Origin: an uncultured delta proteobacterium
GTDB taxonomy: Bacteria > Desulfobacterota > Desulfuromonadia > Geobacterales > DSM-12255
Direction of reading: 5' to 3'
Length of the DNA stretch: 64,000 nucleotides
Assembly: GCA_963787125.1 (NCBI GenBank)
Contig: CAWBBV010000001.1
Location: 480,001 to 544,000, forward strand
Part shown: piece after piece, positions 1 to 64,000 of the stretch
Position numbering within the stretch: the first letter of the stretch is position 1
Layout of the letters: each line of letters starts with the position of its first letter
Program-made: the position numbers and the translations under genes
Notes under the pieces: generated by a model
Database searches by the model: none
What the model was told of the DNA's origin: nothing
Seen by the model: only the letters and a program-made list of their open reading frames with translations

Positions 1-1023
1 ACAAAAGGTCCTGGAGTGACCATTGGACGTAGCGGGGCGTCTTTTGGAGTCGCAGCATATTCTGGTATTGACTACTGGCCACTGAATACAGCTTTGTATG
101 TCACCGACTTCAAGGGGAATGATCCTAAATTTGTTTTCTATTTCATGAAGGCGTTTGATTTTTCTAGTTACAATTCCGGTAGCGCGCAGCCGTCACTCAA
201 CCGAAACAACCTCTATTCAACTTCCGTAAAAGTTCCTCATCCGAACGAACAAAAACAGATCGTCTCAATATTGACTGCCCTCGACGACCGCATCGCCCTC
301 CTTCGCGAAACCAACACCACCCTCGAAGCCATCGCCCAAGCCCTGTTCAAAACGTGGTTCGTGGACTTCGACCCCGTCCGCGCCAAACAGGAAGGCCGCG
401 AACCGGAAGGGATGGACGCCGACACCGCCGCACTCTTTCCCGACTGCTTCGAGGAATCGGAACTGGGGTTAGTGCCGAAGGGGTGGAAGATTGGTGCCTT
501 GATTGATTTACTAGTTTTACAGCGTGGATTTGATCTGCCAACTTCGGATAGAGTTCCTGGTAAATATCCAATCATTGCAGCAAGTGGTCCAAGCGGCACT
601 CATAACGTCACAATGGCTAAAGCACCTGGTGTAATTACTGGTCGCTCAGGCGTTTTGGGTCGTGTGTTTCTTGAGCTTGATGATTATTGGCCATTAAATA
701 CTGCACTATGGATCAAGGATTTCCGTGCCGCTACACCTTGCTATGCTTACGAATTACTGAGGCTTCTTGATTTTGCCTCTTTTAACGCTGGATCTGCGGT
801 ACCAACTCTGAACAGAAACCATGTTCATAATTTGAAATATCTTATTCCTTTCTCCAAGTGCATTGATGCGTATGAAGAAATTGCTATCAAACTGCATCAG
901 CGAGCTAAAGCTAATCGAGATCAAGCCCAAACCCTCTCCACCCTCCGCGACACCCTTCTCCCCCGCCTGATCTCAGGCCAGTTGCGCTTGCCGGATGCCG
1001 AGGCACTGATTGAGGAGGTTTGA
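1..1023 (+). CDS. hsdS: Type I restriction-modification specificity subunit (5' end outside window)
   Basis: Two TRDs ending GSAQPSLNRN / GSAVPTLNRN; conserved spacer LEAIAQALFKTWFVDFDPV; C-terminal LRDTLLPRLISG; hsdR downstream. Confidence 0.95.
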   Translation, partial: TKGPGVTIGRSGASFGVAAYSGIDYWPLNTALYVTDFKGNDPKFVFYFMKAFDFSSYNSGSAQPSLNRNNLYSTSVKVPHPNEQKQIVSILTALDDRIALLRETNTTLEAIAQALFKTWFVDFDPVRAKQEGREPEGMDADTAALFPDCFEESELGLVPKGWKIGALIDLLVLQRGFDLPTSDRVPGKYPIIAASGPSGTHNVTMAKAPGVITGRSGVLGRVFLELDDYWPLNTALWIKDFRAATPCYAYELLRLLDFASFNAGSAVPTLNRNHVHNLKYLIPFSKCIDAYEEIAIKLHQRAKANRDQAQTLSTLRDTLLPRLISGQLRLPDAEALIEEV

Positions 1024-1025
1024 TT

Positions 1026-1190
1026 TTGTAGGGGCGCGGTCTGTGACCCGCCCCGGTGCAATGGCCGACAAGATGCCATTAATGGAAAACCCAACGTCAA
1101 AGGCGGGCGGGTCTAAGACCGCGCCCCTACAATAAACGCATTCATCGTCGGTTACAGCAACAGGGCGACCCACCGGGATCGCCCCTACGA
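1026..1190. repeat. GTAG-type REP elements: inverted pair (REPIN-like) plus a third copy
   Basis: ttGTAGgggcgcggtctgtgacccgccc at 1026-1053 and its near-perfect reverse complement at 1105-1132; third copy on - strand (GTAGgggcgatcccggtgggtcgccc) at 1161-1190. Confidence 0.75.
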
Positions 1191-1267
1191 AAAACGTTAC
1201 CGTATGGCAACTGCCGAGGAATACTCGGTAGTTCAAAAATGGGAATTTGCTTTTTATGAACAAAATA

Positions 1268-1315
1268 ACCTTGTGTTTTTAACTTTGTAATTATAAATAT
1301 ACCTTGTATTTTTAA
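1268..1315. promoter_or_regulatory. 15-bp direct repeat upstream of the AAA ATPase, possible operator
   Basis: accttgtgtttttaa (1268-1282) and accttgtatttttaa (1301-1315), 33 bp apart, in an AT-rich leader. Confidence 0.45.
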
Positions 1316-1340
1316 ATCAAAACATACTTCAAGGTGAACA

Positions 1341-2654
1341 ATGCGCAGATTCATTGACAATCAACTCCAGCAATGGCAGGCCAGCACACGGCGCAAACCG
1401 CTGATTCTGCGGGGTGCCCGGCAGGTTGGCAAAACCTGGTCGCTGAAAGAGTTTGGTAAAAACCGCTTTGAATCGGTTGCGTTGGTTGATCTGGAACGCA
1501 ATCCCTCCCTGCGCAAGCTGTTCGATGGCGATCTTAACGCGGCGCGCATCTGCGCCGACCTTGAGGTGCTGCTGCGGCAGAAGATCACGCCGGGAAAAAC
1601 CCTGCTCTTTTTTGATGAGATCCAGGCGTGCCCCCGCGCCATAACCGCCCTGCGCTATTTTTATGAGGAGATGCCGGAACTGCATGTCGTGGCAGCCGGA
1701 TCTCTTCTGGAATTTGCGCTTAAAGACGCCTCCTTTCCTGTTGGCAGGGTTCAGTTTCTCAATCTCTATCCACTCTGTTTCGCCGAATATCTCGAAGCGA
1801 TCGGCAACGCCCCAGCTGCTGCGGCTGTTTTAGGTAACCCCGCTGACATATCACCCGTTGTGCATGAGCTTCTCCGTGAAGAACTGAAACGTTATTTTTT
1901 CATCGGTGGAATGCCGGCGGCTGTCAATGCATTCAAAGAAAACGGTTCGCTGCGGGATGCCTTCGAGGTGCAGGGGGAAATTGCGGAATCATATCGAATG
2001 GATTTTGCTAAATACACCCCTCAGGTTGACCGTTATTGTCTCGATTCAGTCTTTACCTCACTGGCGCAAAGTGTCGGGCAACAGATCAAATACGCACGAC
2101 TGGGCGAGGGGTACGGCAACCCGACACTGAAGAAAGCTTTTGAAGCGCTCTGTCTGGCGCAGGTTGCCCGCAGGATAACCTCGGTTAATCCCACTGGCCT
2201 GCCTTTGGGAGCAAGTGCATCAGTCAAGGCATTCAAGGCGCTGATGCTGGATCTGGGCCTGATGCGTTACCTATCCGGTATGCCGGACGATATTGAATAT
2301 GCCAGAGCGGATTTGCTTGCCATTTATCGCGGTGCCATGGCTGAACAGTTTGTTGGACAGGAGATGCTGGTATCACAGCAGGGAAGCCTCTATTACTGGG
2401 ATAGGCAGGCAAAAAGCAGTTCCGCCGAGGTTGATTATCTGGCTGTCATGAACGGGATTATTCATCCGATCGAAGTTAAAAGCGGCGCCAGCGGCAGTTT
2501 AAAAAGTCTGCATCTTTTTCTGGCTTCATTCCCGGAGTGCGGTAAGGCGTTGGTCTTTTCCGACCAGCCCTATTCTGATCTTCCGGAGCAGAAAATCACC
2601 TTTTTGCCACTGTATAGTGCTTTTGCAGCAACAAAGCCGTCGGAGAACATATGA
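1341..2654 (+). CDS. AAA+ ATPase (AAA_14 + DUF4143-type) with C-terminal nuclease-like motif
   Basis: Walker A GARQVGKT, Walker [10 protein letters not shown]-terminal AEVDY...PIEVKSG. Confidence 0.9.
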
Positions 2655-5600
2655 CTGAAGACCAACTCGAACAGGAAACCCTAAGCTGGCTGGCCGATGC
2701 CGGCTACAGCCACCGTTACGGTCTGGACATTGCGCCGGACGGCACCGCGCCAGAGCGAAGCAACTACAGCCAGGTGCTGCTGGTGGGCCGACTGCGCGAG
2801 GCGATCAACCGGCTGAACCCGTTGGTGCCGACCGTGGCGCGGGAGGACGCCCTGCAGCAGGTGCTGAACCCGGATACGCCGGTGCTGCTGGCTGCCAATC
2901 GCTCCTTTCATCAACTGCTGGTCAATGGCGTACCGGTCGAGTATCAGAAGGATGGCGAGACCCGCGGCGACTTCGTGCGCTTGATCGACTTTGCCGATGT
3001 GGCAGCCAACGAGTGGCTGGCGGTGAACCAGTTTTCAGTCAAAGGGGCAAAGTATACGCGCCGCCCGGACATCATCCTTTTTGTCAATGGCCTGCCGCTG
3101 GTGCTGCTGGAGCTGAAGAACCCGGCTGACGAGAAGGCGGACATCTGGAAGGCATACGACCAGATCCAGACCTACAAAGAGCAGATCCCGGACATTTTCC
3201 AGTACAACGAACTGCTGGTGATCTCCGACGGCACCGAGGCCCGCCTGGGTTCGCTCTCCGCCAATGTCGAACGCTTCATGGCCTGGCGCACCATCGACGG
3301 CCTGACGCTTGATCCGCTGGGACAGTTCAACGAGCTGGAGACGCTGATACGTGGTGTACTGGCTCCGGCCTTTCTGCTGGATTTTCTGCGCTTCTTTGTC
3401 TTGTTTGAGGATGACGGCACCCTGGTGAAGAAGATCGCCGGCTATCACCAGTTCCATGCGGTCCGTTCAGCTATAGAGCAGGTGATCGCCGCATCCCGCC
3501 CCGGCGGCAACCAAAAGGGTGGGGTCGTCTGGCATACCCAGGGATCTGGCAAGAGCATCACCATGACCTGCTTTGCTGCGCGGGTGATGCGCGAAGCGGC
3601 GATGGAGAATCCGACCATCGTCGTCATTACCGACCGGAACGATCTGGACGGGCAACTGTTCGGGGTGTTTTCGCTGTCACAGGAGCTGCTGCGCGAGCAA
3701 CCGGTGCAGGGTGAAACGCGGCAGGACTTGCGGGCCAAGCTTGCCAACCGGCCATCGGGCGGGATCGTCTTTGCCACCATCCAGAAGTTCATGCCGGGAG
3801 AGGATGAAGACAGCTTCCCGGTCCTGTCCGATCGTCACAACATCGTGGTGATCGCCGATGAGGCACACCGCACCCAATACGGTTTTGAAGCCAAATTCAA
3901 AGGAGATGCCAAGGGGTATCAGGTGGGCTATGCCCAGCATCTGCGTGATGCGCTCCCCAACGCGACCTTTGTCGCCTTCACCGGTACCCCGGTAGCCTCG
4001 GAAGACCGCGATACCCGGGCCGTGTTCGGCGATTACATCAGTATCTACGACATGCAGCAGTCCCGCGATGACGGGGCAACGGTGGCGATCTACTTTGAAT
4101 CACGCCTGGCCAAGCTGGGGCTGAAGGAAGACATGCTGGCTGGCATCGACGCCGAAGTGGATGAACTGGCGGAAGATGAAGAAGACGATCAACAGGCCCG
4201 GCTCAAGAGCCAGTGGACGGCGCTGGAAAAGGTAGTCGGTGCCGAACCGCGTATCCAGCAGGTGGCGGCTGACCTGGTGGCACACTTTGAAGAGCGCAAC
4301 CAGGCACAGACCGGCAAGGCGATGGTAGTTGCCATGAGCCGCGACATCTGTGTCCATCTCTACAACGCCATCATCGCCCTGCGCCCGGAGTGGCACGACG
4401 AAGACCCGGAGAAGGGGGTTATCAAGGTCGTGATGACCGGATCAGCCAGCGACAAGCCGCTGCTGCGGCCGCATATCTATTCCAAGCAGACCAAGAAACG
4501 CCTGGAAAAACGCTTCAAAGACCCGGACGATCCCATGCGACTGGTAATCGTGCGGGATATGTGGCTGACCGGCTTCGATGCCCCCTGTGTCCATACCATG
4601 TATGTTGACAAACCGATGAAGGGGCACAACCTGATGCAGGCCATCGCCCGCGTCAACCGCGTCTTTCGCGACAAGCAGGGCGGGCTGGTGGTGGATTACA
4701 TCGGCATCGCCAATGACCTGAAACAGGCGCTCAAGGAATATACCAACAGCAAAGGTCGTGGCCGGCCGACCGTCGATGCCCATGAAGCATATGCGGTGCT
4801 GGAAGAGAAGCTCGATATACTGCGCGGCATGCTCCATGAGTTCGACTACAGCGGTTTTCTCACCGGTGGCCATGGCATTTTGGCCAAAACTGCCAACCAT
4901 GTGCTGGGGATCAAGGACGGCAAGAAACGCTTCGGCGATACGGCACTGGCAATGTCCAAGGCCTTCACTCTCTGCTGTACCCTGGATGAAGCCAAGGCGG
5001 TGCGCGAAGAGGTGGCCTTCTTCCAGGCAGTGAAGGTGCTGCTGACCAAACGGGAGATCAGCACCAAGAAGCGCACCAATGAAGAGCGCGAGCTGGCGAT
5101 CCGCCAGATCATCGGCTCGGCGCTGGTGTCGGATGAAGTGGTGGATATTTTTCAGGCGGTGGGGTTGGACAAGCCGAATATCGGTATTCTCGACGACGAC
5201 TTCCTCAATGATGTGCGCAACCTGCCGGAACGCAACCTGGCGGTAGAGCTGCTGGAGCGCCTGCTGGAAGGGGAGATCAGAACGCGTTTTGCCACCAATG
5301 TGGTGCAGCAAACTAAATTTTCGGAACTGCTCGCCGACGTCATCAAGCGCTATCAGAACCGGGCCATCGAAACCGCCCAGGTAATTGAAGAGCTGATTGC
5401 CATGGCGAAGAAATTCAAGGAGGCCATTGGCCGGGGTGAAGAGCTTGGCCTCAATGCTGATGAACTGGCTTTCTACGACGCATTGGCCAACAACGAAGAA
5501 GCGGTGCGGGAGATGGGCGACGAGATCTTGAAGAAGATCGCCCATGAACTGGCGGAGAATTTACGCCAGAATATCAGTGTTGACTGGTCGGTGCGTGACA

Positions 5601-5731
5601 ATGTGCGGGCCAAGCTGCGGCTGATGGTGAAGCGGATTCTGCGCAAGTACAAATATCCGCCGGATCGGCAGGAAGCTGCGGTGCAGCTGGTGCTGGAGCA
5701 GGCGGAAACGTTGAGTGCGGAGTGGGGGTAG
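2651..5731 (+). CDS. hsdR: Type I restriction endonuclease subunit R
   Basis: RPD...ELK nuclease motif, [33 protein letters not shown]. Confidence 0.97.
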
Positions 5732-5874
5732 CTTTTATTGCGGATTTGTAGCTTGTCTGGCAAGGCTCCTTCTTGCCCTGTATATGTTTAGGTGCATTCA
5801 ACTTCTAAGAACGCCGGAAAACTAACTGGTGTTTCTATTATTCACATTATGAGGACAGAGTAGAGGATACGTGC

Positions 5875-6555
5875 ATGCCATTGCCACCGAAAGAAATATG
5901 GACAATTACCGAATTAGCTGCTCGATGGAATATTAGTAATAAAGAAGTAGAACGATTTTTTTGGACTGACCGTTTACACGCATCAATATATATGCCACTC
6001 AGGAGAATGACAACACACCATAAAAATCGCAACATTCATGAAGCAGAATTTGAAGATATATTCGAGACTTATAATGAACAAGGCAATAAAGAATTTATGA
6101 CAGACGGCGAGATTTTTATCCACTTCGAATATATTGAATGGAATGAACTTGATCAAGGCAAACTGGAGCCAAATATTGCTTATCTATATTCAATAAATGA
6201 CAAATTAGATTTCAGCCTTGTTGAACCACTTATCGTAAATAAGAAGGATATATACGTTACTATTGCTGAACTGGAGGAGTTTGAAGCGAAAAATTGTCAG
6301 TTAAATCCTGTAGAGACTTCTCAAGATATAGCGCCTAAAATGCATCCTAAGGAAAAAGAGAGTTTGTTGAAAATGGTCATAGCAATGGCAATTGATGCCT
6401 ATGGATTTGACCCAGCTCAAAAAAAGAGCCCGATTCCCAATCAGATTATGGGTCATGTCGAAATGTTGGGGCTTACAATAGATGTGGACACGGTACGAAA
6501 GTGGCTTGATAAGGCTGCTGAGTTACTTCCACGCAGTGAGCCCTCAGATGACTAA
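5875..6555 (+). CDS. Hypothetical mobile-element protein (possible DNA-binding)
   Basis: AT-rich 226-aa ORF; N-terminal ELAARW HTH-like segment and C-terminal DTVRKWL; directly upstream of alpA. Confidence 0.6.
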   Translation: MPLPPKEIWTITELAARWNISNKEVERFFWTDRLHASIYMPLRRMTTHHKNRNIHEAEFEDIFETYNEQGNKEFMTDGEIFIHFEYIEWNELDQGKLEPNIAYLYSINDKLDFSLVEPLIVNKKDIYVTIAELEEFEAKNCQLNPVETSQDIAPKMHPKEKESLLKMVIAMAIDAYGFDPAQKKSPIPNQIMGHVEMLGLTIDVDTVRKWLDKAAELLPRSEPSDD

Positions 6556-6587
6556 ACCGAATTCGGTTTAGTAAAAACCGAATTCGG
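6553..6587. promoter_or_regulatory. Tandem palindromes upstream of alpA
   Basis: Perfect 18-bp palindrome taaaccgaattcggttta (6553-6570); its core ccgaattcgg repeated at 6578-6587. Confidence 0.55.
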
Positions 6588-6647
6588 CCAACATCCAAAT
6601 AAAACCGCATAGGCTTACCTCAGATGAAATCACACGGAGGTAATCCT

Positions 6648-6899
6648 ATGAATGGCATGAAAGTATCGATCCAGTATTCACTCCCAGAAACCGGCTATCT
6701 GCGGTTAACGCAGATTATTGGCAATCCCAAAGCTAATCCACCCATCCCACCGATAATACCTATAAGTAAGAGTACCTGGTGGTCCGGCGTCAAGTCAGGT
6801 CTTTACCCATCACCGGTCAAACTTGGCCCGAGAATCACAGCTTGGCGTGTCGAAGATATACTGAATTTCATTACCCGCGATACAAATGCCGTTGAATAA
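6648..6899 (+). CDS. AlpA-family phage regulator / recombination directionality factor
   Basis: GYLRL.QIIG...PISKSTWW.GVKSG.YP.PVKLGPRITAWR; GGAGG RBS at 6636-6640. Confidence 0.9.
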   Translation: MNGMKVSIQYSLPETGYLRLTQIIGNPKANPPIPPIIPISKSTWWSGVKSGLYPSPVKLGPRITAWRVEDILNFITRDTNAVE

Positions 6900-8316
6900 A
6901 GCGCCACGGTCGGGGGGAAACAGTATGAATTCATCAAAATTACTTCCTGCATTCAATCGTCCTCAATGTGAAGACTCACAGGCAGCTGAAATGTCAGTTC
7001 TGGGGGCCATTCTGTTGGATCAGAGCTGTACACCCAAGGTGTCAGCTTTGCTTTCTGCAAACGACTTCTATCAGCAATGCAATAGGCTGATCTATACATT
7101 GCTATTGGGTTTGTATATTGAGCAGACCCCGGCTGACTTGATAACTGTCTGCCATCGGCTCAAGGCTGAAGGCAATTTGGATCGAGTCGGTGGCGCTGCG
7201 TATATTGCCGAGTTAGTCGACTTTACACCAACATCAGCGAATGTAACTTTCTACGCCGGGATAGTTTTCAGAAAGGCGCGTGAGCGAAAGATCACTGGCT
7301 TAGCCAACGAACTAGGTAGGAGCCCTGAAAATTTAACGGAAATATTTCAGCGCCTATCAGAGCTTCAGCATGAAGATCAATATTTAGTTCCTACTAAACG
7401 ACTTAAAGTCCTGAGTCTTCAGGAACTTTTGCAAACGAGATTTCCTCAACGCGAGGAACTGCTTGCCCCAATTATCCTTACCCAAAGCCTCAGTATGATC
7501 CATGCCTGGCGGGGCCTGGGTAAAACCCACATTGGGCTTGGTATTGCCTATGCCGTAGCGAGTGGCGGTACATTCCTTAAGTGGCGCTCGCCACGGCCGC
7601 GGGGTGTTCTCTACATTGATGGTGAGATGCCAGGAAGTGCATTGCAAGAGCGCTTGGCTGCAATCAATTCCGCAAGTGATCAGGAACCTTTACCTGAAAA
7701 CTTCCAAATCATCACCCCGGACTTGCAGGCTGTGGGCGGAATGCCGGATTTGTCGACATTTGAAGGCCAGGCTGCGGTTAATTCCATGATTACAACTGAG
7801 ACTGCACTGATAGTGGTCGATAACATCAGTTGCCTTTGCCGCTCAGGCAGGGAAAACGAGGCTGAAAGTTGGCTCCCAGTGCAAGGCTGGGCGTTGCGAC
7901 AGAGGGCAGCAGGTCGGGCTGTCCTATTTATTCACCACTCAGGGAAAAGTGGAGAGCAAAGAGGGGCCAGCAAAAGAGAGGATATCCTTGACTTGGTCAT
8001 AAAGTTGAAACGTCCGGTCGACTACGATCCCAGGCAAGGAGCTGTTTTTGAGCTGATTTATGAGAAAGCGAGATATCTCAAGGGAGAAGACACCTCCAGC
8101 TTCGAGTCTCGGTTGACAACCAATCCTGTCAGCGGGCTGCAGGAATGGATCTACAGGGATGTTGCTCTGACGACATTCGACCGGGTGGTTAATCTGGCCA
8201 AAGAAGGTCTAACCCAACATGAGATTACTACCGAATTGCAGATCAACAAATCCAATGTGAGTCGTCATTGGAAAAACGCTGTCGAACAGGGACTGATACA
8301 GTCAGGTAAAAAGTGA
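6886..8316 (+). CDS. DnaB N-terminal domain fused to a RepA-like (AAA_25) helicase and C-terminal HTH
   Basis: AEMSVLGAILL...DLITV...VGGAAYIAEL (DnaB_N); AWRGLGKT Walker A; LYIDGEM; IVVDN; IHHSGK; RGASKRED. Confidence 0.85.
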   Translation: MPLNKAPRSGGNSMNSSKLLPAFNRPQCEDSQAAEMSVLGAILLDQSCTPKVSALLSANDFYQQCNRLIYTLLLGLYIEQTPADLITVCHRLKAEGNLDRVGGAAYIAELVDFTPTSANVTFYAGIVFRKARERKITGLANELGRSPENLTEIFQRLSELQHEDQYLVPTKRLKVLSLQELLQTRFPQREELLAPIILTQSLSMIHAWRGLGKTHIGLGIAYAVASGGTFLKWRSPRPRGVLYIDGEMPGSALQERLAAINSASDQEPLPENFQIITPDLQAVGGMPDLSTFEGQAAVNSMITTETALIVVDNISCLCRSGRENEAESWLPVQGWALRQRAAGRAVLFIHHSGKSGEQRGASKREDILDLVIKLKRPVDYDPRQGAVFELIYEKARYLKGEDTSSFESRLTTNPVSGLQEWIYRDVALTTFDRVVNLAKEGLTQHEITTELQINKSNVSRHWKNAVEQGLIQSGKK

Positions 8317-8560
8317 GAGTTGCGCAGTTGCGTTCTCTGTGGCAGTGCAACTGCGCAACTCAATTTGAGGTGGGTCAAAATCGGCGTGCGGGTTTTGGCC
8401 CGCACGCCACACCGCGCTTGCGCGACGCAGAAACTGAGGGGATCTAAATGTCGTCATTTACATTCATGGCAACTGTTTGGCACATGCAAGTTTTATTGAC
8501 ACTAGCACCCTCCCCTCAGTTCCCGCGCTGTGTCAGTTTACCCAGACACAGCGCGGGAAC
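8317..8560. repeat. Cluster of three perfect inverted repeats (candidate oriV/oriT)
   Basis: 15-bp arms 8317-8331/8347-8361; 10-bp arms 8383-8392/8399-8408; 16-bp arms 8519-8534/8545-8560. Confidence 0.8.
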
Positions 8561-8614
8561 AACCCTAGAGTGGCTTTATCATATTTAACGCAACAAATAA
8601 CGGAGGACAGATAA

Positions 8615-8893
8615 ATGAGTAAGATCGACGAGACATTTAATGCGAAGGCAGAGGTTGACCAAATCCGAGCAAGGCGAGCCGAAGCGAGACGTAAAATTCA
8701 CCGTAAGAGTCGCCTCGATAAGTACCGGGCAGAGCTGGTCGCTATGAAATTGGCAGGAGCTTCATGTGCCGACTTAGCCGAGTGGCTCAGGGTAAATCAC
8801 CGCTGCAAAGTAAGCCGTAGTTCGGTGGACCGATTTTTAAAAAAGTTACCCGAGATGAATAAGATTCCGTCAGATGCGAAAGAGGAGACGTAA
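8615..8893 (+). CDS. Small basic HTH-like protein
   Basis: GGAGG RBS; GASCADLAEWLR...KVSRSSVDRFL helix-turn-helix pattern. Confidence 0.7.
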   Translation: MSKIDETFNAKAEVDQIRARRAEARRKIHRKSRLDKYRAELVAMKLAGASCADLAEWLRVNHRCKVSRSSVDRFLKKLPEMNKIPSDAKEET

Positions 8894-8894
8894 G

Positions 8895-9785
8895 ATGCCC
8901 AGTTTCCGCTCACCAAAAGCACAGGCCGAGCATGCCGTCACCTTAAAAGTGGCCTTGGGCAAGGGACGCCATGACCATAGGGACGACGGCAAAATTCATA
9001 GTGTCGGCTCTGCGAGGGGCTATCAGCAAGCCCTTAAGGGGGTGACCAAGTATGTGCAGGAACAGCGCCTTGGTGATCTTCGTAACATGACTACCGAGAT
9101 CGCACAACAGTATCTGGCTGTTCGAGCTACGCTAGTTACACAGAAAACCCTCGATTTAGATCGACAGGCGCTCCAGATGCACATGGGAATACGTCTTGAT
9201 GTTGTTAAAAGCGAGAAGGAGACCCATTTGTCCACTCGGAGCTATTCGACGGCGCAGATCGAGCGGATAGCTTCCGCCCAGTCGGAGCGAAACAGCTTGG
9301 CTACACAGATCGCCCACTGTGCCGGTTTAAGGGCACATGAGCTGTTGACCATCCGACCGATGGAGGAACGCGAAGCATCTAAACATCGAGAGTGGAGCGC
9401 TGACCGTTTTTTAGGCCGGGAAGGTGCGCGCTATACGGTGGAAGGAAAAGGTGGTTTGGTTCGAGAGGTAATGCTTTCGAATGAGTTGGCGAAACAATTG
9501 GAGGCAACGCGTCTTGTCGAACCTCGACAGGTAGTTGATCGGGGTGTGAATTATAGTCAGTATTACGACATTGGTGGCGGCCGGGCATGGAGTCAGAGTT
9601 TTTCTGCAGCCAGCCAGCGTGAGCTCGGTTTTTCGACTGGAGCGCACGGACTTCGTCATTCTTACGCCCAAGAGAGAATGGATGAATTGCAGGCCAGAGG
9701 CATGTCGTACGAAAACGCCAAAGGGACAGTCGCCCAGGAAGTCGGGCATTTTGATAAAGAGACTACGGAGGCTTATTTACGATGA
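8895..9785 (+). CDS. Tyrosine recombinase family protein (no arm-binding domain; possible relaxase or resolvase)
   Basis: GLRAHEL (R), GKGG (K), HGLRH (HxxR), VGH, EAYLR (Y); RBS before ATG 8895. Confidence 0.88.
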   Translation: MPSFRSPKAQAEHAVTLKVALGKGRHDHRDDGKIHSVGSARGYQQALKGVTKYVQEQRLGDLRNMTTEIAQQYLAVRATLVTQKTLDLDRQALQMHMGIRLDVVKSEKETHLSTRSYSTAQIERIASAQSERNSLATQIAHCAGLRAHELLTIRPMEEREASKHREWSADRFLGREGARYTVEGKGGLVREVMLSNELAKQLEATRLVEPRQVVDRGVNYSQYYDIGGGRAWSQSFSAASQRELGFSTGAHGLRHSYAQERMDELQARGMSYENAKGTVAQEVGHFDKETTEAYLR

Positions 9786-10507
9786 AAACACGATATTGGT
9801 GGATAGTTGGAGGAGTATGTCTCGGCGCCTCACTTATTTATCTACATTCAAAGCAAGAGACAATGGTGGTTACATGGTTAAATGCTGGCGTTGACAATGC
9901 TTCTGAAAATTCAAAGTGGGTTTTAGTTAATTATAGCAATGGTAAGGTTGTACATGCCATTGAATGCTTGGAATTTGCAGAGGGGTGGGAAGCTTTACGG
10001 GCCATCTGGCCACTGTCGCTTGGCTTAATTGTATTATCGGTTTCTATTGGGATAATTATAGGGAGATTTATTCGAGATACGCACGCTGCTGCTGAACATC
10101 AATATGCGCTTTCTGAGATGGAAGGAAAATATCGAGAAAGAATAAACCTTGCGATAAAAATCCACGAGCGAGCGGTAAGCATGGAGGTCAACGCAAAAGT
10201 TCGTGTCAAGGAGGTCAATGATAAAGAAACAGCGCTTATAATGAAAGAGCACGCAGTGGAGTGCAAGGAGCGAAATATTGAAAATACAATTGACGAAAAG
10301 GTGTTAACGACTCAAAAACTGCTAAAAAACCTTCAAGAAGACCACAAAAATCGTTATTGCAAGATGGAAAACCTTGAACAGGATAAACTTGTTTTGAGAA
10401 AGAAAAATATCTTACTGGAGAAGGAACTCATTAAGCTACATGAGGAAAATGTCTCTTTAACAAGAGAACTTTTGACCATCAAGATGGCTTCCAGCAATAA
10501 ATCGTAG
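9782..10507 (+). CDS. Hypothetical membrane-anchored coiled-coil protein
   Basis: Two hydrophobic segments then a long E/K-rich heptad region; ATGA overlap with the recombinase. Confidence 0.65.
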   Translation: MKTRYWWIVGGVCLGASLIYLHSKQETMVVTWLNAGVDNASENSKWVLVNYSNGKVVHAIECLEFAEGWEALRAIWPLSLGLIVLSVSIGIIIGRFIRDTHAAAEHQYALSEMEGKYRERINLAIKIHERAVSMEVNAKVRVKEVNDKETALIMKEHAVECKERNIENTIDEKVLTTQKLLKNLQEDHKNRYCKMENLEQDKLVLRKKNILLEKELIKLHEENVSLTRELLTIKMASSNKS

Positions 10508-10581
10508 ATTCATTATTTCCCAAGTAAATTCCCGCAAACCATAAATCGTAATAAGCCGTTCTCAATCGACAAGGAGGAAGT

Positions 10582-10968
10582 ATGAAAGTGCCATCAAACG
10601 AGTGTGAAATTCACCACAGAGCTATCATGTCAGACCTTAAAGGCCGTTCTGTGGTTGACACGAGTGTAGTTTCAGAAATCAAACAGGTTGTTGATAAGTT
10701 CTCTCCAGAAAACATACATGAAGAAGATTGGTGGAAAATTATACTGTATTTGCGAGAAAAGTTGTCAAAGTTTGATTGGATACCAGTTACTGATTCACTT
10801 CCTGCCCCTGGAAGAATGGTGATAACATTCAGTCCCTTTTGCGATATTCCAGTATATCCGGCGTATTTTAATGATGGCATCTGGGAAGATTCGAATAATT
10901 ACGTACTAGCCACTACAGAGGTTACTCACTGGCAGCCGCTCCCAGAACCTCCGTCAGGTAAATTTTGA
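10582..10968 (+). CDS. DUF551-like phage protein
   Basis: WIPVTDSLP...VTHWQPLPEPP; AGGAGG RBS. Confidence 0.8.
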   Translation: MKVPSNECEIHHRAIMSDLKGRSVVDTSVVSEIKQVVDKFSPENIHEEDWWKIILYLREKLSKFDWIPVTDSLPAPGRMVITFSPFCDIPVYPAYFNDGIWEDSNNYVLATTEVTHWQPLPEPPSGKF

Positions 10969-11572
10969 TGTCGTAGTTGCATCCAAGTTTCAGCATAAAG
11001 ACAATTGGGAGCATGTTGTGTATTCTTGAGCATTGTGAATTGCTAGGCGAACAACAGAACAGCTTCACCATCGAGTTCTCGCAAACAGCCAAAAGACAGA
11101 TATTCCTGACAGATATTCCTTGCACAGTCAGATCTCTGAGGCTAAAATACCTCCATAATGTATGTACAGCGTACCGTAAGCTGAGAGTTCCACAGGAACA
11201 GCGGATTGGCTCCCAGAAACCAACCTCGGTAAATTCTGGCGGTTCTATCTCGACCGGCACATGATGCAACGGATAGCAGCGGTGAACAGTCCCACGCTGA
11301 AAACTGGGGGCGAATCGGGAAGGCGACTTCTCGCGGTGGTCAATGACCATCGGCCACAGCAGCTCACACTGACTGTATGGCAATCTAAAGCGACGCAATG
11401 TCAAAAACAAAGAAACTTTATAGCAATAAATCAGGTGAGCTATGCTTTAGTTCGAATTGATAGTAATTTTTGCCGTTATATCAGTCCTTTCACGAAGAAT
11501 TCCCTTTCGAGCCTAAATCACCACTTGTACCACAATCACACACCGATAGAGTATTTAGCAGAATAAAAGCAA

Positions 11573-11600
11573 CAGGCCAGCCCTATTAGGGACTGGCCTG
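11573..11600. terminator. Hairpin, probable terminator downstream of the lipoprotein gene
   Basis: caggccagccct-att-aggg(a)ctggcctg. Confidence 0.55.
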
Positions 11601-11624
11601 AATAATAATACACCTGATTTGCAC

Positions 11625-12371
11625 TTATTTTCGTTCTAAGTAGTAGAGCGTACCCGCTTTAATTTGTTTATCGAGCACAATATCGCCAATCAACTCTTTT
11701 TTGGGGTATTTTTGCATAACTGTGACGCTGATTGAATTTTCGGTAACACTTTCAAGGTACCACTGACCAACTTCAGTGGGGTCACCAATGCCTAAGGACT
11801 TCTTATTTACAGAAACCATTTTTCGAGTGATACTTCCCAAGGATTTCGACACAGCACTAATATCATGTCCAGCCAGTTTACTGTTATCATCATAACAGAA
11901 GTGTGCCCCATTTCCGATATTGGTGCATTGCTTCTCCTCTAATAGGGCTCTCTTCTTATTGTATTCTTCAGTTTTCCGCTTGCTGAGGTTCTTTTCGGAT
12001 TCTACATTCGTGACCAAGTAGCCCTGTCCAGAGTTATCCTTGTAATGGGCGACTGATACAGAATACTTGCTGCTTCCATCAGCAATCTGATCGAGGCCTT
12101 GAGTGTCCGCATTTGTATGAGCATATATATAGTCGTCGTAACGTTGTCCTCCCATGGATACGTGTGATCCTGTCTTAAGTCTGACGAAATACTGTGGAGT
12201 TCCGTCAGCGAATGGGTCTCTCTTGCTAATTTCTTCACTTGGAACATCCCAAAATGCTTTGGAATTGTTCATGTTCGATGGCATATGCAAGGGGACATAG
12301 ATAGGGGCACAAGCAGATAAAGCTGACATGACCAGTATTACAAAAAACAGAAGACTAATGTTCTTACGCAT
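11625..12371 (-). CDS. Hypothetical lipoprotein
   Basis: MRKNISLLFFVILVMSALSA-C lipobox; GGAG RBS upstream of ATG 12371. Confidence 0.75.
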   Translation of the reverse strand: MRKNISLLFFVILVMSALSACAPIYVPLHMPSNMNNSKAFWDVPSEEISKRDPFADGTPQYFVRLKTGSHVSMGGQRYDDYIYAHTNADTQGLDQIADGSSKYSVSVAHYKDNSGQGYLVTNVESEKNLSKRKTEEYNKKRALLEEKQCTNIGNGAHFCYDDNSKLAGHDISAVSKSLGSITRKMVSVNKKSLGIGDPTEVGQWYLESVTENSISVTVMQKYPKKELIGDIVLDKQIKAGTLYYLERK

Positions 12372-12702
12372 TTCAAACTCTCCTTTGCAATTAAATGAGG
12401 AACACAATAAACCGCTCAAAGATACCTATCTGCAATTTCAGGTGATACAAATTACATTATTAATCGTTTGAGTCAAGGATAATTATTAGCGGCCAGCTAT
12501 TACTTCATACTAATATAATACCCATCCATCTCGGCATACGTGGAGAAGCCTTATCGCATTGAATAAGCCAGTCATAACGTTTGTCAGTAGAAAGCTGAAA
12601 TATAGCGGCAATAATTTGTTTGAGTATACCTTAGGGTATATCGTTAATTATGTCTTGCTTAAATATCAATATACTACAGCATATTAGCCGGTTTATTAAA
12701 AC

Positions 12703-12799
12703 GACTACCTCCCTGTAAAAACAGAGGGTTACAGTTTTTTGACTGTAACCCTTTTTGTATATGCTTGAAAAGTGTGAACGTAGGTGTGAACGTTTAAAG
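12703..12799 (+). repeat. Imperfect direct repeat copy 1 (att-like island boundary)
   Basis: gactacctcc-gtaaaaaca-gggttacag...aacccttttt...aagtgtgaacgta.g.gtgaacgtttaaag shared with 21185-21279. Confidence 0.8.
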
Positions 12800-12811
12800 A
12801 GAGTATTCCAG

Positions 12812-13477
12812 TTACAGTTGCCGGATACACTCTTCCGAACTATGGCCCGGACTGTTAACGTAGGTTGAAACCTTGACTGCCGTCAGGCTGTCAGCTGCGC
12901 AGGGTTGAAAGAGTCGGGTTATATTGTCCAGAATATTTTGATCCGTACTTAACCAACTGCTGTAGTCAGCCGGCGACAAGATAACCGGCATCCGCTCATG
13001 TATCGTCGCCATAAAGCTGTTGGCCGCCGTGGTCAGAATACAGAACGTTTCCAGAGATTCGCCTTCCGGCGATCGCCAACTCTCCCACAGTCCGGCAAAT
13101 CCCATCGGCGCATCATCTTTCAATGTAATATACCAGGGCTGCTTGCTGCCGTCAGTGTGTGACCACTCAAAAAATCCCGAAGCCGGGACGATGCAGCGTC
13201 GCTGCCTGAGAGCATGGCGAAAAGATGGCTTTTCATGAACTGTCTCGCTGCGGGCATTGATAATCTTAGAACCGATGAGCGGATCTTTTGCCCAGGAAGG
13301 GACAAGCCCCCAGCCCAGGTCATCAAGCCTACGCTCACCTTTAACTACTTCCCGTACCACCGGCACTTTTTGAGTCGGGGCTATGTTATAGCGCGGTGTC
13401 AGTTGTAGCGGGGGCTTAACGCCGAAGACAGTTCCCAGCAGTTCAGGCGAAAGCAGTGAAGTAAATCGACCACACAT
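12812..13477 (-). CDS. SOS response-associated peptidase (SRAP/YedK/HMCES family)
   Basis: N-terminal MCGRF, RYNIAPTQ, WGLVPSW, INARSET, GFFEW, IHERMPVIL. Confidence 0.95.
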   Translation of the reverse strand: MCGRFTSLLSPELLGTVFGVKPPLQLTPRYNIAPTQKVPVVREVVKGERRLDDLGWGLVPSWAKDPLIGSKIINARSETVHEKPSFRHALRQRRCIVPASGFFEWSHTDGSKQPWYITLKDDAPMGFAGLWESWRSPEGESLETFCILTTAANSFMATIHERMPVILSPADYSSWLSTDQNILDNITRLFQPCAADSLTAVKVSTYVNSPGHSSEECIRQL

Positions 13478-13481
13478 GATC

Positions 13482-13664
13482 TTAGCGGGAAATGTAGGCG
13501 TTCAGGCCGATGGTGATCGGCTTACCATCAACCATGGCGGTGGTAACGGCATTACCCCTTGTGCTGGCGACCACCAGCGTCTTGCCGGTAGATGAGGGGG
13601 TCGGTTTCTCCAGGTCTATCTCTATGCAAAGCTTATTGCCTTTTATTTCAACTGTCATTGCCAT
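13482..13664 (-). CDS. Small hypothetical protein co-transcribed with SRAP
   Basis: AGGAG RBS, 60 aa, PSSTGKTLVVASTRGN, 4-bp gap to SRAP. Confidence 0.7.
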   Translation of the reverse strand: MAMTVEIKGNKLCIEIDLEKPTPSSTGKTLVVASTRGNAVTTAMVDGKPITIGLNAYISR

Positions 13665-13877
13665 AGATGTCTCCTTTAGGATAACGGCTGCGCGTCCAAC
13701 GGTGTGGTTGGAAGCTCAATTTTTATCGAGCATTTAATTTTGTCTCATGTCAAGGGCAGACCCTTCCGGAGTTCTGCAAGCACATCGTGGTGCACTTACA
13801 AATGTGAATCTGCCTAACAAGGCTTTTTTATCAGCTCTTTGGAAGCGTCTTAAAGATTCCTTCCAAGTGACTTCTGT

Positions 13878-16800
13878 CTATTTAACAGCAAACAATGCGC
13901 TGTCCTTCCCAAAATTAATAATCAAAGGTGTCTGTGGATGGCCTAGTTGCGTAGAAATTTCAGTTGTCTTGTTCTTGGAATACATTCCGAGACCTATTAC
14001 CGTCACGTTTCCATTACTGTCTTTGCCGACTTCTTCTGTATTCTTAATGCCGCTCAGAAGGGTGTGGGTATACAGCCCATTCCCTCGGTAACCATCCATG
14101 GCAGTTTGAACACTACCTGCAGAGGCATAGATGTGAAGACCCATTTTCTTTGCCATAACTGACATTCTGGCATCATAGAGCGAGCTGATAATGTTGTCGA
14201 CACCACCTGCGTGACAGGTGTCAAAGATGAAGAGCTGGGACAATGATTTTACCTTTTTCGATATCTCAACTATTTCGTTAGAGCTGATCAGTTTATTTGT
14301 GTCATTCAGGTTGCCATTGTAGTCAGAAGTTACGATGTAATACTGATCCTGTACCAGTGCACCATGCGAAGCTACAAAGAGGATAAAGCTGTCTCCATGC
14401 TTGATTTTACGGGAAAGGGTTTCAATCTTCGATAATATATTCGCTTTGCTGGCCTGGTTATCCAGTAAACGCTCTACATGGATATTGTCTGGTTTGTAGA
14501 GGCTAAGTGCTTTTTCTGGCAACTTGGTAATAAAGTCGTTAGCATCCTTGGCCGCATATTTGAGGTTAACACTTCCGTCTTTATATTTGTCTATGCCAAT
14601 TGCGAGAATAAAGAGCCTAGGTTCAACAGGCTTGCGGGAAGATTCAAAGACAGCTGTTTGCATATAACTCTGGATCGAGTTGTTGGCATTAAATGCGGCA
14701 ACGCTGATCTCGTTCTCACCGGATACCGCTTCCAGTTCAACGCACTCTTTGATTGAATCACCTTTAGACTTTGCGACAATGAAATCAGGCTTTTCTTTTG
14801 CCAGAATCGAAAGTCCCCGCATATCCTTCTGGATTGCACGACTGTTCATGCTGTCAAGTTGTCGTTTCTCAGATGTACTCTTGGCAATGGCATCGCGGTA
14901 AAAGCCATCAGATTTGACCAGTTTTCCATTCTGGAACAGACGGACCTCACCGATTCCGCCACCGGTACTCTTTATGCTGTAACAAAGCTGGACAAACTCT
15001 TTATCGGATTTATTAGGGATTGCTGAAAGCATGACAGTTGGGGGAGGATTACGTATGGCATCTTCAATTGTTATGCTGATCATGTTATTTATGTCTTCGC
15101 CTTTGAGTTTTACTTGTACGATATCAGGGCGGTAGAAAACATCATAGAACTGGTCAATGCCGTAGACCGTATTACTGTTTCTGAGACGAATATTGAGCTG
15201 TTTATGACCATTCAACGATGAGTTGTAGTACCCCTCAGGTGTCATGACAATCCATTCGTTATCACTGAAGGAGCTGAACTGGGCTATTTCTTTACCGGAA
15301 GCAGTCTCCCATTGCCGGATTGCATTTTTTCCTGCGAGAACATACTTTCCCTCTGGACTGAATGCGGCAAAATTAACATTACCTGATCCTTTAAAAGTAC
15401 GTATTGCTCTACCAGTTCCCGTGTCATAGAGTTTCAGGCTATCCTCGCTAAATGATAATGCCCCGCCTTTTGTCCCAGCTAGTGCATATTTCCCATCCGG
15501 GCTGAAGGCAATAGATTCAACAAAGTCAATACCCCCCATTGACTTTATTTTTTGCCCGCTGGCAATATCCCAAAGTTTGATGGTTTGACGCGTTATAGAA
15601 CTCCCTGAAAGAGCATACTTCCCATCCGGGCTAATTGCTATAGCCTGGACACTGCCTGCATTTTCGATAGTTTTAATCTTAGTTCCATTACTGACATTCC
15701 AAAAACTGAGCTTGCCATCATAACTTCCCGCGAGCAGAAAGCGACCGTCTGGACTGAAGGCAATCGAGGAAATCATGTACTGATCACTTTTAATGGTCCA
15801 TATCTCTTTCGCGCTATTAATGTCTCTGAGAGTAAGGATCGACCCACTTCCTGCAGAAAGCACATATTTCCCGTCAGGGCTAATAACAACAGATTTAACT
15901 GCAGACTGCCCCGTGAAAGTTCGGATTTCCTTGCCGCTGCTTAACTCCCAAAGTTTAAGAGTTTTATCCTCACTTCCTGAAAGAGCATAATTTCCATCTG
16001 GGCTTAGGGCTACAGAATTAACTTTTTGGGAATGCCCCTTAAAAGCCTGTATCTTCCTGCCGCTGCCGATATCCCATAAATTGAGGTCGTTATCGTCACT
16101 TCCAGAAAGTATATATTTCCCGTCAAAGCTGACGGCGGCAGAATTTATATCTGCTGAATGGCCGCTGAATGTGCGGACTTCATTTCCGCTGTTAATTTCC
16201 CAGAGTTTACTGGTTTTATCAATACTACCTGAAAGCAGATAGTTCCCATCCTGACTAAAAACGGCCGAAAGCACCCGGGCTGAAAGTCCCTTATAATTTC
16301 GTATCTCCATACCACTATTAAGATCCCAGATTTTTAGAGCATTATCCCACCCTCCGGAAAGAACTTGCTTGCCATCTGGACTAAAGGCTACAGTCGCAAC
16401 TCTATTTGTGTGCCCCTTAAGAGTTCGTATCTCCTTACCGCTGCGAATGTCCCAGAGTTTCACGGTGCTATCCCACGCCCCGGAGAGAGCATATTTCCCA
16501 TCCGGACTGAAGGCGACTGATAAAACACCATCACAGAAAGGGGCTGCTCCCGAGTGCCCCTTAAATGTACGTATTTCCTTGCCGTCACTAATGTCCCAGA
16601 GCTTTAAGGTGTTATCTGCACCTCCAGAAAGTGCGTGCTTTCCGTCTGGGCTAAAGGCTATAGAATTAATCTTATCTTCATCGCCGAAACTGCCTATGAT
16701 CTCATCGAAGTATTTTTTTAAACCTTCAGTCAACTTTTTATCGCCATCTGGGTCACTGTCTTGGCCATTGGCTTGTTTATCAGTCTTATTAGGTTGTCCC

Positions 16801-17306
16801 CAAGTTCTAACTTTAGTCCCGGCACTGATATCCCATAGAGAAATGCCTCTCCCCGCAGAGAGGGCATACTTCCCATCCGGACTGAACGCTACCGAGTTAA
16901 TATCGCCCGAATCCCCCATTGAACGGATTTCAGCGCCGCTACCGAGATCCCAAACCTTAAGACTATCTTTTCTATTTTCATTCCCGCGATTATTACTGCC
17001 GGAGAGGACATACATTCCATTTGGGCTGATAGCAACGGTATTTACCGGTTGTGTGTGCCCCTTAAAAGTTCTAATCTCTTTACCTGTGCTAATGTCCCAG
17101 AGCTTAATGGTGTTATCCCAACTTCCTGTGAGCAAATGTTTCCCATCTGGGGTTACGGTTATTGCGCTAACTGCCTTTGAATGCCCAAGTTGTGCAAAAA
17201 TCTCCATTTCCACTTTACTGTTTTCCGTGGCTGCTGCCACACTGTCTGCCATGACTGTATTACAGAGGGACATAAAAACTATTGCCAAGAACAGTTTCTG
17301 AATCAT
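13878..17306 (-). CDS. Secreted WD40-repeat protein with C-terminal caspase-like (peptidase C14) domain
   Basis: Signal peptide; about 14 WD40 repeats; LAIGIDKY...LKYAAKDA; catalytic ASHG and DTCHAG. Confidence 0.92.
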   Translation of the reverse strand: MIQKLFLAIVFMSLCNTVMADSVAAATENSKVEMEIFAQLGHSKAVSAITVTPDGKHLLTGSWDNTIKLWDISTGKEIRTFKGHTQPVNTVAISPNGMYVLSGSNNRGNENRKDSLKVWDLGSGAEIRSMGDSGDINSVAFSPDGKYALSAGRGISLWDISAGTKVRTWGQPNKTDKQANGQDSDPDGDKKLTEGLKKYFDEIIGSFGDEDKINSIAFSPDGKHALSGGADNTLKLWDISDGKEIRTFKGHSGAAPFCDGVLSVAFSPDGKYALSGAWDSTVKLWDIRSGKEIRTLKGHTNRVATVAFSPDGKQVLSGGWDNALKIWDLNSGMEIRNYKGLSARVLSAVFSQDGNYLLSGSIDKTSKLWEINSGNEVRTFSGHSADINSAAVSFDGKYILSGSDDNDLNLWDIGSGRKIQAFKGHSQKVNSVALSPDGNYALSGSEDKTLKLWELSSGKEIRTFTGQSAVKSVVISPDGKYVLSAGSGSILTLRDINSAKEIWTIKSDQYMISSIAFSPDGRFLLAGSYDGKLSFWNVSNGTKIKTIENAGSVQAIAISPDGKYALSGSSITRQTIKLWDIASGQKIKSMGGIDFVESIAFSPDGKYALAGTKGGALSFSEDSLKLYDTGTGRAIRTFKGSGNVNFAAFSPEGKYVLAGKNAIRQWETASGKEIAQFSSFSDNEWIVMTPEGYYNSSLNGHKQLNIRLRNSNTVYGIDQFYDVFYRPDIVQVKLKGEDINNMISITIEDAIRNPPPTVMLSAIPNKSDKEFVQLCYSIKSTGGGIGEVRLFQNGKLVKSDGFYRDAIAKSTSEKRQLDSMNSRAIQKDMRGLSILAKEKPDFIVAKSKGDSIKECVELEAVSGENEISVAAFNANNSIQSYMQTAVFESSRKPVEPRLFILAIGIDKYKDGSVNLKYAAKDANDFITKLPEKALSLYKPDNIHVERLLDNQASKANILSKIETLSRKIKHGDSFILFVASHGALVQDQYYIVTSDYNGNLNDTNKLISSNEIVEISKKVKSLSQLFIFDTCHAGGVDNIISSLYDARMSVMAKKMGLHIYASAGSVQTAMDGYRGNGLYTHTLLSGIKNTEEVGKDSNGNVTVIGLGMYSKNKTTEISTQLGHPQTPLIINFGKDSALFAVK

Positions 17307-17357
17307 GAAAACTCCTTCGTGGAACTATATTCGTAAAACCTACTACCATTAAAAGTC

Positions 17358-17478
17358 TCATAACAACAACTCTAATCTATCAAAACAAACTATAATAGTT
17401 AACGGTATCAATTGCTCGAATTCAAACACAGAAAGCCAGACAAAATGCCTGGCTTTCAAGTTTAGAGTGCTGTTAAGC
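17358..17478 (-). repeat. attC-like integron cassette recombination site
   Basis: On - strand GCTTAAC-5 nt-TCTAAAC ... GATTAGA-6 nt-GTTATGA; 121 bp; core related to 19857-19976. Confidence 0.55.
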
Positions 17479-17664
17479 ATTTACATTGCATCGGTATCCA
17501 GCATCTCTCGAACTTAACCAACCTTCTGCAAGTTCACAATGACCAGGCGGGTATCTGAATTTAAAGAATCTTTAGGATTACGCAAATTTATACCGATTTT
17601 CGTTCAAAACCTTTCTGATAGTTAATGTCTTAAGGATTAATTCCAGATGCCGAATACGACTTCA

Positions 17665-18426
17665 CTAGTTGAGTGAAGTTATAAAACGCTCGATAGCATT
17701 CATATATGCCTTCACATTCACTGCCAGAATATTGTTGTGACCCCCCCGCTCGAATATCAGCTTCTCTTTCGGTTCTCTGGCCCACGCATACAACTGCTCC
17801 CCATGGGAGACATTGACCAGATCGTCGTTACGGGTATGCATGATCAACGTTCGCCCGGTGAACCTTTCTATCTTCAGCTTCTGGTTGAGGTGCTGCGCAA
17901 CTGCACACTCGAGTGATTCCATGGTAGCTCCTATCTGATACGGCTCTACCCTGACCAGGATTCTTTCCAGCGGCTCTGCAAGTCCACTTTCGATAATAAG
18001 CCCTGCTGCATCCGGGTAGAGATATGCTCCATGCACGGCATACAAAGAGCCGAGAGAGCGCCCGAAGAAGATGATCCGCTGGGGCGGCACTCCGCTAGCT
18101 TCGACGATCAACCTCACATCGTCCAGCATGGCTGCCAGTCCCGGCTCACCGTCAGACATGCCGTAGCCCCGGTACTCAGCCAGCAGCAGGTTGACCCCCA
18201 TGCCGGTCAAGATCTGCTCGAAATCGCCGAGATAATCGGCTACCGTCTCGCCGTTGCCGTGGAAATGGATAATTGTCGGATAGTCGTTCGAGAGCCGCAG
18301 GTAACGGCAGCCCAAGCGAAAACCCTCCCCTTGCACGAAAAATGGCTCGGCAAAATGATTCGGATACGGATAGAAGTAGCGTGCTGTCAGCAGGGGATGA
18401 TCAAGAATTGGATCAGTCATATGCAT
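17665..18426 (-). CDS. Alpha/beta hydrolase (ABHD17/YfhR-like)
   Basis: FHGNGE, EYRGYG, GRSLG nucleophile, DDLV, GGHN. Confidence 0.9.
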   Translation of the reverse strand: MHMTDPILDHPLLTARYFYPYPNHFAEPFFVQGEGFRLGCRYLRLSNDYPTIIHFHGNGETVADYLGDFEQILTGMGVNLLLAEYRGYGMSDGEPGLAAMLDDVRLIVEASGVPPQRIIFFGRSLGSLYAVHGAYLYPDAAGLIIESGLAEPLERILVRVEPYQIGATMESLECAVAQHLNQKLKIERFTGRTLIMHTRNDDLVNVSHGEQLYAWAREPKEKLIFERGGHNNILAVNVKAYMNAIERFITSLN

Positions 18427-18432
18427 TGACTC

Positions 18433-19206
18433 CTATATCAGTCTGGACACCTTGCCAACCGGAGCTATGTAAATACTGAACTCTTCTTTACCATCAACCT
18501 CCAACAGTTCATCTGCCAAAGTCTGATTGTACGCTGCAATGGCACATGTGCCGGCAGAGATAGCTTCACAGGCAAGATAAAGATTCTGGCAAACATGGCC
18601 GGCATCAAGGGCAATGACTTTATAGGAGGCATCCCCATAGCGCCATTCGGTCCGCTCAGGAATGACTGTCCAGATAAAGGTAACGGCAGCCTGGCCGCTG
18701 AAGTTCTGGCCGTGGGTCGCTGCCGTCAGATGTATTGGCAAGCGGTCTATTCCCCTGACGAACACAAGCGCGTGCTCAAGCGGCAGGTAGCGGTAAATAG
18801 CGCTCTCAAGACCATCTACCCTCAATACAGCAAGATATGTTTCAAAGGGATGGCGGCAGCCAGCAGATGGGACGGTGCGCAGCACTGCCGCTTCATGGAT
18901 CACTGCACGGACACCTTGAGTCGCCCAGAGGAGAAAGGCGAGTTCCTCAAGTGAAAGTGGGTCTGGAGTAAAGCGTCGATGACTCTCCCGGTTGGCTATG
19001 GCCGCCTGCAGATCGCAGGGAGGAATCGACCATGAATCCAGACTGGGCAGGGGAATAATCCTGCTTCCCGGCGGTGCGGGTTTCTGCACGGGTGGCGGCT
19101 GCAAACCACGATTTTGAGCGGTTATCCTGAAGTCCACCTCTTCCCTGATCAGATCGGTCAGAAAGTACCTGCCGCTTGCCGTTGTTATCGTTGGCTGCTT
19201 TTTCAT
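18433..19206 (-). CDS. SagB/ThcOx-family FMN dehydrogenase (nitroreductase fold)
   Basis: NRESHRRF, LLWATQG, RTVPSAG.RHPFETY, LDAGHVCQNLYL. Confidence 0.9.
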   Translation of the reverse strand: MKKQPTITTASGRYFLTDLIREEVDFRITAQNRGLQPPPVQKPAPPGSRIIPLPSLDSWSIPPCDLQAAIANRESHRRFTPDPLSLEELAFLLWATQGVRAVIHEAAVLRTVPSAGCRHPFETYLAVLRVDGLESAIYRYLPLEHALVFVRGIDRLPIHLTAATHGQNFSGQAAVTFIWTVIPERTEWRYGDASYKVIALDAGHVCQNLYLACEAISAGTCAIAAYNQTLADELLEVDGKEEFSIYIAPVGKVSRLI

Positions 19207-19207
19207 G

Positions 19208-19795
19208 TCATAACTCCTTTATCCAGAACTGCATTGGATGCTCACGACTCGTTCCATCAGTTTCAAGCCAGGAGAAGCTTGTAGTGACTGCCGCTATGGC
19301 TTTGAATCCTGTCCGGTTAAGAAACCTCTCTATCGGGAGATAATGCGCAGGGCGGTGCCGATGATCGTCGGGCCGCACTGCTGTGGCACAGGTCAGGTAG
19401 CGGTAGCTGCCTAAAGAGCGAACCTTGTCTTCCATCATGGACAATAGTTTCATCCCCAGACCACGGTTACGGTAAGCCGGATAAAAGAGGAGTTCTCCAA
19501 CATAATAGATGCTGTCAACCGGGTAAGGGGTGGCGGCAAATGGATCGATTAACTCTTTCTGCTCATATTGCAGCGGTATGCCTGTCGCCGCGCCCACGAC
19601 TCTTCCGGCATCAGTTACGGTAATAACACAAGCTTCAGCAGTCTGCGCATATACGCTCAGATAGCGGAGCTCACTCTCGCGCTTACCGTCATACAGGTAA
19701 GGGAACTCTCGGAATATTTCGATCCGGAGCGTGGCAAGAGCATCCAGGCTCTCGTCTACTTCATTCCCTGTCAAAAGCTTAGTGGTTAATGACAT
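19208..19795 (-). CDS. GNAT-family N-acetyltransferase
   Basis: LRIEIFREFPYLYDG, YRNRGLG acetyl-CoA motif. Confidence 0.88.
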   Translation of the reverse strand: MSLTTKLLTGNEVDESLDALATLRIEIFREFPYLYDGKRESELRYLSVYAQTAEACVITVTDAGRVVGAATGIPLQYEQKELIDPFAATPYPVDSIYYVGELLFYPAYRNRGLGMKLLSMMEDKVRSLGSYRYLTCATAVRPDDHRHRPAHYLPIERFLNRTGFKAIAAVTTSFSWLETDGTSREHPMQFWIKEL

Positions 19796-19856
19796 GATAC
19801 ATTACCTTCGTTGTGATTCATATACGCCTTCCTCTCCACGGCCAGAATGGTATTGT

Positions 19857-19976
19857 GATCACCCGCTCGAATAAGTGTTCAGACCTATGGTAACCTGTTT
19901 ACCGACAACTGGCTCGAGTTAAAACAAAGCAAGCCAGACAAAAGTGCCTGCCTTTCTAATTTAATGCGTTGTTCTT
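19857..19976 (-). repeat. Degenerate attC-like site, second copy
   Basis: Shares gctcga.tt.aaaca.ag.aagccagacaaaa.tgcctg.ctttc.a.ttta core with 17414-17474; the expected GTT core reads GTG. Confidence 0.45.
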
Positions 19977-20097
19977 ATCCAGTGATCCGCCATGTATTAA
20001 AAGAACTCAGAAAAATTCTTTTACAATGAACGGCTTCAATATATTGTGAGCATAGTAAAAAGCATTTGCATCCCGTCCCATGTTTTTAGAGGCAAAA

Positions 20098-20397
20098 ATG
20101 ACCATCGGCGAAACACTTTCAAGGAAATCCCGCCTTAATATCGTTGCAGGGATTATAAGTTGGCTTGCCTACGCCGCTTCTATTTACGCCTCAAACAGAA
20201 CAGGTAATAGCCTGTTACCTATATTTTTTCTTTTACCCTTCTTGTACATCGCATTCAGGCAAATTCTCTTTATGCGCTGCCCACGATGCAAAGGGAGACT
20301 TGGGCAACAGTTGGCTCTGGCATCTGCGCCATGGTCACGAAATAAGCAAGTGACACATTGCCCCCATTGCAAAGTCAATTTCAATGACCCTCTCTGA
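20098..20397 (+). CDS. Small membrane protein with zinc-ribbon motif
   Basis: Two TM helices then CPRC...CPHC; GAGG RBS. Confidence 0.6.
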   Translation: MTIGETLSRKSRLNIVAGIISWLAYAASIYASNRTGNSLLPIFFLLPFLYIAFRQILFMRCPRCKGRLGQQLALASAPWSRNKQVTHCPHCKVNFNDPL

Positions 20398-20591
20398 TGA
20401 CTGTCTCCCTGACAAATGGGGAAGTTTGTGGGTGGGCGGTCAAATCACTCATATGGAAAGAAGAGAATGTTTCACGAAGTACTACTGAATTTCCATTAAG
20501 AATAGATCAGGTTTTACGAGCTGATCTACGACAAAAGCGGCAAAAGTGGTCTCCGGAAGGACTTGAAGCGTGACGTCTGAAACTCCCCGAT

Positions 20592-20900
20592 TTGATTTAC
20601 GCCTGGCTTATTGGAGTAGGTCTTGGCCGGGCACTTTTTCAGGCAGCAAATAATGCTGCTGTCCTTTCACAAGCGCCAGAAGGAACAACTACTGTCGCAT
20701 CAGGTCTTCTTTCCATCGCCCGCGTATCGGGGCAGGCACTGGGGAGTGTCCTTGCAGGCACACTTTGGGGTGCATTGGAGCACTCCGGCTCAAGATATGC
20801 CTTTCTGGTGATCAATTTAATTCTTGGTGGAGTTGCAGCTCTGTCAGGTTTACTGATCATAGGTCGAAGCAGAATCGGCAGGCAAGCTTTACGAGAATAG
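20592..20900 (+). pseudogene. C-terminal fragment of an MFS transporter
   Basis: GLGRALFQAANNAAVL...ASGLLSIARVSGQALG matches MFS C-terminal helices; no N-terminal half. Confidence 0.7.
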
Positions 20901-21184
20901 TTCATGCAGCATTGTCCTATCATGGTATGCCCCCGTCATGGTCAAGAATCCAGACATGACTACGACAATGTTGTTTTCAACTATTTCGATCCGGAGGATT
21001 GCCAAAAGACATTTTAGCTGGGCGGCCGACTTAAAGAATCTGTTGAAAATTAACCCGGCAAAAGAATCTGACCCCCTCCGAAATGTGATACGGAAATTTA
21101 TTCAGGGGTGCTTTTAGGGGTAGCTCATAAAATCCAACAAGTGATATATAAATTATTACAGTATGTTGCATTATTAGTTATACT

Positions 21185-21279
21185 GACTACCTCCAGTAAA
21201 AACAAGGGGTTACAGCTTGATGCTGGAACCCTTTTTTTTATAGCCTGACAAGTGTGAACGTATGCGTGAACGTTTAAAG
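21185..21279 (+). repeat. Imperfect direct repeat copy 2 (att-like; end of accessory region)
   Basis: Aligns to 12703-12799; core-type genes resume immediately after. Confidence 0.8.
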
Positions 21280-21485
21280 GTGTGCTTGCAGAGTGATATA
21301 GGACTGACATAGGAGTTCTTTATATGAATTTTTCCAGAATAAAATGTGGCAACTACCCGCGCCAGAACTGCTTTTTACTTCGTTAAGATTAACCGGGTGG
21401 AAGTATTCACAAAGAGATACAGCTTTAAAATTATATCTCATTTTGTTTATAATCTAACGCTTATAGGTTGGAAAACGGAGGTCTT

Positions 21486-23495
21486 ATGCCAATAACAACC
21501 CATCGCTCTGTCTGCCCTTACGACTGCCCGGACGCCTGCGGGCTGCTTGTGGAGGTTGAAGACGGTCGCGCCGTGAAGGTGAGTGGCGATCCTGATCATC
21601 CTTACACCAGGGGCTCTCTCTGCGCCAAGATGCAGCGCTATGAACTGACGGTCCACTCCGAAAGGCGGCTGACGACACCGCTTTTGCGCAATGGCAAGAA
21701 GGGTGACGGCTTGTTCGTGCCGATCTCCTGGGACGAAGCGATTCAGCGTATTGCCGAAGAATGGCGCAAAATCATTGCCGATTTCGGCGCAGAGGCGATT
21801 CTGCCCTACTCTTATGCCGGCACAATGGGGATTGTGCAGCGGAACAGCGGGCACCCCTTCTTCCATCGGCTCGGTGCTTCACGGCTGGACAGGACGATCT
21901 GTTCGCCGGCAAAGAGCGCCGGCTGGAAAGCCGTCATGGGGGATACGCCGACTGTTGATCCTGATGAGGTGGTCAACAGCGATCTGGTCATTCTCTGGGG
22001 GATCAATGCGGCGGCGACCTCAATCCACTTTATGCACCGGGTCCATGAAGCGAAGAAAAAGGGGGCCAAGGTCTGGCTGATTGATACTTATAAAACGCCG
22101 ACTGCTGCGGCTGCCGACAGGGTTTTTCTGGTCAGGCCGGGAAGTGACGGCGCACTGGCCCTGGCGCTCATGCATATCCTGCAACGTGATGATCTGGTGA
22201 ATAGGAGGTTCATTGTGGAGAAGGTGCAGGGTTTTGCGCGCTTCACTGCCGAGATACTTCCTGACTGGACGCCGGCAGCTGCCAGCCGGGTGACGGGTGT
22301 TCCGCTTGCCGAGATAGAACTGATGGCTGCAGCCTACGCCGCGGCCAAGGCGCCGTTCATCAGGATCGGTAGCGGTCTTTCCCGCTACGGCAACGGCGCC
22401 ATGACGGTCAGGACGATTGCCTGTCTGCCAGCACTTGTGGGCGCTTACGGCAAGCGTGGTGCAGGCTGTTTCCCTGACACGTCCACCGGCGCTGCTCTTG
22501 CCATGAGCGAAGTGCTTCGTGAGGATTTTATGGCAGTGCCGACCAGGGTCATCAATATGAACCAACTCGGTGACGCTCTTGGCAAATTGAACGACCCGCC
22601 GGTGAAGTCACTGTACGTGTATCACAGCAACCCGGCGGCAATTACCCCCGATCAAAATGCCGTCATCGCCGGGCTGATGCGCAACGACCTTTTTACGGTT
22701 GTGCACGAACGTTTCATGACCGACACCGCCCGTTATGCCGATATTGTCCTGCCAGCCACCTCTTCGCTGGAACACCCGGATATTTACCGGGCCTATGGAA
22801 CCTACTGCCTGCAGCGAGCCGGTCAAGTTGTCCCAGCCGTTGGCAGCAGCCGGTCAAACAGCCAGGTTTTCGCGTTGCTGGCAGCGGCAATGGGTTTTGA
22901 GGAAGATTTCTTTCGTCAGGATACGGACAGGCTCATTGACCAGCTGCTGGCTTTGCCGTCTCCGCTGCGAAGAGAAATTGACCTTCAGCGACTCACTGCC
23001 GGGAAAGCTGTCCGGCTGGATGTGACAACGGATCAGAGCCGTTTTTTGACCCCTTCAGGCAAGATTGAAATCCTCAACCCTGTTGAAAAGGAGCCGCTGC
23101 CGCGCTATCTGCCGACACATGAAGACGGGGGCGTATTGCCGCTGCGCTTGATGACAGCGCCATCGATTCATGCACTGAACGCGTCGTTCTACGAGCGTGA
23201 TGACTTAAGGGAGAAGCAGGACAGGATGTCCCTGCTGATGAATCCAGAAGATGCAAAGGTGCGGAACCTGCTCGACGGGGAGGTTGTTACCGCCTGGAAC
23301 AGTCTTGGGACAGTGAATTTTTTCTTGAAGGTGACAGCAGCGGTGCCGGTAGGGGTCGTGGTTGCCGAGGGGGTCTGGTGGCTGGAATTTGCTCCGGGCA
23401 AGAGTTCTGTTAATGCCCTTGTGTCACAACGACTCACCGATCAGGGCGGGGGCAGCACTTTTTATGACAACAGCGTTGATGTCAGGAAAGCCTGA
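21486..23495 (+). CDS. Molybdopterin-dependent oxidoreductase (DMSO reductase superfamily)
   Basis: CPYDCPDAC...GDPDHPYTRGSLCAK, PISWDEA, FMTDTARYADIVLPA. Confidence 0.93.
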   Translation: MPITTHRSVCPYDCPDACGLLVEVEDGRAVKVSGDPDHPYTRGSLCAKMQRYELTVHSERRLTTPLLRNGKKGDGLFVPISWDEAIQRIAEEWRKIIADFGAEAILPYSYAGTMGIVQRNSGHPFFHRLGASRLDRTICSPAKSAGWKAVMGDTPTVDPDEVVNSDLVILWGINAAATSIHFMHRVHEAKKKGAKVWLIDTYKTPTAAAADRVFLVRPGSDGALALALMHILQRDDLVNRRFIVEKVQGFARFTAEILPDWTPAAASRVTGVPLAEIELMAAAYAAAKAPFIRIGSGLSRYGNGAMTVRTIACLPALVGAYGKRGAGCFPDTSTGAALAMSEVLREDFMAVPTRVINMNQLGDALGKLNDPPVKSLYVYHSNPAAITPDQNAVIAGLMRNDLFTVVHERFMTDTARYADIVLPATSSLEHPDIYRAYGTYCLQRAGQVVPAVGSSRSNSQVFALLAAAMGFEEDFFRQDTDRLIDQLLALPSPLRREIDLQRLTAGKAVRLDVTTDQSRFLTPSGKIEILNPVEKEPLPRYLPTHEDGGVLPLRLMTAPSIHALNASFYERDDLREKQDRMSLLMNPEDAKVRNLLDGEVVTAWNSLGTVNFFLKVTAAVPVGVVVAEGVWWLEFAPGKSSVNALVSQRLTDQGGGSTFYDNSVDVRKA

Positions 23496-23505
23496 GATTC
23501 TGAGC

Positions 23506-24222
23506 TCACTCTTTTTTACCAAGCGCTTCTTCAAAGTAGGTCTCAATTAAGGCGATGACTGAAGGGTCGATGTCGGTGAATTCGACGCCTACCCCGGCAG
23601 GATAGCCAGGTTTCTTGAGTGAATCGGCGTTGTTCTCCCAGGCTACTCTGGCTCTTGCCGCCACGAGGACATTATTGCCACTCAACGGCAGGGAGAATGA
23701 GAGATCAATCGGGTCATCGGGCATGGCATCGCCGGGAAGGGCAATAAAGAGGCCTCCCTGACTGATATCGGTAATCATGCCGTAACGCGGCTCGCCGTTT
23801 TTTAGAAACTGGACATCGGCAGAAAGGCTGAAGCGGCGCCTGCGCCGTTCAAAATCCGCGATGTTTTTCCGCCCTTTTTCCAGAAAGATCTTGCCGTTTA
23901 TCGGTTTTGTTATGTAATCATCGCAGCCTGCTGCCCGGCAGGAAAGCTCGTCCTCCTCTCGCCCGGCAGTTGTTACCATGATGACGGGAATCCCCTTGGT
24001 GGAGGGGTCGGCTTTCAGTGCTCGGCAACAGGTCGGTCCGTCCATTATCGGCATGTTCAGGTCGAGATAGATCAGGTCAGGATGTTCGCGCTTGACGATT
24101 TCCAAAGCTTCAGCGCCGTTGTGCGCCACCAGGATATCAACCGGTAACCCCTTTAGAAAGGCTTTTTCAAGTTCAAGAAGAAGATGGACATCATCAACCA
24201 GCAGGATTTTCTTTCTCGACAT
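23506..24222 (-). CDS. Response regulator with PilZ domain
   Basis: ILLVDD, LDLNMP, YITKP; RRRRR...DISQGG PilZ motifs. Confidence 0.9.
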   Translation of the reverse strand: MSRKKILLVDDVHLLLELEKAFLKGLPVDILVAHNGAEALEIVKREHPDLIYLDLNMPIMDGPTCCRALKADPSTKGIPVIMVTTAGREEDELSCRAAGCDDYITKPINGKIFLEKGRKNIADFERRRRRFSLSADVQFLKNGEPRYGMITDISQGGLFIALPGDAMPDDPIDLSFSLPLSGNNVLVAARARVAWENNADSLKKPGYPAGVGVEFTDIDPSVIALIETYFEEALGKKE

Positions 24223-24285
24223 GGGACTTTCTCCTTGTTAAAAAAAATACCACAAGAATATTGATAGGGCAATTCATACCGCAAA

Positions 24286-25326
24286 ATGAGATTGAAACCG
24301 GAACTCAGCATAATAATACCGACTCTCAACGAAGAGGAAAGCCTGCAAGGGCTGCTATTGTCACTTGCCTTACAGGTTGAGGTCGAGCTGGAGGTTATCA
24401 TCGCCGATGGTGGTTCTGCTGATCTTACCTGCACAGTTGCTGTGGAATCCGGAATGGTGATTACCGTGCTTAAGGGGAGGAAGGGGCGAGCCCTGCAGCT
24501 CAATAGTGGCGCCGCAGTGGCACATGGGACCAATCTTCTTTTTCTCCACGCTGATTCAGAATTTAGTGACCGGCGGGCGTTAAGGAAGTCACTCGACTTT
24601 CTTCGGCTGAGTTCGATGCAGGACTCCGGACGTTCAGCTGCCGGGCATTTTGCCATCAACTTCAGAGTAAGCGTGGAGAGCAGTCAGTCAGGCTACAGCT
24701 ATCTGGAGCGCAAGGCGGGACTGAACCGCAAAGGCTGTTCTCATGGCGATCAGGGGATTCTGATTCCGGCGGAGCTCTTCAGCAAATACGATCGTTTTGA
24801 CGAAAGCTGTCAAATGCTGGCAGAAACGCGCTTTGCGGACAGCTTGCGTGATAATGGCGAGTGGCTGTTGCTGCCTGCGGTGATAACCACTTCTGCCCGG
24901 CGTTTTGAATGTGAAGGGCTGAAAGAAAGGCAGATTCTCAACGCCGTCATCATGGCTCTTGGCGCCTGTGGACGGGAAGAATTGCTTGACCTGCCGGGGC
25001 TCTACCTGCCGCCGCAGCAGGGGTCAAAACTGCAGTTGCAACCGTTTTTCAGGGAAATAGAAAAAGGATTATCGGCTCTTGAAACAGGAGTGCGGGTTGA
25101 TTTCTGGAGAAAAACCGGAGAATATGTCTGTGAAAACGCCTGGCAGATACCGTTCTGGATTGATGTTCTGCTTGATTACCGCGGTACTTCCAGCCGGCAA
25201 GAGGGGAGTAATCGACTGCTTGAGTTTTATGATCGCCATTTGCAACGAATTGTTAACAGCAGGATCACAGCGCGGCTTGCAGCTTGTGCAAGCCGTGTCT
25301 GGCTTTGGTGTATGGCCAGGTTGTGA
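24286..25326 (+). CDS. Family 2 glycosyltransferase (TIGR04283-like)
   Basis: SIIIPTLNEE, ADGGSAD, GRALQLNSGA, LFLHAD, HGDQG, TTSARRF. Confidence 0.85.
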   Translation: MRLKPELSIIIPTLNEEESLQGLLLSLALQVEVELEVIIADGGSADLTCTVAVESGMVITVLKGRKGRALQLNSGAAVAHGTNLLFLHADSEFSDRRALRKSLDFLRLSSMQDSGRSAAGHFAINFRVSVESSQSGYSYLERKAGLNRKGCSHGDQGILIPAELFSKYDRFDESCQMLAETRFADSLRDNGEWLLLPAVITTSARRFECEGLKERQILNAVIMALGACGREELLDLPGLYLPPQQGSKLQLQPFFREIEKGLSALETGVRVDFWRKTGEYVCENAWQIPFWIDVLLDYRGTSSRQEGSNRLLEFYDRHLQRIVNSRITARLAACASRVWLWCMARL

Positions 25327-25329
25327 TCG

Positions 25330-25506
25330 CTACTTCTGCTTGGCAGGCTTGATGATGTCTACTTCTGATTCGCCTTCTACTGATTGGTGTCGCCAGACAA
25401 GGCCGCAGGCACCGCACTCCTTGACCGGGTTTTCGTCAGAAGTGAAGCCTTCGGAGTGAAGGTCGATTGATATTGATTTCCTTTCGCCACAGTTTGGACA
25501 TTTCAT
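25330..25506 (-). CDS. 58-aa zinc-ribbon protein (absent from the ORF track)
   Basis: AGGAG RBS; MKCPNCG...KECGACGLVW...; TAG at 25330-25332; follows the aminotransferase. Confidence 0.75.
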   Translation of the reverse strand: MKCPNCGERKSISIDLHSEGFTSDENPVKECGACGLVWRHQSVEGESEVDIIKPAKQK

Positions 25507-25529
25507 GATTCTCTCCTTATTCTACCGCA

Positions 25530-26609
25530 CTAAATTTTACCGAGACAATCCTCAATCACGGCAGTGAACTCCCGCAGATCTTCCGGCTGCATATCACCCA
25601 TGTGGGCAATTCGGAAAGTCTTCCCTTTGATCTTACCATAACCGTCATCAAAAGCATAACCGCGTTCGCCGAGCATCTTCTTGAGCGCTGCCAGATCAGT
25701 TCCTATGGTGTTGACGGCACAGGTCAGTGTCCGGGAGCAGTAGCGCTCTTCAGGGAAAAGTCCGTAACCCTGAGCTATTACCCAGCTGCGAACCTGCTCG
25801 GCCATGATGCGGTGCCGCTCCCATCTTGCTTCAAGACCCTCGGCAAAGAACCGTTCAAGCTGTTTGTCGAGGGCGTAGATCAAAGAGATGCAAGGGGTTG
25901 ACGGAGTGTTGTCCTTGTCATCATTAACAGCAAACTCAAGGAAATCGAAGTAGTAACCGCGCCCCTCAATCGTTGCAGCCCGTGCCAGAGCCTTCTCTGA
26001 GGCGGTAAAGACTGCCAGACCGGGTGGCAGAGCAAACGCCTTTTGCACGCCAAAGATGCAGCAGTCGATACCAAGTTCGTCCAGTGGTATTTTGACCGCG
26101 CTCATGGAAGAGACCGTGTCGATAATGGAGACTACCTCAGGGTAGCGGCGCAGCACTGCACAAATATCCTCAAGCGGGGACATGACGCCGGTTGAGGTTT
26201 CGTTATGGATCAAGGTCATCGAATCATATCTGCCGGTGGCAAGCGCCTCTTCCACCATTTCGGGCGTGATCGGCTTGCCCCACTCAACCTTGAAGGCGTC
26301 GGCCTCTTTGCCGCAGCGCTTGGTGACGTCGTGCCACTTGTCAGAAAAAGCGCCATTGCAGAAATTGGCGCACCTTTTGCCAACCAGGTTGCGAACTGCC
26401 CCTTCCATGACGCCAAAAGCGCTGGAAGTCGCAAGGAATACCCGCCCTTCTGTAAAGAGGAGTTTCCTCAGATTCGCTTTGATGCGGGCATGAATGACGG
26501 CGTACTCTTTCATGCGATGACCGATCATCGGGGTCGACATAGTTGCCAGGATCTCCGGCGCGATTTCGACCGGGCCGGGGATGAAGAGTTTTTTGTGGGC
26601 AGATGGCAT
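25530..26609 (-). CDS. Class V PLP aminotransferase (alanine-glyoxylate/serine-pyruvate family)
   Basis: LFIPGP, HNETSTG, DTVSS, GVQKAFALPPG, FRIAHMG. Confidence 0.93.
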   Translation of the reverse strand: MPSAHKKLFIPGPVEIAPEILATMSTPMIGHRMKEYAVIHARIKANLRKLLFTEGRVFLATSSAFGVMEGAVRNLVGKRCANFCNGAFSDKWHDVTKRCGKEADAFKVEWGKPITPEMVEEALATGRYDSMTLIHNETSTGVMSPLEDICAVLRRYPEVVSIIDTVSSMSAVKIPLDELGIDCCIFGVQKAFALPPGLAVFTASEKALARAATIEGRGYYFDFLEFAVNDDKDNTPSTPCISLIYALDKQLERFFAEGLEARWERHRIMAEQVRSWVIAQGYGLFPEERYCSRTLTCAVNTIGTDLAALKKMLGERGYAFDDGYGKIKGKTFRIAHMGDMQPEDLREFTAVIEDCLGKI

Positions 26610-26893
26610 ATTATCCAATCCTTTTAACAACCTTAATTATTTCATTAAATTAGCAAATTGCGACGCTGCTGTCAAGCGCCGGCGCTACCCTGATCGGCTG
26701 CTGAAAGCCGGCAGAAAAGCGATAAAATACCGACACTTTTGTATACAGCATACCGGTTTTTTTGATTGCATTTATGTTAACCCTCTTTTATCATGCGTTC
26801 TTGATTAAGCCCCTAAAATATGTTTTAACTAATAAAACATCGTTTAACTGCCATACATATCATCGGTACAAATTTAGCAACGGAGGAAAAAAG

Positions 26894-28777
26894 ATGTTCA
26901 AATGGAAAACGGTTTATGCAGCGATCTCATTCTTACTAATGACGGTTGCCTCAACAGCGTTTGCAGAGCAGGGGATGGCGATTGACCCTGCAACCTGTCT
27001 CGGTTGTCACAGCAACAAGATGTCGATCAGCGGTTTTGCCGCCTCTGTCCACGGCAAGAACGGTTGTACCAGCTGCCATGTCGAAATAACCGATCTTGCC
27101 AAGCATATGCGCGGGGAGACCAAAGTCTACAAGGTCGCTTGCGAAAGGTGTCACAAGAAAGAGAACGCCGAACATTACAACAGCATCCATGTGCAGAAAA
27201 ATGTTCGTTGTGCTGACTGTCACACAGACATTCACACCCATACTCATTGGAAAAAAGACAAGAAAATTGCCGTGGCAAAGTGCATCCAGTGCCACGACAA
27301 GGAGTCGATGTACCGGAATTCCGTCCATGGCAAGGCGGTAGCCGCGGGTAACATGGACTCTGCCGCCTGTCACGACTGTCATAATCTTCACGAGGTGCGC
27401 CCTCTGGTCAAAGGTTCTTATGAAGAGCGCCTGTTCCACTCGAAAGTCTGCATGAAATGCCATGCAGATGAAAAGCTGATGAGGAAGAACGGCGTTACCA
27501 ATGTAGCCGTCAAGTCGTACCTTGACAGCTACCATGGCAAAAACTATAAACTCGGTTTCCCCGAGAAGGTCGCAGGCTGCGCTGACTGCCACTCTGCCCA
27601 CTCGATTCTTCCCAAGAGCGATCCAAACTCAAACCTGCACCCCAATAACCTGGTGAAGATGTGTGCCAATTGCCACCCCAAGGCGACTCCGGCATTTGCC
27701 AAATACTACGCCCACGGCACCCATGACCGGGAAAAATACCCTCTGCTTTTCTACACCTTTGTTGCCATGACAGGTCTGTTGCTCGGCACATTTGCGGTGT
27801 TCTGGGTGCATACCCTGCTCTGGATGTTCAGGGGCTTTGTGGAAAATCGTGAAAAAGCCGATGCGCTCCAGGCCGGGCATGCCCATCACATTCATGTTAC
27901 TGATGCTGGGACACATCTTCATGTCATTCCAGATGCTCACAAGCAGTACCGTCGCTTTAACAGGATCCATATCTTTCTGCATCTGCTGGTAATCACCAGC
28001 TTCCTCGGGCTCTCGCTTACCGGTCTGCCGTTGAAGTTCAGCGATCAGGCCTGGGCAATCTTCATGATGAAGCTTTACGGTGGCTCAGCCAACGCAGGGT
28101 TCTGGCACCGTATCTGCGCCGGCATCACTTTTGTTTACTTCGGCTCGGCAATCGTCATGAGTATCAACTTCCTTTTCTTCAAAAAAGATATCAAAGGGAA
28201 CCCTTTGCAGAGGCTGTTCGGCCCGGATTCGCTCTGTCCGAACCTACGCGATATCTTCGATGTGATCAACATGGTCAAGTGGTTCTTCTTTAAGGGGCCA
28301 AAGCCGACTTTCGAGCGGTGGACGTACTGGGAGAAATTCGACTTCATCGCGGTCTTCTGGGGTATGTTTGCTATTGGAGGTTCAGGTCTGATGCTCTGGT
28401 TCCCGGAAATTTTCGGCATGTTCCTGCCTGGGTGGGCCTTTAATATAGCCACAATCGTTCATTCTGACGAAGCGCTCCTGGCAACAGGCTTCATCTTCTC
28501 GGTTCACTTCTTCAATACCCACGGTCGCCCGGAGAAGTTCCCGATGGACTTTGTAATTTTCAACGGCCAGATCTCCAAAGAGGAGATGATTGAAGAGCGT
28601 GGCGATCAGTGGAAACGCTACGAAAAAGACGGCATTACCGAGAAGTTCGCTGCCAAGCGTACCAGCGGCATCGTCTACGACTTCCTGGTAAAAGGGTTTG
28701 GTTTCACGGCGCTGATGATAGGGATAGGTCTGTTGATGCTGATGATAATAGCTTTTCTCGGCGGTGGTTCTCACTAA
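26894..28777 (+). CDS. cbcL: CbcL-type inner-membrane c/b cytochrome (9 c-hemes + cytochrome b domain)
   Basis: Signal peptide, nine CxxCH motifs, FdnI-like membrane domain (RWTYWEKFDF, HSDEALLA). Confidence 0.88.
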   Translation: MFKWKTVYAAISFLLMTVASTAFAEQGMAIDPATCLGCHSNKMSISGFAASVHGKNGCTSCHVEITDLAKHMRGETKVYKVACERCHKKENAEHYNSIHVQKNVRCADCHTDIHTHTHWKKDKKIAVAKCIQCHDKESMYRNSVHGKAVAAGNMDSAACHDCHNLHEVRPLVKGSYEERLFHSKVCMKCHADEKLMRKNGVTNVAVKSYLDSYHGKNYKLGFPEKVAGCADCHSAHSILPKSDPNSNLHPNNLVKMCANCHPKATPAFAKYYAHGTHDREKYPLLFYTFVAMTGLLLGTFAVFWVHTLLWMFRGFVENREKADALQAGHAHHIHVTDAGTHLHVIPDAHKQYRRFNRIHIFLHLLVITSFLGLSLTGLPLKFSDQAWAIFMMKLYGGSANAGFWHRICAGITFVYFGSAIVMSINFLFFKKDIKGNPLQRLFGPDSLCPNLRDIFDVINMVKWFFFKGPKPTFERWTYWEKFDFIAVFWGMFAIGGSGLMLWFPEIFGMFLPGWAFNIATIVHSDEALLATGFIFSVHFFNTHGRPEKFPMDFVIFNGQISKEEMIEERGDQWKRYEKDGITEKFAAKRTSGIVYDFLVKGFGFTALMIGIGLLMLMIIAFLGGGSH

Positions 28778-28801
28778 CCAGAGAACTTCATAAGTAACAC
28801 C

Positions 28802-28833
28802 AAAAAAGGCTGCCGAAATGGCAGCCTTTTTTT
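28802..28833. terminator. Bidirectional intrinsic terminator
   Basis: aaaaaaggctgcc-gaaat-ggcagcctttttt between convergent genes. Confidence 0.85.
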
Positions 28834-28883
28834 GTAAGCGATACCAAGTAGAGAAGCTGTATTTGATAAGCCGTTACTTAGTT

Positions 28884-30138
28884 TCAGTGAGAATCCTTCA
28901 CGCCAAATACCGGCAGCACTCTGGTCACCAGGAAAAAAAGAACAAAGGGGGTGATGATAACTGCCAGGGCCCCGAAGAGCCCCTCTTTAAAAAGCTCAAT
29001 ACTGCTTGGCCAGATCGGGAGACGATAATCCATGAAGCCGGAGAACGAAGCAGAAAAGGCCTGTCCGCCGATAACGACGTTCCAGCGCATCATAAACACA
29101 CCCATGAGCACCAGTAAGGCGCCTATCAGCGCTCGCCGGATAGTCAGTCCCGGCCGCAGAAAAATGATGAAGGGTACCAGGTTCCCCAGGCCGTACTGGA
29201 GGATGAAGATCTTGAAAAAGTCCCTTTCGTAAATGACACTGCGGAGGATATCCCATGATTTGACCGCCGTGTAGGTGCGGAAGATCAGATCCAGCAATTC
29301 AAGGGTGATGGCCAGAACTAGAAACATGACCAGATATTTGACCGTCATGGTTACGGTCAGGATTTCGGCGCTTTTCAGATCCTCTGTAGAGGGAAGCCCC
29401 GGATTGGCTTTCCTTTTTCGGGCCAAGATCAGTTTGCGGATTTCCATGGTGATGATGTAGGTAACAATGCAGAGAGCTATTCCGGATACTATTGCCGAAC
29501 AGATGAAGATGACCGGCATGAGCGGCGTCATCCAGAGGGCATTGGCCTTGACCGAGCCGAAGATGAAGCCGGCATAACCATGCAGGAAGCAGGCGACCGG
29601 GATGCCGATCCCGGCCAGAACCCCTACCGCCTTTTCATCCTTGTGCAGAGCTTCCGGAGCTTAAATCCATGGCGCCCATGGAGAGGAGCGCATAGAGGCC
29701 AAGCTGGACCGACTCAAAACTGCTTCTTTGCGGTTTGGCGCGCAGCTCCAGGACCGTCTCGACGATAAATTGACGATAGACAAACCAGATTTCCGAGGCA
29801 ACGATCAACCCATAGGTTGTAAAGACGATGCCGAAGGCGGCAATGGCCGAGGTGAAGTGCGGAGTCATCATGACATAGATGCCCCGCTGTGGTTGCTGGA
29901 GATGCAGCAGTAGCGGCATCATGGCTACCGGGAGCAGTGCCAGTGAGAATACCAGTGAAAAACGGGCGATCTCTTTGAGCTGCTTGACCCCGAAGACGTG
30001 ATAGAGGGAGGAGAGAACAAAGGCTCCTGCCACAAGACCGGTCATGAAAGGGTACATGACGATCTGAATCGACCAGTAGATGTATTCATTCGGGTAGACA
30101 AAAAACTCTTTCAGGGTCCAGGCTTCACCGTGTACCAT
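28884..30138 (-). pseudogene. cbcU: NrfD/PsrC-family membrane subunit (CbcU-like), frameshifted near 29659
   Basis: YPFMTGLVAGAF, HLQQP, LHGYAGFIF, RWNVVIGGQ; removing one base joins the two ORFs. Confidence 0.8.
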
Positions 30139-30140
30139 GG

Positions 30141-30930
30141 CTATTTTACCTCCATTGAAGATCCCAGATAGAATACCTGTGGCTTGGTGCCGAACTCTTC
30201 CTTCAGAACATTCACCTGCTCCGTGGTGATGATCTTGGTGACCGGATCCTCAGGATCCCTGATGTTGCCCACCCGGCGGGCACCGAACGGACAGGCGTCC
30301 ACGCAGGCCGTCTTCATTCCCTTGGCAGAGGCGGTGATAGCAGAGGGTGCATTTCTCGGCAACGTGCAGTTGTCGGGTGGAAGTAGCGGACACCGTACGG
30401 GCAGCCCATGACGCAATAACCGCAACCGATGCACCAGGAGCGGTCAACCAGCACAACTCCATCCTGGGTCTGGTAGGTTGCCCCGACCGGGCAGACCTGA
30501 ACGCAGGGCGGGTTTTCGCAATGGTTGCAGAGTTTGGGAACAAAGAAAGCTTTAGCGATCTCCTCCGGCTTGACCTCCTTGAGCCCCATGCTGAGCCTGA
30601 TCGATTTTCTGGGTAAGTAAAACCGTCCCGGGCTCCTTTGGGTGAGTCGATCAGGGTCTGGCCATCATTGGTGATCACGTAGCGCTCCACCCAGGTTCGG
30701 GTGACGTTTGCATCCCAGTCGACATCATTTTCAATCTTGCAGGCTTTGACACAGAAGCCGCAACCGACACATTTGTGAACGTCGACCAGAAATACCCAGC
30801 GCACCTTGCCTTTTTCATTTTTTTCAGCGTGGAGTCTTTTGGGATTGAATACCTCCAATGCGCTGAGCGGTATGACAACGCCGCCTGCAACCAGCATCGC
30901 TTTCTTGCAGAATTCACGGCGGTTCATCAT
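30141..30930 (-). pseudogene. cbcT: Tat-exported 4Fe-4S dicluster protein (NrfC/CbcT-like), frameshifted near 30600, 30371 and 30327
   Basis: NRREF Tat motif; [42 protein letters not shown]...ACVDACP spread over three frames. Confidence 0.8.
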
Positions 30931-31425
30931 GACTTCACCTCCGGCTTCTGATGTTTCGGATTTGCCCTGGTCGGGTCATGGGGATAGTGGCACATGACGC
31001 ATTCTGCCTGAGGATAATGCTTCGCAGGATCAATGCCGGGGATTTTTGCCCGGGCGCTGTCTTTGTAAGGGAGATAGGCATGGCAGCGGATACAAAGCCC
31101 GCGGCTCCGGTCGATAGTCATGCCCGTCGGATTCTGCGGATGGTTGAGGTTAGGTCCATGACAGTTCTCACAACTGATAGCTCCATGGGGGGAGTCCTTG
31201 ATATCGTTATATTTGTCTTTGTGACATTCTCTGCAGACAGCAGCAGTCTTGTACTTGACCGGAACTTTCTGCCATTCAGCCTCATTGGACTTTGCGGTGC
31301 CAGCCATACATGTAGCCGCGTTCCTGTATGCCAAAATCATCCGGCACTAACAGTGTTCTGGTAGCCAGGATCCCGCCGACTATCGCCAGCACTATGAATA
31401 ATGGTCGCCAAACATGATTCTTCAA
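30927..31425 (-). pseudogene. cbcS: Tetraheme cytochrome c (CbcS-like), frameshifted near 31291
   Basis: TTG start with AGGAGG RBS, MKNHVWRPLFIVL... anchor, then four CxxCH motifs in another frame. Confidence 0.75.
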
Positions 31426-31698
31426 GTTAGTTACCTCCTGGACATGGTTGGTGGAGTGTACGCATGCCGCTAAATATTTGCCGTGATTTAAGTCAAGTCA
31501 GATTAACATCATCTGCACCAGGCTTTACTTCAGCTTGCCAACAGCGGTTCAAAGGCAGTTAACCAGAAGATTATACCTTAAAATAATACAAACACCTGTA
31601 AGAACGGGAAATAACGATATTTTCATTTGACAAACTAACCAGAGACGCTGTAATTTCTCAAATTCAGTTTAAGAGTCACTATGTTTGCAGGAGGAAGT

Positions 31699-33237
31699 AT
31701 GTCGGATACCAGAAAAAGAATTTTATCCTATCTGTTCAACCCCATCAGTATTTTCGGGTTTGTTCTCGCAATTCTGGGGGCTGTTCTCATTATTGCATTC
31801 CTTGCCATCGAGATGTTTACAGGGGTTGAAAATCCGTACCTCGGCATCCTTGTCTACTTTGCATTCCCGGGGCTGCTTATTTTCGGCCTGCTGGTGGTTC
31901 CTCTTGGAGCATGGCTGGTTCGTATCCGCCTTAGAAACAAAGGCATAACCGAAATACAGAAGCTTCCGATCCTCGACCTTAACGATCCCCTCAAGCTGAA
32001 ACTCTCCATCTTTTTTGTAGTCGCAACCATAGTTTTTGCAGTAATAGTTGGCGTTGCCTCACTGAAAGGTTTCGAATTTACCGAATCGACGACCTTCTGC
32101 GGTGAACTCTGCCATGTGGTTATGGCGCCTGAGCATACCGCCTGGAGCAACTCACCTCACGCCAAAGTAAAATGCGTCGAATGCCACGTCGGCCCTGGCG
32201 CCCAGTGGTATGTAAAAGCGAAGATTTCCGGCCTCAGACAGGTATATGGCGTGCTTGCTCATGCCTACCCCACACCGATTGAAACTCCTATCGACAACCT
32301 CCGTCCGGCTCGCGATACGTGCGAGCATTGCCACTGGCCGGAAAAATTCTACGCCGGCAGACAGAAAATATTTTATCACTACGCTCCCAATGAAGAGAAC
32401 ACCCCGCGGGAAATCGATATGCTGATCCATATCGGTGCCGCGCCAAAAGGACCGAACACGAAAGGTATCCACTGGCATATCGGCAAAGATGTAACTTTTG
32501 TGGCAAATGATAGAAAGCGCAATGATATCCCATATGTCGCAGTAAAGGAAAAAGACGGAACTGTAACAGAGTACGTAACTACAGAGAAACCGTTATCAGC
32601 AGATGCGCTTGCCAAAGCCACCAAGCGTCATATGGACTGCACCGACTGCCACAACAGGCCGACACATATCTATCATGCTCCCGGCGAAGAGATGGATATG
32701 AAGTTCGTGACCGGCAAAATTGATCGTTCTTTGCCGTTTGTTAAAAAGGTGGCTGTTGAAATTCTTGAGAAACCATATAAAACGGCGAAAGAGGCTCACG
32801 CCGCAATTACTAACGGCATTCCTGCTTTTTATGCCAAAGAGTATCCAAAGGTTGCCCAGGAGAAAGCTGCCGCAATAACACAGGCGGTGGAGCAGGTTAA
32901 GGATATCTATTCCAGGAACTTCTTTCCTGAAATGAAGGTAAACTGGGCTACTTATCCAAGTAACCTCGGCCACTTCTACACCCCGGGCTGCTTCCGCTGT
33001 CATGATGACAAGCATAAAGGGCCAAATGGCAAAGTAATCTCCAAAGATTGCAAGATCTGCCACACTATCCTGAACCAGGTTCAGGAGAATATTCCGGCCG
33101 GAACAAAGCCTAAAGAGTTCGTCCACCCGGTTGATATCGGCACCGAGCTTAAAACTACAAACTGCAGTGACTGCCACCTTGTCGGCGGAGAAGATGTCAC
33201 TGGTGGTGGAAGCCACAGTGAAAAGAAGAAACATTAA
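31699..33237 (+). CDS. imcH: ImcH-type NapC/NirT-family inner-membrane multiheme cytochrome
   Basis: Three TM helices, FCGELCH plus six CxxCH, HAKVKCVECHVGPG, LRPARDTCEHCHWP. Confidence 0.88.
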   Translation: MSDTRKRILSYLFNPISIFGFVLAILGAVLIIAFLAIEMFTGVENPYLGILVYFAFPGLLIFGLLVVPLGAWLVRIRLRNKGITEIQKLPILDLNDPLKLKLSIFFVVATIVFAVIVGVASLKGFEFTESTTFCGELCHVVMAPEHTAWSNSPHAKVKCVECHVGPGAQWYVKAKISGLRQVYGVLAHAYPTPIETPIDNLRPARDTCEHCHWPEKFYAGRQKIFYHYAPNEENTPREIDMLIHIGAAPKGPNTKGIHWHIGKDVTFVANDRKRNDIPYVAVKEKDGTVTEYVTTEKPLSADALAKATKRHMDCTDCHNRPTHIYHAPGEEMDMKFVTGKIDRSLPFVKKVAVEILEKPYKTAKEAHAAITNGIPAFYAKEYPKVAQEKAAAITQAVEQVKDIYSRNFFPEMKVNWATYPSNLGHFYTPGCFRCHDDKHKGPNGKVISKDCKICHTILNQVQENIPAGTKPKEFVHPVDIGTELKTTNCSDCHLVGGEDVTGGGSHSEKKKH

Positions 33238-33274
33238 CCTGACCCTAAAAAGACAGGCTAACTGCTAACTTACT

Positions 33275-33306
33275 AAAAAGCCCCCGGAAAACCGGGGGCT
33301 TTTTTT
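33275..33306. terminator. Bidirectional intrinsic terminator
   Basis: aaaaagcccccgg-aaaa-ccgggggcttttt. Confidence 0.85.
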
Positions 33307-33330
33307 GTTTCTGGAAATCAACTTCAATGT

Positions 33331-33834
33331 CTACTCTCTTACAAAAGTATCCATCTCCGACTTGTCAACCATTCCCATAATATGCATGTATTCATCTTCG
33401 ATCAATTCGTAATGCCCTTGAGTCTCCTTGATAACACGGTCAAAGATTCCTTTGACGAGAGGGTCTATAATGTCTTTAGCTATAACTGTATAGTGATCGA
33501 CAACAGACTTCTCTTCTTTCATGGCGATTTCAAGGGCCTGCTTCTCTTGTGTTCCTTCGCCAATGACTTTCAATAACGCTTTGTAGGTTGAGTTATTGGT
33601 GTCCGGCGGAGTCTTCATAAAACTTTCGACATCGCCAAACTCCTTGCCTTTGTAGTACTGGAAAAAAGTTTTCAGATGACCGACCTCTTCATTGGCGAGC
33701 AGTTCAAAAACTTTTTTAGCGCGCTCATTCTTGGCAACCGAAGCTGCCTTACGGTAGAAATCCATACTGTCTTTCTCTCCCTGAATAGCCAGTTTAAGCG
33801 CTTCTTCAAGTGAATATTCTTTGCCCATATTCAT
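33331..33834 (-). CDS. Ferritin-like / rubrerythrin-family protein
   Basis: AIQGEKDS..FY, EEVGH, AMKEEK...HY, ETQGH diiron pattern. Confidence 0.85.
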   Translation of the reverse strand: MNMGKEYSLEEALKLAIQGEKDSMDFYRKAASVAKNERAKKVFELLANEEVGHLKTFFQYYKGKEFGDVESFMKTPPDTNNSTYKALLKVIGEGTQEKQALEIAMKEEKSVVDHYTVIAKDIIDPLVKGIFDRVIKETQGHYELIEDEYMHIMGMVDKSEMDTFVRE

Positions 33835-33946
33835 CCCCTCCCTGCTTAATAGATTTGTTTGCTATCAGTGTAACGCAAATTTTAACCAGTTCAAGCAATA
33901 CGGCGATTTTTTAGCAGGGTTAACTGCGAGTAACGATTTTGAAGAG

Positions 33947-34723
33947 TCATGTAATTCTAAAGAGTGTTTTGGCATTTTCCGTAGTAACCGCAGCTACCAA
34001 GTCGACAGATAACCCTTTTATCGCCGCAACCTTGCAGGCGATCTCCGGCAGAAACGCAGGCTGATTTATAGTGCCGCGGTGGGACTGTGGCGAGAGGTCA
34101 GGTGAATCCGTTTCCAGTAAAAGCTCCTGAAGAGAAATTTCCTTGACCACTTTTACCGGTTTAAGGGCGTTACTCCATGTTGCCGGCCCGGCAACGCCGA
34201 TTTTAAGACCCAGGGCAATGAAAGCGCGAGCAGTCTCCACGCTGCCGGAAAAAGCGTGCATGACGCCACCAAACTTCTCGACCCGCTCCTCTGCCAGAAT
34301 TCTGAGCGTGTCTGCAAAGGCGCTGCGACAATGGATGATGACCGGCAGGGCTGCCTCTTTGGCAATCCGCAGTTGTGCCCGGAAGACCTCTTGTTGCAGC
34401 TCAGCGGCGGGCATCCCTGGCGAGTAGTCGAGACCGATCTCGCCGACGGCAACCAGCTCACTGCTAACTCGCCGGAGAATCGCGCCATTTTCATGGTTCC
34501 AGGTGGCGGCATACTGGGGATGCACTCCCAGGGCAGCGAATATCCGCGGATTTTCTGCAGAAAGGGAGATTATCCTCTGCCAGCGCTGCGGCTCTATTCC
34601 GGGGACAATAAACTGCTCAACGCCGTATTCCAGCGCAGCGCTGATAATTGCAGTCCGGCGTTCATAAAGCCGCGGATCATCAAGATGGCAGTGGCTATCA
34701 ATAAGATTAATTGTGCTGTTCAC
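33947..34723 (-). CDS. tatD: TatD-family hydrolase
   Basis: DSHCH, GVHP, GEIGLD, IIHCR, HAFSG, LETDSP; start codon uncertain. Confidence 0.9.
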   Translation of the reverse strand: MNSTINLIDSHCHLDDPRLYERRTAIISAALEYGVEQFIVPGIEPQRWQRIISLSAENPRIFAALGVHPQYAATWNHENGAILRRVSSELVAVGEIGLDYSPGMPAAELQQEVFRAQLRIAKEAALPVIIHCRSAFADTLRILAEERVEKFGGVMHAFSGSVETARAFIALGLKIGVAGPATWSNALKPVKVVKEISLQELLLETDSPDLSPQSHRGTINQPAFLPEIACKVAAIKGLSVDLVAAVTTENAKTLFRIT

Positions 34724-36134
34724 CGGCGAGTCTCCCCAGCGTTTCAATGGCGTGCTCAACCTTGGCGTCCAGATATGCTGCTGACAGGCGGATGTAATTA
34801 CCGAATTTGCCGGAGAGGGAAAAGAGGGGGCCCGGAGTTATGCTGATCCCTTCTGCCAGCGCCTGGTGGTAGAGCGCGAGTGCGTTTGTGTCGGGCGGCA
34901 TTTCGATCCAGAGAATGAAGCCACCTTTTGGCCGGGACATCCCTGTTCCGGGTGGAAAATACCTGGCGACCAGATCGGTCATAATGGAAATGTTGCGGCT
35001 ATAAATTCTGCGAATGGAGCGGAGATGGTGGTCATAACCGCCTGTGGCAAGAAACTCTGCCAGCGCCAGCTGGGTCGGTGAGGCTGTTGCCAGGTTTATC
35101 ATCATCTTGAGGCGTTCCATCTCCCCCTGAAAGCGCCCGCCGATTGTCCAGCCGACCCGGTAGCCGGGGGCAATGGTCTTGGAGAATGACGAACAGTAGA
35201 TGACGAGACCTTTTTTGTCAAAGGCCTTGGCTGCAATCGGTCTTTCGTTGCCAAAGACAAGGTCGCCATAGATATCATCTTCAATCAGCGGAATTTCATG
35301 CTCTGCCAAGAGCTCTACCAACTCTTTTTTCCGCTCGTCCGGCATGAGATTACCAAGAGGGTTACCAAAATTAGGGATTACCAGGCAGGCGCTGATTATA
35401 TTGTGCTCAATTGCGTAGCGGAGCGCTTCGATGCTGATCCCCTCCCTCAAGGTAGAGGGAATTTCCAGCGCCTTGAGGCCCATCTCCGCTACCAGTTGGA
35501 GGAAGTTGAAGTAGAAGGGTGATTCAACGGCAATCGTATCGCCTGCCCGGCAGGTTGCCCGCAAGGCAAGGAGCACTGCCTCGACACAGCCGGAGGTAAT
35601 CAGCACCTGGTCCGGGCGGACGCTGAAGCCGGCCAGAATCGACCGCTTGGCGATCTGGGTGCGCAGCCGCTCACAGCCTGGCGGCATCATATAGCCGATG
35701 CTCTCCTTACCGAAGCGGCGCAACTCGCCGGCCATGATACGGTTGAGTTTTTCAACCGGCAGATGACTTGAGTGAGGGATTGCACCCCCCAGCGGCAGCA
35801 GCTCCCTGTTCATCATATTGCGGATGACCTGCTGACAAATCTCGTTGATGGTAACTTTCGCCGGAGCAATGATGTCTTGTCGCAGGGTGATTTCCTCACG
35901 GATTTCCTGAGCGCGGGCACAGACAAAATAGCCGGATTGGGGCCTTGCCTCGATGAGTCGCTGATCTTCTAGAACGGCGTAGCCCTGCATGATCGTATTG
36001 ATGCTGACTCCGAACTTGCTGCTGAGCTGCCTGATTGAAGGGAGGCGGTCCCCGGCCCGGTAAGTGCCGCCCTCAATAAGGGCCGAGATCTCACTGCCGA
36101 CTTTTTCGTAAAGGAGCTGAGTTTCCGGAGTCAT
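34707..36134 (-). CDS. MocR/GabR-type GntR regulator with PLP aminotransferase domain
   Basis: GDRLPSIRQL wHTH, RPQSGYFV, EDDIYG, SFSKTIAPGYRVGW. Confidence 0.93.
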   Translation of the reverse strand: MTPETQLLYEKVGSEISALIEGGTYRAGDRLPSIRQLSSKFGVSINTIMQGYAVLEDQRLIEARPQSGYFVCARAQEIREEITLRQDIIAPAKVTINEICQQVIRNMMNRELLPLGGAIPHSSHLPVEKLNRIMAGELRRFGKESIGYMMPPGCERLRTQIAKRSILAGFSVRPDQVLITSGCVEAVLLALRATCRAGDTIAVESPFYFNFLQLVAEMGLKALEIPSTLREGISIEALRYAIEHNIISACLVIPNFGNPLGNLMPDERKKELVELLAEHEIPLIEDDIYGDLVFGNERPIAAKAFDKKGLVIYCSSFSKTIAPGYRVGWTIGGRFQGEMERLKMMINLATASPTQLALAEFLATGGYDHHLRSIRRIYSRNISIMTDLVARYFPPGTGMSRPKGGFILWIEMPPDTNALALYHQALAEGISITPGPLFSLSGKFGNYIRLSAAYLDAKVEHAIETLGRLAGEQHN

Positions 36135-36152
36135 TGGTTCACCGTCCGGGCC

Positions 36153-36245
36153 ATGGATACAGATGCCCTGTTTTGGAATGGATACAGTCGCCATTATAGC
36201 AGACTGTTATGGATACAAAACAGATTTTTTGTATCTGTACGGATC
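36153..36245. promoter_or_regulatory. Repeated ATGGATACA boxes, probable MocR operator
   Basis: atggataca at 36153, 36178 and 36209, plus inverted tgtatc at 36230, in the divergent promoter region. Confidence 0.7.
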
Positions 36246-36301
36246 CGGTGCAATCGGATATTTTCAACTGTAGTCAGCTTGAAAGGCAAAAGGGGGGGCA
36301 G

Positions 36302-36568
36302 ATGAACTGTTCACTGCAAAAAGGGGAGATATTCTCACTTGAGGCTGCTTTAGAGAACGAGCTTCGCTGCCTGAAAGGACACCTGTGGATTACGGTCGGG
36401 GACGGGATAGATTATCTGGTGACGGACAGCTGTCCTCTCCGGAGATTGAGCAGTAAAAGGGTGCTGATAGAAGCTCTGGAGGATTCGGAGATTCGGATTC
36501 AAGGCCAGACCGGCAAGTCTTTATCAATCGGGTTTCACAAGGTAGCAGGTTTCATGGCCGGCGTTTAA
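36302..36568 (+). CDS. DUF2917-like small protein
   Basis: LRCLKGHLWITVGDGIDYLV; divergent from the MocR regulator. Confidence 0.75.
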   Translation: MNCSLQKGEIFSLEAALENELRCLKGHLWITVGDGIDYLVTDSCPLRRLSSKRVLIEALEDSEIRIQGQTGKSLSIGFHKVAGFMAGV

Positions 36569-36600
36569 AACGGAATGAAGCAATTCTCCTCATTGACTCC

Positions 36601-37098
36601 TCACAAACAAGATTTTTCCTTCTTTAGCCGCCCCTCTTCCCTGAGCATGTCAAGGGCAAGCAGGGCGACCCCGACACAGATGGCAGAGTCGGCAACATTG
36701 AAAGCCGGCCAGTGGTGAGTTTTCCAATACACATCAAGAAAATCAACGACTTCACCCATTCTCACCCGATCAATCAGGTTGCCGACTGCGCCGGCAAGGA
36801 TCAGCGTGAGAGAGAATGCAGCCAGGCGCTGATCGTCACGCAGCTTGCTGAAAGCGATCATGATGGCGATGACGGCAATCACCGTTGCCAGCAGGAAAAA
36901 CGGTAGCCTCCAGCTTGCCTCCGCCAGGAAGCTGAAGGCAGCTCCCCTGTTGCGGAGGTAGGTGATGCTGAAGAGACCGTTGATCACCGGGATTGACTGA
37001 TACAGCTGCATCGATTTATGGATATAAATCTTGGTCAGCTGGTCGAGTATCAGGATCAGAGGGGTCAGCAGGAGCAGTATCTGGTATTTGGTCTTCAT
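36601..37098 (-). CDS. lspA: Lipoprotein signal peptidase
   Basis: DQLTK, NRGAAF, GAVGNLIDR, VVDF, FNVAD. Confidence 0.97.
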   Translation of the reverse strand: MKTKYQILLLLTPLILILDQLTKIYIHKSMQLYQSIPVINGLFSITYLRNRGAAFSFLAEASWRLPFFLLATVIAVIAIMIAFSKLRDDQRLAAFSLTLILAGAVGNLIDRVRMGEVVDFLDVYWKTHHWPAFNVADSAICVGVALLALDMLREEGRLKKEKSCL

Positions 37099-39869
37099 AT
37101 TACCGCAGCGGTACATTTCGGGCAGATTGCCGGATGGTCTGCAGCAGTCCCCAGCTCTTCACTGTAGCACCAGCAGCGTTCGCACTTCACACCGGGAGCA
37201 GCAGCGACGAAAATCCTCAGTCCGGTGACAGCTTCAGCTGCATAAGCGTCTCCGGCAATTTCCTGCACAAGCTCAACTTTCGAGACAATGAAAATGGCGG
37301 CAAGCTCTTCGGCATACTCGCCAAGAAAACCGAGGAGTTCAGCGTCTGCCGTCATTACCACTCTGGCATCCAGGGAATGACCGATGGTTTTTGCTACCCG
37401 TGCCAGCTCCAACGCCTTGGAAACTTCTGACCGGACCTTCATGATCCGTTCCCAGCGCTCCAGGAGGGTATCGTCCTTCAGTTCAGGTTGTAGCTTGGGG
37501 AAGGCGGCAAAATGAACACTTTTTTCATGCTCACCCGGCAGGTACTGCCAGGCTTCATCGGCTGTGAAGGAGAGCACCGGCGCAATCAGACGCAGCAGCG
37601 TATCGAGGATCCGGTACATGACAGTCTGGGCGCTGCGGCGCTGCAGTGAATCTGCCTTGCTGGTGTAGACGCGGTCTTTGAGGATGTCGAGGTAGAAGGA
37701 GCTCATCTCCACGGTGCAGAAGCCGTTAACCGCGTGATAAAGCACATGGAACTCGTATTCATTGTAGCAGCAGAGCACCTTCTCCTTGAGAATTTCCAGC
37801 TGATGCAGCGCCCAGCGGTCGATCTCGGGCATAGCTGCCGGATCAACCGAGTCCTTCGCCGGATCGAAATCGCTGAGATTACCAAGGATATATTTGCAGG
37901 TATTGCGGATGCGGCGGTACGCTTCGGAAAGGCGGGTCAGAATCTCCTGGGAGATGCGGATATCGTCGCGATAATCCTGAGCAGCCACCCAGAGGCGGAG
38001 GATCTCGGCGCCGTATTTCTTGATGACCTCTTCCGGGGCAACAACGTTGCCGACCGACTTGCTCATCTTCCGACCCGAGCCATCAACGACAAAGCCGTGG
38101 GTGAGGACGTTCTTGTAAGGGGCTTTGCCGCGGGTGCCGACGCTCTCAAGGAGTGACGAGTGGAACCAGCCACGATGCTGGTCGCTCCCCTCCAGGTACA
38201 TGTCAGCCGGTGATCTTAATTTAGGGTTCGGCTCAAGCACCGCCGCGTGGGAGACGCCGGAGTCGAACCAGACGTCGAGAATGTCGTTCTCCTTGTCGAA
38301 TGAGGCTGCGCCGCACTTGGGGCATATCGTCCCCTCTGGCATCAGCTTCTCCGCACTCCAATCGAACCAGATGTCTGAGCTGTGCTCCTTGAAGTGGTTG
38401 GCAACATGATCCATGATGGTGCCATCAGCAATGTACTCGCCGCAGGCAGTGCAGGAAAAAGCGGTGATCGGCACACCCCAGGTGCGCTGCCGCGAAATGC
38501 ACCAGTCAGGGCGGTTCTCGATCATACCGAAGATCCGCTCACGACCCCATTTTGGAATCCATTCAACCTCGTTGATCGCCTCAAGAGATTTATTTCTAAG
38601 ACCATTTGCTTCCATTGAGATGAACCACTGTTCGGTGGCGCGGAAAATGATCGGTTTCTTGCAACGCCAGCAGTGTGGGTAGGAGTGGGAGATATTTGCC
38701 TGTCCCACCAGCGCGCCGACTTCCTGAAGTTTTTCAATGACGTTCGGATTGGCGGCAAAGACAAACTGGCCGGCGAAGAACTCGACGTTGCCCAGATACT
38801 TGCCGTGATTATCCACCGGATTGTAAACCTCGACCCCTTCCTTCAGAGCCAGAACATAGTCGTCATGACCATGGCCGGGAGCGGTATGAACACAGCCGGT
38901 GCCAGCCTCAAGAGTTACATGCTCTCCAAGGAGAATCACAGAATTCCTGTCGTAGAAAGGGTGAGCACAGTTTTTCCGCTCAAGGGCGGTCGCCTTGAAG
39001 GTGGCGATGACGCTCCCGGAAAGTCCGTTCGCCTTCAGGAAGCCATCTTTTAGTCCCTCGGCAACGATCAGAACCCCCTGCTCTGTCTCCAGCGCCACAT
39101 AGTCAAACTCCGGGTGCATGGCTATTGCCAGGTTGGCCGGTATTGTCCAGGGGGTTGTTGTCCAGATGACGACAAAAGCTTCCTTGCCCGCCAGTGCGGG
39201 AATAGCAGCGGAGACATCATCCTTCAATCTGAATTTGACGAAGATCGATGGTGAGGTGTGGTCGGCGTATTCGACTTCCGCCTCGGCCAGAGCGGTGACG
39301 CAGGAAGAACACCAGTGGACCGGCTTTCTGCCGCGATAAAGGCCGCCGTTGTGGGCAAACTTGGCCAGTTCGGCCGCTGTCAGCCCTTCGTACTCGTAAT
39401 TCATGGTCAGGTAAGGGTTGTCCCAGTCGCCGAGGATGCCGAGGCGCTTGAACTCCTCCCGCTGGATATCGATAAATTTCTTCGCATAGCTGCGGCACTC
39501 CTTGCGCATCTCCAGTTTGGACATGTCGCGCTTTTTGCTCCCCAGATTCTTCTCCACCTGCAGCTCTATGGGGAGACCATGACAGTCCCACCCCGGCACA
39601 TAAGGGGCGTGAAAGCCTTCCATCCGCTTCCCTTTGAGGATTACATCCTTGAGAATCTTGTTGAGGGCGTGGCCGATATGGATGTGGCCGTTGGCATAGG
39701 GAGGGCCGTCATGAAGTATATAGAGCGGCTTCCCGGCTCCGTTGGTCTCCAGTTCCTGGTAAAGCCCTTCTGCTTCCCACTTGGCCAGCATTTCCGGCTC
39801 ACGCTGGTTAAGGTTCGCCTTCATCGGGAAGTCGGTAAGCGGCAGGTTCAGGGTATCTTTATATTCCAT
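37095..39869 (-). CDS. ileS: Isoleucine--tRNA ligase
   Basis: DGPPYANG, HIGH, WDCHGLP, KMSKS, C-terminal zinc finger. Confidence 0.98.
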   Translation of the reverse strand: MEYKDTLNLPLTDFPMKANLNQREPEMLAKWEAEGLYQELETNGAGKPLYILHDGPPYANGHIHIGHALNKILKDVILKGKRMEGFHAPYVPGWDCHGLPIELQVEKNLGSKKRDMSKLEMRKECRSYAKKFIDIQREEFKRLGILGDWDNPYLTMNYEYEGLTAAELAKFAHNGGLYRGRKPVHWCSSCVTALAEAEVEYADHTSPSIFVKFRLKDDVSAAIPALAGKEAFVVIWTTTPWTIPANLAIAMHPEFDYVALETEQGVLIVAEGLKDGFLKANGLSGSVIATFKATALERKNCAHPFYDRNSVILLGEHVTLEAGTGCVHTAPGHGHDDYVLALKEGVEVYNPVDNHGKYLGNVEFFAGQFVFAANPNVIEKLQEVGALVGQANISHSYPHCWRCKKPIIFRATEQWFISMEANGLRNKSLEAINEVEWIPKWGRERIFGMIENRPDWCISRQRTWGVPITAFSCTACGEYIADGTIMDHVANHFKEHSSDIWFDWSAEKLMPEGTICPKCGAASFDKENDILDVWFDSGVSHAAVLEPNPKLRSPADMYLEGSDQHRGWFHSSLLESVGTRGKAPYKNVLTHGFVVDGSGRKMSKSVGNVVAPEEVIKKYGAEILRLWVAAQDYRDDIRISQEILTRLSEAYRRIRNTCKYILGNLSDFDPAKDSVDPAAMPEIDRWALHQLEILKEKVLCCYNEYEFHVLYHAVNGFCTVEMSSFYLDILKDRVYTSKADSLQRRSAQTVMYRILDTLLRLIAPVLSFTADEAWQYLPGEHEKSVHFAAFPKLQPELKDDTLLERWERIMKVRSEVSKALELARVAKTIGHSLDARVVMTADAELLGFLGEYAEELAAIFIVSKVELVQEIAGDAYAAEAVTGLRIFVAAAPGVKCERCWCYSEELGTAADHPAICPKCTAAVI

Positions 39870-40006
39870 GGATTTTCCTCCAATAAGTGAATGCTCCAAA
39901 CCTGACAAACTAGCCGGAACCCATTGAAAAGTCAAGGGTAAAGGGTAATTTATTGTGCTGTGCATGCTTCCATGCTATAAGGCGTTGTTGTTTGAAAGGA
40001 CGGGTC

Positions 40007-41827
40007 ATGAGCCAAAAACACGAAGATTCATTCTGGGGCGGGATAGTAAAATCCATGGGGCTGGTGTTCGGCGACATCGGCACCAGCCCGATATATACCC
40101 TGACGGTTATAATCGCCCTGACACCTCAGTCGCAGCAGAGCATCTACGGGATTATCTCCCTGATTGTCTGGACACTGATTACTCTTGTCAGTGTCGAGTA
40201 CGCCTGGCTGGCCATGAGTCTTGGCCGCAAAGGCGAAGGCGGGACGATCGTCCTGAAGGAGATCCTGGTAAAACTCCTGAAACCGGGACGTCAGCTTGCC
40301 TTTGTCGGCTTTCTTTCCTATGTCGGCGTCTGCCTGTTGTTAGGCGACGGCGTCATAACTCCGGCGATCTCGATCCTCTCCGCGGTCGAGGGTCTGGAGT
40401 TGATCCCCGGTCTGGAACACACACCGCAATGGCTGCTGATAGGCATCGCCGCTGTCATCGCCGTAGTCCTCTTTATTTTTCAGTTCAAGGGGACTGACAA
40501 GGTTGCCAAGGCGTTCGGCCCGATAATGGTGATCTGGTTTGTTGCCCTGACGCTCTCCGGCCTGTTTTCCATTGCCGATCATCCCGAAATTCTCAAGTCA
40601 CTAAGTCCTTGGTACGGGATCAAATTTCTGCTGGATAACGGTCTGCCTGGCTTCTTCATCCTCTCGGAAGTCATTCTCTGCGCCACCGGTGGTGAAGCTC
40701 TTTATGCCGACATGGGACATCTCGGCAGAAAACCGATCATCCGGGCGTGGTACTTTGTCTTTGGCGCCCTGGTAATCAACTATCTGGGGCAGGGCGCTTT
40801 CATTGTCACTCATCCAAAAGCGACCAACATCCTTTTCGGGATGGTCAGAAGCGAAGTTGAATTCCTGTATATTCCTTTTTTAATTCTCACCGTCATGGCC
40901 ACGGTTATCGCGTCCCAGGCGCTGATCAGCGGGGTTTTCTCCATTGTCTATCAAGGGATAACAACCAGGATCATGCCGCTGATGAAGGTTGACTACACCT
41001 CCAGCAATCTGAAGTCCCAGATCTATATCGGCTCGGTGAACTGGTTTCTGATGCTTCTGGTCATCTTCATCATGCTTGTGTTTAAAAAATCAGAGAATCT
41101 GGCCGCAGCCTACGGTCTGGCCGTAACCGGCACAATGACCATTACCGGCATCATGATGGTGATGATTTTTGCCCGGACAACCAAAAAATGGAAGGTGCCG
41201 ATTGCAGTCTTTGTGACCCTGCTCGATTTTGCCTTCCTTATCGCCAATCTGAACAAGCTCCCCCATGGCGGTTACTGGTCGATCATCCTGGCGGCAATAC
41301 CTTTTGTGACAATACTTGTCTGGACGTATGGCCAGAAGGCGCTTTACAAGGCTCTCCGCCCTCTTGATCTGGAGACCTTTCTCATCAGCTACGAGCAGAT
41401 ATTCTACAAGAGCAGAAATATTCCCGGAACCGGGCTTTTTTTCACCAAAGAGTGGAGTGTTGTCCCCCCCTACGTTATTCACTGCATTATCAGAAGCAAC
41501 ATCATCTACGAGCGGAATGTCTTTATCTCCATAGTCCGGACGGATGAACCTTTCGGGATTCACACGGCATTGATGAACGGCATAGGCCCGGGGCTGGACT
41601 CTTTCGAGGTCCGGGCAGGCTATATGGAGATGATCGAGATTGAGCGGCTGCTGAAAGAGAACGGCATCAGCGAGAAGGTTATCTTTTACGGCATCGAGGA
41701 TATCTCAACCAATAACCCAATCTGGAAGATGTTCAGCGCCATCAAGAAGCTGACCCCCAACTTCGTCCAGTTCAACAAGCTCCCGGCCAGCAAACTGCAG
41801 GGGGTTGTGACCCGGGTGGAGATGTAG
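40007..41827 (+). CDS. kup: KUP/HAK/KT potassium transporter
   Basis: GLVFGDIGTSPIY, GDGVITPAIS, GEALYADMGH, AAAYGLAV. Confidence 0.95.
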   Translation: MSQKHEDSFWGGIVKSMGLVFGDIGTSPIYTLTVIIALTPQSQQSIYGIISLIVWTLITLVSVEYAWLAMSLGRKGEGGTIVLKEILVKLLKPGRQLAFVGFLSYVGVCLLLGDGVITPAISILSAVEGLELIPGLEHTPQWLLIGIAAVIAVVLFIFQFKGTDKVAKAFGPIMVIWFVALTLSGLFSIADHPEILKSLSPWYGIKFLLDNGLPGFFILSEVILCATGGEALYADMGHLGRKPIIRAWYFVFGALVINYLGQGAFIVTHPKATNILFGMVRSEVEFLYIPFLILTVMATVIASQALISGVFSIVYQGITTRIMPLMKVDYTSSNLKSQIYIGSVNWFLMLLVIFIMLVFKKSENLAAAYGLAVTGTMTITGIMMVMIFARTTKKWKVPIAVFVTLLDFAFLIANLNKLPHGGYWSIILAAIPFVTILVWTYGQKALYKALRPLDLETFLISYEQIFYKSRNIPGTGLFFTKEWSVVPPYVIHCIIRSNIIYERNVFISIVRTDEPFGIHTALMNGIGPGLDSFEVRAGYMEMIEIERLLKENGISEKVIFYGIEDISTNNPIWKMFSAIKKLTPNFVQFNKLPASKLQGVVTRVEM

Positions 41828-41855
41828 GGTTGATTGCTACATATTGGCTGTTTGC

Positions 41856-41892
41856 TGCATGGTAAGTGACTTTTTTGTGGACTTACCATGCA
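41856..41892. promoter_or_regulatory. Inverted repeat, probable AbiEi operator
   Basis: tgcatggtaagt-N13-acttaccatgca immediately upstream of the antitoxin. Confidence 0.65.
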
Positions 41893-41907
41893 TAAAAACA
41901 GTATTGT

Positions 41908-42570
41908 GTGAGCATGCTCATGGACCTGCGCCGCCACATCCCCTTTGAAGAGTTCGACTACCAGATCCTCCTGGATTCGCTGCGGGAGTACGCGCATCCT
42001 CGCAAGAAGATCACCTCTCTTTTGCGCAAGGGTGAGATTATCCGGGTGAAGAAGGGGCTTTACCTCTTCGGCGAGCAGTACCGCCGCGCCTCGTACTGCC
42101 GCGAACTGCTGGCCAACCTTATTTACGGCCCATCCTGCGTTTCCCTTGAATATGCCCTCCACTATCACGGCCTGATCCCTGAGCGGGTCGAGACGGTCAC
42201 CTCGGTCACCTGCGGCCGGTCACACAGCTTTGACACCCCTGTCGGACATTTCAGCTATCGTGCCATCCCGATGCCGGCCTACAGAATTGGTATCGACCGT
42301 ATTGAATTGGCCGACGGGCGGGCGTTTCTCATGGCAATACCGGAAAAGGCGCTGGCCGACCGGGTGGTAGCGGAACGGGGGAGCGCCCTGAGGACGCAAA
42401 AAGAACTGGCAGTTTTCCTGCAGGATAACCTGCGCATTGACGAGTCCAGCCTCAAGGGGCTCGATCCCGAAGCAATCCTGACCATTGCCGCGGCTTATCG
42501 CTCCCGGCGGCTGAAGCTGCTTGGGCAGGTGGTCGCCCGGCTGAAGAGTGCGGAGGCGTCCCATGCATGA
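41908..42570 (+). CDS. AbiEi-like type IV TA antitoxin
   Basis: IIRVKKGLY, PSCVSLEYALHYHGLIPE, PEKALAD; coupled to AbiEii. Confidence 0.85.
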   Translation: MSMLMDLRRHIPFEEFDYQILLDSLREYAHPRKKITSLLRKGEIIRVKKGLYLFGEQYRRASYCRELLANLIYGPSCVSLEYALHYHGLIPERVETVTSVTCGRSHSFDTPVGHFSYRAIPMPAYRIGIDRIELADGRAFLMAIPEKALADRVVAERGSALRTQKELAVFLQDNLRIDESSLKGLDPEAILTIAAAYRSRRLKLLGQVVARLKSAEASHA

Positions 42571-43444
42571 TGCCGTAGCGCGGATGCTGTCCCGATACGA
42601 GAACAGAAGCCTGGACGACCAGATGCGGGCGCTGCGGGAGATCATCCAGGAGGTGGCCCTGCTCGGTTTGTGGCGCGCCCGGTTTTTTGAGCATGGGGCA
42701 TTTTACGGTGGCACCGCTCTGCGGATTCTCCACGGCCTGGACCGTTTTTCCGAAGATCTGGATTTTTCCCTGCTGGCGCCGGCAGCTGACTTTTCTTTGC
42801 AGCGCTTCAGTGCGGCTTTGGAAGAGGAGGTGCGGGCTTTCGGTTTCAACCTGCGGGTCGAGTCGGTCAACAAATCGGTGGAAAGCGCCGTGCAGTCTGC
42901 CTTTCTCAAGGCGAATACCCGCAACGAGCTGCTGGTGATCGAGACCGACGAGCGGCTTACCCGGAATACCCCGCCGGGGCAGGTGCTGAAAATCAAGATC
43001 GAGGTGGACACCGATCCGCCGCCGGGGTTCATGACCACGACCCGGTTTCTGCTCCAGCCGATACCCTTTGCTGTCCGCTGCTATACGCTCCCCAGTCTGT
43101 TTGCCGGTAAAATCCATGCGCTGCTCTTCCGCCGCTGGAACAACCGGGTCAAGGGGCGCGACTGGTACGACCTTGTCTGGTATGCGGCTAATCATCCCCA
43201 GCTCAACCTGTATCACCTGGAACAGCGGATGCGGCAGACCGGGCAGTGGAGCGGCGAAAGCCGCCTGACAAAGAAGCAGTTCGCTGAACTGATGAACAGC
43301 GCCATCGATCGCCTGGATCTGGAACAGGCACGGCAGGATGTTTCCCCTTTTGTGAAAGACCAGCAGGCTCTGGCGATCTGGTCCCGGGATTTCTTCCGGG
43401 ATGTGGCGGCCAGAATCAGTATTGTGGAAGAACAGGAGGTGTAA
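42563..43444 (+). CDS. AbiEii/AbiGii nucleotidyltransferase toxin
   Basis: FYGGTALR...RFSEDLDF, KIKIEVD, GKIHALL, KGRDWYD. Confidence 0.92.
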   Translation: MHDAVARMLSRYENRSLDDQMRALREIIQEVALLGLWRARFFEHGAFYGGTALRILHGLDRFSEDLDFSLLAPAADFSLQRFSAALEEEVRAFGFNLRVESVNKSVESAVQSAFLKANTRNELLVIETDERLTRNTPPGQVLKIKIEVDTDPPPGFMTTTRFLLQPIPFAVRCYTLPSLFAGKIHALLFRRWNNRVKGRDWYDLVWYAANHPQLNLYHLEQRMRQTGQWSGESRLTKKQFAELMNSAIDRLDLEQARQDVSPFVKDQQALAIWSRDFFRDVAARISIVEEQEV

Positions 43445-43511
43445 CGCCCCTTGCCCAATTTCATCTCCGAAGACAGTATCGAAAAGGCCATTCTAATGCG
43501 GCTGGGCTAGC

Positions 43512-44735
43512 TCAGAGCAAAGCGACGTCATCGTTGTTATCAACAAGCTCCGCCGGCAGACTCTTCCCCGGTTTTATCCCCAGTTCCCGCAGCATCTCTG
43601 CCTGACGGATGACATTGCCCTTACCGCTATAGAATTTACCGCAGGCATCGTCATAACTTCGCTGCGCCTGGTTCAGCCTTGCGCCGAGCCCCTTCAGGTC
43701 ATCCACAAAGCCGACCAGCTTGTCGTAGAGCTCAGCGCCCCGCCTGGCGATCTCCTGGGCATTTTTGTTCTGCTGCTCCTGCCGCCAGAGGTGGGCAACG
43801 GTTCGCAGGACAAAGAGGAGAGTGCCGGGGCTTACCAGGAGGATATTTCGTTTCCAGGCATCCTGCCAAAGGTCACTGTCGTGGGCGCTGGCCAGCATGA
43901 AGGCCGGTTCTACCGGGATAAACATGATGACAAAGTCGAGTGATTTGACGCCGTGAATATCCTGGTAGTTCTTCTCGGCAAGTCCCTTTATATGGACCCT
44001 GATGGAGTCAAGATGTCTCTTTAGAGTGATCTCCCTGGCCTGGTCGCTGTCGGAGTTGACATGCTCTTCGTAGGCACTCAGGGAGACCTTGGCGTCAATG
44101 ACGATATGGCGCTCTTCAGGAAGATTGATAATCACGTCAGGCTGAACCCTGCTGCCATCTTCGCGGCTGTGACTCTCCTGAACAGTGTACTCAAAACCTT
44201 TTCGCAGACCCGATGATTCCAGAATCTTTTCCAGAATCATCTCTCCCCAGTTCCCTTGAGTCTTGCTGGAGCCTTTTAACGCCCGGGTCAGGTTGTGGGC
44301 ATCATCAGAAAGCTGGCGGTTGAGCGCCATCAGCCCTCTGACCTGCTCGGCCAGGGCGCTGCGGTCTTTGCCTTCCTGGAGATAAACCTCTTCGACTTTC
44401 CACTGAAATTCGGTCAGTTTAAGTTTGAGCGGTTCCAGCAGTTGCCCGATATTGGCCTGATTCTGCTCGGTGAATCTCTTTGACTTATCTTCGAGAATCT
44501 CGGCGGCCAGCGCCTTGAACTGGTTGGAAAGCTGCTCCCTGGCATCATTCACCAACGCCAGTTTTTCCAGGTGGTGTCTTTGCTCGGCAGCCAGTCGCTC
44601 TGCAAGGCGGGCGATCTCAACCTGGCCTTCACTTCTGGCAAGCCGGGCAGCGTCTTGAGCCTTTTTCCCAAGGAGTACGGTTGCTGAGGCAATGCCGATA
44701 CCGATGCCGATGACGAGAGTTATGACTGTTTCCAT
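43512..44735 (-). CDS. rmuC: DNA recombination protein RmuC
   Basis: KTQGNWGEMILE, QPDVIINLP, IDAKVSL, LDFVIMFIPVEPAF. Confidence 0.95.
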   Translation of the reverse strand: METVITLVIGIGIGIASATVLLGKKAQDAARLARSEGQVEIARLAERLAAEQRHHLEKLALVNDAREQLSNQFKALAAEILEDKSKRFTEQNQANIGQLLEPLKLKLTEFQWKVEEVYLQEGKDRSALAEQVRGLMALNRQLSDDAHNLTRALKGSSKTQGNWGEMILEKILESSGLRKGFEYTVQESHSREDGSRVQPDVIINLPEERHIVIDAKVSLSAYEEHVNSDSDQAREITLKRHLDSIRVHIKGLAEKNYQDIHGVKSLDFVIMFIPVEPAFMLASAHDSDLWQDAWKRNILLVSPGTLLFVLRTVAHLWRQEQQNKNAQEIARRGAELYDKLVGFVDDLKGLGARLNQAQRSYDDACGKFYSGKGNVIRQAEMLRELGIKPGKSLPAELVDNNDDVALL

Positions 44736-44777
44736 AGCTCCTCCCTGAAACGGAATTATTCCGCGGAATTAGTGTTG

Positions 44778-46178
44778 TTATGATTTGGTGTCGACAGCAA
44801 GGGTCTGCAGCGACGTTTCCAGAAGGGTCAGATCATTGTCGAGGATAGTTCGGGTGTCAAGGAGAAAGAGGCCCTTGGCAATCCGGCCGATCACCGGGGT
44901 TGGCGCAGTGCGCAGTCGCTGCTCTATCTCGACCGCAGAGAGGGTGGGACTTGTTACCGTCAGAAGTTTTGTCGGCAGTTGCAGTAGCGGCAGCGTACCG
45001 CCACCGGCCATGGAAAAACCGCTGACCAGTTCAAGGGAAATAGTTGGCGGTAGAACTTTCTTCAATCTTCGCAGCAGCTTCCGTGCCCGGATATTCAGAT
45101 CCTTTTCCGGGATAGTCAGCATTCGCAGAATCGGGATGTCCAGTAAAGCGCTCCGCTCGTCGCGGTGCAGCTTTAAGACCCCTTCCAGGGCGCACAGGGT
45201 CATTTTGTCTACCCGCAGAGCTCTCAGGAGCGGATGTTTTTTCAGCGGCTCGATGAAACATTTTTTGCCGGCAATGATGCCTGCCTGTGGTCCACCCAGA
45301 AGCTTGTCGCCGCTGCAGACAACAATATCAGCCCCTGTGGACAGGTATTCACGCACAGTAGTCTCCCGGCAGCCGGATATGGGTGCAAGATCGATAAACA
45401 GGCCACTGCCGGCATCAACCATAACCGGCAGACCGGCTTCCTTGCCCAGTTCGGCAAGCTGGGTATGACTGACTTCAGCAGTAAAGCCGACCATGGCAAA
45501 GTTGCTGCAGCTGACCTTCAGAAGAAGAGCGCTCTCAGGTGAGATGGCGTTGCGGTAATCCTTGAGGTGGGTCCTGTTGGTCGTGCCGACCTCCCGCAGG
45601 AGTGCGCCACTCTGGGTCATGATATCCGGAATCCTGAAGGAGCCGCCGATCTCCACAAGTTCGCCGCGGGAAACGATGACTTCACGCCCTTTGGCAAGGG
45701 ATGAAAGAGCCAGCAACAGGGCGGCTGCATTGTTGTTAACCACCAGGGCGGCTTCTGCACCGGTAAGCTCGCAGATCAGCGGTTCCACATGACTGTAGCG
45801 ATCGCCCCGTTCTCCGCTTTGGCCATCGAATTCCAGATTTGAGTAGTGGAGCGCTGTTGCGGTTAGCTGTTGAGCGATCTTTTGCGGCAGGGGGGAACGG
45901 CCGAGATTGGTGTGGATGACTGTGCCGGTGGCATTGATGACCCGGCGCAGCGAAAAGCTGTTGTCTCTTTGCAGTTCTTTCGTAACCAGGGCGGCGATAG
46001 CGGGAAACTCAACGGCTGCAGCGGTAACAGCGCCGGTTTTTATTTGTGCGCGGATCGTTTCAAGGACAGTCCTGACGGCTTTCAGAACAGCCGTGCCGGG
46101 GTTGCTTTCCCGGATTGCCTGAAATGCCGGATCAGCAATCAGTTTGTCTACTTTTGGGATCTTGCGCAAAACTGACAT
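44778..46178 (-). CDS. selA: L-seryl-tRNA(Sec) selenium transferase
   Basis: VINATGTVIHTNLGRS, VVNNNAAA, SRGELVEIGGSFRIP, SGDKLLGGPQAG. Confidence 0.97.
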   Translation of the reverse strand: MSVLRKIPKVDKLIADPAFQAIRESNPGTAVLKAVRTVLETIRAQIKTGAVTAAAVEFPAIAALVTKELQRDNSFSLRRVINATGTVIHTNLGRSPLPQKIAQQLTATALHYSNLEFDGQSGERGDRYSHVEPLICELTGAEAALVVNNNAAALLLALSSLAKGREVIVSRGELVEIGGSFRIPDIMTQSGALLREVGTTNRTHLKDYRNAISPESALLLKVSCSNFAMVGFTAEVSHTQLAELGKEAGLPVMVDAGSGLFIDLAPISGCRETTVREYLSTGADIVVCSGDKLLGGPQAGIIAGKKCFIEPLKKHPLLRALRVDKMTLCALEGVLKLHRDERSALLDIPILRMLTIPEKDLNIRARKLLRRLKKVLPPTISLELVSGFSMAGGGTLPLLQLPTKLLTVTSPTLSAVEIEQRLRTAPTPVIGRIAKGLFLLDTRTILDNDLTLLETSLQTLAVDTKS

Positions 46179-46186
46179 GGTTAGTC

Positions 46187-46894
46187 TCAGATATCGACCT
46201 GTGCTGCGGCCAACTGCTCGCTCGGAGTGAAAGAGGCGTCTGCTTCGCCCTTCTCCATCAGAACCCGACCGCCGTATTCGGCGTTTTTCCGGACAAGTTG
46301 CTCTGCCAGTTCGGCGTTTCTTGCCCTGAATGCCTCGATTATTTTGACGTGTTCCTGGACGGAGACTTTCATCCGGCCCGGTTTTGAGAGTGATTCATAG
46401 CGGAGTCGCTGGAATTTGCTTAAAAGGCCGTTGATCATCTCATCAAGCTTCTCATTGTCAGCAGCTTTGCGAAACAGCTCATGAAAGTCGTTGTGAACTT
46501 TGAAGAAATGTTTGATGTCACCAGCGGCAGCCAGCTGCCCCAGCTTTTCGTTGATAGCGACAAGCTTGTCGATCTCCTTTTCGGTCAGGTTCTTACAGGC
46601 CTGCAGCGCCGCGTACCCTTCGAGGATGCTCTTGATCGCATAGAACTCTTCGATCTCTTTGGAGGAGAAGGAGACAACCACTGCGCCTTTGCGGGGAATA
46701 ACCGTCAGATAGCCTTCAGATTCCAATTGGCGAAAGGCTTCACGAATCGGCGTTCTGCTGATGCCGAAACGTTCGGCCAACTCAGGTTCCGCCACTTTTT
46801 CGCCGGCTTTCAGCGTGCCGCTGGTGATGGCATCACGAATCGTTTCGAGGATTTTTTCCCGTAAAGTCAGGTGCTTTTCAATGGATCTTTTCAT
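46187..46894 (-). CDS. GntR/FadR (FCD) family transcriptional regulator
   Basis: LAERFGISRTPIREA...LESEG, NDFH, EHVKII. Confidence 0.92.
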   Translation of the reverse strand: MKRSIEKHLTLREKILETIRDAITSGTLKAGEKVAEPELAERFGISRTPIREAFRQLESEGYLTVIPRKGAVVVSFSSKEIEEFYAIKSILEGYAALQACKNLTEKEIDKLVAINEKLGQLAAAGDIKHFFKVHNDFHELFRKAADNEKLDEMINGLLSKFQRLRYESLSKPGRMKVSVQEHVKIIEAFRARNAELAEQLVRKNAEYGGRVLMEKGEADASFTPSEQLAAAQVDI

Positions 46895-46918
46895 TTTCAA
46901 AACTCCGAATTGGTTTGT

Positions 46919-46945
46919 TTTCATTGTATACTGTATACAATGAAA
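46919..46945. promoter_or_regulatory. Perfect 13-1-13 palindrome, probable GntR operator
   Basis: tttcattgtatac-t-gtatacaatgaaa just upstream of the regulator. Confidence 0.75.
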
Positions 46946-47099
46946 GTCAAGCCGGAGTATAACATCATTTGGTAAAAATGATCAGGCTGAGTCTGTCAGG
47001 GGTTTTTTGCCTGGTTATCGTGGTCTTTCGCTTGAATTTTACAAGCGCGGGATGTAATCTCTCGACTGTTGCATAATGAGCGTAAGTTAGAGGTTTTGA

Positions 47100-48152
47100 T
47101 TGGATCCTATCAGGCATCTGAAAATATCAATGATGGTTTTGCTGGCGCTGGTTTCTCTCGGCGTTAGCGGCTATATGACGATCGAGGGGTGGTCACTGCT
47201 CGACGCGCTCTATATGACAATCATTACCCTTGGCACCGTCGGTTTCAAGGAGGTACATGACCTCTCCCCCTATGGCAAGATGTTTACCATCTGTCTGATC
47301 ATCTTTGGGGTCAGCGTGCTCGGTTATATTGTGGGAAGTCTTGCCCAGATCATGTTTGAAGGCCAGATTCAGAGGATTATCGGGAGGAAGAAAGTGGAGA
47401 AAAGGATCGATTCCCTCAAGGATCATTACATTATCTGCGGTTTCGGTCGCATCGGCCAGCTTATCTGCAAGGAGTTCGCCGCGAAACCGATACCGTTTCT
47501 GGTGCTGGAGAAGCATCCGGAGGCGCACGAAAAGCTGCATCACGAAGAGTATCTGCACCTGCGCGGCGATGCCACTGAAGATGAGACGCTGCTACGGGCC
47601 GGGATAAAAAGAGCCAAAGGGCTGATTTCGGTAGTAACGTCAGATTCGGAGAACGTTTATATCACTCTGACCGCCAGGGGGTTGAACCCGGACCTTTATA
47701 TCCTTGCCCGGTCGGGTGAAGAGGGTTCGGAAATCAAGCTGCGGCGCGCCGGCGCCAACAAGGTCGTTTCTCCCTACGTGATCGGTGGCGGCAGAATGGC
47801 ACAGGCGATTCTGCGCCCAAATGTAGTCGATTTTATCGAAATTGCCACTGGCCGCGAACATCTTGAACTGCAGATGGAAGAGATCATGATTCCGGCCCAA
47901 TCAGCGTTTGTCGGCGAGAATCTGATCAGCTCCGGTTTTCGGAAAGAGACCGGCACCATCATTGTCGGCATCAAAAAGTGCAGTGGCAAGATGGTATTCA
48001 ATCCTGAATCCCACTCCAAAATGGAGGCAGGTGATACCTTGATCGTGCTGGGCCATCCGGCGGCGATCAAGAAGCTGGAAGATCTGATACTGTGTGAATC
48101 CTGCGCTGCCGATGTAATCAAAAAACATAAACCGGAGTATCCCCGTGCCTAG
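47100..48152 (+). CDS. Potassium channel with RCK (TrkA-N/TrkA-C) domains
   Basis: TLGTVGF filter, CGFGRIG Rossmann motif, GDAT, RAGANKVVSP. Confidence 0.93.
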   Translation: MDPIRHLKISMMVLLALVSLGVSGYMTIEGWSLLDALYMTIITLGTVGFKEVHDLSPYGKMFTICLIIFGVSVLGYIVGSLAQIMFEGQIQRIIGRKKVEKRIDSLKDHYIICGFGRIGQLICKEFAAKPIPFLVLEKHPEAHEKLHHEEYLHLRGDATEDETLLRAGIKRAKGLISVVTSDSENVYITLTARGLNPDLYILARSGEEGSEIKLRRAGANKVVSPYVIGGGRMAQAILRPNVVDFIEIATGREHLELQMEEIMIPAQSAFVGENLISSGFRKETGTIIVGIKKCSGKMVFNPESHSKMEAGDTLIVLGHPAAIKKLEDLILCESCAADVIKKHKPEYPRA

Positions 48153-48948
48153 AACCATTCATGCCCACGTCCCTTTCCCCCAGGTGCAGCTGCATCTGGA
48201 CTACATGATCGCAAAGAATCTCCATCCCGAAATATTTTTCTCCGGAAATGTTCTGGACGAAACTTTTCCGGAAGAGATCGAGTCGGTGGCGGCAGCCCTG
48301 GCAGCCTCAGGCCGGGCCTGTACCATTCATGCCCCGTTCATGGATCTTAACCCCGGCTCTGAAGAGGATCTGATCCGGGAAGTGACCAGTCGCCGTTTCG
48401 ATCAGGTCTGCGCTGCAGCGGCAATCCTGAAGCCAAAGGTGATGGTTTTTCATCCGGGATATGACCGCTGGCGCTACGGTGAAAAGCAGAGTTCCTGGCT
48501 GGGACATTCGATTGAAACCTTCAGTGAAATACTGCAGGCTACCGAGGCGATCGGCTGCACAATAGCGGTGGAAAATATCTTTGAGGAGGAGCCGTCCACT
48601 CTGCTCGCTCTTCTGGAGTCTTTCAACCACCCCCGACTGCGTCACTGCTTCGATGTCGGCCACTGGAACCTTTTCCATGCTCCCGGTATCGGCCTGGACG
48701 AGTGGTTTGACGCTCTTGGAGCCCACATTGCGGAAATCCATATTCACGATAATAGTGGCAAAAAAGACGACCATGCCCCTGTTGGTGAAGGCAATATAGA
48801 CTTTGAACAGTATTTCAAGCTGCTGGACCGTTATGCCCCCGCTGCCGTCTGGACTATCGAAGCCCACAGTCGCGCCTGTCTTGAACGGGCGGTCGTCAAC
48901 GTTGCCAAATTTGCCGCTATTCCGGCCGCTCCCTTGAAATATTGCTGA
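48145..48948 (+). CDS. Sugar phosphate isomerase/epimerase (AP endonuclease 2 TIM barrel)
   Basis: HAPFMD, VFHPG, AVEN, FDVGH, HIHDN, TIE. Confidence 0.88.
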   Translation: MPRTIHAHVPFPQVQLHLDYMIAKNLHPEIFFSGNVLDETFPEEIESVAAALAASGRACTIHAPFMDLNPGSEEDLIREVTSRRFDQVCAAAAILKPKVMVFHPGYDRWRYGEKQSSWLGHSIETFSEILQATEAIGCTIAVENIFEEEPSTLLALLESFNHPRLRHCFDVGHWNLFHAPGIGLDEWFDALGAHIAEIHIHDNSGKKDDHAPVGEGNIDFEQYFKLLDRYAPAAVWTIEAHSRACLERAVVNVAKFAAIPAAPLKYC

Positions 48949-48991
48949 TGAGCGCTTATTTTTCTTTAAGATGTAGAAAAGGAGGTCATAA

Positions 48992-49156
48992 ATGAAAGAT
49001 ATCCTGCTGCTTGGCGGAGTTGTTGCCATCTGGTATGTTATGAACCGGTTTATTCTACCTAAAATGGGGATTCAGACCTGAATGTCCGACTCATGCTCCC
49101 TCGAGGATCGAGGGGCTAAAAAAAAGAACGAGTCTGAGAAGAAAGCGGAGGAATGA
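48992..49156 (+). CDS. Candidate 54-aa membrane-anchored selenoprotein (UGA at codon 30)
   Basis: GGAGG RBS 48981-48985; MKDILLLGGVVAIWYVMNRFILPKMGIQT-UGA-MSDSCSLEDRGAKKKNESEKKAEE; SECIS-like hairpin 49095-49116. Confidence 0.6.
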
Positions 49157-49157
49157 A

Positions 49158-49982
49158 ATGAATCAGCTGCAGATTGACAGGGAAAAGTGCCGGATGGACG
49201 GCATCTGTGTTGCCGTCTGCCCGATGCGAATCATTGCCATGAAAGACAGCTCGTCACTGCCGGCGCTGGTGAGCGGGACCGAAGAGCTTTGCATCAAATG
49301 TGGCCACTGTGTTGCCGTTTGTCCTCACGGTGCCTTGGCGCTTGATGATATGAAAACAGAAGACTGTCCGCCGCTGCGGGCGGAGCTTGCCATTGACAGC
49401 GATCAGGCAGAGCAGTTGATCCGCTCGCGTCGTTCGATTCGTGTTTACAGTAAAAAGCCGGTAGAGCGTGAGAAGCTGGCCAGGCTGATCGATCTGGCCC
49501 ATTATGCTCCGACCGCCACCAACAGCCAGCAGGTACAGTGGCTGGTAATAAACTCGCAGCAGCTGCATTCTCTGGCCGGGATGATTATTGACATGGTACG
49601 TTATCTGATCAAGGAAGGTCATCCGCTGGCCAAGGCCTATCGGCTCGAACGGTCGGTGGCAGCCTGGGAAGCCGGGCTGGACCCGGTTCTGCGCGGAGCG
49701 CCGGCTCTTGTCATTGCCCATGCTCCCAAAGGGTACGCCATGGGCCAGGTGGACAGCACCATCGCTCTTACATCACTGGAACTGGCTGCGCCGACTGTCG
49801 GCCTCGGCTGCTGCTGGGCCGGGTTCTTTATGATGGCTGCCGGCCAGTGGCCGCCGCTGCAAGAGGCGCTGGCGCTCCCTGAAGGCCAGGTCTGCTGCGG
49901 AGCGCTGATGATCGGTTATCCGCACTACTCCTACCACCGGCTGCCGCTCAGGAAGCCTGCGGTAATCAGCTGGCGGGGATGA
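49158..49982 (+). CDS. Nitroreductase with N-terminal ferredoxin domain
   Basis: CRMDGICVAVCP, CIKCGHCVAVCP, SRRSIRVY, APTATNSQ, GLGCCWAG. Confidence 0.92.
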   Translation: MNQLQIDREKCRMDGICVAVCPMRIIAMKDSSSLPALVSGTEELCIKCGHCVAVCPHGALALDDMKTEDCPPLRAELAIDSDQAEQLIRSRRSIRVYSKKPVEREKLARLIDLAHYAPTATNSQQVQWLVINSQQLHSLAGMIIDMVRYLIKEGHPLAKAYRLERSVAAWEAGLDPVLRGAPALVIAHAPKGYAMGQVDSTIALTSLELAAPTVGLGCCWAGFFMMAAGQWPPLQEALALPEGQVCCGALMIGYPHYSYHRLPLRKPAVISWRG

Positions 49983-50024
49983 AGGCGTCGGGAAGAGTGC
50001 CCCATCTTGATTAGGCGGCTATAA

Positions 50025-53000
50025 ATGCTAAAACATCGGCAACTGCCGCTCTTTTTTAATAAAGTCAGTGTCCGGCTCGTTCTCGAAGAAAGTTATGGAC
50101 GCCTGAACGGCAGCGTCCAGTATGGTGAGACACCGCTCAATCAGTGGAGTCGCGGTCTGCCGAGGGAGGTTGCTTCCTGGCTGACACAGCTACCGTATTA
50201 CGAATCCACCCTGCGCTACTTTCTGGCGTACACTACCCTGACCAAAGGTAAATATCCGCTTGTGTTCAAGCACCCTGATGGCAGGGAGCAGCCGCTGAGG
50301 CTCCTTGCCGATTCACCGCGCCGGGCTTGCCTCACTTTTTCAATAATTGATGATGAGGTAACCATTTGTCGGACAGTCGACGGCGCCTCTCCCCTTTCCG
50401 ACTGCTGCGTCGCTGCCCGGGAACTCCTTCTCGATCTGGATGCAGGGACAATCCACCCACTTGCCGACCGGGAGATCTGGAGAATATGGGATACGCTTGA
50501 GGACGAACTGAGTGTCGAGAGGGAGCCTGACGTTTTCGCCGCTGATTTTGCTGACGATGACGATTTTTATGACGACGAAGGCTTTGGTGACGACGTCGAT
50601 GACTATTGTCCGGACAATGAGCAGCGAAAAGGCAACCGGAGCGTCACCACCCGCGCGCGCTTCAATGCCGCGGCGCTACGGTTGAACTCGAACTTTACCC
50701 CCCACTGTAACGAATCTATCCTGTTTTTTCACAACGGCGCGCCGGTCATCTGCCGTCCAGAGCGGCAACTCTCCTATCAGCTGGAGCTCCCCGCCAATCT
50801 CGACAGCGCATTTATTGGCCTGCTGCCGCTGGTCTGTCTGAATGATCAGAAATACACGTTTGCCGGCGAGCTTTTCCGGTTTTTTGATCACGACAACCGC
50901 GCCCAATATTACCGGCTGCTAAAGGCGAAGAAACGGGCGCGCAATCTCATAACCGCCTGTTTTGAACTGGCAGAGGCGGCCACCCCGGCGGCGCGCCGAG
51001 CTATCATCAAGTGCGCTGTCAGTGGGCCTGATTATCTCAAGCGGGTTGTAAAAAGAGAAGCAAAAGAGATCCTGACCGCCTTTGTGGAGGAGAGCGGCCA
51101 GCGGCCGCTTCTGATCCAGGCCGCCGCTGACGGCTGGCACTTCGCCGAGGATAACCGCCGGGAGCAGATCCGCCTGGTGCGGCTTCTTCATGACCTCTTC
51201 GGTATTGATGCTTTTGATTCCGGCACCAGTCCGGGTGAGATGACTGTTGCGCAGGAGGATCTGCTGGCGCAGCTGCCGCGCCTGGCAGAGCGACTCCAAC
51301 TGGGGGGATTTTCCTTGCGGATTGGTGGCGAACCCCTGGCAACCGGAGCCTGGGATTTTGCCCTTGATGCGACCGCCAGCAGCGTTGATTGGTTTGAGCT
51401 GCGCCCCGAGATCCGCTGCGACGGTGAACTGCTCAACGCGGAAGATCTGCAACGCCTGGCAAACAGCGGGATTCTGCGCCGGGATGGCAAGCTGATTCTG
51501 ATTGACGACCTGAGTGCACAGATTTTGGCCATGCTGGCCGGGAGCGGCCTTTCTATCGGCAAACGGAAGAAGAAAGGGGGCTCAGAGGCGCTGCGGATTC
51601 CGCGGCTCCAGATCCTCGACTGGCTGCAGCTGCGCAGTCGTGGCGTTACCGTGCGGCTGGGGGCGGACGATGCCAGAATCCTGGAGAGCCTGCTAAGCTT
51701 CGGCAACATTGCTGAACGCCCGTTACCACCAAGTCTCAATGCCACCTTGCGTCCCTATCAGTGCGACGGTTATCAGTGGCTCGGCTTCCTTTACGAGCAC
51801 CGCTTCGGTGCCTGTCTGGCTGATGACATGGGCCTTGGCAAGACCATTCAGAGTATCTCCCTGTTGGCCGGTATCGCGGCAGAAACCGTTGTCAGCGCTG
51901 CTGCTCCCCGGACTCCCCATCTGATAGTGGTGCCGCCGTCGCTGCTGTTCAACTGGGAAAGCGAACTTGCCCGCTTTTTCCCCGGAGCAACCGTCTTTAC
52001 CTATACAGGCTCCAGCCGCTCCAGCGATACTTTCAAGGAACACGATATTATTCTGACCAGTTACGGCATTATCCAGCGCGACATAGAAAAACTGCTGGCA
52101 TTTCGCTTCAACGTCATCATTTTTGACGAAGCCCAGATTGTCAAAAATCTCCAGGCTGCCACCACCAGTGCGGCGCGGCGGCTTGTGGGGGCGTTCAAGC
52201 TGGCGCTTACCGGTACACCGGTGGAAAACCGCATCGAAGAGTATTACGCCATCATGGATCTTTGTCTCCCCGGACTGCTGGGGACAGCGGAAGAGTTTTA
52301 CCGTGCCTGCAGCAACCGGGCTCAAGGGGGGATTGACCGGCTGCTGCGCCGTACCCGCCCGTTTATCCTCAGGCGCAACAAACAGCTGATCGCTGCCGAC
52401 CTGCCGGATAAGATCGAAACCGATATCCACCTGGAGCTGTCGGCCAAGCAGAAGACGCTGTATCAACGCACTGTTGAAGAGGTGCGCAGCCAGATAGATG
52501 AGGCTTTTGCCAAGAACTCACCCGGTCAGGCGCGGATCATCGCCTTGACTGCCATCCTGCGCCTGCGCCAGATCTGCCTGGCGCCAGCCCTGGCACTGCC
52601 GGGCGCCACCGACTCCTCCCCCAAGCTGGATTTCCTCCTGGAGCAGCTGGCAGAGCTGCGGGATGAAGGGCATAGTGTCCTGGTTTTTTCCCAGTTCACC
52701 TCGTATCTCGATATTGTTGAAGCCGGTTTAAAGCGGCACCATCTCCCTTACCTGCGACTGGATGGCTCCACGCCGGTGCCACAGCGCAAAAAACTGGTAG
52801 AGAGCTTTCAGGATTCGGCGGCGCCAACAGTATTCCTGATCAGCCTCAAAGCCGGTGGCAAAGGGCTTAACCTGACCCGCGCCACCTATGTGTATCACCT
52901 CGACCCCTGGTGGAATCCGGCCGTGGAGAACCAGGCCTCGGACCGGGCGCACCGCATCGGCCAGACGCGCCAGGTCACCATCACCAGACTGATAATGCGG

Positions 53001-53132
53001 CACACGATTGAAGAGAAGATGATGGCTCTCAAAGAGCAGAAACTGAAGCTGTATAAAGCCATACTTGAAGAGGGAACTGCCGGCGGCGGTGCCGGCTTGA
53101 CCAGAGAGGATTTCGACTTTCTGCTTGGGTAA
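50025..53132 (+). CDS. SNF2-family helicase
   Basis: LADDMGLGKT, DEAQ, LTGTPVEN, VFSQF, SLKAGGKGLNL, DPWWNP, DRAHRIGQ. Confidence 0.95.
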   Translation: MLKHRQLPLFFNKVSVRLVLEESYGRLNGSVQYGETPLNQWSRGLPREVASWLTQLPYYESTLRYFLAYTTLTKGKYPLVFKHPDGREQPLRLLADSPRRACLTFSIIDDEVTICRTVDGASPLSDCCVAARELLLDLDAGTIHPLADREIWRIWDTLEDELSVEREPDVFAADFADDDDFYDDEGFGDDVDDYCPDNEQRKGNRSVTTRARFNAAALRLNSNFTPHCNESILFFHNGAPVICRPERQLSYQLELPANLDSAFIGLLPLVCLNDQKYTFAGELFRFFDHDNRAQYYRLLKAKKRARNLITACFELAEAATPAARRAIIKCAVSGPDYLKRVVKREAKEILTAFVEESGQRPLLIQAAADGWHFAEDNRREQIRLVRLLHDLFGIDAFDSGTSPGEMTVAQEDLLAQLPRLAERLQLGGFSLRIGGEPLATGAWDFALDATASSVDWFELRPEIRCDGELLNAEDLQRLANSGILRRDGKLILIDDLSAQILAMLAGSGLSIGKRKKKGGSEALRIPRLQILDWLQLRSRGVTVRLGADDARILESLLSFGNIAERPLPPSLNATLRPYQCDGYQWLGFLYEHRFGACLADDMGLGKTIQSISLLAGIAAETVVSAAAPRTPHLIVVPPSLLFNWESELARFFPGATVFTYTGSSRSSDTFKEHDIILTSYGIIQRDIEKLLAFRFNVIIFDEAQIVKNLQAATTSAARRLVGAFKLALTGTPVENRIEEYYAIMDLCLPGLLGTAEEFYRACSNRAQGGIDRLLRRTRPFILRRNKQLIAADLPDKIETDIHLELSAKQKTLYQRTVEEVRSQIDEAFAKNSPGQARIIALTAILRLRQICLAPALALPGATDSSPKLDFLLEQLAELRDEGHSVLVFSQFTSYLDIVEAGLKRHHLPYLRLDGSTPVPQRKKLVESFQDSAAPTVFLISLKAGGKGLNLTRATYVYHLDPWWNPAVENQASDRAHRIGQTRQVTITRLIMRHTIEEKMMALKEQKLKLYKAILEEGTAGGGAGLTREDFDFLLG

Positions 53133-53224
53133 GTGGTGAACTGATGTTCAGCTGATTTTTGATGATTCACTCGTCTTCGGCGGTGCCAACGCCAGGCTCT
53201 CAACGATGACTGTAGCGAAGCAAC

Positions 53225-53336
53225 AAAAAAAGGGCAAAGCAGATATGGCTGCCTTGCCCCTCATTTTTAAAGATGTTTTCCGTCCTGCTTACTCTTTCTT
53301 CAGCTCTATCCCCAGATCACTGATCTTCTCGCGGAG
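53225..53336 (-). repeat. Displaced duplicate of the ntrC 3' end plus terminator
   Basis: 53264-53329 identical (66 bp) to 58142-58207; adjoining terminator hairpin also similar. Confidence 0.9.
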
Positions 53337-53442
53337 TATAAACCACAGCGGCGTCATGACCCAATTGTCCCTGTCTTTAGTAGTGCACACCTCTGGGGCT
53401 GGCTTCCGGGCCTGACCCTTTTCGGTCGCCTGTCACCCTTCT

Positions 53443-53949
53443 CTACCTCGCCATCGGTGCCCCACCCTGGAACTTCGACATCATGTCGTCAATTTTTTTA
53501 TTCAGCTCGCCAATCGTTACGGTCAGATCGGCCGCTCTACTTTTCAGGGTTGCAATTCTTTTCTGCTGCAGGTCCGCTGTTATAACCAGGTTGTTGTACT
53601 CACTCTGAACTGTCGGATTGCTAATGGGCATTTGATCCCTTATCTCTGACAATCGCTGATTAAGTTCCAATGCAGAGCCGGTCATCGCTTCAAGCTCTTT
53701 GTTGGCATTTTCAAGTGCGTTGGTATTTTGAAGGATTTGTTGCCGATTATATTCGACCTGGTTAAATACCCCCTGCATTTCGACCTGAATAGCCATAGAG
53801 TTTTTCAATTCCTTTTTAATATCTCGTAGTTCAGACAATATTTCACCCAGGTAAAAATTAGTATCTTGCTCCACTGCATGCGCCATAGCAGGGGGTATTA
53901 ATACTGCAGACAGTGCGAATACAACCAAAATAATACCCACTTTTATCAT
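53443..53949 (-). CDS. Hypothetical exported coiled-coil protein
   Basis: Signal peptide ending AHA, long heptad region. Confidence 0.7.
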   Translation of the reverse strand: MIKVGIILVVFALSAVLIPPAMAHAVEQDTNFYLGEILSELRDIKKELKNSMAIQVEMQGVFNQVEYNRQQILQNTNALENANKELEAMTGSALELNQRLSEIRDQMPISNPTVQSEYNNLVITADLQQKRIATLKSRAADLTVTIGELNKKIDDMMSKFQGGAPMAR

Positions 53950-54511
53950 CGTAATTGCCCCCGTGTGGATCCAGCATTAGTCACAATTTAACTGCCCCAT
54001 ATATAGCTGCAATAACTTCTAAGTCAACTATTAACGATCCAAGAGACAACTCTTGTTTATACCCTTTCAGGTGTCGGCTCAAATTAACGTACCAGCATTT
54101 TAGTATTCGTCACCAGAATGCCAATCTGGCCGCATATTCATCTTGTCTGGTATAGTAAACTACTGTTATGCGCAACAACATCTAGCATGAAATGGCCATA
54201 AATCTTCTAAAGCGAAAATAAAAATTCGTTTATACCGATACAAAAGAAGCGTTGCCAGGCATCATCACCCAATGCTATTTACATGAGAATGCAAGTATAT
54301 CAAAGGTTTATAACGGACGCCCCGCCAATATCCAGCAAAATGATTATGCAATAGCCAAGTCTCGCCGGGCTCAAATTTTTCTTGTTATTTTCATTTTAAA
54401 ACTTTAGATACTGGTACATCGACGGTTGGCGTTACGGGTCTGCATGTTGCATTCAAAACGCTATTTCAAATAACTGAGCACCACAATGGTATGCACAAAG
54501 GAGAATTGGTC

Positions 54512-55138
54512 ATGAAAAAATCGTTATTTGTTGTTCTGGCAAGCTTGTTTCTGTACGTCACACCGGCTTCGGCACTCGATCCCATTGTCTTCGTTCATGG
54601 CTACTCCGGCAGCACCATCGTCAACTTTTCAGCCATGATTGGCTGGTTCAAGGCTGACGGGTACCCCTCAAATTACCTCAACTACTACACCTACAACACC
54701 ATTCCCGGTGTTATCAACGGGGCAAAGATCTTGCAATCGAAGGTAAACGCTACCCTGGCGGCAACGGGAAAGAGCAAGGTGGACCTCGTCTGCCACTCAA
54801 TGGGGGGTCTGGTCGCCCGTTATTACATGAAATATCTGGGAGGCGCAGCCAAGGTTAATCAGGTTGTTTATATCGCTACGCCTCATCAAGGGACCATTAT
54901 CTCTTATCTCGACCCCTTTACGCAGGCGGCAAAAGACATGCATGCGGGGTCGTCGCTCCTCAAATCCATCGACGGGTATATCCCGGGGATGTCACTCTGG
55001 TCTTACTGTGACGAGGTAGTGATCCCCAACTCAAGCGCAAACTACGGCTATGCTGTCTGCGACGGCTGCCAGCTGCACATAGCCAGCACCTGGAACTGGG
55101 GCGTCTATACCAAAACAAGGGATTACATTAAGCCGTAG
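54512..55138 (+). CDS. Secreted small lipase/esterase (Lipase_2-like alpha/beta hydrolase)
   Basis: Signal peptide, PIVFVHG, VDLVCHSMGG, ATPHQGT, DEVV, H. Confidence 0.88.
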   Translation: MKKSLFVVLASLFLYVTPASALDPIVFVHGYSGSTIVNFSAMIGWFKADGYPSNYLNYYTYNTIPGVINGAKILQSKVNATLAATGKSKVDLVCHSMGGLVARYYMKYLGGAAKVNQVVYIATPHQGTIISYLDPFTQAAKDMHAGSSLLKSIDGYIPGMSLWSYCDEVVIPNSSANYGYAVCDGCQLHIASTWNWGVYTKTRDYIKP

Positions 55139-55445
55139 CGAGTAGCTAAATGAATCAGCTTGATTAGGTCATCTTGTCCGAACGTGGAATTCCGATAACG
55201 CTGCTTGATATTTTGCTAGTGCCATAATTAGCAATCTAACAAGCAGCGTTTTCAAGCGCACACCACGGAGGGGTCAAGTATCCTCGGGGTGCATGATGAA
55301 TTCAAGACGCTATTTAAACATGCCGCGCCACAAATGGTATGCAAAAGGCGCAATGGTCATGAAAAACCGTTATTCAGGACCAAGACAGGGGCTCCAGTAT
55401 TTTGTTCTATCTAAAAGAACTTAAAAATTAGAGAGGGGAACATTT

Positions 55446-58025
55446 ATGAAAATTCGCATTACCGAGACAAAGCTCCATTGGGTCGTTTTTCTGACCGCCC
55501 AGTTGTTAATGATGTTTTCGGCTGCTTATGCCGCAAACCTGCCGGGAGGCAGGTACATCGTCACCGTCGCCAGCAGCCAGAAGTGTGTGAATGTCCCCAA
55601 TGGCAGTACAGCTGACGGTGTGCAACTGCAACAGTTGACCTGCAACAGCTCTGTTGCACAACAGTTCGATATAAACCCCACCGATAACGGCTACTACAAG
55701 ATCATCAACGCCAACAGCGGCAAAGCTGTCGATATCCGGGGCTCCTCAACCGCTGATGGCGGGGTTGCGCAGCAGTACACCTGGAACAATTCCAATGCCC
55801 AGCACTATCTGCTCCAGACTAACGGCAAGGGTTTTGTGCTCCGTAACCGCAATTCCGGCAAATGCCTTGACCTGAAAGACTGGAACAGTGCTGACGGCGG
55901 TCTGTTGCAGCAGATGGCCTGCACCGGCGGAGCCAACCAGACGTTTCAGCTTACCCCAACTGCCGGAGCCAACAAGACTGTGGAAGATGGCCGCTACTCC
56001 ATAAAGTCTGTAAACAGCGGCAGATGCCTTGATGTCCCCAACTCCAGCACCGCTGACAGCGTCCAATTACAGCAGTGGGGTTGCAACGGGACCGCCACCC
56101 AGCAGTATGATTTCACCTATGTCGGCAACAGCCTGTATGAAATCATGAATGCCAACAGCGGCAAGTGTGTCGATCTTCGCTCCGGCGGCACCGGTAACGG
56201 TACTGCCATTCAGCAGTATAGCTGCAACCAGGGCGTCAACCAGCGGTTTTATGCCAAGGGGATGGGGGACGGTTCGTTCCAGTTCAACCCTTACGCAACT
56301 ACCCGGGTATTTGACGTTTATAACGCTTCAACTGCTGATGGCTCGAAAATCCAGATCTGGGACAACGCTAACAGCGCCAATCAGAAATGGAATATGACCA
56401 AGGTCGCCTACACTCCGAACATGACCGATGCGACCTATAAAATAGTTGCCGTTCATAGCAACAAATGTCTTGATGTGCCGAACTCCAGCACCTCCCCCGG
56501 GCAGCAGATCCAGCAGTATAGCTGTAATGGCACCAATGCCCAGAATTTCACGGTTGCCCACCAAGGGGACGGCTATTACAAGATTGCCAATGTGACTAAC
56601 GGCCTGTCCCTGGCGGTACGCGACTTCTCAGCCGGTACTAAAGCCATCGAACAGAGTGACCCGCATGGCGGCAACAACCAGCTCTTCCGGTTTGTGCCTT
56701 ACGGTTCCGGGTATCTGATTCGTCCCAAATCCAGCTACCTCTGCTTTGACATTAATGGCGCCAGCACCTCCGATGGTGCGCTGCTGCAGCAGCAAACCTG
56801 CAACTACAATAATAATCAGGTTTATAAATTCCAGTTATCATCGTCATCTTCCTCTACTTTGCCGTCAGGCACCGCCAACTCCGACACCGTCGTGCTGCTG
56901 CATGGCTTTGCCGGCTGGGATCGGAATGAAATGTTTGGCCTTAAATACTGGGGTGGTGGTTGGTCCGGCAGTATGGATCTGCAGGAGTATCTGAAATCCC
57001 AGGGGCATAACACTGTCACCCTGGGGGTCGGACCGATTAGCTCCAACTGGGATCGTGCTGTCGAAGCATATTATGAGCTTAAAGGCGGGTGCGTCGACTA
57101 TGGTGCCGCCCATTCAGCACGCCACGGCCACAATCGCAACGGTCGCTGCTTCACCGCTCGCACCCCGACCTGGGATGACAGTCACAAAGTTCATATCATC
57201 AGCCATAGCCAGGGTGGCCAGACCGGCAGGATGCTGATTGAGTTGCTGCGCAACGGGTCCCAGGCGGAGCGTGATGCCAGCGGCAGTTCGGTTTCTGATC
57301 TTTACAAAGGTGGCAAAAACTGGGTGCACAGCCTGACTACCGTCAGCACTCCCCACAACGGCACTACCCTGACCAATGTCGTGCAGATGCTCGGCATCAC
57401 CCAGAAGTTTGTTGAAATGGCTTATGGCGTTGCAGGAATGATCAGTGGCGAGAATGTTGTATATGACCTGAAACTTGACCAGTGGAACCTGCTGCGCAAT
57501 CAGAATGAGGGCTTTACCAGCTACTCCAACCGTGTTAATGCATCCCCCATCTGGACATCTTCCTATGACACCAGTCTCTGGGATCTCAGCCCGGATGGCG
57601 CCAAGGAGATGAATCAGTGGGTGCATGATTTTTCCGATATCTATTACTTCTCATTTTCCACCAAATCAACCTATAAGGCGTTTTGGGACGGGAAGCAGTA
57701 TCCAATCATCAGCACTTTCACACCGTTCATACCGCAATCATTCCTGATGGGACGCTACACCCACAATGACCCGACCAAGGTCATTATTGACAGCAGTTGG
57801 TGGCCGAACGACAGCGTGGTGAACACCAGCAGCATGAAGGCCCCGTCCGGTTCGCTGTCGACCGACTACACCTACAACGGTTTCCCCCAGGTCGGTATCT
57901 GGAACAACATGAGCCTTTTGAACGGCTGGGATCATTTGGATGTAACCGGTATGTTCTGCGCACCATTCTGCAATATCAACTCGCTCTACCTGAATCATGT
58001 GAAACTTCTGAAAACCCTCTACTGA
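55446..58025 (+). CDS. Secreted lipase with three N-terminal ricin-B lectin domains
   Basis: Signal peptide; repeated SGKCLDV...QQY/WxC...NQ; Ser linker; LLHGFAGW, SSNWDRA, SHSQGG, STPHNGT, PNDSVV, WDHLD. Confidence 0.92.
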   Translation: MKIRITETKLHWVVFLTAQLLMMFSAAYAANLPGGRYIVTVASSQKCVNVPNGSTADGVQLQQLTCNSSVAQQFDINPTDNGYYKIINANSGKAVDIRGSSTADGGVAQQYTWNNSNAQHYLLQTNGKGFVLRNRNSGKCLDLKDWNSADGGLLQQMACTGGANQTFQLTPTAGANKTVEDGRYSIKSVNSGRCLDVPNSSTADSVQLQQWGCNGTATQQYDFTYVGNSLYEIMNANSGKCVDLRSGGTGNGTAIQQYSCNQGVNQRFYAKGMGDGSFQFNPYATTRVFDVYNASTADGSKIQIWDNANSANQKWNMTKVAYTPNMTDATYKIVAVHSNKCLDVPNSSTSPGQQIQQYSCNGTNAQNFTVAHQGDGYYKIANVTNGLSLAVRDFSAGTKAIEQSDPHGGNNQLFRFVPYGSGYLIRPKSSYLCFDINGASTSDGALLQQQTCNYNNNQVYKFQLSSSSSSTLPSGTANSDTVVLLHGFAGWDRNEMFGLKYWGGGWSGSMDLQEYLKSQGHNTVTLGVGPISSNWDRAVEAYYELKGGCVDYGAAHSARHGHNRNGRCFTARTPTWDDSHKVHIISHSQGGQTGRMLIELLRNGSQAERDASGSSVSDLYKGGKNWVHSLTTVSTPHNGTTLTNVVQMLGITQKFVEMAYGVAGMISGENVVYDLKLDQWNLLRNQNEGFTSYSNRVNASPIWTSSYDTSLWDLSPDGAKEMNQWVHDFSDIYYFSFSTKSTYKAFWDGKQYPIISTFTPFIPQSFLMGRYTHNDPTKVIIDSSWWPNDSVVNTSSMKAPSGSLSTDYTYNGFPQVGIWNNMSLLNGWDHLDVTGMFCAPFCNINSLYLNHVKLLKTLY

Positions 58026-58034
58026 TCTGAAAAA

Positions 58035-58065
58035 ACTGCTCCATATTGTAAAGATATGGAGCAGT
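58035..58065. terminator. Hairpin after the lipase gene
   Basis: actgctccatat-N7-atatggagcagt. Confidence 0.6.
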
Positions 58066-58166
58066 AACTCCACAGCGGGGCCAACACAGCGCGGGCAGGT
58101 AAAGAAAAAGGGGCAAAGCAGCTATGAATGCTGTGCCCCTTTTTTTAAAGATGTTTTCCGTCCTGC

Positions 58167-59606
58167 TTACTCTTTCTTCAGCTCTATCCCCAGATCACTG
58201 ATCTTCTTGCGGAGGGTGTTGCGATTTATTCCGAGAATGCTGGCGGCGCGCACCTGATTCCAGCGGGTTTTTTCCAAAAGAAACGTGATCAGTGGCCGCT
58301 CAACCTGCTCAATCACCATATTATAGAGCTCGCCGCTGTCAAGTTTGTCCACATTGACAAAGGATGATCTCAGTTTCCTGTCTACCAGAAACTCCAGTGA
58401 CACATCGTCTCCGGGGGCAGTGCCCCCACCCGCCGGCGTCAGCACCGGAAAATCCTCTATCGTCAGCAGCGGATCGGAAGAGAGGATTACCGCTCTCTTG
58501 ATAACATTTTCCAGCTCCCGCACGTTGCCGGGCCATGAGTTCGCCGCCAGCCGGTCCAGTGCCGGTTGCTCGATCTTTTTGAGCTGAATGTCCAGTTCGG
58601 CACAGGTCTTCTGGAGGAAGTGGTCGACAAGGAGCAGGATATCCTCGCGCCTCTCACGCAGCGGCATAAGGTTAATCGGCACGACGTTGAGGCGATAGTA
58701 AAGATCTTCCCGGAAGAGCCGTTGCTGGACGAGTTGGTGCAGATCCTGGTTGGTGGCGGCAACAATCCGCACGTCGACAGCTATATTCTGACTACCGCCG
58801 GTACGGGTGATCTCCCGCTCCTGGAGAACTCTGAGGATCTTTGCCTGCAGGTCCAGCGGCATGTCGCCGATTTCGTCCAGAAATACCGTGCCGCCGTTGG
58901 CCTGTTCGAATTTCCCCGGCTTGCGCTCGGTTGCGCCGGTAAATGAACCTTTTTCATGGCCGAAAAGTTCTGTTTCCAGGAGCTCTTTCGGAATGGCGGC
59001 ACAGTTCATGGCGATAAACGGCTTACCGAGTCTTTTGGAGTTGCAGTGAATGGCTTTGGCGATCAACTCCTTGCCGGTGCCCGATTCTCCCTGTATCAGG
59101 ACGGTCATGTCGCTGGGAGCAACTTTGCCGATAGTTTTATAGACCTCCCTCATGGGGGCGGAATTGCCGATAATCCCTTTGTCCAGCAGGTAGTGCTCTT
59201 TCAGTTCGTCTTTGAGCGTTGATACCTGCAGTGTCATCTCCTGCGCCCTGCTGGCTTTCTCGACTATGGCGTCCATCATGTCAAGGTCGAACGGTTTTGT
59301 CAGATAGTCGTAGGCGCCCCGTTTCATCGCCTCGACAGCATTTTTCATCCCTGCTTCTGCGGTCATGATGACTACCAGCAGCTCGCTTTTCAGTTCACGC
59401 ACCTTGTCCAGCAGGTCGAGACCGTTGATTCCGGGCATTTTGATGTCGAGAATGGCGAGATCGTAGCTTTCGCTGCGGATAAGGCGGAGCGCTTCGTCGC
59501 CATCACGGGCCAGATCAACGGTAAACCCTTTTTTGCGGAGCGCCTTTGATAGGACCCAGCGCATGCTTTCTTCGTCATCGGCCACAAGTATTCTATGTAT
59601 TGACAT
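58167..59606 (-). CDS. ntrC: Sigma-54-dependent response regulator (NtrC/GnfM type)
   Basis: REC domain, [28 protein letters not shown], Fis [13 protein letters not shown]; dusB-ntrB-ntrC order. Confidence 0.9.
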
Positions 59607-59642
59607 AACAAACCTCTAGTGCCGGGGCTGTCCCGACTCTGC

Positions 59643-60731
59643 TCACTGAATCAGCGGCAGCATGATTGCAAATGTTGTCCCGCGCCCGACTGTTGAATCA
59701 ACCCGGATCATGCCGCGATGCTCGGCAACAATCTTTTGACAGATAGCCAGACCAAGGCCGGTCCCTTTCTCTTTGGTGGTGTAAAACGGGGTGAACAGCT
59801 GCTCCAGCACTTCCGGCGGTATGCCGCTGCCGTTATCGGCGATCTCGATGGCAACCATGCGTGAGCGCCCCTCACCTTTCTGGGTCATGCTGTATTCGGA
59901 AACGATTCGACTCGAAATTTCAATGACCCCGGATTCACCAACTGCCTCAACAGCGTTTTTAATCAGATTGAGAAACAGTTGGGTCAGTCGCCCTTCATCC
60001 GCCAGGATGGGAGGAATGCTGGGGTCGAGATGGCGCTGGAAGATGATGTTTTTGCTTTCCGTTGCCTGTTGCTGCAAAAAGACGATATGGGCAAGAATCT
60101 TGTGGAGATTAACCCCGACAAGGTTGAGGCTCCGCGGCGAAGAGAGGTCCAGCAGCTCCTCGACAATCCGGTTGACCCGCTGCACCTCTTTGAGCACAAC
60201 GCCGGTACATTCCCTGAGCTCATCATCTTCAGCAAGTTCCATCTCCAGGAGTTGCGCCGCCCCCCTGATGCCGCCGAGGGGATTTTTTATCTCGTGGGCC
60301 AGGCCCGCTGCCAGGGTGCCGAGAGCGGAGAGTCGGTCAGCCTTGCGGACAGCTTCTTCAAGCTCCCTGATGTTTGTCAGATCACGCAACAGGACGATGG
60401 TGCCGGCGCGGGCACCGTCGCCAAGGAGGAGCGGCGAAACCGAAACGCTTAACGGGGTGAGACGGTTCCCCTTTGTAAGGACAATATTCTCGTGGTCGGA
60501 GATAGACATGCCGCTGACAAGGCACTTTTCCGCCATCTCCAGCAGTTGTGATTCACCTTTGAAAAGCATGGAAAAAGGCTGGCCTTTGCTGATTCGCCGG
60601 GAGACACCGGCGATCTCCTCGGCAACAGGGTTCATCAGGATGACATTGCCGTCGCGGTTCAGGACTATGACGCCGTCGCCGACACTGTCGATCACGTTTG
60701 CGTAGAATTCGGGAAGATTTTCAGGGTTCAT
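59643..60731 (-). CDS. ntrB: PAS sensor histidine kinase (NtrB/GnfL type)
   Basis: LAHEIKNPLGGIRGAAQLL, NLIKNA, DNGSG, GTGLGL. Confidence 0.9.
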   Translation of the reverse strand: MNPENLPEFYANVIDSVGDGVIVLNRDGNVILMNPVAEEIAGVSRRISKGQPFSMLFKGESQLLEMAEKCLVSGMSISDHENIVLTKGNRLTPLSVSVSPLLLGDGARAGTIVLLRDLTNIRELEEAVRKADRLSALGTLAAGLAHEIKNPLGGIRGAAQLLEMELAEDDELRECTGVVLKEVQRVNRIVEELLDLSSPRSLNLVGVNLHKILAHIVFLQQQATESKNIIFQRHLDPSIPPILADEGRLTQLFLNLIKNAVEAVGESGVIEISSRIVSEYSMTQKGEGRSRMVAIEIADNGSGIPPEVLEQLFTPFYTTKEKGTGLGLAICQKIVAEHRGMIRVDSTVGRGTTFAIMLPLIQ

Positions 60732-61701
60732 GGTTTCCTTGGAGGAAAAATTCATGGCAAGCGGCCTCCAGTTCGGCTCTGCTCCCCAGCCTGTTTACGG
60801 TTCCTCTGAACTGTGCCGCCCCGCTGAGGCCTCGTGCATACCAGCAGAGGTGTTTGCGCATCTCACTGATGGCGATCCGTTCACCGCTGTCTGCAATAAA
60901 CAGCTCAAAATGGCGCATCGCCACGACGTATCTTTCTGCTGCCGCTACCGGGACAGCTTCGCCGCCGCTTTGCAAGACCAGCGCCTGCCTGAATATCCAG
61001 GGGTTGCCCAGGGCGCCGCGGGCAATCATGACGCCGTCGCAGCCGGTCTTTTGCAGCATTGCTGTAACGTCTTCAGCCGTGAAAAGGTCGCCGCTGCCGA
61101 GAACCGGGATGCTGAGGGCAGTTTTCAACGCAGCCAGGTGCGTCCAGTCAGAGTGGCCTTCAAACATCTGGTTGCGAGTCCTTGGGTGCAGCGTTACGGC
61201 ATCGGCGCCTTCATCCTCGGCAATCCGGCCGACAAGCATAAAATTAATCGAGTCGGGATTCCAGCCCGAGCGGATCTTGACGGTCAACGGCAGTTTGGTC
61301 GCGGCACGCACCGCCCGGACAATAGCCCGAATCTTTTCAGGGTTTTGCAAAAGTGCGCTCCCTGCACCGCTCCCGACCACCTTTTTTACCGGGCACCCCA
61401 TGTTTATATCAATCAGATCTGCATAGGTTTCGGATAGCCGCGCACCCTCTGCCAGCAGTTCTGCGTTATCCCCGAAGAGTTGAACGCCGAGCGGCCGGTC
61501 CGCACTACTGCTGCGCATCAGTTCAAAACTGCGCTTGCCATCTCTGACAAGGCCATTGACGCTGACCATTTCGGTAAAACAGAGCGCTGCCCCCTGCTCT
61601 CTGGCCAACAGGCGCGCCGCAAAATTTGTAATCCCTGCCATTGGTGCAAGTAGCAAGTTGTCTGCCAGTTCAAGAGAACCTATTTTCAGTTTTATGTTCA
61701 T
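60721..61701 (-). CDS. dusB: tRNA dihydrouridine synthase (NifR3/DusB)
   Basis: LAPMAG, DINMGCP, GAGSALL, TVKIR, HPRT, GVMIARGALGNPWIF. Confidence 0.95.
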   Translation of the reverse strand: MNIKLKIGSLELADNLLLAPMAGITNFAARLLAREQGAALCFTEMVSVNGLVRDGKRSFELMRSSSADRPLGVQLFGDNAELLAEGARLSETYADLIDINMGCPVKKVVGSGAGSALLQNPEKIRAIVRAVRAATKLPLTVKIRSGWNPDSINFMLVGRIAEDEGADAVTLHPRTRNQMFEGHSDWTHLAALKTALSIPVLGSGDLFTAEDVTAMLQKTGCDGVMIARGALGNPWIFRQALVLQSGGEAVPVAAAERYVVAMRHFELFIADSGERIAISEMRKHLCWYARGLSGAAQFRGTVNRLGSRAELEAACHEFFLQGNHEP

Positions 61702-61794
61702 TGATTGTGGTTGCTGAAGGGCTGATTTTATTGCAATTGCGGGCATTGATCGGCCAATCTGTAAAATTATTATTCAAAGGCCCGGAAAGTAGTG

Positions 61795-61841
61795 TGCCAA
61801 ATTTTTATGCAATTACGGCTGATATGCCTAAAAAACATGCA
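61795..61841. promoter_or_regulatory. Tandem NtrC-type binding boxes
   Basis: TGC-N11-GCA at 61795-61811 and 61825-61841, upstream of dusB-ntrBC. Confidence 0.6.
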
Positions 61842-61868
61842 CGCCGGACGGTTTGTTAATGTTAGCCG

Positions 61869-62603
61869 CTATTTTTTCCGGAAACAGTGCAGGAACTCAC
61901 TCCGGGAAAGCTCTTTCTTCCTCACCAGATGCTCCACACTCCTGCTCATGGCCATCCGCTCCCCTTCCTTGGTAACATCCTTTAACAGGACAAAAAACGG
62001 GATATTGCGTGTTTGCGGATACAGTTTCAAGCGCTCCTGAAATTCGAAAGCAGAGCTGTCAGGCAGCATGAACGAGGTAAACAGCAGATAGGGATGAGTT
62101 GTTGTTGCAATAGCTACGCCCTCTTTTGCCGAGTAGGCATTAATCAGGGAAAAACCGAGTTCGGTTATCGCCTTTGCCAAAGGTTCGTCGCCTTTACGGG
62201 TGACCAGCATAACCTGAAGATCATACTCGTCAGCTTCATCAGTCAGCTTCATGACCGCCAGCTTTTCTGCCAGGTGATCCTTGTTGACCGGCGTGAGGAA
62301 AAAACCGGCAACCGGAAATGCACCGCCGATTCTGCCTGTTTCACTCAAAAAAACCGGGAGCACCGGTATGTCCCGGGTTTTTGGATTACTCTTCAGTATT
62401 GCCAAAAGTCCCCAGCCGTCGACGGAATGGGGCGATATGTCAAGGATAATTCCTAAGGGGCGTGAGTCAGACAGCTCTTCCGGTTTGGCGGTACGTGCCC
62501 AGTAGTCAGCCTCTGCCAGGTAGCTGCAGACAACAGCCCCTCTTTCTACCCGGTCACCAAGACCCATAATCCAGAGTTCGCGTTCCAGTTCGTTGCTTGT
62601 CAT
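61869..62603 (-). CDS. Protein with two degenerate receiver (CheY-like) domains
   Basis: IILDI...DGWGLL.ILKSNPKTRDIPV; second domain LKLYPQTRNIPF; start codon uncertain. Confidence 0.75.
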   Translation of the reverse strand: MTSNELERELWIMGLGDRVERGAVVCSYLAEADYWARTAKPEELSDSRPLGIILDISPHSVDGWGLLAILKSNPKTRDIPVLPVFLSETGRIGGAFPVAGFFLTPVNKDHLAEKLAVMKLTDEADEYDLQVMLVTRKGDEPLAKAITELGFSLINAYSAKEGVAIATTTHPYLLFTSFMLPDSSAFEFQERLKLYPQTRNIPFFVLLKDVTKEGERMAMSRSVEHLVRKKELSRSEFLHCFRKK

Positions 62604-62760
62604 CAGCATCACCTGTAAATAATGATAGAAAGTAGGGAAGTCCCTTGCGGGGATACGAGAGTGATAACATATTTTCAGAGAATGGCAATAATACTTTAAT
62701 CTTTTTGGCCACGCGGTATAATCAGCAAAAAGAAATCCGCAGGGTGGAGAGGAGGCTATC

Positions 62761-63867
62761 ATGAAGGGCACGGTTTACTTTTCGGATATGAGGGCAGGGC
62801 ACAAGGAAAATTTTTTCGACAAGATCTCGAAGCTGCTTGCCAGTTGCGACCTCGGAAATATCATCCAGGCAGGGGATCTGACCGCCGTTAAACTTCATTT
62901 CGGTGAAAAAGGGAATCATGCCTTTATCAGGCCGGTCTTTATACGCAGAATTGTCGAAGAGATCAAAAAAGCCGGGGGCAGACCTTTTTTAACTGACTCT
63001 TCGACCCTTTACCCCGGGGAAAGAAAAGAGGCTGTCTCCGCACTGCAGTGCGCCATCGAGAACGGCTTTGCCTACGCCGTTGTCAATGCCCCGCTGATCA
63101 TGTGCGACGGCATCAAGGGGCAGAACTCGGTTAAGGTTGCAGTCGCCGGAGAACTGCTGCAGAGTGTCAGCATTGGCGCTGAAATTGTCGAGGCTGATGC
63201 TCTTGTTACCGTATCCCACTTCAAATGTCACGAGTTGACCGGGTTTGGCGGAGCGCTTAAAAATCTGGGCATGGGCTGTTCAAGCCGCGCCGGCAAGATG
63301 CAGCAACACTCAACAGTTGCCCCGAAAGTAGCTGAAAAGTTTTGTAACGGCTGTAGCGTCTGCCTGAAATCCTGTGCTCACGCAGCGATTGCCGTTATTG
63401 AAGGAAAGGCAAAAATCGACCCCGACGCTTGTGTTGGCTGCAGTCGCTGCATCACCGCCTGCGCGCAAAAAGCGATCAATGTGCAGTGGAATGAAAGCTC
63501 GGCCCTGGTGATGAAAAAAATGGCTGAATATGCAAGCGGAGCTGTTGCCAATAAAAACGGCAAAACGGTCTTTTTGAATTTCATAACCCAGGTTTCTCCA
63601 GCCTGTGACTGTTATGGTCACGCTGATGCTCCCATTGTCAACGATATCGGTATCTGTGCCTCCACCGATCCGGTTGCCCTCGATCAGGCCTGTGCCGACC
63701 TTGTCAATGGCGCAGTGGGGAATCAGCAGACGGCTCTAGGGAGTGGTCATGAACCGGGCGGCGACAAGTTTCGTGGCGTACACCCTGAAATTGAGTGGGA
63801 AGTCCAGCTGGAACATGCTCAAAAGATGGGAATTGGCTGTAGAGAGTATGCGCTGGTGAAGATCTAG
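62761..63867 (+). CDS. DUF362-family Fe-S protein with 2x[4Fe-4S] ferredoxin insert
   Basis: VKLHFGE.GN, SHFKCHELTGFGGALKNLGMG, CNGCSVCLKSC, CVGCSRCITAC, STDPVALD. Confidence 0.9.
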   Translation: MKGTVYFSDMRAGHKENFFDKISKLLASCDLGNIIQAGDLTAVKLHFGEKGNHAFIRPVFIRRIVEEIKKAGGRPFLTDSSTLYPGERKEAVSALQCAIENGFAYAVVNAPLIMCDGIKGQNSVKVAVAGELLQSVSIGAEIVEADALVTVSHFKCHELTGFGGALKNLGMGCSSRAGKMQQHSTVAPKVAEKFCNGCSVCLKSCAHAAIAVIEGKAKIDPDACVGCSRCITACAQKAINVQWNESSALVMKKMAEYASGAVANKNGKTVFLNFITQVSPACDCYGHADAPIVNDIGICASTDPVALDQACADLVNGAVGNQQTALGSGHEPGGDKFRGVHPEIEWEVQLEHAQKMGIGCREYALVKI

Positions 63868-63885
63868 GCGGCAACCTCTTCGCTA

Positions 63886-64000
63886 TTAAACATCATGGAG
63901 TTCGATGGTGAAGATGCTTCCCCCGCCGGGAGCATCTTCAACCCAGACTCTGCCGTTGTGGAGCCGGGCAATCTTTTTTACCGTAGCAAGACCGATGCCT
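63886..64000 (-). CDS. C-terminal end of a histidine kinase (partial)
   Basis: [34 protein letters not shown] then TAA. Confidence 0.85.

Follow-up and report, generated by a model that had tools for sequence, protein, structure and literature searches.

A short gene with an in-frame UGA codon in an uncultured delta proteobacterium and its relatives very probably encodes a selenoprotein of an unlisted family

In the genome of an uncultured delta proteobacterium, we have identified a gene of 54 codons, the thirtieth of which is TGA, that is very probably a genuine selenocysteine (Sec)-encoding gene of a new, unlisted family; this confidence covers the identity of the gene and not the function of its product. 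Indeed, no reading other than SelB-dependent recoding accounts for the in-frame UGA, a hairpin with G in its loop, selection after the UGA, relatives with Cys, and the sel genes of the host. The product (MKDILLLGGVVAIWYVMNRFILPKMGIQTUMSDSCSLEDRGAKKKNESEKKAEE) is composed of one N-terminal helix, the U30-x4-C35 motif and a charged tail. Features of the gene and its surroundings in the window, namely the whole 64,000-nucleotide stretch of DNA analysed here, are collected in Table 1.

Table 1. Positions of the small gene, its signals and nearby genes in the window
Feature	Position	Strand	Detail and basis
Source of the window	480,001-544,000 of contig CAWBBV010000001.1		Uncultured delta proteobacterium, GCA_963787125.1
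selA, L-seryl-tRNA(Sec) selenium transferase	44778..46178	-	PF03841, E = 5.5e-144
Sigma-70-like promoter match	48934..48962	+	TTGAAA, 17 nt, TATTTT; 30 nt ahead of ATG 48992
Shine-Dalgarno GGAGG	48981..48985	+	6 nt before ATG 48992
Selenoprotein ORF (very probable)	48992..49156	+	54 codons and stop TGA 49154-49156; translation
Helix, codons 2-24	48995..49063	+	AlphaFold2 model; putative membrane anchor
In-frame TGA, Sec codon 30	49079..49081	+	Comparison with homologues
U-x4-C motif (U30 M S D S C35)	49079..49096	+	C35 invariant
Extended hairpin	49095..49116	+	Outer pairs 49095-96 with 49115-16 around unpaired U 49097
Hairpin core, 7 bp	49098..49114	+	49098-49104 pairs with 49108-49114; loop GGA 49105-49107
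2x[4Fe-4S] ferredoxin and nitroreductase ORF, 274 aa	49158..49982	+	Pfam; own GGAGG 49148-49152

An earlier reading of the sequence alone (the sequence-only reading) had pointed to a ribosome-binding site, a transmembrane helix and an in-frame UGA at this locus, and all three were found in place; the frame also stays open beyond the UGA for 24 further codons (MSDSC...) and closes at a second TGA 1 bp short of the nitroreductase ATG, as had been described. Purine-rich GGAG-type sequences upstream of the homologues' starts were noticed by eye rather than counted. The sigma-70-like promoter match is a lead only, given that such a weak consensus occurs twice in the region, compared with an expectation of 1.0. 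The gene is present in its genome as a single copy, which rules out a family of paralogues there. In metatranscriptome data, one RNA contig was found, on 49598-49761 only, which is inside the nitroreductase gene and leaves the small ORF uncovered. The DNA contigs of other metagenomes that stack on 49052-49121 merely mirror the core conserved in relatives.

The TGA is kept at the same codon among related genomes. In an order-level sample, 56 of 61 related genomes gave a strong match (E <= 2.9e-6) that runs across a single in-frame TGA, and 58 loci were taken from 55 of these 56. A full-length gene with TGA exactly at codon 30 was present at 57 of the 58 loci (57 of 57 full-length genes), and the remaining locus, broken by a contig end, has the same TGA and motif. 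In a phylum-wide sample, furthermore, the family was matched in 182 of 401 genomes, with TGA in 150 of 150 among the matches listed. In three relatives that have selB, by contrast, the search for the small gene came back empty (G012 and G052) or with a hit at only E 0.5 (G011).

Conservation ending at the UGA would have spoken for an ordinary stop codon, and this is not what we saw. In the order-level alignment, W14, P23 and G26 are invariant in the helix region, as is C35 on the far side of the UGA, where R40 is kept in at least 90% of the sequences, the family motif being T-U-[ML]-S-x-x-C. Ser32 is encoded by both TCN and AGC codons and Cys35 by TGC (68) and TGT (32), and the entropy over codons 31-35 amounts to 0.95, 0.51 and 1.34 at the first, second and third positions, the third varying most. 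Judged from the aligned sequences, this codon use after the TGA shows coding selection. A pseudogene is ruled out, because the conservation is far too broad.

Homologues with a conserved frame past the UGA or with Cys in place of Sec were the check that the sequence-only reading had proposed, and both were found; homologues with TGC or TGT at this position are common, notably in Planctomycetota. With a 10-row alignment as the query, we found 79 named genome loci, in which the codon at the Sec position is TGA in 43, TGC in 26 and TGT in 10 (TGC/TGT in 36 of 79), and the family also occurs in records from Planctomycetota, Myxococcales, Syntrophobacterales and Acidobacteriota. Cluster representatives matching at E <= 0.001 numbered 1103; among the best 150 of these, 90 have Cys at the Sec position, 31 end exactly before it, and 19 have W or G. 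The W and G entries are TGA translated under another code by metagenome gene callers. An alternative genetic code is ruled out, since the gene itself ends in TGA and the W/G entries stem from gene callers. Databases list the gene as 29-residue "hypothetical proteins" (109 of 117 new entries stop at residue 29), and the suspicion that ORF callers had overlooked a microprotein was borne out by these stubs: gene callers and length filters drop the family because the ORF has 54 codons, of which only 29 precede the UGA. The cluster closest to it in the ESM Atlas (score 0.88) is unnamed and labelled 'hypothetical protein', which we take as a lead only.

The genome is equipped for Sec. The sequence-only reading, having placed selA about 3 kb away, supposed that the host probably makes Sec; indeed, selA was found at a distance of 2.8 kb, and selB (362.6 bits, above the model cut-off), selD (with its own TGA) and tRNA-Sec (selC; 78.8 bits) are all in the genome. 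Among relatives at least 91% complete, those where selB was not found (G025 and G026) likewise have no small gene, and in two incomplete genomes (78% and 81%) the small gene is present and selB was not found.

A hairpin follows the UGA, the UGA-to-loop distance in the window being 23 nt. When the 91-nt stretch was folded alone, z was -1.63 and 11 of 200 shuffles folded as well, so that the fold of the single sequence is not significant. As far as sequences alone can tell, the significance comes from comparison: across many genomes the TGA, the frame that follows and the core of the hairpin show conservation and covariation. In the core stem, compensatory changes were found in 5 of 7 pairs, and the covariation score of 0.403, compared with 0.223 in shuffles, was reached by 0 of 500 shuffles; slid pairing registers scored 0.064-0.178. 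RNAalifold alone recovered no more than 4 of 7 core pairs, and the consensus energy it gave, -2.94 kcal/mol, was weak. The two outer pairs around U 49097 are not conserved, being unpaired in 35/54 and 28/54 distinct sequences. The hairpin with a bulged U that the sequence-only reading had drawn is therefore present in the window; its core covaries among relatives, but its bulge is not conserved.

We then applied the criteria for bacterial SECIS elements (bSECIS; PMC13188914, Fig. 2 legend, after the Zhang & Gladyshev model), which as given in that legend are a loop of 3-9 nt, an upper stem of 4-16 bp, a G within the first two nucleotides of the loop, a distance of 16-37 nt to the UGA, and a minimum free energy (MFE) of -7.5 kcal/mol or lower. 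These were implemented in our own script. The window hairpin lies within all of these limits (loop GGA, stem 7 bp, spacing 23 nt, and MFE -16.7 kcal/mol for the extended fold), and by the same script so do 87 of 99 Sec forms, 12 of 99 falling outside, versus 8 of 36 Cys forms. The UGA-to-loop spacing among Sec forms is 19-24 nt, and the hairpin is commoner in TGA than in TGY forms (88/99 versus 4/36). It is followed by an A-rich run and no U-run. An Rfam scan of 47000-51000 at E <= 1 gave no match.

AlphaFold2 models residues 2-24 as a helix (pLDDT about 88) followed by coil. Before the helix, the mean number of K and R residues is 0.6, and in the 25 residues from P23 on it is 5.0 in the order set and 2.65 elsewhere. 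From hydrophobicity and charge, we infer that the helix spans the membrane as a single pass, and the same features make an orientation with the N-terminus out and the C-terminus in most likely. A flexible U/C-x4-C pair would then be held about seven residues from the cytoplasmic membrane face, and a disordered, charged tail would follow.

Turning to the neighbours, for which gene maps were built by a longest-ORF heuristic, a rhodanese, thioredoxin-fold, DsbD_TM, TauE or SQR-like gene was found beside the small gene in 56 of 136 loci and none of these five classes in 80, counts that are not independent because the genomes are related. Among the 79 named loci, a rhodanese-containing gene lies directly upstream on the same strand in 18 (an MBL-fold+rhodanese fusion in annotated members), a TauE gene directly downstream, again on the same strand, in 11, and 10 loci have the two together; this context is alike for Sec and Cys forms. 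Planctomycetaceae-type loci have a same-strand cluster of a rhodanese-YgaP_TM gene, the MBL-fold+rhodanese fusion, the small gene, TauE and a type III SQR-like gene. PF11127 (YgaP-like transmembrane domain, formerly DUF2892) is present in the neighbouring rhodanese gene of these loci and does not match the small protein at E <= 10. In the order set, furthermore, an operon with TlpA/ResA-like, DsbD_TM and glyoxalase-like genes ends beside the small gene in 17-19 of 57 loci; this TlpA/CcdA operon is convergent to the small gene and not co-transcribed with it. Other recurrent neighbours, namely FeoB with Fur, a CydA-like oxidase, an Fdh-like 850-aa protein with cupin, MoeA and AcrB, point elsewhere, to functions other than thiol/sulfur.

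We tentatively favor, with confidence a little short of even, a membrane-tethered (seleno)thiol pair that relays sulfane sulfur or reducing equivalents to thiol- or sulfur-handling partners at the membrane. The Sec/Cys pair would cycle between a reduced form and a selenenylsulfide or persulfide, and its candidate partners would be rhodanese/persulfide-dioxygenase-like enzymes, TauE-type exporters, SQR and TlpA/CcdA. In a more far-reaching form, which is possible but doubtful, the family would act as a widespread Sec/Cys "shuttle arm", tethered to the membrane, that takes sulfane sulfur (or selenium) from cytoplasmic rhodanese/persulfide-dioxygenase-type enzymes and passes sulfur or reducing equivalents to TauE-type exporters, SQR or CcdA/TlpA. 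The sequence-only reading had proposed a redox or metal-binding micro-selenoprotein; its U-x4-C motif, its putative membrane anchor and its UGA, now found to be conserved, stand, but the enzyme partner assigned to it does not.

The metal-binding half of that proposal can be phrased as a reading of its own, in which U/C-x4-C would bind a metal such as Fe, Cu, Zn or Hg close to the membrane face and the microprotein would handle or chaperone metals alongside transporters instead of relaying redox equivalents or sulfur. FeoB (663 aa) and Fur are found immediately upstream and divergent in 5-7 of 57 order-level loci, P-type ATPases are neighbours in some loci (e.g., L016, with HMA and ATPase-cat_bd domains, and L068), and the "FeoB-associated Cys-rich membrane protein" has the same build. 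Also, several recently described selenoproteins have been proposed as metal binders (10.1101/2022.07.06.499078). We nonetheless regard a metal site as unlikely: metal-related neighbours are fewer than the thiol/sulfur ones (56 of 136 loci), only two ligands are conserved with no invariant His, Asp or third Cys, and no metal-binding family HMM gave a match.

Alternatively, the helix might be the working part and the Cys/Sec pair regulatory or structural, in which case the protein would serve one or several membrane complexes, a TauE-type exporter or a cytochrome bd-like oxidase for instance, as a small accessory subunit. The bd oxidases typically have single-helix subunits, CydX being an example, and in about 8 loci the next gene downstream of the small gene is a CydA-like+cytochrome c gene (468 aa); TauE is the next gene downstream in the loci counted above, the gap being 2-3 nt in 4 Sec-form loci, and W14 and P23 are invariant in the helix. 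Partners nonetheless vary by lineage, 50 of 100 Sec-form loci lack any downstream gene on the same strand, and the strictest selection includes U/C30 and C35, both outside the helix, all of which makes an accessory subunit improbable.

In the sequence-only reading, the enzyme partner was the adjacent ferredoxin-nitroreductase, with which the microprotein would work and whose translation it would render selenium-dependent through the 1-nt stop/start junction. That junction is present in this genome, and some same-strand gene follows within 60 nt in 25 of 100 Sec-form loci. A nitroreductase cluster is a neighbour, however, in 1 of 136 loci, namely the window's own, the enzyme has its own GGAGG, and the downstream genes at other loci are mutually unrelated; such coupling is very unlikely, and the conserved adjacency that it would call for was not found. 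Given this single occurrence, the convergent downstream gene in 50 of 100 Sec-form loci and the same-strand gene within 60 nt in only 25, selenium-sensitive downstream translation is no property of the family, and for the nitroreductase it is a possibility confined to this genome. The small protein is thus not a dedicated partner of the ferredoxin-nitroreductase.

Finally, a true stop at the TGA, giving a 29-residue membrane peptide followed by a second tiny ORF or a regulatory/terminator hairpin, is hardly credible: the database annotation does end at residue 29 (in 109 of 117 new entries and in 31 of the best 150 representatives) and in 63 of 100 Sec forms the codon after the TGA is ATG, but Cys-codon homologues read straight across the position, codon 31 is CTN, ATA, ACT or TTG in the other 37, the period-3 pattern and the synonymous Ser and Cys codons persist past the TGA, and the hairpin, followed by an A-rich run rather than a U-run, accompanies TGA (88/99) and seldom TGY (4/36).

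This apparently new selenoprotein family is a common one, with matches in 182 of 401 genomes across the phylum. Current pipelines are blind to it because only 29 codons precede the UGA; microproteins escape selenoproteome inventories, and adding this family would raise the selenoprotein count of many anaerobes. Its matched Sec and Cys versions, together with its place in Planctomycetaceae-type sulfide/persulfide-oxidation clusters, make it a candidate for an unknown membrane thiol/sulfur step. Were the "shuttle arm" true, it would be a missing component of bacterial reactive-sulfur handling, and the relay step would be selenium-dependent in Sec-using anaerobes.

Against known families, the Sec form gave no Pfam-A or NCBIfam match at E <= 10, and ten Cys forms compared with Pfam and NCBIfam gave chance-level matches only. 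As listed in Table 1 of PMC13188914 (2026), none of the 119 prokaryotic selenoprotein families has U-x4-C or is described as a small membrane protein; our model scan against them covered the entries that have a Pfam, NCBIfam or TIGRFAM model. In a literature search, whose scope did not extend to Haft & Tolstoy 2025, no paper was found with the motif strings or such a protein, and the 2006 selenoprotein lists for Geobacter and Desulfuromonas name none. For the Geobacter and Desulfuromonas genomes tested with deep-Sep, the accessible part of that paper describes no new selenoproteins, and the motifs and related words are absent from the accessible part of the BSepDB supplement, which proves little.

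Among the listed families, TsoA, the "LULAXC motif selenoprotein" (NCBIfam NF045695, credited to Haft & Tolstoy 2025 in Table 1 of PMC13188914), is likewise defined by a motif with Sec and Cys a few residues apart. TsoA is, however, U-x3-C and the small protein U-x4-C, which has no NF045695 match at E <= 10 and lacks the LULAxC motif; the TsoB model matches the DsbD_TM neighbour only partially (67.5 bits versus a cut-off of 805). The Planctomycetaceae-type clusters resemble cst/bigR-type sulfide-detoxification operons, for which persulfide dioxygenase-rhodanese fusions (CstB and Blh), TauE and SQR have been described (PMC12934615, PMC5823870), in that they hold an MBL-fold+rhodanese fusion, TauE and an SQR-like gene. 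A small membrane protein with U/C-x4-C is not mentioned in the accessible parts of these descriptions. Scores of the MBL+rhodanese and SQR-like genes lie under the curated cut-offs (41.8 of 625 bits for Blh and 245.8 of 525 bits for SQR_III), and the cst/bigR-like context is absent from the window's own genome.

In terms of build, the NCBIfam "FeoB-associated Cys-rich membrane protein" runs to about 50 residues, a short Cys motif following its N-terminal helix. The small protein shares this helix and short motif, with FeoB as a neighbour in some loci, but has a single conserved pair instead of a Cys-rich run and no NCBIfam match at E <= 10. SELENOK and SELENOS are eukaryotic single-pass ER membrane selenoproteins with a disordered cytosolic tail, Sec near the C-terminus and a SECIS element in the 3'-UTR. 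The small protein resembles them in outline, having a putative membrane helix at the N-terminus and, with Sec in it, a C-terminal part that is charged, flexible and disordered, but it has no sequence relationship to them (no Pfam match at E <= 10), and its Sec would lie near the membrane and is paired with Cys. As for canonical bacterial selenoprotein genes such as the E. coli formate dehydrogenases, the gene differs from them in its 54-codon ORF, its minimal stem-loop and a bulged U that is not conserved, whereas it shares with them the in-frame UGA, a 3-nt loop beginning with G, a 7-bp upper stem, a spacing of 23 nt, an MFE below -7.5 kcal/mol, Cys homologues, and selA, selB, selC and selD in the genome.

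A small gene in the window, directly before a ferredoxin-nitroreductase gene, is predicted to encode a hidden micro-selenoprotein. The sequence-only reading had proposed this from an in-frame TGA, a 24-codon extension ending one base before the nitroreductase ATG, and a downstream hairpin with an unpaired U, all of which are present at the locus. Reading the TGA as selenocysteine (U) gives the product MKDILLLGGVVAIWYVMNRFILPKMGIQTUMSDSCSLEDRGAKKKNESEKKAEE; the host genome carries a single copy of the gene. That central proposal proved right in terms of the TGA, the frame, the Cys homologues, the SECIS element, and the Sec genes, the evidence being all computational.

Features at and around the small gene (positions in the window)
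Feature	Position	Strand	Remark
selA	2.8 kb upstream of small gene	opposite	
GntR/FCD regulator	46187-46924	-	between selA and small gene
TrkA-domain potassium channel	47100-48152		between selA and small gene
Xylose-isomerase-like TIM-barrel protein	48145-48948		between selA and small gene
Shine-Dalgarno-type GGAGG	48981-48985	+	before ATG 48992
Small gene	48992-49156	+	29 codons, in-frame TGA, 24 more codons; stop TGA 49154-49156
In-frame TGA (codon 30)	49079-49081	+	
Hairpin core stem	49098-49104 / 49108-49114	+	3' of TGA; loop GGA 49105-49107
Two additional outer hairpin pairs		+	enclose unpaired U 49097
274-residue protein	49158-49982	+	two [4Fe-4S] ferredoxin motifs and nitroreductase domain
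SNF2-family helicase	50025-53132		after nitroreductase

In a six-frame search of related genomes, the small gene was matched (E <= 2.9e-6) in 56 of 61, each match spanning the in-frame TGA. We retrieved 58 loci from 55 of these 56 genomes; one (L006), on a contig ending two codons early, has the same TGA and motif and was excluded from the alignments. Counted from an ATG, GTG, or TTG start, codon 30 is the TGA in all 57 complete genes. M1, W14, P23, G26, U30, and C35 are invariant in the protein alignment, with L22, T29, and R40 nearly so, and conservation past the UGA, a check left by the sequence-only reading, is hence evident in C35 and R40. Furthermore, Ser32 is encoded by both TCN and AGC and Cys35 by TGC (68) or TGT (32) in 100 Sec forms, while the entropy of codon positions 1, 2, and 3 over codons 31-35 is 0.95, 0.51, and 1.34, the third being most variable; by these synonymous changes, the DNA after the TGA behaves as coding. 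When 401 genomes from across the phylum were searched with a profile, 182 proved to have the gene, and the TGA was carried by 150 of 150 among the matches listed, with 38 further matches beyond.

Searching 1.84 billion cluster representatives with a profile yielded 1103 proteins (E <= 0.001), and the residue at the Sec position was classified for the best 150 of these 1103. Cys was found in 90 (consensus ...LNRW.LP.FG..TCMSGAC...), 31 ended exactly before the position, 17 had W, 2 had G, and 5 another residue; the remaining 5 fell outside the classification pattern, 2 of them being long repetitive proteins. W or G appears because the gene caller assumes code 4 or 25; the contigs of P0003, P0004, P0013, P0016, P0028, and other database entries were indeed given a TGA-reassigned code by metagenome gene callers. 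Such assignment is a second way in which Sec codons become hidden (19 of the best 150 entries). Among named genome records, 80 loci were returned, and the gene was located by pattern in 79 (not L137), three false pattern hits being removed. Their codon at the Sec position is TGA in 43, TGC in 26, and TGT in 10, so that Cys homologues exist in 36 of 79. These records are mostly from Planctomycetota, with both forms; others are from Desulfuromonadales and Geobacteraceae, with single records from Myxococcales, Syntrophobacterales, and Acidobacteriota.

The hairpin fold in the window is by itself unremarkable (z = -1.63; 11 of 200 shuffles equally good), and the case for a SECIS element rests on comparison. 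Compensatory changes in five of seven pairs preserve the 7-bp core across the 57 aligned DNA sequences; of 54 distinct sequences, 47 have G-C at one of the other two pairs and 50 have C-G at the second. The covariation score of the core was 0.403 versus 0.223 +/- 0.015 in shuffles, none of 500 attaining it, and fell to 0.064-0.178 when the partner was slid by 1-3 columns. Against this reading, RNAalifold alone predicted only four core pairs with weak energy. While the core proposed from sequence is conserved and covarying, the bulged U is a local trait, since 35 and 28 of the 54 distinct sequences leave the two outer pairs unpaired. We also applied, through our own script, the bacterial SECIS constraints that PMC13188914, a review of May 2026, gives in its Fig. 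2 legend. These call for 3-9 nt in the loop, 4-16 bp in the stem, a distance of 16-37 nt to the UGA, a G within the first two positions of the loop, and MFE <= -7.5 kcal/mol. Leaving out one Sec locus that was too short, 87 of 99 Sec forms satisfied them, the distance from the UGA to the loop being 19-24 nt (23 nt in 55), versus only 8 of 36 Cys forms, with scattered spacing; a simpler hairpin criterion gave 88 of 99 versus 4 of 36. The hairpin hence tracks the TGA, also within Planctomycetota, where both forms coexist, a contrast that is descriptive rather than a formal test because the genomes are related. In its conservation and placement, the hairpin acts like a SECIS element, and on these comparative grounds Sec recoding by a canonical bSECIS is almost certain.

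The host's own genome has selA, selB (362.6 bits; cut-off, 242), selD, and tRNA-Sec (78.8 bits), and by its gene content the host can make selenoproteins, as had been supposed from selA alone. Its selD (G000:C7:238403-239323, outside the window; TIGR00476, 359.8 bits) contains one in-frame TGA, which suggests that selenophosphate synthetase is itself a selenoprotein here. Among the relatives, selB was found in 57 of 61; G025 and G026, both fairly complete, have neither selB nor the small gene, whereas in two incomplete genomes (78% and 81%) the small gene is present with selB not found, and three (G011, G012, and G052) have selB with no convincing small-gene match. At L045 (G059:C33), selB (C33:54940-56022, -) lies about 480 nt from the divergent small gene (C33:56505-56642, +), and in G057:C1 the distance is about 4 kb. 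Closeness to selA or selB may be fortuitous or may point to a loose linkage between the small gene and the Sec machinery.

The small-protein family appears to be new. The Sec form and ten Cys forms matched nothing beyond chance in Pfam-A and NCBIfam 20.0. In a large protein collection, the gene occurs almost only as 29-residue entries, called "hypothetical protein" where named, except for a JGI entry labelled ATP-synthase b subunit; among them is a Geobacter strain's record at NCBI. Table 1 of PMC13188914 gives motifs and model accessions for 119 prokaryotic selenoprotein families; a U-x4-C motif is absent from that table, as is any small membrane protein, and the nearest by name there is TsoA (LULAxC, NF045695), whose model has no match to our protein. 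A full-text literature search, its scope short of Haft & Tolstoy 2025, the deep-Sep supplement, and the whole BSepDB supplement, returned no description of such a protein.

AlphaFold2, run on the alignment, predicted one helix (residues 2-24; pLDDT about 88) followed by coil (mean pLDDT 70). About three residues precede the helix, with a mean K+R of 0.6, and the 25 residues from P23 on average 5.0 in the order-level set and 2.65 elsewhere; given the positive-inside rule for membrane-protein topology, U/C-x4-C and the rest of the C-terminal part probably lie in the cytoplasm, less clearly so for Planctomycetota forms. The protein would thus present a membrane-tethered flexible selenol/thiol pair. 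We tentatively favor a relay that would pass on sulfane sulfur or reducing equivalents at the cytoplasmic face of the membrane, because selection usually places Sec at nucleophilic redox positions and because the neighbors are mostly sulfurtransferases, thiol-disulfide proteins, and a sulfite-exporter family. The same U/C-x4-C pair might instead be a metal site, which we consider less likely.

Neighbors were mapped by a longest-ORF heuristic and BLAST clustering, with Pfam and NCBIfam annotation. At least one thiol/sulfur neighbor (five classes) occurs in 56 of 136 loci, and none in 80. In 17-19 of the 57 loci of the order-level set, the small gene is met tail-to-tail by an operon of TlpA/ResA-like thioredoxin-fold, DsbD_TM (CcdA-like), and glyoxalase-like proteins. 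Neighbors at other loci include thioredoxins with an ECF sigma factor, a triple rhodanese, FeoB with Fur, a CydA-like oxidase, an Fdh-like protein with a cupin, MoeA, and AcrB. In one genus (L022:2297-3838; homologues in L023, L027, L030, and L032), the small gene is followed on the same strand by a gene for a conserved protein, about 510 residues long and without Pfam or NCBIfam match, with MoeA upstream and an ArsR-methyltransferase fusion convergent. A recently listed selenoprotein has a Cys-type relative encoded at L089:5095-6288.

A role as accessory subunit of TauE or bd-like complexes is less probable still; TauE lies directly downstream in 11 of 79 named loci. In neighboring TauE proteins of Planctomycetaceae type (L088:4236-5051 and others), a central loop with conserved Cys (...CPT....DGPTC.RD..G.L.LTSRC...) could be a candidate partner site for the U/C-x4-C pair. 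At L117:4528-7073, L129, and about eight similar loci (Pirellulales, Thermoguttaceae-type), the small gene directly precedes a 468-residue CydA-like-cytochrome c fusion, followed by a conserved 381-residue protein without Pfam or NCBIfam match. The partnership with the ferredoxin-nitroreductase suggested from sequence is not supported: this neighbor occurs in 1 of 136 loci, the window's own, and with a convergent downstream gene in 50 of 100 Sec-form loci and a same-strand gene within 60 nt in only 25, coupling to a downstream enzyme is no family trait.

For the sulfur or electron relay that we favor, the named loci, mostly of Planctomycetaceae type, offer a same-strand series of rhodanese-YgaP_TM, an MBL-fold-rhodanese fusion, the small gene, TauE/SafE, and a type III SQR-like flavoprotein. 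Of the 79, 18 have a rhodanese-containing gene immediately upstream of the small gene (gaps of about 35-43 nt), and 10 have both this gene and TauE directly downstream, whether the form is Sec or Cys. The architecture of the MBL-fold-rhodanese fusion is that of persulfide dioxygenase fusions such as CstB and Blh.
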